Below, one piece after another: positions 1 through 20,633 of a DNA stretch of 20,633 nucleotides (positions are counted from its first letter, which is position 1; the number at the start of each line of letters is the position of its first letter). A program made the position numbers and the translations under genes. The notes under the pieces are model-generated. The model had not been told where the DNA came from and searched no databases. It worked only from the letters and a program-made list of their open reading frames with translations. Source of the stretch: Anaerolineae bacterium (lineage in GTDB: Bacteria > Chloroflexota > Anaerolineae > VGOG01); NCBI GenBank assembly GCA_049589355.1, contig JBAWAP010000138.1, positions 1 to 20,633 on the forward strand, written 5' to 3'.

Positions 1-241
1 GGGAGAGGCATCCCGCAGCGATGAGCAACTGCCCTGGCCTCTTGGCCTCGGCCAGCTCCCGCAAGGCACCAAACGACTCCTCCTTGGCGATGTCAATGAA
101 TCCGCAGGTGTTGACGATGAGAGCCTCCGCTGAGGTCGGATCTTCAGTGGGAGCATAGCCAGCCCGTTGAAGCAGCCGGCTCATCCCTTCGGAGTCTACG
201 GTGTTCTTGCAACAGCCTAACGAAAGCAAGTAGTAGCGCAT
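1..241 (-). CDS. rimO: Radical-SAM methylthiotransferase (RimO/MiaB family), N-terminal MTTase domain only; the gene runs off the 5' edge of the window
   Basis: Minus-strand translation from ATG (241-239) gives MRYYLLSLGCCKNTVDSEGMSRLLQRAGYAPTEDPTSAEALIVNTCGFIDIAKEESFGALRELAEAKRPGQLLIAAGCL... The SLGCxKNxVDSE and NTCGFI motifs are the conserved N-terminal Cys-bearing MTTase signature, and the RimO-like 'SLGC.KN.VDSE' fits S12 methylthiotransferase. Truncated at the window edge, so absent from the ORF track. Confidence 0.6.
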   Translation of the reverse strand, partial: MRYYLLSLGCCKNTVDSEGMSRLLQRAGYAPTEDPTSAEALIVNTCGFIDIAKEESFGALRELAEAKRPGQLLIAAGCLS

Positions 242-264
242 CTCATTTCGATCTACTCCGGGTT

Positions 265-1038
265 TTATGAGGCAGAGGAACTCGGGGGAACTCGGAGGAA
301 CTCAGGGAATTCTTCTGGAGAGCTGTGAGTAGTTACGGCACTTCTCTCACATTCCCCTGCAACGGGGCAGGTGGCGCATTTCTCTCGGCGGCAGTAGTCC
401 TTACCCAACCTCACCAGCGCGGATTCGAAATCGGCGAAGCTCCAGCCCGGCAAGGCCTGCCTTTTCCACACCGACCTGAGCTCGCTCAAGACCTCCCTTC
501 GTTCGTCCGCTTGAATGAGCCCCAGATTCCGGGCCGTCATCACCGCCAGGTCCTGGGGCAGTGGGTCGGCCTTCTCCCAGACATCGCGCAGTTCCCTCAG
601 GAAGATGTTCACCGTCACCGGGCCGATGCCCCTGCCTAGCCCCATCAGCTTCTGCTCCAGGTCGTGGGGGCTTTGCGCCTGAGCGTGCAGCACGTTCAGG
701 TCGCCGTCGAACCTTTCTTTCAGGGCCGCCATGACCTCCAGCAGCTTGGTGGCGGTCTTGAAGTCGTAGCGGACGTAGCCTCCCAGGTCCAGGAACAGAA
801 CCAGACCATCCCACCCGGCCTTCAGGATCCGATCCGGGCTCAACACCCCGTTCCTCTCGAACTCTCGGTAGGTGTTGTTAGCGATGGTCTCCGAGATCCT
901 GGCCCCGTAGAGGATGGAGGCCAGGAACCACTTGAAGACCTCCTGTGAATCCCCCTGGTCAAGGTGGATCCCCAGGGCGACCGAGAACCGTCCTCCCATC
1001 CTGTCCAGAAGTGCTCTGATCAACTCCTTCTCATCCAT
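265..1038 (-). CDS. HhH-GPD superfamily base-excision DNA glycosylase (endonuclease III / 8-oxoG-glycosylase-like) with a C-terminal Cys cluster
   Basis: 257-aa ORF. It has a helix-hairpin-helix plus Gly/Pro loop (LMGLGRGIGPVTVNIFLRELR) followed by acidic residues (EKADPLPQD), and the C-terminus has CRREKCATCPVAGEC (C-x4-C-x2-C-x5-C), reminiscent of the EndoIII [4Fe-4S] loop. ATG at 1038-1036. Confidence 0.6.
   Translation of the reverse strand: MDEKELIRALLDRMGGRFSVALGIHLDQGDSQEVFKWFLASILYGARISETIANNTYREFERNGVLSPDRILKAGWDGLVLFLDLGGYVRYDFKTATKLLEVMAALKERFDGDLNVLHAQAQSPHDLEQKLMGLGRGIGPVTVNIFLRELRDVWEKADPLPQDLAVMTARNLGLIQADERREVLSELRSVWKRQALPGWSFADFESALVRLGKDYCRREKCATCPVAGECERSAVTTHSSPEEFPEFLRVPPSSSAS
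278..307. repeat. Three tandem 10-bp units (ggaactcggg / ggaactcgga / ggaactcagg) inside the 3' end of the glycosylase ORF
   Basis: Direct reading of 278-307. On the coding (minus) strand this encodes the EFPEFLRVPPSS tail that follows the Cys cluster. Confidence 0.8.
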
Positions 1039-1079
1039 AACTCGCCCTTGCCGAACTGTCTGTCAACCAATGCCTAGCG

Positions 1080-1116
1080 GATTAACGGATACGTCCGCCG
1101 CGCCTATCCGTTAATC
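1080..1116. promoter_or_regulatory. Perfect 12-bp inverted repeat gattaacggata-N13-tatccgttaatc between the end of the rodZ-like gene and the start of the glycosylase gene (candidate operator or transcript-end hairpin)
   Basis: Seen directly: 1080-1091 is the reverse complement of 1105-1116, with a GC-rich 13-nt spacer. No U-tract follows on the minus strand, so an operator or stability hairpin is more likely than a classical intrinsic terminator. Confidence 0.35.
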
Positions 1117-1153
1117 TGTTACCACATCCGTTGACCAATCTCATCTTCAACGC

Positions 1154-2128
1154 TTAGGGAGCGGCAGTGGGTGTGATCGTGGGAGTTGCTGTAGCCTCAG
1201 GTGGGGTGGGCGTGGGGGTGACTCCCTCCACGAACCATTCCACGTCCACCACCTTGCCCCTTTCCCCCAGGAGGCCCAAGGGTTCGCCGTTGACGGTGGC
1301 TTCCACACCACCGGCGTTGCCACAGCGCAAGGCGATACTCTCTCGCCCGCGCCAGGTATGCGTTGTGCCTTCCTCCAGGGAGCCCGCGAAAACCTCTTGC
1401 CCATCCACGACAACCCGCAGCCAGGAATACTCGACGATTCTCAGCTCGACCTCCACGCCAGCGGAAACCCTGGGCGTGAGGGTGCCGGTGGGCGCACTGG
1501 TTCTGGTGGGAACGCTGGTGGGGGTGGAGGTGGAGGTAGGCGAGACGACGACTGCGACGGTGGGCATGGCAGTAGATGTGGCAGTGGGCATTTCGATGGG
1601 CATGGCGGTAGGCATCGTAGTGGGCGTCGCTGTCGAGGTGGCCGGGGGCAGTATGATTTCTTCGGAGGTGGTGACAGTAGGCGATGGGGTGGCGGTGGCA
1701 ATGGCTCGCCCTGATGACAACCGGGCCCTAACTATAGGGGGAAGGTAGTGCCAGGCGGCCCAAGACCCAAAGGCTAGGAGCGCCACGATGAGCAGGGCGC
1801 CAATCACTAGGTCGGGCGTCAGCCAGGAGGGCGCGGCCAGGGAGATGTCCATCGGCTCGAAGAAGCCAGGCTTTGCCGAAGCTGCCTTGCCCTTGACGTC
1901 TCGTCCTTCGTAAAGGGCTAGCACCTCTTCGGGGTCGAGCCCCAGATACAAAGCGTAGTTGCGCAGAAACCCTTTGACGTAAGCTTCCGCAGGCAAGGCC
2001 GTGTAGTCTTCCTCCTCCAGGGCCTTAAGAAACTTCTGCCGTATTCGCGTGGCCTCTTCGACCTGCTCCAGGGAGACCCCCTTTTGTTGGCGCGCCTCCT
2101 GTAGCAACTGACCAACATCGCCCATCAC
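1154..2128 (-). CDS. rodZ: RodZ-like cytoskeletal protein: N-terminal XRE-type HTH, one TM helix, Pro/Thr/Ala-rich linker, C-terminal DUF4115-like beta domain
   Basis: N-terminus (M)MGDVGQLLQEARQQKGVSLEQVEEATRIRQKFLKALEEEDYTALPAEAYVKGFLRNYALYLGLD is the RodZ/HTH_25 signature. A hydrophobic segment (LVIGALLIVALLAFGSWAAW) is followed by a long PT-rich low-complexity linker and a C-terminal beta-rich domain. AGGAGG RBS sits 8 nt upstream of the ATG at 2125; a GTG at 2128 is the alternative start. Confidence 0.7.
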   Translation of the reverse strand: MMGDVGQLLQEARQQKGVSLEQVEEATRIRQKFLKALEEEDYTALPAEAYVKGFLRNYALYLGLDPEEVLALYEGRDVKGKAASAKPGFFEPMDISLAAPSWLTPDLVIGALLIVALLAFGSWAAWHYLPPIVRARLSSGRAIATATPSPTVTTSEEIILPPATSTATPTTMPTAMPIEMPTATSTAMPTVAVVVSPTSTSTPTSVPTRTSAPTGTLTPRVSAGVEVELRIVEYSWLRVVVDGQEVFAGSLEEGTTHTWRGRESIALRCGNAGGVEATVNGEPLGLLGERGKVVDVEWFVEGVTPTPTPPEATATPTITPTAAP

Positions 2129-2304
2129 TTTCTCCTCCTATGAAGTTACTAGCGAATACAAGTCCGCTAAGCGCTATTATACCTTACTTTGCCTTAATAG
2201 GCAATAATCAGCCTGCAAGCGGTTGGTTGCTGCGGAGCCGATTTGAGCTTTTTGCCATTTTGGTGTATCATTACAATAGACTGAAGATAGAAAGCGGGGA
2301 TGCC

Positions 2305-2754
2305 ATGAAGATATTCTTGACCCAAGATGTGGAGAAACTAGGCAGAGCCGGCGAGATCAAAACAGTAGCCGATGGCTATGCGCGTAACTTCCTGATCCCT
2401 CGGGGTATGGCTATGCTGGCCACGGAAGGCACTATGACACAGGCTAGATTGCAGGGCAAGGCAGAGGCCAAACGTCAACGGCTAGCCGAAGAGGAGGCCG
2501 CGTCCCTGGCTGAGATTCTGTGGCAACTAACGCTGACCTTCAAGGCCAAGGCCGGGGAGAAGAACAGGCTCTATGGTTCTATAACTAGTAGTGACATCGT
2601 GGAGGCCCTTGAGCGCGAGACAGGGCGCGCTTTCGACAAGCGCAAGGTACAGCTCACCGGACCCATCCGCGAATTAGGCGTCCATCAAGTCCCCATTAAG
2701 CTGATGACCGATGTGACTCCTGAGATCACAGTGGTCGTTGAGCGAGAGGAATAG
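2305..2754 (+). CDS. rplI: 50S ribosomal protein L9
   Basis: MKIFLTQDVEKLGRAGEIKTVADGYARNFLIPRGMAMLATEG... matches the conserved L9 N-domain (DV..LG..G....V..GYARN.L.P.G.A..AT). The true start is the internal ATG at 2305 (RBS gcgggga). The upstream part of the 2140 ORF is not L9. Confidence 0.9.
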   Translation: MKIFLTQDVEKLGRAGEIKTVADGYARNFLIPRGMAMLATEGTMTQARLQGKAEAKRQRLAEEEAASLAEILWQLTLTFKAKAGEKNRLYGSITSSDIVEALERETGRAFDKRKVQLTGPIRELGVHQVPIKLMTDVTPEITVVVEREE

Positions 2755-2772
2755 CCAGGAGGAAGAGTAGCG

Positions 2773-3132
2773 ATGGCAAACGAGTCGGACGAAGGCTACA
2801 ACAAGCATGAGCTCATCAAGCATTTGATAGCTAGCATCCCTTGCGCTATTTGCCAGCACCACTATGAAGCAAGCGACGTCCAGATAGTTGATCATCGCGA
2901 TGAGATCTGGGTCATGGCTGTGAAATGCAACCACTGTGGCACTCAGGGCTTGATCTTCGCCATGATAAAAGGGGGAGAGAAGCCGGAAATCGTCAGCGAG
3001 CTTACAGCCCAGGAGCGGGCCAAGTTCCGCGAGATGCCTCAGATTGATGCCGACGATCTCCTCGATGTCCACGAGTTCCTCAGGGATTTCGAAGGCGATT
3101 TCGTAAGTCTCCTCGAAGACACAACAAGGTAA
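2773..3132 (+). CDS. Hypothetical small zinc-ribbon protein (CxxC-x26-CxxC), probably co-transcribed with rplI
   Basis: 119-aa ORF. GGAGGAAG RBS 6-12 nt upstream. CAICQ...CNHCG pair of Cys dyads. Acidic C-terminus. Confidence 0.5.
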   Translation: MANESDEGYNKHELIKHLIASIPCAICQHHYEASDVQIVDHRDEIWVMAVKCNHCGTQGLIFAMIKGGEKPEIVSELTAQERAKFREMPQIDADDLLDVHEFLRDFEGDFVSLLEDTTR

Positions 3133-3209
3133 CAGTTCGCTATTCCTGCCTCCCTGGCTTTATGATTCAGTTGATAGCACGAGTGCCTCTCAGTGCCTAA
3201 GGCCAAATA

Positions 3210-3244
3210 ACCTCGTCGTGGCAGTACAAGGCGAGGTATTTTTA
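3210..3244 (+). terminator. Weak candidate intrinsic terminator after the 119-aa gene
   Basis: acctcg(3210-3215) ... cgaggt(3232-3237) stem, followed by attttta. The loop is large (16 nt), so the call is weak. Confidence 0.25.
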
Positions 3245-3341
3245 TCTCGGAGAATCATCGGTGGGATGCAGTGTCTCCAGACGTTGTACACGGCTCGCGA
3301 AGTCATAGCCTTATCCTAGCCTCAACGAGGAGGAGCTTCCA

Positions 3342-4907
3342 ATGAAAACGATAAGTCTTGATGGCGAAAGCTTGACCATCGAAGATGTGGTAGCTGTGGC
3401 TAAGAGCTGGGTGGCCCCTGAGGGAATACACGTCAATATTGCTACCAAGGCCCAGGAGAAGATCGAACGAGCCCGGCGGGTCGTGGAGGATTTCATAGAG
3501 CAAGGCGAGATCATCTATGGCGTTACCACTGGGTTTGGCGCTTTCAAAGACAAGATAATCTCGCCGAGTCAGACGGAAGAGCTCCAGCGCAACATGCTCA
3601 TGAGCCACGCTGTGGGGGTGGGCGATCCCTTCGATCAGGCTACAGTGCGGGCCCTAATGCTCATCCGGGCCAATACTCTGGCCAAGGGGCACTCAGGCAT
3701 ACGGTTGGAGACCCTCGAAGCTTTGCTAGCTTTAGTCAACCGAGGGGTACATCCTGTCATCCCTGCCAAGGGTTCCCTGGGTGCTAGTGGTGATTTGGCC
3801 CCCTTAGCTCACATGTCGCTTGTCCTCATCGGCGAGGGAGAGGCCTTCTATCAAGGGGAGAGACTGCCTGGCGCGGAGGCCCTGCGCCGAGCCGGTCTCG
3901 CCCCCATCGAACTGGGGGCTAAGGAGGGCTTGGCTCTGACCAACGGCACAGCGGTGATGACGGCCATTGGTGCTCTGACCACCTGGTGGTCAGAGCGTCT
4001 GAGTCACATCGCCGACATTGCTGGGGCTTTGAGTCTGGAAGCCCTGCACGGCATGCCCTGGGCTTTCGACGAGCGCATCCACGCCGTCCGCCCTCATCGC
4101 CATCAGATAGATTGTGCTGCCTACCTTCGTCGGCTCATCGAAGGAAGCGAATACCTTCGTTCCCACGATTCCTCTCATGTACAGGACGCCTATACCCTCC
4201 GTTGCATCCCTCAGGTACACGGCGCTGTGCGCGCTGCCATCTCCCACGCCCGTCAGGTGATCGAGACAGAGCTGAATTCTGCTACCGATAATCCCCTTCT
4301 TTTCTTCGAAGATGACGGTAAAGCCGCTTGTATCTCAGGGGGCAACTTCCACGGCGAGCCGGTGGCCCTGGTTATGGATTACCTGGCCATAGCCTTGGCC
4401 GAATTGGGCAACATCTCCGAACGGCGTTTGGCCCGGCTCCTGGACGAGACCAGCAACCAGGGCACATTGCCGGCCTTCCTCATCAAGCGAGGGGGCTTGA
4501 ATTCGGGTTTCATGATGACCCAGTATACAGCGGCAGCCTTGGCTTCGGAGAACAAGATCCTGGCCCATCCGGCCAGTGCCGATACCATCCCCACCTCGGC
4601 CAACATCGAGGATCACGTCAGCATGGGATGCACCGCTGCCCGCAAGGCGCGGGAGGTGTTAGAGAACACAGAGAGCATACTGGCGATTGAGCTTTTTGCC
4701 GCCGCCCAGGGCATAGACTTCCGGCGGGAGATGATAGGTGGGGATCCTCACCTCGGAAAAGGGACCACCGTCGCCTACCAGTTGATTCGACAGCGGGTGC
4801 CTTTCCTGGAGCAGGACGCTATCATGTATCCCTACATTGAGACCATGCGTGAACTGGTTAGGAGTGGGGAATTGGTGCAGGCAGTGGATGGGGCGATAGG
4901 GGGATGA
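3342..4907 (+). CDS. hutH: Histidine ammonia-lyase (histidase)
   Basis: 521 aa. The GSLGASGDLAPLAH motif contains the Ala-Ser-Gly triad that forms the MIO prosthetic group. GVTTGFG and NGTAVMTA blocks are typical of HAL/PAL-family lyases. GAGGAGG RBS upstream of the ATG at 3342. Confidence 0.92.
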   Translation: MKTISLDGESLTIEDVVAVAKSWVAPEGIHVNIATKAQEKIERARRVVEDFIEQGEIIYGVTTGFGAFKDKIISPSQTEELQRNMLMSHAVGVGDPFDQATVRALMLIRANTLAKGHSGIRLETLEALLALVNRGVHPVIPAKGSLGASGDLAPLAHMSLVLIGEGEAFYQGERLPGAEALRRAGLAPIELGAKEGLALTNGTAVMTAIGALTTWWSERLSHIADIAGALSLEALHGMPWAFDERIHAVRPHRHQIDCAAYLRRLIEGSEYLRSHDSSHVQDAYTLRCIPQVHGAVRAAISHARQVIETELNSATDNPLLFFEDDGKAACISGGNFHGEPVALVMDYLAIALAELGNISERRLARLLDETSNQGTLPAFLIKRGGLNSGFMMTQYTAAALASENKILAHPASADTIPTSANIEDHVSMGCTAARKAREVLENTESILAIELFAAAQGIDFRREMIGGDPHLGKGTTVAYQLIRQRVPFLEQDAIMYPYIETMRELVRSGELVQAVDGAIGG

Positions 4908-4923
4908 CTGTTCACCTGCTCCC

Positions 4924-4967
4924 GCTGGACTAGAGTCCAGCGAGAGCAGTGGACTAGCGTCCACTGC
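4924..4967. terminator. Two tandem related hairpins (gctggacTAGAgtccagc and gcagtggacTAGCgtccactgc) between convergent hutH and the Cas6-like gene; probable bidirectional transcript-end structures
   Basis: Seen directly: 8-bp and 9-bp perfect stems with ggacTAG loops. The two are imperfect duplicates of one another. No clear U-tracts. Confidence 0.4.
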
Positions 4968-4992
4968 GAGCACAGGGTGAACAAATACATAA

Positions 4993-6000
4993 TCAGCTTA
5001 TCACAAAGGTACCACACCCAAAGTGGGTTTGCTTTCCGATGTGGAGGATAGATGCCAACTCAAGATAAGGGATGATGGGATGGGGGATAGACGGAAAGGT
5101 TTGTGTGCCTATCCAACGCCCTGGCCAAGTCTTGGGGGCCGGCTTGAGCCTTTTATGATGAACGGGAATGCGGGAGGCCTGTTCCATAACAGCCTGGAAG
5201 GATGCCTGTTCCTCCGCGCTCAAAACATCCCACACATCGTCGGGCTTGTGGTGTTTGCCCGGCAATAGTAGACTCATCCGGGCTATCAAGGACTCCAGTA
5301 TACTCTGTAAGGTTGGCACTTGATGAGCAGGTGTTCTATTTCGATCACGTCGTCGGTCAGTTTGGTCTTCATGGCCGGCCAAATCAAAAGGTGTTAGCCA
5401 GGTCAGACGGTCGAATATACGCTCTGGGCCTAAGTCAAAACTCAATCCTTCAGCCCATTGGACGGGGGTCGCGTGATAGCTCAGATCCAGTCGCCCGTCA
5501 CTCACGACAGGCTCCCAACGAGGTCCCCGCGCCACATAAACTGCATGGATGTCGAATCGGCCCCAGAGGACGTTCTGGCGCTGCCATTGCGGATCAGAAA
5601 CACTCCCTGCCTCCTCCAGGGCCGGCAAGATAACTTCTAGAAAAAGTCCATGATCTGCGCTCTCCCCCATCAGTTTGAGTTCCCATAGAATCAGCTCTTC
5701 CTGTCCATAGGTCTGCTTGCCCGGATAAACAAACAGTACCGCTTCAATCGGCCACGATCCTTCTGGCATCGTAGCAGGCTTTTTCTTCCCTAAAAGTGAG
5801 ATTCCACCGTATTCATCCCAGGGGGCCAGGGCTTTGTGCCAGGGACGGGCTTGATGAGTTGGAAGGCGGTTGGCAATCATGGTCCCCAGAACCAAGGAGA
5901 TCTCTGCGGATAGACATCTCGGCAACCGGACCAGCGAGCTATTGACCCGACACGCAAACAGATAACGGATGAGTTTAATAGGTTTGATAAAAGGCCACAT
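4993..6000 (-). CDS. RAMP-like protein with a C-terminal Cas6-type glycine-rich loop (putative Cas6-like RNA endonuclease), last gene of the RAMP island
   Basis: C-terminus ...LASILHIGKQTHFGCGTFVIS* (nt 5014-5046 encode HIGKQTHFGCG). This fits the Cas6 G-rich loop consensus G-h-G-[KR]-x-[TS]-x-h-G-h-G placed about 6 aa from the C-terminus. The start is uncertain: the ATG at 6000 overlaps the stop of the upstream gene by 26 nt (translational coupling) and is preferred over 6063 and 5880; none has a good SD. The 5' part of the gene has visibly lower GC (about 40% at 6001-6060). Confidence 0.45.
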   Translation of the reverse strand: MWPFIKPIKLIRYLFACRVNSSLVRLPRCLSAEISLVLGTMIANRLPTHQARPWHKALAPWDEYGGISLLGKKKPATMPEGSWPIEAVLFVYPGKQTYGQEELILWELKLMGESADHGLFLEVILPALEEAGSVSDPQWQRQNVLWGRFDIHAVYVARGPRWEPVVSDGRLDLSYHATPVQWAEGLSFDLGPERIFDRLTWLTPFDLAGHEDQTDRRRDRNRTPAHQVPTLQSILESLIARMSLLLPGKHHKPDDVWDVLSAEEQASFQAVMEQASRIPVHHKRLKPAPKTWPGRWIGTQTFPSIPHPIIPYLELASILHIGKQTHFGCGTFVIS

Positions 6001-6859
6001 AATCAACAAGCTCGTATAACAATTTGATTCGATTCTTAGGCCACTGTCGAATTCTCCAGGCATTCAGCATATCTTTGGCCTCCTGACTCAAGAACCCCAT
6101 AAATCTTCCCCAGTAAAACTGTTCCTCGCTGGTGTCCTCCAGATTCAGTAACTCGTAGAGCGACTCTTGTTCTGTGGGGCGCAAGATTGTCCGAAAGACC
6201 GCTGCCATTTCTAGCACGCTCAAGAATTCAGAAACTTCAAAGGTGAGCAATCCCTGTTGGTCCCGGGTATGGGGTTTCAGGATCTGATAGGGCGCAGAAT
6301 AGAATCGAACACGCAGTTGATCCATGGGAAACCGTGCCTCATGATGGATAGCTCTGCAGAGGACATCTCCCATACCTATCTTTTTCCCCCCTCCCGCGGT
6401 GGGAAGTACTTGGACAAGCCCCTTCAGGTCAGATCCGTGGTAGATGACGAGCTCCTGTAGCCAAGGCTTTAGCTCGCGTCTGGGCATCATCAGCAGAAAA
6501 TGGTTCTCGTCATGGACATAAGCGCCCAAGACGTGGTGATCATAAAATCCTTCACCCATTCGAAGCAACTTCGACAAGCGATTGACAAAACCCCAGATGA
6601 CGATGGATTGACGGGAGATTCTGCCCAGCTTGCGGGCTCTGGACAGAATGGCCTGGCATGATTGGCAGTAATTCTGCTCCGGGGAAGATAGACGAGGATA
6701 GAGCCAGCATCGTTGGCAAGGGCCGTCAAGAGCAGAAAAAGGCGGCCCGATCTCATCCCCAGTGGGAAAGAGATCGGGCCTGGTGGCAAGATATTCCAAG
6801 GTGGCTAACAACTCGGCGCCGGTTTGAGTACGGCGCAACCAATCAAAGCCGCTTAGCAT
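5975..6859 (-). CDS. Hypothetical protein (294 aa) with an N-terminal CxxC-x13-CxxC zinc-ribbon; translationally coupled to both the upstream multi-RAMP gene and the downstream Cas6-like gene
   Basis: ATG at 6859 overlaps the stop (6843-6845) of the 1073-aa gene by 17 nt, and its own stop (5975-5977) overlaps the candidate start of the next gene. Motif GPCQRCWLYPRLSSPEQNYCQSCQ. No family recognised by eye. Confidence 0.65.
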   Translation of the reverse strand: MLSGFDWLRRTQTGAELLATLEYLATRPDLFPTGDEIGPPFSALDGPCQRCWLYPRLSSPEQNYCQSCQAILSRARKLGRISRQSIVIWGFVNRLSKLLRMGEGFYDHHVLGAYVHDENHFLLMMPRRELKPWLQELVIYHGSDLKGLVQVLPTAGGGKKIGMGDVLCRAIHHEARFPMDQLRVRFYSAPYQILKPHTRDQQGLLTFEVSEFLSVLEMAAVFRTILRPTEQESLYELLNLEDTSEEQFYWGRFMGFLSQEAKDMLNAWRIRQWPKNRIKLLYELVDYVAFYQTY

Positions 6860-9800
6860 TCAGTGCCCTATGCAATGCTGCGTGATGATAAATGACAGCG
6901 GGCTCGATCCATTCGTCAACCTGGATGGGCACACGCCAGCTCTCTTCGGGCTCGCCAGTGTACCGCTTGGCCCAGTCAATCAGGAAGCTGTCTGGGAGAA
7001 TTTGCAGGCGTAGGCTGCCAAAGCCGAGATAGCGGTTGTTGCCCATCTTGTGAGCGAGTCCCGACTCCAGTGCCACACACCACACCAACCTTTGCAGTTC
7101 TTGTTCCTCGAGGTTCCAGAAGCGGATCGTAAAACGGGCGCGCGCACCAGGGAGTATGGCCCTGAAATAACGAGCCTGGAACGTGTCGGGTTGAAAATCA
7201 TCTAGTCGCTTGACGATGGGAGCCAGTGGGGCGTGGGTAAAGAGCCGCCAGGTCTTGCCGACGAGTAACATGGCAGCAGAACTGCCCGGCATGCTTTGCC
7301 ATTGAACTCCGGTGTACTGCCACTCACCGTAGGGATATGGTACTTTGAACCAGGCCAGTTCGGGTTTCTCGAACAGACCAAAGCTGAAAGACAAGCGCCC
7401 CATGATAGCCTGATCTGGACCCGTTCCCACCCAGCCGAACAGGCTATCTGACGGGTTCAAACGGCTAATGTCGGGGCTTGGCTCACGGGAATCGCTGGCA
7501 ATGGAATAGATGTGGCGTAGCATCCCCTTGATGCTCCGGCTGGAGAGCGCATAGACTTTGTTGGAACCTCGGTGGGCGGCCTCAGGAGGGGCCATGGCGA
7601 AGAAGTCCCAGCCATTGACGGGCCCATCGTCCAGGGTGGTTTTGAACGACGGTTCGCCGCTCTCTTGTATGTGAAGGGGGGTCAGGACCTCTGCCTCCAC
7701 GGCCAGCGTGCCACAATAGCCGCCGAAAGCCCGGTGCGAGATAAAGCCGGCACTGGCCCTGGGTGGTGTTGGGGAGACTTCTTGCTCGGGAGCGAGGGGG
7801 TAGATGGTCTGCAAGGCTTTGGTGGCTGCATCGCCCTCAAGGTCCAGTCTCTGCCAAATGCCATCCTGCGTCAGCGTCTGTTTTCCAAACAACTTCTCTC
7901 CCACACCGTCCGGATCCGCCGTTAGCCACGTGAGCTTGGACACATCCGCCTTAACCCAACCGAAACCGCTGGTCTTTTCACCGCCCAAGGGGATGTCGCC
8001 CCTTTGAAAATCCTGGAGCAAATGGGCCATTAGAGAAATCACTTCCAAGTCTTGCTCTTCAATGTCCTGAACATCCAACTGGAGTTGGAATGCAAGTTGA
8101 TCTCCATAGGCAAAGAGATAGTCGTGCTTGGCGGCCTCTATCGGCTGTCCCGTTTTGGGATCCATCTTGACCCCATCCATAGAGCACCATGCGCGTTCCG
8201 GATCCAGCGGGTCTGTGAGATAGGCGTCGGAGAAAAAGATCAGCCCCCGTTGCCCTTGAGTGCCAAAGAGACGGTTCAGCACCTCGGTGGTCTTGAGGGA
8301 CTCACCCCACAGGGTTCCTAGCACCTGCGAGGCGCGTTTTCTGAAAGCTCCTTTGATCGTGCTGCCGGGGATATAGATCTCCCAAGCTCCTTGCTCTTGC
8401 GAGGATGGCGACCACGCTAACATGCGCATGAACATGGTATCGTAGGGCTTGCCATACTTGCGGGATATCTCTCGATTGGACACGCCGCCAGCCCGAAAAT
8501 CAATGTGGTGGGGCTGGGCCAGTTCCTGGCGAGTACGATCACGATGGGCCTTGAGAAAGGCGATGAAGTTCTCGTCGTTGGTGATGCTTTTATTCAGGTT
8601 CCTGGGATGTAATATATGGCGGAATTGCACTCGACGGTGGGCATCAACGAACTCCCTCCATGTTGCAGGACGGATACCCTCTGGAACCAGGTCCGGGGCG
8701 CCCCACTGGTACTCGTCAATCTCGCCCTGGAGCAACATAGTTTTTATTCGTATGTGTTCCTCGCGGGTTGCGATCTCCGCCTCCACCCAGGCGTCGCTCT
8801 GCAGCAACCGGATTTGTTGATCCACCTGTTGGTAGAGGCGGGGGAGGACCTTCTGGCACGCGGGGGCCAGAATCTGTACCAGGGCCGCTTCGCTTTGAAT
8901 CTGCTCGGCGAGACGGTCGGCCAGCGCGACGTCTAGCCCCAGGCCATTGGCAATCTCTAGCCAAGCTTCGTAATTGAGCTGTTCGCTGGCCCGGCGCTGG
9001 CTCACCATAACCTTGAGGATACGTTTAGCCATGTTGGCCTTTTCCCCCAGGGCCTCCCTGAATGCGGCATCGGCCGCTTCTTTGCTGGAGAAAGGCTGCT
9101 CGACCAAAGGTTGAATTTGGGCAAGTACCGTTTTGGAGAGAGCATATTTCCCCTTGCCTAACTTAGCCACGGCTGCAGCCGGCAAAACCCAAACTTCGAC
9201 TTCCCCGATAGATTGCTCCCTCAGCCAAATGGCGATGATTCTCCGAAGATACTCGGCGAACTTTCGCTTCCAATCTTCCGGGCTGAGGATCGGTCCTGCC
9301 AGCCCCAGCGCCAGTCGCTCACGAATGGGGTCTGGCAGATCGCGCATCGTCTCTACCAGCAAGCGGCCCTCAATAGCAGCAAAGGAAGGCACCTCAGGGT
9401 CCACCTTGCCCCAGTTCCAGCCGACCAGAACGGGGTTCGTGGCATTAAAGGTCAAGCCCATCCTCAAATGATTGGCCCCAGGATGCAGGCGGGAAGGTGT
9501 TTCGGGTGCTGAGAACGGAAGGTCCATTTCAAGGCGAATGCGCCCCAATCCTTTGCTCTTGCCAGCCCCGAACCAGAAGCGTCCTTCTTGCAGTTCTCTT
9601 AGGGCGTAGTACAGGTGGGCGGCGTTTTCGCCTTGCTGCAGGAGCGACTCATTTACAGACAAGGTGAGATCGAAAACGGAGTTGCGAAACAACGTTTCCA
9701 TTTTGTAATTGGCGTTCGCTATCGCAGCCCAGCGGTCATCGTCCAACTTTATGCCCATGCGCAAGTCAAAGAAGCGATCCCGAGGATAACTCTCTTCCTG

Positions 9801-10064
9801 CAATTTGCACTCTACCCTAGTAATGAGCCCTTTCGGCATGGTCGAGTCGTATAATCGCAACCACATCCGGTCAAGCAGGCCAATGTTCTCGCCACGGCGC
9901 GATTGGCCGATGAAGGCATCCATCAAGGACTCAGCCGTACCCGCGATTTCCCCCGCCAGAGAGACCAGGCGATGGGTCCCGTCTCCATCTCTTGTGAACA
10001 GGGTCTTGCGTGCATTCCCTCTATAAATCGGGGATTCCGCATAAAGTTTACCTTTCAGAATCAT
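6843..10064 (-). CDS. Single-polypeptide multi-RAMP effector: three Cas7-type (Csm3/Cmr4-like) RAMP domains plus an inserted roughly 300-aa alpha-helical (Cas11-like?) region. A gRAMP / Cas7-11-like protein, but much smaller (1073 aa)
   Basis: Domain 1 (aa about 1-185): LKGKLYAESPIYRGN (compare with Cas7 beta1 'tPLHIGsG') and the G-rich loop FGAGKSKGLGRIRLE (nt 9543-9569). Domain 2 (aa about 515-705): PHHIDFRAGG, IPGSTIKGAFR (nt 8340-8372, the textbook IPGSS.KGalR loop of Csm3/Cmr4), LFG, and the G-rich loop LGGEKTSGFGWVKA (nt 7959-7988). Domain 3 (aa about 785-1030): LTPLHIQESG (nt 7656-7682), ALSSRSIKGMLR (7515-7544), LFGWVG, YLGFGSLRL (7011-7031). AGGAGG RBS 4 nt upstream of the ATG at 10064. 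Confidence 0.8.
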   Translation of the reverse strand: MILKGKLYAESPIYRGNARKTLFTRDGDGTHRLVSLAGEIAGTAESLMDAFIGQSRRGENIGLLDRMWLRLYDSTMPKGLITRVECKLQEESYPRDRFFDLRMGIKLDDDRWAAIANANYKMETLFRNSVFDLTLSVNESLLQQGENAAHLYYALRELQEGRFWFGAGKSKGLGRIRLEMDLPFSAPETPSRLHPGANHLRMGLTFNATNPVLVGWNWGKVDPEVPSFAAIEGRLLVETMRDLPDPIRERLALGLAGPILSPEDWKRKFAEYLRRIIAIWLREQSIGEVEVWVLPAAAVAKLGKGKYALSKTVLAQIQPLVEQPFSSKEAADAAFREALGEKANMAKRILKVMVSQRRASEQLNYEAWLEIANGLGLDVALADRLAEQIQSEAALVQILAPACQKVLPRLYQQVDQQIRLLQSDAWVEAEIATREEHIRIKTMLLQGEIDEYQWGAPDLVPEGIRPATWREFVDAHRRVQFRHILHPRNLNKSITNDENFIAFLKAHRDRTRQELAQPHHIDFRAGGVSNREISRKYGKPYDTMFMRMLAWSPSSQEQGAWEIYIPGSTIKGAFRKRASQVLGTLWGESLKTTEVLNRLFGTQGQRGLIFFSDAYLTDPLDPERAWCSMDGVKMDPKTGQPIEAAKHDYLFAYGDQLAFQLQLDVQDIEEQDLEVISLMAHLLQDFQRGDIPLGGEKTSGFGWVKADVSKLTWLTADPDGVGEKLFGKQTLTQDGIWQRLDLEGDAATKALQTIYPLAPEQEVSPTPPRASAGFISHRAFGGYCGTLAVEAEVLTPLHIQESGEPSFKTTLDDGPVNGWDFFAMAPPEAAHRGSNKVYALSSRSIKGMLRHIYSIASDSREPSPDISRLNPSDSLFGWVGTGPDQAIMGRLSFSFGLFEKPELAWFKVPYPYGEWQYTGVQWQSMPGSSAAMLLVGKTWRLFTHAPLAPIVKRLDDFQPDTFQARYFRAILPGARARFTIRFWNLEEQELQRLVWCVALESGLAHKMGNNRYLGFGSLRLQILPDSFLIDWAKRYTGEPEESWRVPIQVDEWIEPAVIYHHAALHRALNAKRL

Positions 10065-10174
10065 GGCACCCTCCTTTGTTTTGGTCAGGTCGTCTTTGGC
10101 CGGGTGGTCGAGTGGTCAGGTGGTCTGAAAACCGAGGGGCCACTTGACCAGGGACCATCCGACTATCTGACCAT

Positions 10175-10203
10175 ATTGTACATCAAAGTTGGACACCGGT
10201 CAA
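10175..10203 (-). promoter_or_regulatory. Near-consensus sigma70-type promoter for the multi-RAMP operon: TTGACC-17-TACAAT on the minus strand
   Basis: Minus-strand read ...tttgaccggtgtccaactttgatgtacaatatgg... The -35 is at 10198-10203, the -10 at 10175-10180, and the spacer is exactly 17 nt. The predicted TSS is near 10168, leaving a roughly 100-nt leader before the ATG at 10064. Confidence 0.5.
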
Positions 10204-10249
10204 ATCACCACGAAACTCGGACCTTAACTGTACCTGCACACTGGGCAAG

Positions 10250-11311
10250 CTATGGAGATTCGGCTGGCTTTTGCACTCTGCCCCATTGTCCCTCTCCACC
10301 CTTTATGTCAAATCTTATGCCCAGGAACTGCTCTACCACCCAAACATTGGTCAACAAGTGCATGGTGATTTCGCAAGTGGTAAAAGCTGACGGGCCAGGG
10401 GCCAGAGCCATAGGGAGAATCAACTGATCGGCGAGGTGCTTGTCTAAGCAGGCACCGCTCTGGTGATACTCTATGAATTCGCGGCAAGCTTCCTCAGCCA
10501 CCTTCTCGGCAGGCTTGCCGCGCTCTCCCAGAGACGAGAAGCCGGCCACCGCGTGCTCATACTCGGCTGCAAGAAAGACGACGGTACCCTGGCCTGGTGA
10601 GGGAGCATCAACGATCTCGATCTGAGGGTCGAAGCCGCGCTTCCGCAGGCATTCCTCCGCTCGCTTCTTTTGCCTCTGACCAACGTGAGCAGGTAGGTTC
10701 GAGGTAGCGGAGATTCCCCAGAGGCGCTTCAATTCACCCCGTTCGACCAAATCCAGGCCAGATAGATAGCTTTCCTTTCGGCCCCTGATCAAGGCAGTCA
10801 TCTCCCCCCCACCTATCGGGTACCAACCCCACCTCTCGATCTCGGCTCTCGTTTCGACTCCCATGTATGCCAGGGTAGGCAGGTAGACGTGCCTGAGGTA
10901 GTGAAAGGGGGGGCTCCAGGCTACGTGGGTGCCACCACGCATCGTCAGGCGGGATTGGCCGGGAGCGAAAGCCAAGGGCAGCAGCAGGGTCTGGAAGACC
11001 AAGCTGGTTGCGCCAGCGCTGCCGCCTTTGCGGGCCTCGGCTACATCGAAAGAGTATTCCCCAGCCCGAGGTGACGACAGAGGCCTGAAAGTCAGGGTTA
11101 GCGAGCCCAACTCTGCACCCTCTAGCTCAGCATCGCAGATTTGAGCTATCGCCCGAGCCCCTGTGAGGTGTTGGGCCTGTAGACCAGGTTTGCGACGCTT
11201 GGCACGGATGTTCTCAATGCGCAAAGGTTCCCCCAAGAGAGCAGAAAGGGTCAAGGAGGTACGCAAGACCTGGCCACCTCCCTCGCCATAAGAGCCGTTG
11301 ATAACTATCAT
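10250..11311 (-). CDS. rtcA: RNA 3'-terminal phosphate cyclase
   Basis: N-terminal INGSYGEGGGQVLRTSLTLS matches the RtcA signature DG..GEGGGQILR. HLADQLILPMALA aligns with the E. coli RtcA active-site region (YLADQLVLPMALA, catalytic His). 353 aa. No rtcB or rtcR in the window. Confidence 0.9.
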   Translation of the reverse strand: MIVINGSYGEGGGQVLRTSLTLSALLGEPLRIENIRAKRRKPGLQAQHLTGARAIAQICDAELEGAELGSLTLTFRPLSSPRAGEYSFDVAEARKGGSAGATSLVFQTLLLPLAFAPGQSRLTMRGGTHVAWSPPFHYLRHVYLPTLAYMGVETRAEIERWGWYPIGGGEMTALIRGRKESYLSGLDLVERGELKRLWGISATSNLPAHVGQRQKKRAEECLRKRGFDPQIEIVDAPSPGQGTVVFLAAEYEHAVAGFSSLGERGKPAEKVAEEACREFIEYHQSGACLDKHLADQLILPMALAPGPSAFTTCEITMHLLTNVWVVEQFLGIRFDIKGGEGQWGRVQKPAESP

Positions 11312-11344
11312 CGCCCCTCACCTACCAACGTGACAGATGTAAAT

Positions 11345-11372
11345 ACCATATCACATTATCTCCAAAAGTCAA
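11345..11372 (-). promoter_or_regulatory. Candidate sigma70 promoter for rtcA: TTGACT-16-TATGGT (minus strand), divergent from the flp promoter
   Basis: The minus strand reads ggaacTTGACTtttggagataatgtgaTATGGTattt. The -35 is at 11367-11372 and the -10 at 11345-11350. Confidence 0.45.
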
Positions 11373-11391
11373 GTTCCTGCTGTTTCCGTTT

Positions 11392-11420
11392 TTGCACTGA
11401 ACCCTACTATAGTGTATAAT
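11392..11420 (+). promoter_or_regulatory. Strong sigma70-type promoter TTGCAC-17-TATAAT driving flp-comF
   Basis: The -35 ttgcac is at 11392-11397, the -10 tataat at 11415-11420, with a 17-nt spacer, about 40 nt upstream of the Flp pilin GTG. Confidence 0.5.
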
Positions 11421-11460
11421 ATAAGGTGTATCCTTTACCACCTGAAGAGGAGGTCAATAG

Positions 11461-11613
11461 GTGATACCATTCCTATCACGCGAAGAAGGACAGGGGCTTA
11501 TTGAGTATGCCCTGATCATAGTCTTGGTGGCTATAGTCGTAATCGCTATCTTGCTGTTGCTGTGGGACAAGATCTACGAATTATTAAACCAGTTTCTCAC
11601 CTTCATCCGTTGA
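11461..11613 (+). CDS. flp: Flp/Fap family type IVb prepilin (50 aa), unannotated small ORF with GTG start
   Basis: GAGGAGG RBS 8 nt upstream of the GTG at 11461. Translation (M)IPFLSREEGQGLIEYALIIVLVAIVVIAILLLLWDKIYELLNQFLTFIR* has a leader ending in G followed by xxEY and a hydrophobic helix, which is the Flp prepilin signature (G/xxxEYALI). Missing from the ORF track (under 60 aa, GTG start). Confidence 0.7.
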   Translation: MIPFLSREEGQGLIEYALIIVLVAIVVIAILLLLWDKIYELLNQFLTFIR

Positions 11614-11636
11614 CTCGTCGTCTTCGCGCACTCACC

Positions 11637-12389
11637 ATGGGTCCCCAGTTTATAGGCCCGAAAGCTTGGTGGACCAAGGGTAACTTGACCACTGTGGATT
11701 TGGTGCAGGAAATCAAAAGAGGTCTCCTGGATTTGCTGTTCCCTCCTCGCTGCGTAGGCTGTAGAGAGACCGGGAGCTTGCTTTGCGCCAAGTGCCGCGA
11801 TGAGTTCGAGTTAGTTGAACCACCCCTCTGCCCCCACTGTGGTCGCCCCAGGAACAACGATCACCTCTGTCCCCTTTGTCAACGCGACCCTCTGCAAATA
11901 GACGGCGTTCGTTCTGTCGCCTACTTTGATGGGACCTTGCGCGAGGCCATTCACAGCTTCAAGTACTATAACCTTCAGGATCTGGCCATCCCCTTGGGAA
12001 AGTTGATGAGCAATTATTGGGAGAAGAGCCCTCTCCCTGCTGAAATCATTGTCCCCGTGCCCTTGCACATAGACCGGCTGCGCGAGCGTGGCTACAACCA
12101 GGCAGCTCTCCTGGCCAGGGAGTTCGGGAAAAGGATCGGCTTGCCCGTATTGGAGAACAGTTTGATGCGTGTGCGGGCGACTCGTCCCCAAGTAGACTTG
12201 AACGCTCAGGAGCGCAAGGAGAACGTTTGTGATGCTTTCTGCTGCTCAAATATGGAGTTGAAGGAGAAACAAGCCCTGCTGATTGACGATGTCTGCACAA
12301 CCGGAGCCACATTGGAGGCTTGTAGTATCGCCTTGCGGCAAGCGGGTGCTCGCTCCGTCTGGGCCTTCACCTTAGCCAGGGCCAGATGA
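11637..12389 (+). CDS. comF: ComF-family protein (competence protein ComFC-like phosphoribosyltransferase with an N-terminal double zinc ribbon)
   Basis: LLFPPRCVGCRETGSLLCAKCRDEF...CPHCGRPRNNDHLCPLCQ zinc ribbons plus the PRTase motif LLIDDVCTTGATL. Start taken as the ATG at 11637, immediately after the flp stop. The upstream extension to 11562 overlaps flp. Confidence 0.8.
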   Translation: MGPQFIGPKAWWTKGNLTTVDLVQEIKRGLLDLLFPPRCVGCRETGSLLCAKCRDEFELVEPPLCPHCGRPRNNDHLCPLCQRDPLQIDGVRSVAYFDGTLREAIHSFKYYNLQDLAIPLGKLMSNYWEKSPLPAEIIVPVPLHIDRLRERGYNQAALLAREFGKRIGLPVLENSLMRVRATRPQVDLNAQERKENVCDAFCCSNMELKEKQALLIDDVCTTGATLEACSIALRQAGARSVWAFTLARAR

Positions 12390-12417
12390 TGAGCGTGCGC
12401 AGCAAAGCCCGGGGAGT

Positions 12418-12448
12418 ACGAGGGGTGCCCCCTCGTTTCTCTTCTTCC
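12418..12448 (+). terminator. Rho-independent terminator after comF
   Basis: acgagggg-tgc-cccctcgt is an 8-bp GC-rich stem, followed by ttctcttcttcc. Confidence 0.6.
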
Positions 12449-12528
12449 TCATAGGTTGGGGCTTGCACTAACCGCTCCGCAAGCCCGACGATGATAAACA
12501 ATAGCTAACCAAGGAAAGGAGATGTCAA

Positions 12529-13065
12529 ATGCAGTTGATCATCCAAGGCAAGAACATCGAAGTTACCGATCGCTTACGGGAGTACATTGAGAAGAAAGTA
12601 GGCAAGCTGGACCGCTATTTGCCCACCATAACCGAGGCGCGGATGGAACTCTCTGTTGAGAGCGCCAAGAGCGCAAAGGATCGCCAGGTAGCCCAGTTGA
12701 CAGTGCGGAGTAAGGGCACGTTTTTGCGAGCCGAGGAGAGAAGCGCTGACATGTTTACCTCGATAGACGCTATCGTGGACAAGATGTACCGCCAGATCGT
12801 TCGTTACAAGGGCAAACGCTATGGCCGAGGTCGCGGCCCGGGTGAGATACCGCCAGTGGAAGAGTTCGAGGAGGAAGCTCCACCGAACATCGTCAGGACC
12901 AAGCGTTTCCAGGTGGTCCCTATGGATGAAGAGGAGGCCATCGAGCAGATGGAGCTCTTAGGCCACGATTTCTTCGTTTTCTTCAACGTCAACACCGACG
13001 GGATAAACGTCCTTTACCGGCGCAAAGACGGCGATTATGGGCTGCTCGAGCCGGAGCTGGCGTAG
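12529..13065 (+). CDS. hpf: Ribosome hibernation promoting factor (long HPF/RaiA family)
   Basis: MQLIIQGKNIEVTDRLREYIEKKVGKLDRY... sigma54-modulation/HPF N-domain and the C-terminal dimerisation domain typical of long HPF. AAGGAAAGGAG RBS. Confidence 0.9.
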   Translation: MQLIIQGKNIEVTDRLREYIEKKVGKLDRYLPTITEARMELSVESAKSAKDRQVAQLTVRSKGTFLRAEERSADMFTSIDAIVDKMYRQIVRYKGKRYGRGRGPGEIPPVEEFEEEAPPNIVRTKRFQVVPMDEEEAIEQMELLGHDFFVFFNVNTDGINVLYRRKDGDYGLLEPELA

Positions 13066-13075
13066 ACTTAGCCCA

Positions 13076-13104
13076 GGGCTAGGATCGAGGATCCTAGCCC
13101 TTTT
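13076..13104 (+). terminator. Rho-independent terminator after hpf
   Basis: gggctaggatc-gag-gatcctagccc is a perfect 11-bp stem, followed by tttt (13101-13104). Confidence 0.75.
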
Positions 13105-13118
13105 GGGTCGCAACGAAG

Positions 13119-13147
13119 TTGCGGGCATGTACGGGAGATGGTATAAT
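13119..13147 (+). promoter_or_regulatory. Candidate sigma70 promoter TTGCGG-17-TATAAT for the phosphatase gene
   Basis: The -35 is at 13119-13124, the -10 tataat at 13142-13147, with a 17-nt spacer. Confidence 0.45.
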
Positions 13148-13232
13148 AATCCAGCGAAGTTGAGAGTTAGGCCACGCCCGTTGGTTTAGTTTGGAAGTGC
13201 GCCCAAGTTTTGACATCCTGGATGGCCAAGCA

Positions 13233-13694
13233 ATGAAGACCATACTTTTCGTCTGCACGGGTAACGTCTGCCGTTCGCCTATGGCGGTGGGGTTCCTGCG
13301 GGAGGAGCTACGTAAAGCGGGATTAGAGCGGGAGTACAGAGTCCACTCGGCAGGCGTGTGGGGGCTGGAGGGCCAGTCTGCCACACCCTACGCTTGCGAG
13401 GTGATGGCGAAGCGAGGCATTGACATCAGCGACCACCGCAGCCATGACCTCACCCCGGAGGATGTGGACGAGGCTGATCTGATCCTGACCATGGAGCGAG
13501 GGCAGGCCGAGGCCATCAGCGTGGAGTTCCCCCAACATGCTCACAAGGTCCACTTGCTGAGCCAGATGGCTGGGCGGCATTACGATATACACGATCCCTA
13601 TGGTGGCCCTTTGTATGAATACCGCCAATGTGCCAACGAGATCGAAAAGCTTATTGAGGAGGGCTATCCGCGCATCATGCAGTTGGTCGGCTGA
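13233..13694 (+). CDS. Low-molecular-weight protein-tyrosine phosphatase / arsenate-reductase-like (CX5R P-loop)
   Basis: MKTILFVCTGNVCRSPMA contains the C-X5-R(S) P-loop, and a downstream DP motif (DIHDPYGG) carries the general acid. Start taken as the ATG at 13233. Confidence 0.85.
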   Translation: MKTILFVCTGNVCRSPMAVGFLREELRKAGLEREYRVHSAGVWGLEGQSATPYACEVMAKRGIDISDHRSHDLTPEDVDEADLILTMERGQAEAISVEFPQHAHKVHLLSQMAGRHYDIHDPYGGPLYEYRQCANEIEKLIEEGYPRIMQLVG

Positions 13695-13847
13695 ATCGCC
13701 CCTTGCGAAGGGTTGGCAGTAAATTTCGGACCACCGGCGTCTGTGTCCGCCGCAAACTAGCCCCTTGCCAAGGCTATTCGCAACCGTTCGGCTGAGCGCT
13801 CACGGCGAAGCCTTCGCAAGGGTAGCTAAATGACACATTTGAAAGCT

Positions 13848-13877
13848 AAAGGGGAGACCTCCAGTGGTCTCCCCTTT
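13848..13877 (-). terminator. Intrinsic terminator for the HNH gene (perfect 12-bp stem), possibly bidirectional
   Basis: aaaggggagacc-tccagt-ggtctccccttt. On the minus strand it lies 7 nt after the HNH stop and is followed by uuuagcuuucaaaug. Confidence 0.6.
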
Positions 13878-13883
13878 GTCATC

Positions 13884-14399
13884 TCACCATCCTTTTATGA
13901 ACTCTCGCCACTCTTTGTTTTCTTTCAAGTATCGGCCGAAGAGATAGCTGCTCGTGGCACGGGGTTCATAGGGATGCTGCAGCAACTGCATGTGTGCCTC
14001 CTGGAGAGCCCGGCCGCCCTTTCGACGGTTACAGGCTGGACAGGCGCTCACCAAATTTTCCCACTCATGCTGCCCTCCATGATGGCGTGGGACGACGTGA
14101 TCCACGGTCAAGTTCCTTGATTCTCGGCCACAATATTGGCAGGTGTAGTTGTCCCGCCGGAAGATCTCCTTCTTAGTGAGCTTCACCCGAGGGTAAGGTC
14201 GCCTGATCATATAGCCTAGCTTTATCACCGAGGGGCACAAAAAGGTAGTGGAGGGAGTACGGATGACCCCTCGGCTATTCTCCAAAACTTCGGCCTTACC
14301 CACCACGACCAAGATGATAGCCCGCTTGACGTTGCAGACGTTCAGCGGTTCGTAGTTTAAGTTGAGGACAAGAACTGGGGAATCTAACAGGCTGTTCAA
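13884..14399 (-). CDS. HNH endonuclease (McrA-like)
   Basis: CQYCG...DHVVPRHHGG...NLVSACPACNRRKG is the HNH motif with the Zn-binding Cys pairs. TTG start at 14399 with a GAGGAG RBS 6 nt upstream. Confidence 0.8.
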   Translation of the reverse strand: MNSLLDSPVLVLNLNYEPLNVCNVKRAIILVVVGKAEVLENSRGVIRTPSTTFLCPSVIKLGYMIRRPYPRVKLTKKEIFRRDNYTCQYCGRESRNLTVDHVVPRHHGGQHEWENLVSACPACNRRKGGRALQEAHMQLLQHPYEPRATSSYLFGRYLKENKEWREFIKGW

Positions 14400-14432
14400 C
14401 TGAGTCTCCTCTGGTTCTCAGATCTGTTGCCG

Positions 14433-14441
14433 ATTATAGCA
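14433..14441 (-). promoter_or_regulatory. Extended -10 element TGcTATAAT upstream of the HNH gene
   Basis: Minus-strand read gattgTGcTATAATcggcaacag, about 27 nt before the TTG start. No good -35. Confidence 0.35.
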
Positions 14442-14457
14442 CAATCTTTCAATTAGG

Positions 14458-15243
14458 TCAAAACCTGCTTTGCCACAGCCGCCTCAGGCGCACGTGCATT
14501 ACTAAAGTGTAGTAGGCCATCAAGAGGCTCAAGAGCAGCCCGTGAAAGCCATCTTTGTAGCCTTCCAATAAGATGTAGCGCCGCCTGAACTCCCTGAGGG
14601 GCTGCAAAATGAAGTTATGGGGCTTAGGCCGGACACCCTGGTCGAAGAGGATCCTGGCATCGTAATCAGTGTAGCGATTCTGCCTCTCGATGAATTGAGC
14701 CAAGGTTTCGTAATTGTAGTGAATCAGGGGATTCTCCAAGTACCCCTCCTCGCCATCCAAGATGACTAGCTCGTGAACTTCGCGCTTCGGATCGTAGCGG
14801 GCCTTGCCATGCCGCAGGAGGCGCAGTTGATGGTCGGGATACCAGCCGGCGTGGCGGATCACTCGGCCGAAGATATAATTGTGGCGTGGAACCCACCAGC
14901 CAGTTCGCGATTCATCCTGGATGACACGATGCACCTCGGCCGCCAGCTCCGGCGTGGCTCGCTCGTCAGCGTCAACAAAGAAGACCCAGTCGCTATCAAC
15001 AGTGTCCAGGGCAGCGTTGCGCTGCTGGGCGAAGTTCTGGAAAGGATGCTGGGCAACCGTCGCGCCCAATTCTTGCGCGATCTCCACCGTCCTATCCTGA
15101 CTGAAGGCATCGAAGACCACGACCTCATCGGCCCATTGCACGCTGGCGATGCAGTCGGCGATATTCTGCTCCTCATTTTTGGTGAGGATGATGACGGTTA
15201 GCTTTGGCCTGTTTTTCATCTCCGCCGTGAACGCGAGACTCAT
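14458..15243 (-). CDS. Family 2 glycosyltransferase (LPS core / KdtX-WaaE-like)
   Basis: LTVIILTKNEEQNIADCIASV...VVVFDAFSQDRT...FFVDADE (DxD) is typical GT2 architecture. The start is ambiguous between 15243 and 15219. Confidence 0.8.
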   Translation of the reverse strand: MSLAFTAEMKNRPKLTVIILTKNEEQNIADCIASVQWADEVVVFDAFSQDRTVEIAQELGATVAQHPFQNFAQQRNAALDTVDSDWVFFVDADERATPELAAEVHRVIQDESRTGWWVPRHNYIFGRVIRHAGWYPDHQLRLLRHGKARYDPKREVHELVILDGEEGYLENPLIHYNYETLAQFIERQNRYTDYDARILFDQGVRPKPHNFILQPLREFRRRYILLEGYKDGFHGLLLSLLMAYYTLVMHVRLRRLWQSRF

Positions 15244-15350
15244 AGATGATTGTTCGGCGTATGGAATGTGCCATTATGAATTGCGCATGCGAGGAGTTGC
15301 AGACTCACTCTTCCTCAGGCGTCTCCTGACAGGAGAGGCAGTTGCAGACT

Positions 15351-15424
15351 ACACTTTTCAAAGTGTAGTGCTTCAAAAGCAAGAACATCTGCGGTTCATG
15401 CGGACACCACACATTGAAATGTGT
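15351..15424. promoter_or_regulatory. Pair of 16-bp palindromes ACACTTTTCAAAGTGT (15351-15366) and ACACATTGAAATGTGT (15409-15424), 58 bp apart centre to centre, upstream of the GT2 gene; candidate operator pair
   Basis: Read directly; both fit ACAC-N8-GTGT with AT-rich centres. The flanking direct repeat agttgcagact occurs twice (15295-15305 and 15340-15350), and there is a ctcctgacaggag palindrome between them. Confidence 0.4.
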
Positions 15425-15524
15425 GGATTGAGGGTGTGATCGCTTGAAAGTCGGGCATGAGTCCATTGCGAACGCATCCCAATCAATGACGCACCCTCCA
15501 CGCTGACGCAGGGCCAAAACTCAT

Positions 15525-15737
15525 TTATGAGACTTGGTAGTAGGGATACATATCAATGATGTTCGCCCGCATGTATCGCCCTTTAGACTCGGCGTTCATC
15601 AGACCCTCATACTCTTCTGGGGGCACGTCCTCGTAGCGATAGATGTTCCCATTGTTGAAGACAACCTCCAGCGTCTGGGTCTCGGCGTCGTAGCCGACGG
15701 CGTGAATCATGCTGGATTCGACGGTTATCAGTTTCAT
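15525..15737 (-). CDS. KTSC-domain protein (70 aa)
   Basis: MKLITVESSMIHAVGYDAETQTLEVVFNNGNIYRYEDVPPEEYEGLMNAESKGRYMRANI is the canonical KTSC domain. The ATG at 15737 has a GAGGGGAGGGAG RBS. The upstream ATG at 15758 lies inside the repeat element and is rejected. Confidence 0.7.
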   Translation of the reverse strand: MKLITVESSMIHAVGYDAETQTLEVVFNNGNIYRYEDVPPEEYEGLMNAESKGRYMRANIIDMYPYYQVS

Positions 15738-15752
15738 TGGCTCCCTCCCCTC

Positions 15753-15896
15753 TGTCATTGCGAGCCCTTCGATACCTCAGGGTAAACTCCGCAAAGCAAT
15801 CTCCTCTTGTGTCATTGCGAGCGACCGTAGGGAGCGAAGCAATCCCCTCCGTCGCGGGCCGAGGATTGCTTCGTCGCTGTGCTCCTCGCAATGACA
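15753..15896. repeat. Tandem MITE/REP-like palindromic element: a half copy (15753-15806) plus a full nested-hairpin copy (15810-15896) built on tgtcattgcgag ... gcgaagcaatcc / ggattgcttcg ... ctcgcaatgaca
   Basis: Seen directly. The 12-bp outer arms 15810-15821 and 15885-15896 are reverse complements, as are the inner arms gcgaagcaatcc and ggattgcttcgc. The half copy repeats tgtcattgcgagc and gcaaagcaatc. The element sits between the KTSC start and the stop of the 15899-16876 gene. Confidence 0.75.
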
Positions 15897-15898
15897 TT

Positions 15899-16876
15899 TT
15901 ACGACATTTCTCTCACCGTCCGATAGGCTGCCAGACAGCTCTCCAACTCCGCTTCGCTGATCTCGCCTCGCTCATGCGCCGCTAGAGTTCGACGCGTCTC
16001 TGCTCGCAGCCCCAGTCGCACAATACGGCGCACGGCCCACTGATAGAAATGGCTATAGTGCTTCTCGAAGAGTAGATAGCGGCTTCTCCACAAAGCCACA
16101 AACATCTCTCCTCGTACCTGCTTGGTGCTCTTTGCCACGTGGTGCACAACCTCGGCCCTGGGCACGCAGTAGATACCCCAGCCAGCTTTTTTCATCCTCA
16201 TGCACCAATCTATCTCCTCGCAATAAATGAAGAACCTCTCGTCCAGGAGGCCCACCTCTTGGATGGCCTCCCCTCGCACCATCAGCGCCGCCCCAAGGGG
16301 GTGGTCAATAGGGAAAGGCTCCCCGCGCTCGTAGAGCCTGCGGGGGTAGCGACCGTTGAGGTGGGAGCCTAGCAGGCGATAGTGGAGGGGGAAAAAGTCG
16401 AGGAAAGCCTGGGCCAGGGTTGGGAAGGCAAAGGCCGAGTGTTGTAGGCGGTCATCGGGGTAGAGCAGCTTGGCTCCGGCCACACCGGCGTGGGGGTTCT
16501 CGTCCAGGAAACGCACCATCGTGGTGAGGGCATCATCGAGCACCTCGGTGTCGGGGTTCAGCAGAAGAACGTAGCGGGGCAGTTCGTGAGTCCCAGCCGA
16601 GGGAAACCCCATCGCTTGCAGAGCCTGGTTGTTAGCAGCGGCGAAGCCGGCGTTTGTCTCGTTGGCGATGAGCCTCGCCTGGGGGAAGCGCCCTCGCACC
16701 ATCTCGGCGCTTCCGTCCGTCGAGGCGTTATCCACCACCCACACCTCGCCCGTCAGATTCGAGCTCCTCAGGCTTTCGTACACCGAGGTCAGGCAACCCT
16801 CCAGCAACTCCCGCACGTTCCAACTGACGATCACAATGGCCAAGTCCAAAGGCAACCCTACTCCCTGCAAAAACAA
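15899..16876 (-). CDS. Family 2 glycosyltransferase (rhamnosyl/GlcNAc-transferase-like)
   Basis: AIVIVSWNVRELLEGCLTSV...VVDNASTDGS...LLNPD is the GT2 signature. The annotated start is a TTG; the true start is uncertain. TATAAT (16901-16906, minus strand) lies just upstream. Confidence 0.75.
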   Translation of the reverse strand: MFLQGVGLPLDLAIVIVSWNVRELLEGCLTSVYESLRSSNLTGEVWVVDNASTDGSAEMVRGRFPQARLIANETNAGFAAANNQALQAMGFPSAGTHELPRYVLLLNPDTEVLDDALTTMVRFLDENPHAGVAGAKLLYPDDRLQHSAFAFPTLAQAFLDFFPLHYRLLGSHLNGRYPRRLYERGEPFPIDHPLGAALMVRGEAIQEVGLLDERFFIYCEEIDWCMRMKKAGWGIYCVPRAEVVHHVAKSTKQVRGEMFVALWRSRYLLFEKHYSHFYQWAVRRIVRLGLRAETRRTLAAHERGEISEAELESCLAAYRTVREMS

Positions 16877-16915
16877 GATGTTCCGCCGATGTCCAGTTCA
16901 ATTATACTTACGGTG

Positions 16916-16952
16916 GGGCAAAAAGCAAGCCCCCGTCGAGGCGACAGGGGCT
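16916..16952 (-). terminator. Intrinsic terminator downstream of the SPFH gene
   Basis: The minus strand reads agcccctgtcgcctcgacgggggct followed by tgctttttgcccc: a GC stem with one bulge, then a U-tract. Confidence 0.5.
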
Positions 16953-16983
16953 CCATGCTTTTCTTTAATAGCGGAGGCGGTAG

Positions 16984-18273
16984 TCAATCCGCCTCCCCCT
17001 CACCAGCCCTGATCTTCTTTTGCCCCCACGGCCGCGAAGGTCCCTTTTCCATGGCCTCAAGAAGCATTCGGTCTAATGAGGGTGGAAGGATGCCAGATTC
17101 CCCGATCCTCTCAAGATAGCGGAGGAGAGCATAGTCAGTAACATCTCCTCCGGTGCGGGATATGAACTCTTTGATGCGTTCATTCTCAGCTTCAGCTTTT
17201 TGGTATTCTATCTGCTCTTCCCTTATGGCCTTTTCGAGGGCTAGCGCCTGCTCCTCTAGCTCCTCTGGCGCTGCTATGTCGAGTTCCACCTTATGGATTT
17301 TCACGCCCCAGGCAGGGGTTATTTCACCCAAGGAATCTTGTAACTTGTCCCTGAGGCGATGCACACGAGTATCAACGCCTGGCCTCGAGGAAAGTTTCTT
17401 CAGAGGGTCATAGATTTCCCCAAGATAATATCTACACACCATATCCCGGAGAAGGGCGAGGCTAGTTTCCATCGTATATGCTCTCCAGTCTGGCACAACA
17501 TAGACTGCATGGAGCACCGCTTCCTCAGAGAAGGGATACATGTCTTCGGCTGTGGGCAAGCGCCCACCCGAATCGATCTGAAAGCACACCTTTACCTCTA
17601 TGGTCAAAGGGATGCCGTCTTTGGTAAAAAACGTCTCCGTCCTGTTTTCTATTTGCATGGTCAGATCAACAACAGCACGTATAAGTTCGAAAGGCCTTTT
17701 ACGAACAAAACTCGGCGGTGCCACCCGGCTGGGGCGACCAAAGCGTTCAAAGACAGCAGCATTTCCGTGATAGATAATCGTATAGCCGATCGATCTAAAG
17801 GGCGCGAGCATGCCCCTCCGTTTTATGGTCCTCACTTCGCCTCTGCTGACGATCTCAAGAGCCCCTGCACGCTCAAGCAACAGGGAAGTTACCAGGTAGA
17901 CAAAAGATCCCCACCGGTCACCTCCATGAGAAACAAGGATTATCTCAGAGCATAAGAAGAACGCAGAAAGGACCACCGAGAGCCAGGCCATAAGCCCCGT
18001 CGTCCCTCCAATAGCGAAGAAGGCGATCTCCTCAGCTATAGTTATTCCGGGTGGCTTTGGTCCCCTAGCCCTGCCTACAAAACCGCCAATCACAAATGAA
18101 AGGGTAAAGGTAACAACAAGTATGGCACGGGCTAAGCCCGGCGCACGGGCAATGCGATAAGAAAGAATAGCAACTGCCACAATCACCGCCCCAACTGTAA
18201 ATCCTGTGAGCCCACCCAGGACGTAAGAGAGAATCACCACAACTAGGGCGCTAAGGGCAATGAGTCTTTTCAT
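16984..18273 (-). CDS. SPFH/band-7 (stomatin/prohibitin-like) membrane protein with a multi-TM N-terminal domain and coiled-coil C-terminus
   Basis: Several hydrophobic helices are followed by an SPFH core (VFERFGRPSRV...TKDGIPLTIEVKVCFQIDSG) and a Glu-rich coiled coil. Start taken as the ATG at 18273 with a GGAGGTG RBS 5 nt upstream. Confidence 0.75.
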   Translation of the reverse strand: MKRLIALSALVVVILSYVLGGLTGFTVGAVIVAVAILSYRIARAPGLARAILVVTFTLSFVIGGFVGRARGPKPPGITIAEEIAFFAIGGTTGLMAWLSVVLSAFFLCSEIILVSHGGDRWGSFVYLVTSLLLERAGALEIVSRGEVRTIKRRGMLAPFRSIGYTIIYHGNAAVFERFGRPSRVAPPSFVRKRPFELIRAVVDLTMQIENRTETFFTKDGIPLTIEVKVCFQIDSGGRLPTAEDMYPFSEEAVLHAVYVVPDWRAYTMETSLALLRDMVCRYYLGEIYDPLKKLSSRPGVDTRVHRLRDKLQDSLGEITPAWGVKIHKVELDIAAPEELEEQALALEKAIREEQIEYQKAEAENERIKEFISRTGGDVTDYALLRYLERIGESGILPPSLDRMLLEAMEKGPSRPWGQKKIRAGEGEAD

Positions 18274-18328
18274 CACAACACCTCCGAAATGTTGCCTGCC
18301 TGCCGAGGTCGTCCAACCCATCATAACT

Positions 18329-18337
18329 ACTATACCA
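18329..18337 (-). promoter_or_regulatory. Candidate extended -10 (TGgTATAGT) for the SPFH gene
   Basis: Minus strand: caatttgTGgTATAGTagttatgatggg, about 50 nt upstream of the ATG. Confidence 0.3.
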
Positions 18338-18783
18338 CAAATTGGCCTAAATAGGAAGTTTCCCCTTGCTCAGGTAGTGTATCCTTGATATTCAGGAAAT
18401 TCCGCGCCAATAAGAATGGTGGTCTGAGGTGGTCATTACCCTGAAAATGCTTCAAAACAGAGTGGTTTTTGGTATCCGCGTGGAGGTTTAGGCTGCTTTG
18501 AGCACCTACATCCAAATTTCCTAAGGGAAAGATACACTATCCTTGCTCAAGCCTGCTTGTTCCGACTGAAGGGAATAGCTGGGGGGAGAACGAGCTCTTG
18601 GCCTAAAAGGGGGTCTAGTTGGAGTCAGTAACCGGACCAGCTGCTGCAGAAAGGCCCGAAGAGGATCAGAATGCGAGCCTCTCGAAGACGAATAATTGCC
18701 TTCCATCATCTGGTTCTTCTCCCTGTCGTTACGTTGAGATCTAGCCGATCTAGACACCCAAGTGTACCTGAAGAGATTAGCGA

Positions 18784-19335
18784 CTACAACAGAGTTACAC
18801 TAGCAGTTAGAATGGCGGCACCAAGAACCAGCAACGCCAGCGCGGTAGTAGAATTCTTAGCCGGGACCCGAGTACGTTGCAGGAGACCGGGGAAAGGAAC
18901 TACCCGGCGATTTTCTTGGGTGACTCCAGCAGCGGCTTGCTTCTCCTGTCTCAAGAGAGCAAAGCCAGCGCAAAAGAGACGGAAAGCCTCAGCACCGCCT
19001 AGCACAACAAAAACCCCAAGGCTAATCATCGCAGCTAGCTCGAACAACCTGGATTTGAGCTGGGCACCACGGTTCATGAGTTCCAGCTCTTTGGCTCGGC
19101 GCGCCCGGAGTGCCTCAAGATTTATGGTCGTTTCTTCCTGGATCCTCTTTAACTCGATTTGCCGAAGTTCTTGGTCAAACTTGTACTGGTCTGCAAGTGC
19201 ATCCGTCTCTACATCCATCCGGCGTGCTTCGGCAGTTCGGGTGTGTTGGTTGAGTATATCGGTTTGCGAGAGCGTGAACCCGAGTAAAACCGCGCCCAGC
19301 AGAACCACAATCGGGACGAACGATAAGGCTTTCAT
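18784..19335 (-). CDS. Hypothetical membrane-anchored coiled-coil protein (184 aa)
   Basis: The ATG at 19335 has a GGAGGAGG RBS. N-terminal TM helix (ALSFVPIVVLLGAVLLGF), a central charged coiled coil (ELRQIELKRIQEE...RARRAKELELMNRGAQLK), and C-terminal hydrophobic segments. Confidence 0.55.
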   Translation of the reverse strand: MKALSFVPIVVLLGAVLLGFTLSQTDILNQHTRTAEARRMDVETDALADQYKFDQELRQIELKRIQEETTINLEALRARRAKELELMNRGAQLKSRLFELAAMISLGVFVVLGGAEAFRLFCAGFALLRQEKQAAAGVTQENRRVVPFPGLLQRTRVPAKNSTTALALLVLGAAILTASVTLL

Positions 19336-19398
19336 TTCCCTTTCCTCCTCCCGGCACATGGCCGGCTAACCACAACTGCGGTCCTTCCATTGCGTCTT

Positions 19399-19767
19399 TC
19401 ACGCTGCATAACTTCGGGATCTACGTGCCTCTTGCTCGGCGCGCCGCTGGCACCTGACACAGCGGGTGACACCTACCAAGGTATCCAGCCGTGCAGTTTC
19501 AATGGGTTGACCACAGTCCTCGCACACATTGGCGAGCCCCTGAGCAACACGTTTCTCAGCATGTACCAATTCCCGGTGTTTTCGCCACAGGTACTGACAG
19601 AGCGCAATGGCTTTGGCTCGCTCCATCAGATCGTTGGCATTGTCGGCGTCATCGCCTCTCGAATCGGATCCCTGGCGCAACTGAATACTGAACTTCTCGG
19701 CTTGCGCCTGCACACGCTCAAGCTCCTCATAGATCTGACTGCGTCCTCGCAGACCTACTGTTGTCAT
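19399..19767 (-). CDS. DksA/TraR-family C4 zinc-finger protein
   Basis: C-terminal CEDCGQPIETARLDTLVGVTRCVRCQ (CxxC-x17-CxxC) with an upstream coiled-coil region, as in TraR/DksA/YbiI-type proteins. Confidence 0.7.
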   Translation of the reverse strand: MTTVGLRGRSQIYEELERVQAQAEKFSIQLRQGSDSRGDDADNANDLMERAKAIALCQYLWRKHRELVHAEKRVAQGLANVCEDCGQPIETARLDTLVGVTRCVRCQRRAEQEARRSRSYAA

Positions 19768-19890
19768 TGGCTATGCCCCCCGTTTTGTTCGTGAGAGAAT
19801 AACAACCAAAGGTGTCCTTAGTCGCTGTGACTGCAAGCTCTCCGTACGAAAAGGTTCATGTCATTTCCTACAAGCTACTCGTATTATAAA

Positions 19891-19923
19891 CCAAAAAGGC
19901 CAGCCGTGTTGCTCACGGCTGGC
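19891..19923 (-). terminator. Rho-independent terminator of the OmpR-type regulator gene
   Basis: ggccagccgtg-ttgct-cacggctggcc is a perfect 11-bp stem. On the minus strand it is followed by uuuuugguuu. A TATAAT (19882-19887, minus strand) follows immediately and may serve the TraR-like gene. Confidence 0.65.
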
Positions 19924-20036
19924 CTGCAATTGTATGCGAACAGATGATAACTAGCTTGTACCTGTCACAGTTCTATAACGGAAAGATGTTGGTGTGGCAC
20001 CGAAAGATGACAAAAAGATGCGAGCAGAACACATCA

Positions 20037-20633
20037 TCACAGGTAGTCTTCATCCTCCTGGCAGAGCATGTAGCCCTTCCTGCGAATGGTACGGATGTAG
20101 CAGGGATGATCAGGGTCAGGCTCTATCTTGTTCCGCAGACGGCCTATGGTGGTGTTGATCCGATTCGCTTCTTGCTTGTTTCCTAGATATTTGCCTCCAA
20201 GCGCTTCCTCTACAATGAGGCGGCGCGTGCAGACTCGTCCAGCATTGTTGTACAAGCAGAGCAGCAGGTCGAATTCGGAGGAGCTCAGCCTCACTTGCCT
20301 CCCCTCGACCCATACCTGGCGACTGGCTTCGTCTATCCTGATCCCCCTTGTAAAGACAGAACCACCCCCAGGAGAGGCCTGTGCTATTTGCATCATCTTA
20401 CCCCAGATCATGGCTGCAGCGAGGAGAGCATGAGCCAGGCGAGCCATTTCCTGTCGGGTGTGCTTGAGATCAGGAGTGTAGCCTGCTACACTGCTCATGG
20501 CACAGAGAAGTAGCCCCTTGTAGTATGGTATAGGATCTCCTCCTCCGGAATGGAAAGCGAGACGTCGAATCTCCTGAACAACACTGAGAGCCTTTCGAAA
20601 CTGAGGGTCTATATCCTGGATATACAAACGTTC
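20037..20633 (-). CDS. Transcriptional regulator with a C-terminal OmpR/PhoB-type winged-helix DNA-binding domain; N-terminus lies beyond the window
   Basis: LSSSEFDLLLCLYNNAGRVCTRRLIVEEALG...NRINTTIGRLRNKIEPDPDHPCYIRTIRRKGYML is the trans_reg_C wing-helix. The frame stays open to the window edge. Confidence 0.6.
   Translation of the reverse strand, partial: ERLYIQDIDPQFRKALSVVQEIRRLAFHSGGGDPIPYYKGLLLCAMSSVAGYTPDLKHTRQEMARLAHALLAAAMIWGKMMQIAQASPGGGSVFTRGIRIDEASRQVWVEGRQVRLSSSEFDLLLCLYNNAGRVCTRRLIVEEALGGKYLGNKQEANRINTTIGRLRNKIEPDPDHPCYIRTIRRKGYMLCQEDEDYL

Follow-up and report, generated by a model that had tools for sequence, protein, structure and literature searches.

The last gene of a three-gene module in Anaerolineae DNA encodes Cas6i, identified by profile matches as the Cas6 endoribonuclease of CRISPR-Cas subtype III-I. 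No canonical CRISPR array lies beside this module or beside any of 164 related loci. We consider it likely, with a probability of about 0.7, that Cas6i cleaves pre-crRNA for the Cas7-11i/Cas10i effector and that the crRNAs come from arrays elsewhere in the genome. We are far surer of what Cas6i is than of where its RNA comes from. The DNA analyzed, here called the window, is a stretch of 20,633 nt (GCA_049589355.1 JBAWAP010000138.1:1-20633). The features discussed below are as follows:

10175 to 10203, minus strand: sigma-70-type promoter, TTGACC-17 nt-TACAAT, the best match between 4800 and 11500 (10 of 12 positions)
10065 to 10174, minus strand: 5' UTR of cas7-11i, with ATGGTCAG-type octamers and then their inverse (CTGACCAC-type), forming a long imperfect hairpin, and the ribosome-binding site AAGGAGG
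6843 to 10064, minus strand: cas7-11i, 1073 aa, the single-protein gRAMP effector of III-I, with fused Cas7 domains and Cas11
5975 to 6859, minus strand: cas10i, 294 aa, a truncated and highly diverged Cas10 derivative; overlaps cas7-11i by 17 nt
4993 to 6000, minus strand: cas6i, the III-I Cas6 endoribonuclease, 335 aa from the probable start ATG at 6000; shares 26 nt with cas10i
5650 to 5652, minus strand: codon of His117 (in SADHGLFLE), the sole invariant His of the N-terminal RRM and a candidate catalytic residue
5011 to 5043, minus strand: glycine-rich loop HIGKQTHFGCG, recognized by translation, secondary structure, and invariance in 81 homologues
4908 to 4992, minus strand: Y-shaped double hairpin, intergenic, between the convergent cas6i and hutH

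An initial annotation, made from the DNA alone, had placed a gene for 335 to 356 aa at 4993 to 6063. This minus-strand open reading frame exists and runs for 356 aa from its first ATG. However, the true start is probably the ATG at 6000 (M22 of the long frame), which gives 335 aa, because the homologues are about 335 aa long and begin with MWPFIKP and because the NCBIfam model NF049959 aligns from residue 23 of the 356-aa frame. Among the best 120 of 753 homologues in the public protein collection, nearly all are 327 to 345 aa long with the N terminus MWPFIKP. Residues are numbered below from M22 unless the long frame is named. The start also bears on base composition. The GC content of 6001 to 6060 is indeed 0.40, as had been noted, and such a low value occurs in only 2% of 60-nt windows. 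With the start corrected, however, this segment is the 3' end of cas10i (5975 to 6859) and not the region encoding the N terminus of Cas6i. Overall, the GC content of the module (0.55) does not stand out from that of the remaining window (0.556). A protein identical to the window Cas6i is already present in public assemblies (P0001).

Three independent profile libraries agree that the protein is a Cas6. NCBIfam NF049959 ("type III-I CRISPR precrRNA processing endoribonuclease Cas6") matches it with 317.8 bits against a cutoff of 160. Pfam PF10040 matches residues 223 to 352 of the long frame with 30.6 bits (gathering score, 25), and the generic Cas6 model PDLC01477 of the 2023 PADLOC set matches residues 98 to 334 with an E value of 9.2e-12. 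An AlphaFold2 model built with 29 homologues (mean pLDDT, 76.5; pTM, 0.76) consists of two β-α-β-β-α-β units, i.e., tandem ferredoxin-like (RRM) folds. The Cas6 identity that had been proposed for the last gene of the island is borne out by the profile matches and by the two-RRM model, and the gene does close the cas7-11i/cas10i/cas6i operon. The interpretation given in the initial annotation is, overall, supported in part.

Cas6i shares with canonical Cas6 (PF10040/TIGR01877) the double ferredoxin/RRM fold and a glycine-rich loop before the last strand. It differs in being about 85 aa longer, in having a conserved His at the start of helix α2, and in lacking an adjoining array. The unusual length, which had been noted against a typical Cas6 size of about 250 aa, is explained by three insertions. 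The first RRM contains an additional helical pair (residues 32 to 65), the second contains a helical insertion (residues 253 to 276), and the third insertion is a variable, basic, low-confidence linker (approximately residues 206 to 230). A search of PDB sequences with Cas6i matched no solved Cas6 and returned only spurious superoxide dismutase matches. We compared Cas6i with solved Cas6 structures from Streptococcus thermophilus (6fjw), Thermus thermophilus (4c98 and 4c8y), Sulfolobus solfataricus (3zfv and 4ill), and Pyrococcus furiosus (3i4h). There was no detectable sequence similarity, and identity in structural alignments was 10 to 17%. Cas6i is thus a very divergent Cas6, and its family is compact and isolated in sequence space: a search of 1.84 billion cluster representatives gave 131 matches. 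Within that family the window protein is an ordinary member.

The glycine-rich loop HIGKQTHFGCG is followed only by TFVIS and the stop codon, so that the product ends in ...LELASILHIGKQTHFGCGTFVIS. The loop had been placed about 6 aa from the C terminus at nt 5014 to 5046; it is there, 5 aa from the end, and its coordinates are shifted by one codon, to 5011 to 5043. It spans residues 320 to 330 of the C-terminal RRM, between the last helix (residues 307 to 318) and the last strand (residues 332 to 334). We assessed conservation in an alignment of 81 sequences, the window protein and translations from 80 genome loci, in which identity falls to about 45%. The loci are from Chloroflexota and Desulfobacterota, with a small number from other phyla. 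H320, G322, H326, G328, and G330 are invariant in all 81, C329 and F332 are 99% conserved, and T331 is 96% conserved; such conservation speaks against a fortuitous motif.

The initial annotation had suggested searching for a duplicated RRM fold and for a conserved His in the first RRM, and it would have been refuted by the lack of an RRM fold and of loop conservation, which is clearly not the case. The model has two RRMs, the loop is invariant in the 81 sequences, and the first RRM contains one invariant His, His117, which is preceded by a nearly invariant D116 (98%). E102, E107, E129, and R241 are likewise 100% conserved, and R12, Y13, and K95 are 99% conserved. His117 is located at the start of helix α2 (residues 117 to 133). 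In several characterized Cas6 enzymes, the catalytic His is near β1/α1. An equivalent of His117 is present in only four of the seven nearest outgroup Cas6 proteins. His117 may be the catalytic residue, but its position on helix α2 and its patchy presence in the outgroups argue against that role. Pairwise dN/dS values of 0.14 to 0.23 between cas6i and eight relatives indicate that the gene is under purifying selection.

The nearest outgroup Cas6 proteins (P0223, P0225, P0237, P0241, and P0248) are about 300 to 320 aa long, match PF10040, and carry the loop LHIGKGTRxGxG. They share with Cas6i the block FE-RLFG-A-H-LF-RFLPA (Cas6i residues 105 to 127). However, they score 25 to 61 bits, below the Cas6i cutoff, and their first RRM carries a Cys cluster, FPC-x5-C-x2-C.

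The two other proteins of the module were identified in the same way. Cas7-11i matches NCBIfam NF049957 with 1933 bits (cutoff, 800) over residues 1 to 1072 of 1073. It also matches Pfam RAMPs (4e-21) and the PADLOC Cas7_IIId/Csm3 models, and its N-terminal part weakly matches Csx10, the Cas5 of III-D (E value, 0.0013). Cas10i matches NF049958 over its full length with 492.5 bits (cutoff, 175); it had no match in Pfam or PADLOC, as expected from its published description (PMC12669027). On the basis of these matches, we assign the window module to CRISPR-Cas subtype III-I; its genes run cas7-11i, cas10i, cas6i. The module is compact (about 5.1 kb), with overlapping genes and a single promoter, and contains no separate cas5 gene by Pfam, NCBIfam, or PADLOC profiles. 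The promoter lies 5' of cas7-11i and separates it from the upstream rtcA. Of 149 related loci, 46 have a TTGACN-16..18-TANANT box 40 to 217 nt upstream of cas7-11i, compared with 6 of the 141 downstream flanks. Elsewhere the window encodes housekeeping functions, namely RodZ, ribosomal protein L9, histidine ammonia-lyase, RtcA, HPF, a phosphotyrosine phosphatase, and glycosyltransferases.

Subtype III-I, a rare variant, was first described by Makarova et al. (Nat Microbiol 2025; PMC12669027), and our literature searches on III-I found this classification paper only and no experimental work on any III-I system. According to that paper, III-I occurs in more than 160 genomes, mostly of Thermodesulfobacteriota and Chloroflexota. 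The effector is a fusion of three Cas7 domains and Cas11; it resembles the Cas7-11 of III-E but evolved from III-D on its own and is without that protein's N-terminal Cas7 domain. Cas10i is described as extremely diverged and as lacking the N-terminal polymerase/cyclase domain. Cas7-11i has conserved catalytic aspartates, from which crRNA-guided RNA cleavage was predicted, and the published AF3 model of the complex contains Cas7-11i, Cas10i, and crRNA but no Cas6 (PMC12669027). The closest public relatives of the window Cas6i are from Anaerolineae MAGs, in agreement with the published range of Chloroflexota and Thermodesulfobacteriota (PMC12669027).

We collected 164 related loci. We kept 80 of 126 loci from a one-genome-per-species scan and 80 of 220 from a metagenome scan with a Cas7-11i alignment, and exact-protein look-ups added four. 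Some contigs are common to the genome and metagenome sets. In nearly all loci uncut by a contig end, the three genes adjoin one another in a constant order and overlap at their ends, and in nearly all loci cas6i and cas10i overlap by 20 to 26 nt. This overlapping arrangement of cas6i is probably translationally coupled. Three loci (L045, L059, and L077) have an intact cas6i with no effector on the same contig stretch. The reference locus of III-I, in Desulfonema magnum 4be13 (L068), encodes a Cas6 of the same family that is 51% identical to the window protein, and it shares the gene order, the glycine-rich loop, and His117. Its genes are separated by MITE and repeat insertions, whereas those of the window overlap directly. 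We found no essential difference between the window and the reference III-I locus; the rtcA and hutH flanks are specific to the clade of the window.

The neighbors vary from clade to clade. There are genes for a penicillin-binding protein and α2-macroglobulin in L081 to L083, for ABC transporters in L084, and for RimO, a prenyl synthase, and a glucan phosphorylase in L059. We considered rtcA as a component of the system and rejected it, since it adjoins the module in the closest clade only. Neither cas1, cas2, nor known accessory genes are among the neighbors of the annotated loci, and the plasmid and viral collections searched contained no homologue.

We searched the window for a CRISPR array with TRF, a repeat search, a permissive Rfam scan, and a k-mer array detector, and found none, as the initial annotation had stated for the island. 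In control runs, the k-mer detector recovered a synthetic four-repeat array and the real 13-repeat array of E. coli K-12. There was also no canonical array at the 164 related loci, in about 1.3 Mb of flanks of up to 10 kb (about 0.57 Mb upstream and 0.73 Mb downstream), many of them on short MAG or metagenome contigs that are prone to array loss. Therefore, in about 165 copies of III-I there is no array beside the cas6 gene, a result that applies to the loci only. Adjacency to an array is typical of Cas6 genes but does not define them.

Several array-like candidates were inspected and rejected. A 56-nt tandem repeat in the D. magnum locus has no unique spacers, the apparent array of L034 turned out to be a repeat of 45 nt within the coding sequence of an S1-like protein, and the candidate of L114 consists of hairpins spaced by 40 nt at a contig end. 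Two-copy repeats are present near the modules of L007, L012, L057, L060, and L068. The two-copy repeats read in detail (L007, L059, and L068) are inverted-repeat or MITE-associated, and the duplications in L007 and L068 have no CRISPR-like spacers. A contig end lies within 1.1 kb upstream of cas7-11i in 18 of 69 genome loci, a place where an array might have collapsed in assembly. However, these ends have no common repeat and are mostly ordinary genes, and so they do not point to collapsed arrays.

We also looked for a conserved non-coding RNA beside the module. TRF reported a period of 8 at 10104 to 10125, within the cas7-11i 5' UTR, whose hairpin has a fold energy of -39 kcal/mol and a z score of only -1.8. 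This octamer hairpin is found in some close relatives (L002, L004, L006, L009, and L010) and is missing from others. Inverted heptamer and octamer repeats are common across the flanks, with 25 far from modules versus 7 near them. The module can probably do without this hairpin, and we rejected it as a conserved RNA partner, because only some close relatives have it and such repeat hairpins are generic in these genomes.

At the other end, the double hairpin at 4908 to 4992 is made of two 24-nt units, GTGGAC-GCTA-GTCCAC and CTGGAC-TCTA-GTCCAG. TRF reported it as 2 x 24 nt, and it has a fold energy of -50.2 kcal/mol (z score, -7.1). It is unique in the window, and relatives have different palindromes or repeats in its place. 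We rejected it as a mini-array 3' of cas6i (2 x 24 nt, 4926 to 4972), since the two adjacent hairpins form one structure that is replaced in relatives; it is probably a terminator-like or REP-like element. A GTTCCCA..TGGGAAC hairpin near the module in L032, L059, and L068 lies inside MITEs with GGTGTAATTAAAAGTG terminal repeats. All-against-all comparison of the 400-nt flanks found conservation within close clades only, and no conserved non-coding partner RNA was evident.

III-I shares the absence of an array with other type III loci. Subtype III-G loci and most III-B, III-C, III-E, and III-F loci also lack arrays and adaptation genes. In III-E, Cas7-11 processes its own pre-crRNA through the N-terminal Cas7 domain. 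Its effector, Cas7-11e (gRAMP), is like that of III-I a single protein with multiple Cas7 domains, and Cas7-11i partly matches the III-E model. No neighbors of the TPR-CHAT or Csx29-31 type were seen at the III-I loci where annotated. Both subtypes are derived from III-D, but III-I, unlike III-E, has a Cas10 remnant and a separate Cas6, and its effector has no N-terminal Cas7 domain (PMC12669027). This absence would explain why III-I retains a separate Cas6, because in III-E pre-crRNA is processed by the very domain that III-I lacks. The missing domain thus offers a coherent reason for the strict retention of cas6i and for the overlapping genes. For array-less type III loci, the classification paper infers that crRNA comes from elsewhere in trans, and most type III systems apparently take their Cas6 from another locus as well (PMC12669027). 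III-I, unlike most of them, retains its own strongly constrained Cas6. It is unusual for a private Cas6 to be strictly kept without a private array, since type III systems that borrow crRNAs usually borrow Cas6 too (PMC12669027).

We suggest the following scenario. The C-terminal glycine-rich loop of Cas6i would hold the repeat RNA, and the invariant His117 of the first RRM may take part in metal-independent cleavage. The products would then be loaded onto Cas7-11i, which would work with the Cas10 remnant, Cas10i. The crRNAs would be supplied in trans from arrays elsewhere in the genome, because there is no array at the window or at the related loci, nor are there adaptation genes where neighbors were annotated. 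We infer this last step by exclusion.

Other readings have to be weighed against this scenario. The initial annotation had raised a Cas5/Cmr3-like identity for the protein. Its 335 aa fall within the size range of Cmr3 and Csm4, and Cas5-family proteins likewise have two RRMs and glycine-rich loops. However, all the profile matches are to Cas6, and no Cas5, Csm4, or Cmr3 model matched at an E value of ≤1 in any library searched, nor were Cas5-family subunits the most similar in structure, so that we consider a Cas5/Csm4/Cmr3-type subunit in place of a Cas6 very improbable. A Cas6 that acts mainly as a stable part of the effector is a more serious, if still unlikely, alternative, and one that is compatible with the main explanation. 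Such a protein would bind the handle or hairpin of the guide, with or without cleaving it, and would be Cas5-like in replacing the missing Cas5 (Csm4/Cmr3/Csx10) beside Cas10i. The module has no cas5 gene of its own, and cas6i is kept in essentially every locus despite the lack of a nearby array. The 20- to 26-nt overlap with cas10i suggests coupled, stoichiometric expression, and the protein, with its three insertions, exceeds the size of a stand-alone Cas6. On the other hand, the weak Csx10 match in the N-terminal part of Cas7-11i suggests that the effector may already include a fused Cas5-like part, solo cas6i genes with no effector on the same contig stretch exist, and the published III-I complex was modeled without Cas6 (PMC12669027).

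It is also conceivable, but in our judgment improbable, that III-I uses no CRISPR arrays at all. The transcript cut by Cas6i would then be a non-CRISPR one, the enzyme would either generate guides from it or act as a stand-alone RNase, and the module would be an exapted derivative of a CRISPR system. This would fit the count of 0 canonical arrays in the window and within the searched flanks of the 164 loci, the lack of cas1 and cas2 where annotated, the intact solo cas6i genes, and the location of the module among housekeeping genes with no homologues on plasmids or viral contigs. However, there is no conserved non-coding element beside the module that could be the substrate, the flanks are conserved in close clades only, and the nearby hairpins are MITEs or generic short tandem repeats. 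Furthermore, the catalytic aspartates of Cas7-11i fit ordinary crRNA-guided RNA cleavage, and many array-less type III loci work with crRNAs in trans (PMC12669027). Taken broadly, we see only a slim chance that Cas6i acts on something other than CRISPR repeats, whether it makes guides from a cellular or invader transcript or serves as the handle binder of an unconventionally loaded effector. If that were true, III-I would be a CRISPR-array-independent RNA-guided or RNA-sensing system. Processing of pre-crRNA supplied in trans is still the reading that we prefer.

The gene family has already been named, published, and covered by a curated model, and so the value of the finding in itself is modest; III-I has been described only computationally. 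The module, of about 5 kb, targets RNA by prediction with one large effector and two small proteins, a design akin to that of Cas7-11, and it could interest tool developers once its guide requirements are known. What the survey adds is quantity: III-I loci are consistently free of arrays and yet keep a dedicated Cas6 under purifying selection. The absence of arrays over about 165 loci is the one aspect that may be of specialist interest.

Genes and structured elements lie on both sides of the subtype III-I module in the window:

4908 to 4992, Y-shaped double hairpin between the convergent genes cas6i and hutH (-50 kcal/mol, z -7)
10065 to 10174, minus strand, octamer hairpin in the cas7-11i 5' UTR, seen in the sequence
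10250 to 11311, minus strand, rtcA, RNA 3'-terminal phosphate cyclase (Pfam RTC, 2e-81)
13884 to 14399, minus strand, stand-alone HNH endonuclease of 171 aa (Pfam HNH, 5e-17)
15795 to 15911, palindromic element, REP- or MITE-like, with arms GTGTCATTGCGAG...CTCGCAATGACA, between two glycosyltransferase genes

The rtcA gene is directly upstream of the module and on the same strand. Its enzymology is suggestive, because cleavage by Cas6 leaves cyclic-phosphate ends. We found rtcA next to the module only in the closest clade of related loci (e.g., L002 to L005, L008 to L011, L086, and L087). Therefore, we rejected rtcA as a component of the system and attribute its position to synteny. The HNH endonuclease gene, located about 2.6 kb from rtcA, is surrounded by housekeeping genes and shows no evident connection with the module.

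Several related loci are variants. In L045, L059, and L077, cas6i is intact and its neighbors are housekeeping genes; neither cas7-11i nor cas10i was found on the contig stretch around it. L054 has cas10i and cas6i, with cas7-11i not detectable. We did not detect cas6i within about 3 kb downstream of cas10i in L106, or either cas10i or cas6i within 1.9 kb downstream of cas7-11i in L134. Cas6i, the Cas6 of the module, has as its nearest outgroup a few Cas6 proteins with lengths of about 300 to 320 aa (P0223, P0225, P0237, P0241, P0244, and P0248). In most of them, a Cys cluster (FPC-x5-C-x2-C...C-x-Y) is inserted in the first RRM, and this cluster is possibly a zinc site.

The double hairpin downstream of cas6i has a U-tract on neither strand. 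It occurs once in the window and is missing from the relatives, in which the equivalent position is taken by other palindromes or by octamer repeats. Therefore, the site 3' of cas6i appears to be an insertion hot spot for such elements. The palindrome between the glycosyltransferase genes, present in one copy in the window, is found immediately 3' of cas6i in several relatives (L002, L009, and L010).

Structured and repeated elements in related loci are as follows:

L012 5530 to 5640 and L016 10990 to 11085, homologous structured leader downstream of cas6i
L059 4125 to 4281 and 4382 to 4478, L068 (the reference locus, from Desulfonema magnum) 8484 to 8590 and 4989 to 5012, and L032 157 to 180, MITE-like elements or hairpins near III-I modules
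L068 1076 to 1792, 56-nt tandem repeat in 12 copies, about 3.4 kb upstream of cas7-11i
L068 9748 to 9927, GGGGCGA heptamer in about 19 copies, between cas10i and cas6i
L045 2450 to 2890, octamer hairpin of about 440 nt in Desulfobacterales bacterium HSG2, upstream of the solo cas6i and abutting its ATG

The leader in L012 and L016 forms a long stem around an inner hairpin. The gene that follows it encodes a putative secreted protein or lipoprotein, and both the GGAGGAG ribosome-binding site and the ATG of this gene are covered by the 3' arm of the leader. The leader appears to be an element that regulates this neighbor gene in cis. The MITE-like elements have terminal inverted repeats GGTGTAATTAAAAGTG, and the hairpins read CTCGTTCCCAAAC-NNN-GTTTGGGAACGAG. 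Their hosts are two Desulfobacterales genomes and one contig binned as Chloroflexota, and six matches were observed near modules versus about 0.06 expected by chance. The 56-nt tandem repeat of L068 lacks unique spacers.

In the cas7-11i 5' UTR, a run of about five ATGGTCAG-like octamers precedes about six inverse octamers of the CTGACCAC type, and together they give a long imperfect hairpin. The octamer copy number differs between the close relatives L002, L004, L006, L009, and L010, and the element is missing from other relatives. In the L045 hairpin, dozens of GGTTGACG/GGTTGGCG octamers precede CCGTAAAC/CCGCCAAC octamers. Similar inverted blocks of heptamers or octamers are scattered across the flanks of many loci. 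Therefore, the octamer hairpin of the cas7-11i 5' UTR looks like a genome-wide intergenic feature in these bacteria, to which the TAACTGA repeats of Beggiatoaceae may be comparable.

What the first reader, a model, noticed from the sequence alone, without database searches (positions are those of the whole stretch)
5975..6859. Unknown 294-aa protein with zinc ribbon, tightly coupled between effector and Cas6-like gene: candidate novel accessory or effector partner
Both ends overlap the neighbouring genes, so its stoichiometric co-expression with the RAMP effector is strongly implied. It carries a CxxC-x13-CxxC treble-clef-like motif near the N-terminus and no motif I can place in a known family. 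In III-E, Cas7-11 partners with the protease Csx29; this protein could be the analogous, uncharacterised signalling or effector partner.
Basis: inference. Interest (0 to 1): 0.6.

Follow-up and report, generated by a model that had tools for sequence, protein, structure and literature searches.

The report
Cas10i, degenerate Cas10 of type III-I
The 294-aa zinc-ribbon protein is real and strongly conserved, but it is the already named Cas10i, a shrunken and probably catalytically dead remnant of the Cas10 large subunit that belongs to the recently described type III-I CRISPR-Cas system, so it is an ordinary member of a known, rare and so far untested family.

Summary
ORF 5975..6859(-) encodes 294 aa with a CxxC-x13-CxxC motif (C48/C51/C65/C68). 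It overlaps the upstream RAMP-fusion gene by 17 nt and the downstream Cas6 gene by 26 nt.

It is not an unknown protein. It matches NCBIfam NF049958.1 "type III-I Cas10i" end to end (492.5 bits, cut-off 175). It is 61% identical to the Desulfonema magnum protein that NCBI names Cas10i. Its neighbours are Cas7-11i (1933 bits) and Cas6i (318 bits).

The protein corresponds to the C-terminal half of Cas10: zinc finger, one palm domain and the helical D4 domain. It has no HD domain, no first palm domain and no GGDD motif.

In 80 species-level genomes, Cas7-11i lies directly upstream in 67 of 68 loci and Cas6i directly downstream in 71 of 72. dN/dS is 0.09-0.15.

The most likely role is a non-enzymatic structural large subunit of the Cas7-11i-crRNA complex. 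It is not a Csx29-like protease partner. It is already known and of low interest. One aside: none of the 87 loci has a CRISPR array within the flanks available (up to 10 kb).

The parts
10175..10203 (-). Promoter-like site TTGACC-17 nt-TACAAT, about 110 nt upstream of the cas7-11i start codon. It is the probable operon promoter.
   Evidence: Consensus scan, 10 of 12 matches. Similar hexamers align in the close relatives L008 and L007. A consensus match only, not proof of function.
6843..10064 (-). cas7-11i: the 1073-aa fused gRAMP effector of type III-I, described as three Cas7 domains plus a Cas11 domain.
   Evidence: NCBIfam NF049957.1 at 1933 bits (cut-off 800), full length. Pfam RAMPs domain at residues 563-705. 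PADLOC Cas7_IIId, Csm3 and gRAMP matches. A strong Shine-Dalgarno sequence (AAAGGAGGG) precedes it.
5975..6859 (-). cas10i: the 294-aa degenerate Cas10 large-subunit remnant. This is the finding.
6656..6718 (-). Zinc-ribbon motif CxxC-x13-CxxC, residues 48-68 of Cas10i. It is the likely counterpart of the Cas10 zinc finger that precedes the C-terminal palm domain.
   Evidence: All four Cys are invariant in 26 of 26 homologues, and the loop between the pairs varies from 12 to 34 residues. Model confidence is low here (pLDDT 47-61), so the equivalence to the Cas10 zinc finger is inferred from domain order.
6290..6622 (-). Palm (cyclase/GGDEF-like) domain, residues about 80-190, with beta-alpha-beta-beta-alpha-beta topology. 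The hairpin turn where GGDD would sit reads HDEN (residues 116-119).
5984..6235 (-). C-terminal helical bundle, residues about 209-292, equivalent to Cas10 domain D4 (Cas11-like). It carries the invariant FYWGR motif (residues 248-252).
4993..6000 (-). cas6i: the type III-I pre-crRNA endoribonuclease, 335 aa from the conserved ATG at 6000. The longest ORF would start at 6063.
   Evidence: NCBIfam NF049959.1 at 317.8 bits (cut-off 160), with the profile starting at residue 23 of the long ORF. Pfam CRISPR_Cas6 at the C-terminus. PADLOC Cas6. The ATGTGGCCTTTTATCAA start with a 26-nt overlap is conserved in the five Chloroflexota loci L002, L004, L006, L007 and L008.

Best explanation
The ORF is cas10i, the signature large-subunit remnant of a type III-I CRISPR-Cas effector module. 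It is transcribed as the middle gene of a cas7-11i / cas10i / cas6i operon, and the overlaps suggest translational coupling.

The protein keeps only the C-terminal half of Cas10: a four-Cys zinc ribbon, one palm domain and the helical D4 domain. It has lost the HD nuclease domain, the first palm domain and the GGDD catalytic hairpin. It therefore most likely makes no cyclic oligoadenylate and cleaves no DNA.

Its most likely role (inferred) is a non-enzymatic structural subunit. It would dock one-to-one on Cas7-11i at the crRNA 5'-tag end, where Cas10 sits in other type III complexes. There it would stabilise the Cas6i-processed crRNA or help sense tag/anti-tag pairing. Target RNA cleavage would be done by the Cas7 domains of Cas7-11i.

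Shown here: family membership, Cas10 fold, gene linkage, purifying selection, and absence of a GGDD sequence motif. Inferred: complex formation, position in the complex, and lack of any enzymatic activity.
For: Family:
- NF049958.1 Cas10_III-i at 492.5 bits against a cut-off of 175, end to end.
- 61% identity to the D. magnum protein that NCBI names 'type III-I CRISPR-associated protein Cas10i'.

Fold:
- AF2 model with pLDDT 84 and pTM 0.82.

Catalytic motifs:
- The beta2-beta3 hairpin turn reads HDEN and varies between homologues.
- The length of 294 aa leaves no room for an HD domain plus a first palm domain.

Linkage:
- Cas7-11i is directly upstream on the same strand in 67 of 68 genome loci, and Cas6i is directly downstream in 71 of 72. 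The same holds in six further distinct loci, eight locus records in all.
- The 17-nt and 26-nt overlaps are conserved in the Chloroflexota loci.
- No other conserved neighbour is seen; the flanks differ in every lineage.

Selection: dN/dS 0.09-0.15.

Complex: the published AF3 model of Cas7-11i plus Cas10i plus crRNA has an interface score of 0.75.
Against: - No experiment on any type III-I system was found in the searchable literature. Complex formation, stoichiometry and inactivity are therefore predictions.
- The protein is far more conserved than a passive scaffold might need. Sixty-two columns are invariant, including FYWGR, R199-D200 and Y140-H141-G142, and identity is 61% across phyla. 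This leaves room for an unrecognised activity or a specific RNA contact.
- The mapping of the GGDD position rests on the topology of a predicted model, not on a residue-level structural alignment.
- The zinc ribbon is modelled with low confidence (pLDDT 47-61).
Confidence: 0.85

Rival explanations
1. Cas10i is a Cas10 derivative that is still active in some way. Its palm domain or zinc ribbon could carry a non-canonical catalytic or signalling function switched on by target RNA binding, for example an unusual nucleotide product, or allosteric activation of an effector encoded elsewhere. The system would then still signal like other type III systems.
For: - Very strong conservation of many polar and aromatic residues: R199-D200, Y140-H141-G142, E174, FYWGR, and D165 (D or E in all 26 sequences).
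- dN/dS about 0.1.
- A Gly-rich loop (T-x-G-x-G, residues 154-158) follows beta4.
Against: - There is no GGDD or any invariant acidic pair at the palm hairpin.
- The first palm domain, which forms the other half of the Cas10 active site, is absent.
- No CARF, SAVED or other sensor-effector gene is conserved next to the three genes in any lineage inspected.
- Makarova et al. class the cyclase function as lost in III-I.
Confidence: 0.1
2. One reading: the protein is a new accessory effector analogous to Csx29 (TPR-CHAT) of type III-E. It would be a target-activated enzyme tethered to the gRAMP.
For: - Tight genetic coupling to a gRAMP-like effector.
- No Pfam or PADLOC match.
Against: - The family is already defined as Cas10i.
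- CHAT and peptidase genes were seen near only one locus (L006) among the seven distinct loci with called genes, the window included.
Confidence: 0.02
3. The protein is a zinc-ribbon nucleic-acid-binding regulator of the operon, such as a transcription factor or an autoregulator, and is not a subunit of the effector complex.
For: - The invariant four-Cys zinc ribbon lies near the N-terminus.
- A structured 5' UTR precedes cas7-11i.
Against: - The whole-protein fold match to Cas10 covers 250 of 294 residues.
- There is no HTH or other DNA-binding domain.
- The upstream regions of the operon are not conserved across lineages, so no common operator exists.
- The published complex model places the protein on Cas7-11i.
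Confidence: 0.03

Closest known systems
Cas10i (NCBIfam NF049958.1; type specimen Desulfonema magnum WP_207677911.1; Makarova et al., Nat Microbiol 2025, PMC12669027)
   Same: - Full-length HMM match at 492.5 bits, and 61% identity to the D. magnum protein NCBI names Cas10i (P0114).
- Same length (294 vs 295 aa) and same four-Cys motif.
- Same gene order, cas7-11i / cas10i / cas6i.
   Different: - Nothing of substance differs.
- In this Chloroflexota-type locus the three genes overlap (17 and 26 nt). In D. magnum they are separated by repeat-containing spacers of about 490 and 220 nt.
Canonical Cas10 (Csm1/Cmr2; closest structure type III-D Cas10, PDB 8s9t chain C)
   Same: - Encoded next to the Cas7-family backbone of a type III effector.
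   Different: - About half the size (294 aa vs 555-1024 aa).
- No HD domain, no N-terminal palm domain and no GGDD motif.
- No sequence similarity detectable by HMMER against PDB chains or against 1.8 billion cluster representatives.
- No cOA-responsive accessory genes lie nearby.
Type VII Cas14 C-terminal Cas10-remnant domain, and the inactivated Cas10 of III-G / III-H
   Same: All are products of reductive evolution of Cas10 in which the cyclase function is lost and the remnant serves to bind the Cas7 backbone.
   Different: - Cas14 fuses the remnant to a beta-CASP nuclease.
- III-G and III-H Cas10 keep an HD nuclease and both palm domains.
- Cas10i is a free-standing remnant with no nuclease attached.
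Csx29 (TPR-CHAT) partner of Cas7-11e in type III-E
   Same: It is encoded beside a single-protein multi-Cas7 effector and is predicted to bind it.
   Different: - The fold is unrelated.
- Csx29 is a caspase-like protease activated by target RNA.
- Cas10i has no protease domain and is homologous to the ancestral large subunit, which III-E has lost altogether.

Membership tests
Cas10i (type III-I large-subunit remnant, NF049958.1) | Scores above the curated cut-off of the family HMM over its full length | tested here: met
   492.5 bits against a cut-off of 175; protein residues 1-292 match profile positions 1-295 of 295.
Cas10i (type III-I large-subunit remnant, NF049958.1) | Encoded next to Cas7-11i (three Cas7 domains plus Cas11 in one protein), usually followed by Cas6i | tested here: met
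   The neighbours score 1933 bits (Cas7-11i) and 317.8 bits (Cas6i). The same order is seen in 67 of 68 and 71 of 72 genome loci.
Cas10i (type III-I large-subunit remnant, NF049958.1) | Structural, but not sequence, similarity to Cas10, with the N-terminal polymerase/cyclase domain missing | tested here: met
   [not shown]
Cas10i (type III-I large-subunit remnant, NF049958.1) | Disrupted GGDD catalytic motif | tested here: met
   The protein contains no GGDD sequence. The palm beta2-beta3 hairpin turn reads HDEN and is variable. The position was assigned from the model topology, not from a residue-level superposition.
Cas10i (type III-I large-subunit remnant, NF049958.1) | Physical association with Cas7-11i and crRNA | not testable with these tools
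   Only the published AF3 model is available (interface score 0.75).
Functional (signalling / DNase) Cas10 | N-terminal HD nuclease domain | tested here: not met
   The N-terminus is two short helices followed by the zinc ribbon. There is no HD-domain match in Pfam or NCBIfam.
Functional (signalling / DNase) Cas10 | Two palm domains with a GGDD active site for cOA synthesis | tested here: not met
   The model has a single palm domain, and no GGDD is present.
Functional (signalling / DNase) Cas10 | Four-Cys zinc finger and C-terminal helical D4 domain | tested here: met
   C48/C51/C65/C68 are invariant. The C-terminal helical bundle matches Csm2/Cas11-like folds.
Csx29 / TPR-CHAT (III-E accessory protease) | CHAT caspase-like protease domain and TPR repeats | tested here: not met
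   [not shown]

The most novel reading that the evidence does not exclude
Type III-I could be a minimal effector that is normally encoded without any CRISPR array. Cas10i would then have been kept, under very strong constraint, for a new job that canonical Cas10 does not do. It might cap and select the 5' tag of crRNAs borrowed from arrays elsewhere in the genome, or even of non-CRISPR guide RNAs. It might also gate Cas7-11i cleavage by sensing tag/anti-tag pairing through its zinc ribbon. The absence of any array within the available flanks (up to 10 kb) in 87 loci, although each system carries its own Cas6, would be the genomic signature of this.
Probability: 0.12. Interest if true: 0.55.

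Novelty: already known. Interest (0 to 1): 0.17.

Why it matters
This changes little. The gene is a textbook instance of a family that was named and modelled in the 2025 CRISPR-Cas classification, and NCBI's annotation pipeline already has an HMM for it.

Its remaining value is practical. Type III-I has no published biochemistry in the searchable literature. A compact three-gene RNA-targeting module (a 1073-aa effector, a 294-aa Cas10 remnant and Cas6) is a plausible engineering substrate, like Cas7-11e. This locus and its roughly 560 relatives give a well-conserved panel for choosing constructs.

The analysis here adds three things:
- a corrected Cas6i start at 6000;
- quantified gene linkage (67 of 68 and 71 of 72 loci);
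- the observation that the loci carry no CRISPR array nearby.

Tried and rejected
- Pfam and PADLOC scans of the ORF gave nothing.
- A profile search of PDB sequences gave only one chance hit, a viral fusion glycoprotein at E 0.012.
- A profile search of 1.84 billion cluster representatives found 88 clusters. Nearly all are about 290-300 aa or fragments. The one long hit (P0204, 838 aa, seven stretches matching only profile positions 242-285) was not examined. No canonical Cas10 was recognisable among them, so sequence alone cannot link the family to Cas10.
- I looked for a CRISPR array in the window and in 87 related loci with a repeat finder and with my own exact 12-mer periodicity scan. None was found. 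The only periodic hits were 56-nt coding tandem repeats and a short duplication in the D. magnum locus.
- I looked for a conserved non-coding RNA or guide upstream of cas7-11i. The upstream regions align only among close relatives, at the promoter and Shine-Dalgarno sequence. Rfam found nothing in the window.
- I considered rtcA (RNA 3'-phosphate cyclase, 10250..11311) as a system component and rejected it. It is adjacent only in the window's own clade: L008 and 10 close genome loci of at least 78% identity. It is absent in all other lineages.
- I considered a Csx29-like protease role and rejected it on fold.
- Literature searches for experimental work on III-I, Cas7-11i or Cas10i found only the classification paper. 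The other 'Cas10i' text hits are unrelated genome-announcement strings.
- The supplements of that paper held as text contain no III-I entries.

Full report
**Observation.** The window contains a minus-strand ORF at 5975..6859 that starts with ATG and encodes 294 aa. I confirmed the first and last of these Cys codons by eye in the raw sequence: Cys48 is 6716-6718 and Cys68 is 6656-6658.

The ORF overlaps the stop of the upstream 1073-aa gene (6843..10064) by 17 nt. It also overlaps the downstream Cas6 gene. The longest Cas6 ORF starts at 6063, an 89-nt overlap. However, the family profile begins at residue 23 of that ORF. The ATG at 6000 (MWPFIK...) is conserved in sequence and position in the five Chloroflexota loci I inspected, and it gives a 26-nt overlap. 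I therefore place the Cas6 start at 6000.

**Identity.** Pfam and PADLOC find nothing in the ORF. NCBIfam gives a full-length match to NF049958.1, "type III-I CRISPR-associated protein Cas10i", at 492.5 bits against a curated cut-off of 175.

- The upstream gene is Cas7-11i (NF049957.1, 1933 bits).
- The downstream gene is Cas6i (NF049959.1, 317.8 bits).
- A search of 5.8 billion proteins returns 561 homologues, all about 290-300 aa. One is the Desulfonema magnum protein that NCBI names Cas10i, at 61% identity (P0114).
- Named hits at 83-86% identity come from Anaerolineales MAGs, so the window is probably from an Anaerolineae-class Chloroflexota genome.

**What the literature says.** Makarova et al. 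(Nat Microbiol 2025, PMC12669027) defined subtype III-I by two features:

- Cas7-11i, three fused Cas7 domains plus a Cas11 domain, derived from a III-D variant independently of III-E Cas7-11e.

They state that the cyclase function is lost in III-I and that the GGDD site is disrupted. They predict RNA cleavage from aspartates conserved in the Cas7 domains. Their AlphaFold3 model of the Cas7-11i-Cas10i-crRNA complex has an interface score of 0.75. I found no experimental paper on III-I in the library.

**Independent test of the fold.** I aligned 26 homologues of 61-89% identity (A1) and predicted the structure. Mean pLDDT is 84 and pTM is 0.82, with low confidence only at residues 33-43 and around the zinc ribbon.

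- Ranks 2-10 are all Cas10/Cmr2/Csm1 from III-A, III-B and III-D.

This reproduces the published result with this window's own protein.

Combined with the secondary structure, the domain layout is:

- residues 1-26, two helices;
- residues 48-68, zinc ribbon;
- residues about 80-190, a beta-alpha-beta-beta-alpha-beta palm domain;
- residues about 209-292, a helical bundle equivalent to Cas10 D4.

This is the C-terminal half of Cas10. The protein has no HD domain and no room for a first palm domain.

In palm cyclases the GGDD/GGDEF motif sits in the beta2-beta3 hairpin turn. Here that turn (residues 116-119) reads HDEN and varies among homologues. Placing the motif at this turn is an inference from topology. 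The absence of any GGDD sequence is direct.

By sequence the family stands alone. A profile search of 1.84 billion cluster representatives finds only 88 clusters. Nearly all are about 290-300 aa or fragments, one long outlier (P0204, 838 aa) was not examined, and no canonical Cas10 was recognisable. A profile search of PDB sequences finds nothing meaningful.

**Conservation and linkage.**

- The four Cys are invariant, and the loop between the two CxxC pairs ranges from 12 to 34 residues.
- Sixty-two columns are invariant, including FYWGR (248-252) and R199-D200.
- dN/dS against orthologues is 0.09-0.15 where synonymous sites are not saturated, so the gene is under strong purifying selection.
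- In 80 species-representative genomes, Cas7-11i lies directly upstream on the same strand in 67 of 68 loci with enough contig. Cas6i lies directly downstream in 71 of 72. Fifty-six loci share one tblastn offset that fits the 17-nt overlap.
- The exceptions are a Desulfobacterales MAG with cas10i and cas6i but no cas7-11i (L049), and a contig lacking cas6i (L040).
- Six further distinct loci (eight locus records, L001-L008) with called genes show the same three genes and otherwise unrelated flanks.

Neither is met.

**Operon.**

- A promoter-like TTGACC-17-TACAAT lies at 10203..10175 on the minus strand.
- A strong Shine-Dalgarno sequence precedes cas7-11i.
- No promoter-like site on the coding strand lies within the three genes. 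One terminator-like hairpin on the coding strand (5621..5605) lies inside cas6i, but such matches are no more frequent here than in shuffled sequence.

The overlapping start and stop codons fit co-translation of the three products.

**Mechanism.** The shown and inferred steps are as follows.

- Shown: the protein is a Cas10 homologue that lacks the sequence features needed for cOA synthesis and HD nuclease activity. It is genetically bound to Cas7-11i and Cas6i. No CARF, SAVED or other effector gene is conserved nearby.
- Inferred: Cas6i cuts pre-crRNA, and Cas7-11i binds the crRNA and cleaves complementary RNA with its Cas7 aspartates. Cas10i docks at the 5'-tag end, where the Cas10-Cas5 pair sits in canonical type III complexes. 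There it acts as a non-catalytic cap that stabilises the crRNA or takes part in tag/anti-tag discrimination.

I put the identification at about 0.97 and this mechanistic reading at about 0.55-0.6. The main rival (about 0.1) is an unrecognised activity or signalling role, suggested by the unusually strong conservation. The Csx29-like protease idea is contradicted by the fold.

**Comparison and novelty.** The gene is a regular member of Cas10i. Every defining feature I could test is met (see the membership table). It fails the tests for a functional Cas10 (HD domain, two palm domains, GGDD) and for Csx29 (CHAT, TPR). It is already known.

**Things seen in passing.**

- No locus has a CRISPR array within the flanks available, up to 10 kb each side. 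This covers the window, six further distinct loci (eight locus records) and 80 genome loci, at least 14 of them with full flanks on both sides. The system nevertheless encodes its own Cas6. The passages of the classification paper that my term searches returned do not comment on this for III-I.
- rtcA directly upstream of cas7-11i is shared only with the window's close relatives, so it reflects clade synteny and not a system component.

Noticed in passing
window 1-20633; loci L001-L088: There is no CRISPR array within the flanks available (up to 10 kb each side) of the cas7-11i/cas10i/cas6i genes in the window, in six further distinct loci (eight locus records L001-L008) or in 80 species-level genome loci. 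At least 14 of these have full 10-kb flanks on both sides. The system still encodes its own Cas6. No Cas1 or Cas2 appears in the window ORFs scanned or in the Pfam listings of those six distinct loci. The crRNAs must come from arrays elsewhere. The paper passages returned by my term searches do not discuss this for III-I.
   Followed up: partly
window 10250-11311 (-): rtcA (RNA 3'-terminal phosphate cyclase, 414 bits) sits 185 nt upstream of cas7-11i on the same strand. The adjacency recurs only in the closest relatives (L008 and 10 genome loci of at least 78% Cas10i identity) and in no other lineage. It looks like clade synteny and not a functional link.
   Followed up: yes
window 10065-10203 (-): A promoter-like TTGACC-17-TACAAT is followed by a roughly 110-nt 5' UTR. 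The UTR is built of short GGTC...GACC repeats that fold into one long imperfect hairpin (-48 kcal/mol, z = -2.2) reaching the Shine-Dalgarno sequence. L008 has a longer version of the same repeat pattern. It could be a regulatory leader.
   Followed up: partly
window 4993-6063 (-): The longest Cas6i ORF starts at 6063 (356 aa). The conserved start is the ATG at 6000 (335 aa, MWPFIK...), which gives a 26-nt overlap with cas10i that is conserved in the five Chloroflexota loci L002, L004, L006, L007 and L008.
   Followed up: yes
window 13884-14399 (-): A stand-alone 171-aa HNH endonuclease whose HNH segment matches the IscB and Cas9d HNH region (69.7 bits to the IscB model, far below its cut-off). 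It is syntenic in L008. It has no obvious link to the III-I genes.
   Followed up: no
L049 5967-9071; L040 4896-9202: Two rare incomplete loci were seen. A Desulfobacterales MAG has cas10i and cas6i but no cas7-11i; an unrelated 301-aa ORF sits upstream instead. A Desulfococcaceae contig has cas7-11i and cas10i but no cas6i downstream.
   Followed up: partly
L006 1-2099: One Anaerolineae locus has CHAT / peptidase C25 and peptidase C11 genes 4-10 kb upstream of its III-I genes. This recalls the III-E Csx29 theme, but it was seen in only this one among the seven distinct loci with called genes, the window included.
   Followed up: no
L001 9511-10000 and 10869-11048 (D. magnum): In the type-specimen genome the three genes do not overlap. 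A roughly 490-nt spacer with a 25-nt direct repeat separates cas7-11i from cas10i. A G-rich 7-nt tandem repeat (GGGGCGA-like) fills the cas10i-cas6i gap.
   Followed up: no
loci L041, L057, L067, L069, L081: Cas10i homologues of 54-60% identity occur in MAGs labelled Pseudomonadota, Gemmatimonas, Cytophagia and Rhodocyclaceae, in addition to Chloroflexota and Desulfobacterota. Together with the differing flanks, this suggests horizontal spread of the three-gene module.
   Followed up: no
window 1558-1653: Degenerate 12/24-nt periodic repeats lie inside the RodZ-like gene (1154..2128, minus strand). They probably encode a low-complexity linker.
   Followed up: no

Follow-up and report, generated by a model that had tools for sequence, protein, structure and literature searches.

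A Flp-type prepilin gene directly upstream of comF in Anaerolineae and its relation to the tad-comFC-hpf gene string

Genes and signals at the locus

The window (i.e., the whole 20,633-nt stretch of DNA that was analysed) contains a small prepilin gene, flp, followed on the same strand by comF and hpf. The features recognized around these genes, together with the evidence on which each assignment is based, are compiled in Table 1.

Table 1. Coordinates of the features around flp and comF in the window.
Feature	Position	Strand	Basis and remarks
rtcA (RNA 3'-phosphate cyclase)	10250..11311	-	Pfam; divergent, upstream boundary of the flp-comF unit in the clade
Sigma-70-type promoter-like site	11391..11420	+	Consensus scan; -35 TTTGCA/TTGCAC at 11391-11397, perfect -10 TATAAT at 11415-11420
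Ribosome-binding site GAGGAGG	11447..11453	+	Read from the sequence; 7 nt 5' of the GTG start
flp, 50-aa Flp-family (type IVc/Tad) prepilin gene	11461..11613	+	Pfam, relatives, profile alignment
flp leader MIPFLSREEG	11461-11490	+	Predicted TadV cleavage between 11490 and 11491
Predicted mature pilin, 40 aa	11491-11610	+	Hydrophobic helix 11509-11562, divergent tail 11563-11610
flp-comF spacer, 71 nt to the first conserved comF start	11614..11684	+	Alignment of relatives
comF (ComFC-family), double zinc ribbon and phosphoribosyltransferase domain	11685..12389	+	DZR_2, Pribosyltran; start TTG 11685, 11700 or 11733
Terminator-like GC-rich hairpin with T-rich tail, between comF and hpf	12418..12446	+	Terminator scan
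hpf (ribosome hibernation promoting factor)	12529..13065	+	Pfam; conserved downstream partner of comF

The 50 codons of flp, which are read from a GTG start, translate as MIPFLSREEGQGLIEYALIIVLVAIVVIAILLLLWDKIYELLNQFLTFIR. A GTG-initiated ORF of this length at 11461-11613 had been put forward in the original prediction, and it is present as claimed and is a real gene; its description there as unannotated did not hold, as the identical protein is already named in NCBI on the same contig ('MAG: Flp family type IVb pilin [Anaerolineae bacterium]') and its relatives are labelled 'pilus assembly protein Flp/PilA' by JGI. Conservation in relatives, the absence of which had been named beforehand as part of the refuting condition, was found, with approximately 90 distinct variants in metagenomes at 70-98% identity, nearly all of exactly 50 aa. 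Residues 1-34 show no change among close relatives, codon changes relative to the window are predominantly synonymous (synonymous versus non-synonymous, 12 vs 5 in L002 and 13 vs 5 in L008), and replacements fall nearly all within the last 16 residues, L008 having one at residue 28 as well. Because residues 1-34 are invariant and synonymous changes outnumber non-synonymous ones, the ORF is, by this codon pattern, under protein-level (purifying) selection. The gene taken alone is ordinary and already annotated; the informative part is its position.

Assignment of the product to the Flp prepilins was borne out by its sequence motif, by Pfam, by profile-profile alignment, and by the Tad pilins of the PDB. 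By the published signature, a Flp is a small prepilin whose G/XXXXEY processing site precedes a hydrophobic stretch of ~20 residues (PMC4322843). At 50 aa, the product lies within the ~50-80 residues given for small Flp prepilins (PMC4322843), and its processing motif (REEG10/QGLIEY16) is followed by ALIIVLVAIVVIAILLLL, a hydrophobic stretch of 18 residues. The subfamily shows no variation at G10, Q11, G12, E15, and Y16, which correspond to Gly-1, Gln1, Gly2, Glu5, and Tyr6. Pfam Flp_Fap (PF04964) matches the window protein with 28.3 bits (E=1.5e-6), short of the gathering score of 32.2, and all 12 of the 12 subfamily members tested likewise match below this threshold (best E, 7.2e-7), whereas the Flp of a tad operon (L031) scores 35.8 bits; the shortfall is attributable to the divergent C-terminal tail. 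Alignment with Flp pilins, which had been proposed as a check, gave matches to mature Tad pilins in the same register and, when the subfamily profile was compared with the tad-operon Flp profile by hhalign, a probability of 99.3% (E=3e-20, 62% identity, 45 columns). Among PDB entries, 8u2b ('Flp family type IVb pilin') and 8u1k (Caulobacter PilA), both of them mature Tad pilins, match best; their E-values of 0.3-0.8 are weak owing to the shortness of the sequences.

In these structures, AIEY (residues 3-6 of 8u2b/8u1k) aligns with query residues 13-16, which sets the register at G10/Q11. Cleavage is accordingly predicted between G10 and Q11 (G/QGLIEY) from this register and from the G/XXXXEY rule, two residues from the site after G12 (G12/L13) that had been proposed initially. 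The tail departs further from the family. Where the canonical Chloroflexota Flp ends in ...LLLLGPQIGNVFSxI, the subfamily has ...LLLL[S/W/G]D.I..[W/L]L.Q...FI[S/R], such that WDKIYELLNQFLTFIR in the window and SDVIEDWLNQ..FIS in relatives stand in place of LGPQIGNVFS in all ~90 members. The remodelled 16-residue C-terminal tail is the mark of a comF-linked Flp subfamily, and the invariance of the residues needed for cleavage and filament assembly (Gly-1, Glu5, and Tyr6) speaks for a peptide that would still be processed and polymerised. A non-canonical pilin tail could also mean an altered function.

Ahead of flp, TTGCAC (11392-11397), a 17-nt spacer, and TATAAT (11415-11420) can be read in the window just as had been predicted, and the consensus scan scored the site as TTTGCA-18-TATAAT with 10/12 matches, the best of four promoter-like sites in 2.2 kb (shuffles, 1.0 +/- 1.1). 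The -10 box with its flanks (CTATAGTGTATAAT) is kept in 8/9 clade members, as are the GTG start and the RBS of flp. The -35 element of the relatives is a weak TTGCGC, and the flp promoter there lies under the scan threshold; of the strong promoter initially claimed, the perfect and conserved -10 box thus stands, but the -35 is mediocre in the window and the site as a whole falls below threshold in relatives. The GAGGAGG ribosome-binding site, which was part of the same prediction, is present and conserved: it is unchanged in the six close relatives aligned and in L173, and differs only as CAGGAGG/TAGGAGG in L169-L171. An extended -10 promoter was also considered for flp and was rejected, TG being absent from positions -15/-14.

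The distance between flp and comF required revision. A separation of 24 nt between the flp stop and comF, as given in the original prediction, hangs on ATG 11637, which occurs in the window only and is an artefact of choosing the longest ORF; L171 has GTG at this place, and five relatives carry an in-frame stop 3' of it. ATG 11637 is probably not the comF start, and translational coupling across 24 nt was ruled out because this codon is not conserved. Two comF starts are available in every clade member, TTG 11685 (234 aa) and TTG 11733 (218 aa), and TTG 11700 (229 aa) is available in most. Measured to the conserved starts, the spacer spans 71-119 nt in the window and 83-331 nt in relatives (83-283 nt when only the first of these starts is taken), in which inserts of ~200 nt with a long hairpin (L002) and ~100 nt (L008) occur. 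The stretch in L002 has a weakly unusual fold (z = -1.7), its hairpin lacking a T-tract, while the spacer of the window has no unusual fold (z = +1.3) and an Rfam scan of the whole window returned no RNA family. Terminator scans of the window, L002, L008, and L173 gave no terminator-like site between flp and comF, and the only plus-strand site of this type from the flp promoter to hpf is the one listed in Table 1. Co-transcription of flp and comF is plausible because the spacer is free of terminator-like sites, its length varying widely; on the other hand, the 5' end of comF has a TTGACC and a Shine-Dalgarno-like AGAGG within it or immediately ahead of it, and comF may therefore have a promoter of its own.

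The comF product matches DZR_2 above cut-off (E=3.6e-13), with eight Cys invariant in the ComF alignment, and Pribosyltran just under it (E=4e-5, 23.4 bits against 26.3). Its phosphoribosyltransferase (PRT) loop, LLIDDVCTTGATL, follows the PRPP-binding pattern LLIDDVxTTGATL, over which the ComF alignment profile also matches PRPP synthetases and PurF (E ~1e-6). The top NCBIfam matches, TIGR00201 (105.5 bits vs 233.55) and GntX NF008616 (114 vs 304), both remain below cut-off; phmmer found no significant match among solved structures, and the profile search found only generic PRT enzymes there. By domain architecture, the product is a divergent member of the ComF family and not an equivalog.

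Gene order in the window clade and across the Anaerolineae

All members of the Flp subfamily that were looked up (identities from 98% down to 73%, in several MAGs and metagenomes, including L089) share one arrangement, in which rtcA(-) is followed by flp, comF, hpf, LMW-PTP, HNH(-), GT2(-), and GT2(-). The 20.6-kb window contains neither tad genes nor a prepilin peptidase gene, the +/-10 kb around the locus in relatives is likewise free of them, and tblastn searches of the window and relatives with TadZ/A/B/C returned no remnants. A Flp-alignment scan of GTDB species genomes, of which the best 80 flp loci were taken, contained a single full-length subfamily orthologue among the matches listed (L009, on the same contig as L008), and context look-ups of CpaF homologues led only to other lineages, all of them tad-comF. 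We know of no cultured member of the window clade.

These GTDB loci place the window arrangement within a wider pattern. No tad gene was present in the fetched +/-10 kb around 66 of the 80 flp loci listed (orphan flp), but comF directly follows tadC in each of the GTDB tad loci for which the 3' flank can be seen (5/5, among the matches listed). Four of the five are from Ardenticatenaceae MAGs, in all of which hpf comes after comF, and one is from an Anaerolineales MAG. The order at L031, as assigned by Pfam, is LuxR-type response regulator, histidine kinase, Flp, TadZ (REC+ParA), TadA (T2SSE), TadB, TadC (T2SSF), ComF, and HPF. Two further MAGs, located by way of CpaF homologues, have TadE-TadG-RcpC-TadZ-TadA-TadB-TadC-ComF, with HPF next in GCA_003695545.1.

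A ComF-alignment scan of JGI metagenomes extended the sample to 80 comF loci among the matches listed, which were picked by similarity to one ComF, are not phylogenetically independent, and were annotated by iterative profile searches seeded from L031 with spot checks by Pfam. Sufficient upstream sequence was available for 61 of the 80. Among these informative matches, tadB-tadC (with tadZ-tadA where visible) lies directly 5' of comF at 19/61 loci; tadABC lies at most 2.2 kb from comF, with a second T2SSE ATPase gene separating comF from hpf, at 5/61; flp lies directly 5' of comF at 3/61; and no tad or flp is found upstream of comF at 34/61. Adjacency of tadC and comF or of flp and comF hence characterizes 22/61 of the metagenome loci among the matches listed. 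ComF clusters formed at 70% identity comprise 22 with a link to tadC, 3 with a link to flp, and 28 with neither (among the matches listed), and tadC-comF adjacency is seen down to ~39% ComF identity within the same set. Downstream, hpf is found no more than 1.4 kb 3' of comF in 40 of the 68 loci informative in this respect (among the matches listed). Linkage of tad and comF is frequent, not universal. That flp and comF belong together, as had been proposed from the window, has thereby gained strong comparative support, Tad operons ending in comF in many Anaerolineae lineages. No description of comF/comFC as a neighbour of tadC, tadZ, or cpaF was found in the open-access papers and bioRxiv preprints searched, and the conserved Tad-pilus/ComFC gene string seems not to have been described previously.

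The origin of the window arrangement can be approached through its closest outgroup by ComF identity among the matches listed, L093 (66%). Its genes, as assigned by Pfam, are RcpC/CpaB, TadZ, TadA, TadB, TadC, a 227-nt gap, comF, and hpf; after one intervening stretch, these are followed by LMW-PTP, HNH(-), GT2(-), and GT2(-), the downstream synteny of the window. The downstream LMW-PTP and two GT2 genes are shared with the window by L093, L111, and L045, and the ComF and HPF of the tad-comFC-hpf loci (L031 of Ardenticatenaceae, L093, L175, and L176) are orthologous to those of the window. In such loci, (rcpC-)tadZ-tadA-tadB-tadC stands directly 5' of comF, as it does in many Anaerolineae and in other Chloroflexota, whereas in the window clade flp alone occupies this place, with the divergent rtcA ahead of it. 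The next-nearest informative loci (ComF 54-60%, among the matches listed) are tadC-comF except for L094, with no tad or flp upstream, and L102, which has a LuxR-type regulator, flp, comF, and hpf, with flp abutting the longest comF reading frame without a gap. By clustering of the matches listed, the flp-comF lineages (the window clade, L102, and L139) occupy separate places in a single large ComF group, all other informative loci of which are tadC-linked; on this clustering, flp-comF adjacency is a trait that arose independently at least three times. Because of L093 and the tadC-linked ComF group that surrounds it, the window clade is, from gene order, best described as a reduced or rearranged derivative of the widespread tad-comFC-hpf string, from which tadZABC would have been lost, or moved away from the site 5' of comF.

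A possible role in DNA uptake and competing explanations

The reading that we prefer, and that we regard as reasonably if not strongly probable, is that flp is a Flp prepilin gene in a reduced tad-comFC-hpf string and that the Tad pilus is a DNA-uptake organelle with ComFC acting downstream. A Tad pilus would capture and retract DNA in these bacteria, and ComFC would handle the incoming single-stranded DNA at the membrane, downstream of the pilus. Pilin and ComFC would probably be co-expressed from the conserved promoter 5' of flp, while the Tad assembly machine and TadV would be encoded elsewhere in the genome of the window clade; with tadZABC presumed gone from the site, flp with its own promoter would now precede comF. 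Gene-order conservation at such depth usually signals functional coupling, and the comparative pattern supports a functional link between Tad pilus and ComFC. The suggestion of DNA uptake draws on this conserved gene order, on the precedent of two other bacteria, and on the role of ComFC with single-stranded DNA. Flp pili are needed for natural transformation in Micrococcus luteus (Angelov et al. 2015, PMC4322843); in Liberibacter crescens, CpaF-driven Tad pili take up DNA, with ComEC and ComF downstream (PMC8513845); and ComFC is a zinc-finger and PRT protein that handles single-stranded DNA (PMC9005727). A tadV gene unlinked to the tad loci is found in Actinobacteria too (PMC4322843). The reading is weakened by the lack of tad and prepilin peptidase genes in the window and within +/-10 kb in relatives, by the comF loci with neither tad nor flp in front (34/61, among the matches listed), by the variable spacer, by the family scores of Flp and ComF below their cut-offs, and by the non-canonical pilin tail. 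ComF-family proteins, moreover, are present in bacteria not known to be transformable.

It is possible, though doubtful, that flp is instead an orphan pilin gene encoding a Flp for adhesion or motility, next to a comF-hpf housekeeping pair, the order being inherited and the genes being transcribed separately with no shared role in uptake. Orphan flp is the norm in the class (66/80 GTDB loci listed, without a tad gene within +/-10 kb), more than half of the comF loci are preceded by neither tad nor flp (34/61, among the matches listed), comF-hpf adjacency is itself conserved (40/68, among the matches listed), and the flp-comF spacer is variable, at times long, and subject to insertions; furthermore, discussion of Tad pili in Chloroflexota has to date concerned motility and adhesion (PMC7332563, PMC11653643). 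Mere inheritance of the order sits less well with the retention of tadC-comF down to ~39% ComF identity and over 22 clusters at 70% (among the matches listed), with the emergence of flp-comF on at least three occasions, once without any gap (L102), with a lineage in which comF is lodged between tadABC and a second T2SSE ATPase, and with the fact that members of the Flp subfamily were met only beside comF in the look-ups.

The last of these points, exclusive association with comF among the members looked up, would also suit an exapted peptide that derives from Flp and forms no pilus, serving as a small membrane partner of ComFC/ComEC through its amphipathic tail. The remodelled tail, which replaces LGPQIGNVFS in all ~90 members, the Pfam scores under the gathering threshold in 12/12 members tested, and the lack of tad genes nearby (in the window and within +/-10 kb in relatives) are in keeping with such an origin; we nonetheless consider it improbable, since the subfamily keeps Gly-1, Glu5, Tyr6, and the short leader without variation, as would not be expected of a mere transmembrane anchor. 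If true, the peptide would represent a pilin-derived part of DNA translocation at the cytoplasmic membrane rather than a filament subunit. It is very improbable that flp is a decaying remnant of a deleted tad operon, kept since its promoter drives comF-hpf: tadZABC is indeed missing where the nearest outgroups have it, and promoter and RBS are conserved, but the frame is intact at 50 aa in nearly all ~90 variants, residues 1-34 are invariant with mostly synonymous DNA changes, and frameshifted or truncated copies were not seen among relatives.

Sediments, soils, and wastewater plants harbour abundant Chloroflexota, which are difficult to cultivate and for which genetic tools are almost lacking. 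To our knowledge, natural transformation has not been described for the phylum. Its genomes encode Tad pili and not type IVa pili (PMC7332563). The presence of comFC as the last gene of Tad operons is a testable indication that Tad pili could be the DNA-uptake organelle of the phylum, and the reduced form, with a dedicated pilin gene directly before comFC, gives the same indication. Should ComFC be an integral, co-transcribed member of Tad operons across the Anaerolineae, the Tad pilus would be the competence pilus of the Chloroflexota. This would extend the Flp-dependent transformation of Micrococcus and Liberibacter and hint at which strains might be naturally transformable, and a candidate competence-specific pilin would be at hand in the Flp subfamily that is linked to comF and bears the remodelled tail.

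Comparison with characterized pilins and competence systems

The window Flp shares with the major pilins of known Flp/Tad systems, i.e., Flp1 of Aggregatibacter actinomycetemcomitans, PilA of Caulobacter crescentus (8u1k), and 8u2b, the short leader, the G/XXXXEY site with Glu5/Tyr6, and a hydrophobic N-terminal helix of ~20 residues; it differs from them in its non-canonical tail, in the location of its gene outside a tad locus, and in its sub-threshold Pfam score. Similarly, the ComF of the window has the Cys-rich zinc module and type I PRT domain with LLIDDVxTTGATL of the ComFC proteins of Helicobacter pylori, Bacillus subtilis, and Streptococcus pneumoniae (PMC9005727, PMC12663950), but its zinc ribbon is double (8 Cys) and the locus contains no ComFA/ComFB partner. 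Among the bacteria in which Tad pili have been connected with DNA uptake, L. crescens is a diderm alphaproteobacterium with comF at a separate locus (PMC8513845), unlike the window. In M. luteus, the role of the pili was shown by knockouts, and the tad loci were not reported beside comF (PMC4322843); in the window and its relatives, by comparison, the link is purely genomic, with tad/flp physically joined to comFC.

The comF-hpf pair and its upstream neighbours

The adjacency of comF and hpf is itself strongly conserved; among the comF matches listed, hpf lies no more than 1.4 kb 3' of comF in 40 of the 68 informative loci. The pair joins a DNA-uptake protein to a ribosome hibernation factor. 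Just upstream of comF, homologous proteins of about 200 amino acids are encoded in 8 of the 34 loci that lack tad/flp among the same listed matches (the metagenomic loci L092, L105, L107, L110, L126, L133, L134, and L135), and the one of the eight that was tested, from L092, is a LigT/ThpR-like 2',3'-cyclic phosphodiesterase (LigT_PEase, E=1.4e-30). In the clade of the window, the upstream neighbour is the RNA cyclase RtcA, and thus genes for RNA-end processing recur beside comF-hpf.

Variable DNA around rtcA and flp

Besides the flp promoter, the rtcA-flp intergenic region contains a divergent promoter-like site for rtcA, which is retained in the related loci L002 and L173. On its other side, rtcA adjoins a type III-I CRISPR-Cas effector module of compact layout, and no CRISPR array was found in the window. 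Among relatives, the module is present in L003, L169, L171, and L173 and absent from L005 to L008; it is therefore a variable insertion, with a histidine ammonia-lyase gene or the L9 region on one side and rtcA on the other. Extra DNA also occurs in the flp-comF spacer of two relatives, amounting to approximately 200 nt in L002 and 100 nt in L008, and the window carries neither insert. Within the L002 insert there is a long hairpin with almost complete pairing (CTTGTCCTGGACC...GGTCCAGGACAGG), and this insert may represent a mobile or repetitive element of small size.

Features of the window and of the loci compared with it
Feature	Locus	Coordinates	Strand	Basis
Type III-I module	window	4993-10064	-	
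Cas7-11i gRAMP	window	6843-10064	-	NCBIfam NF049957, 1933 bits (cut-off 800)
Cas10i	window	5975-6859	-	492 bits
Cas6i	window	4993-6063	-	318 bits
rtcA promoter-like site	window	11345-11372	-	promoter scan; TTGACT-16-TATGGT, TG before it
hpf	window	12529-13065		
flp-comF spacer with insert	L002	1500-1740		
flp-comF spacer with insert	L008	10200-10330		
LuxR-type regulator with histidine kinase	L031	8013-9830		
LuxR-type regulator	L102	2-727		
Second T2SSE-family ATPase, 378 aa (example)	L144	10707-11843		Pfam T2SSE, E=1.9e-60

Candidate regulator and second ATPase

In two tad/flp-comF loci that are unrelated to each other, a LuxR-type response regulator is encoded ahead of flp: the Ardenticatenaceae tad locus L031, where a DegS-like histidine kinase accompanies it, and L102, of a separate flp-comF lineage. 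This regulator is a candidate for controlling the expression of pilus and competence functions, and it has no counterpart in the window. In one further comF lineage (L143, L144, L152, L154, and L155), an extra T2SSE-family ATPase is encoded between comF and hpf, and tadA-tadB-tadC lie about 2 kb upstream, so that pilus genes stand to either side of comF. This second ATPase might serve as a motor dedicated to retraction.
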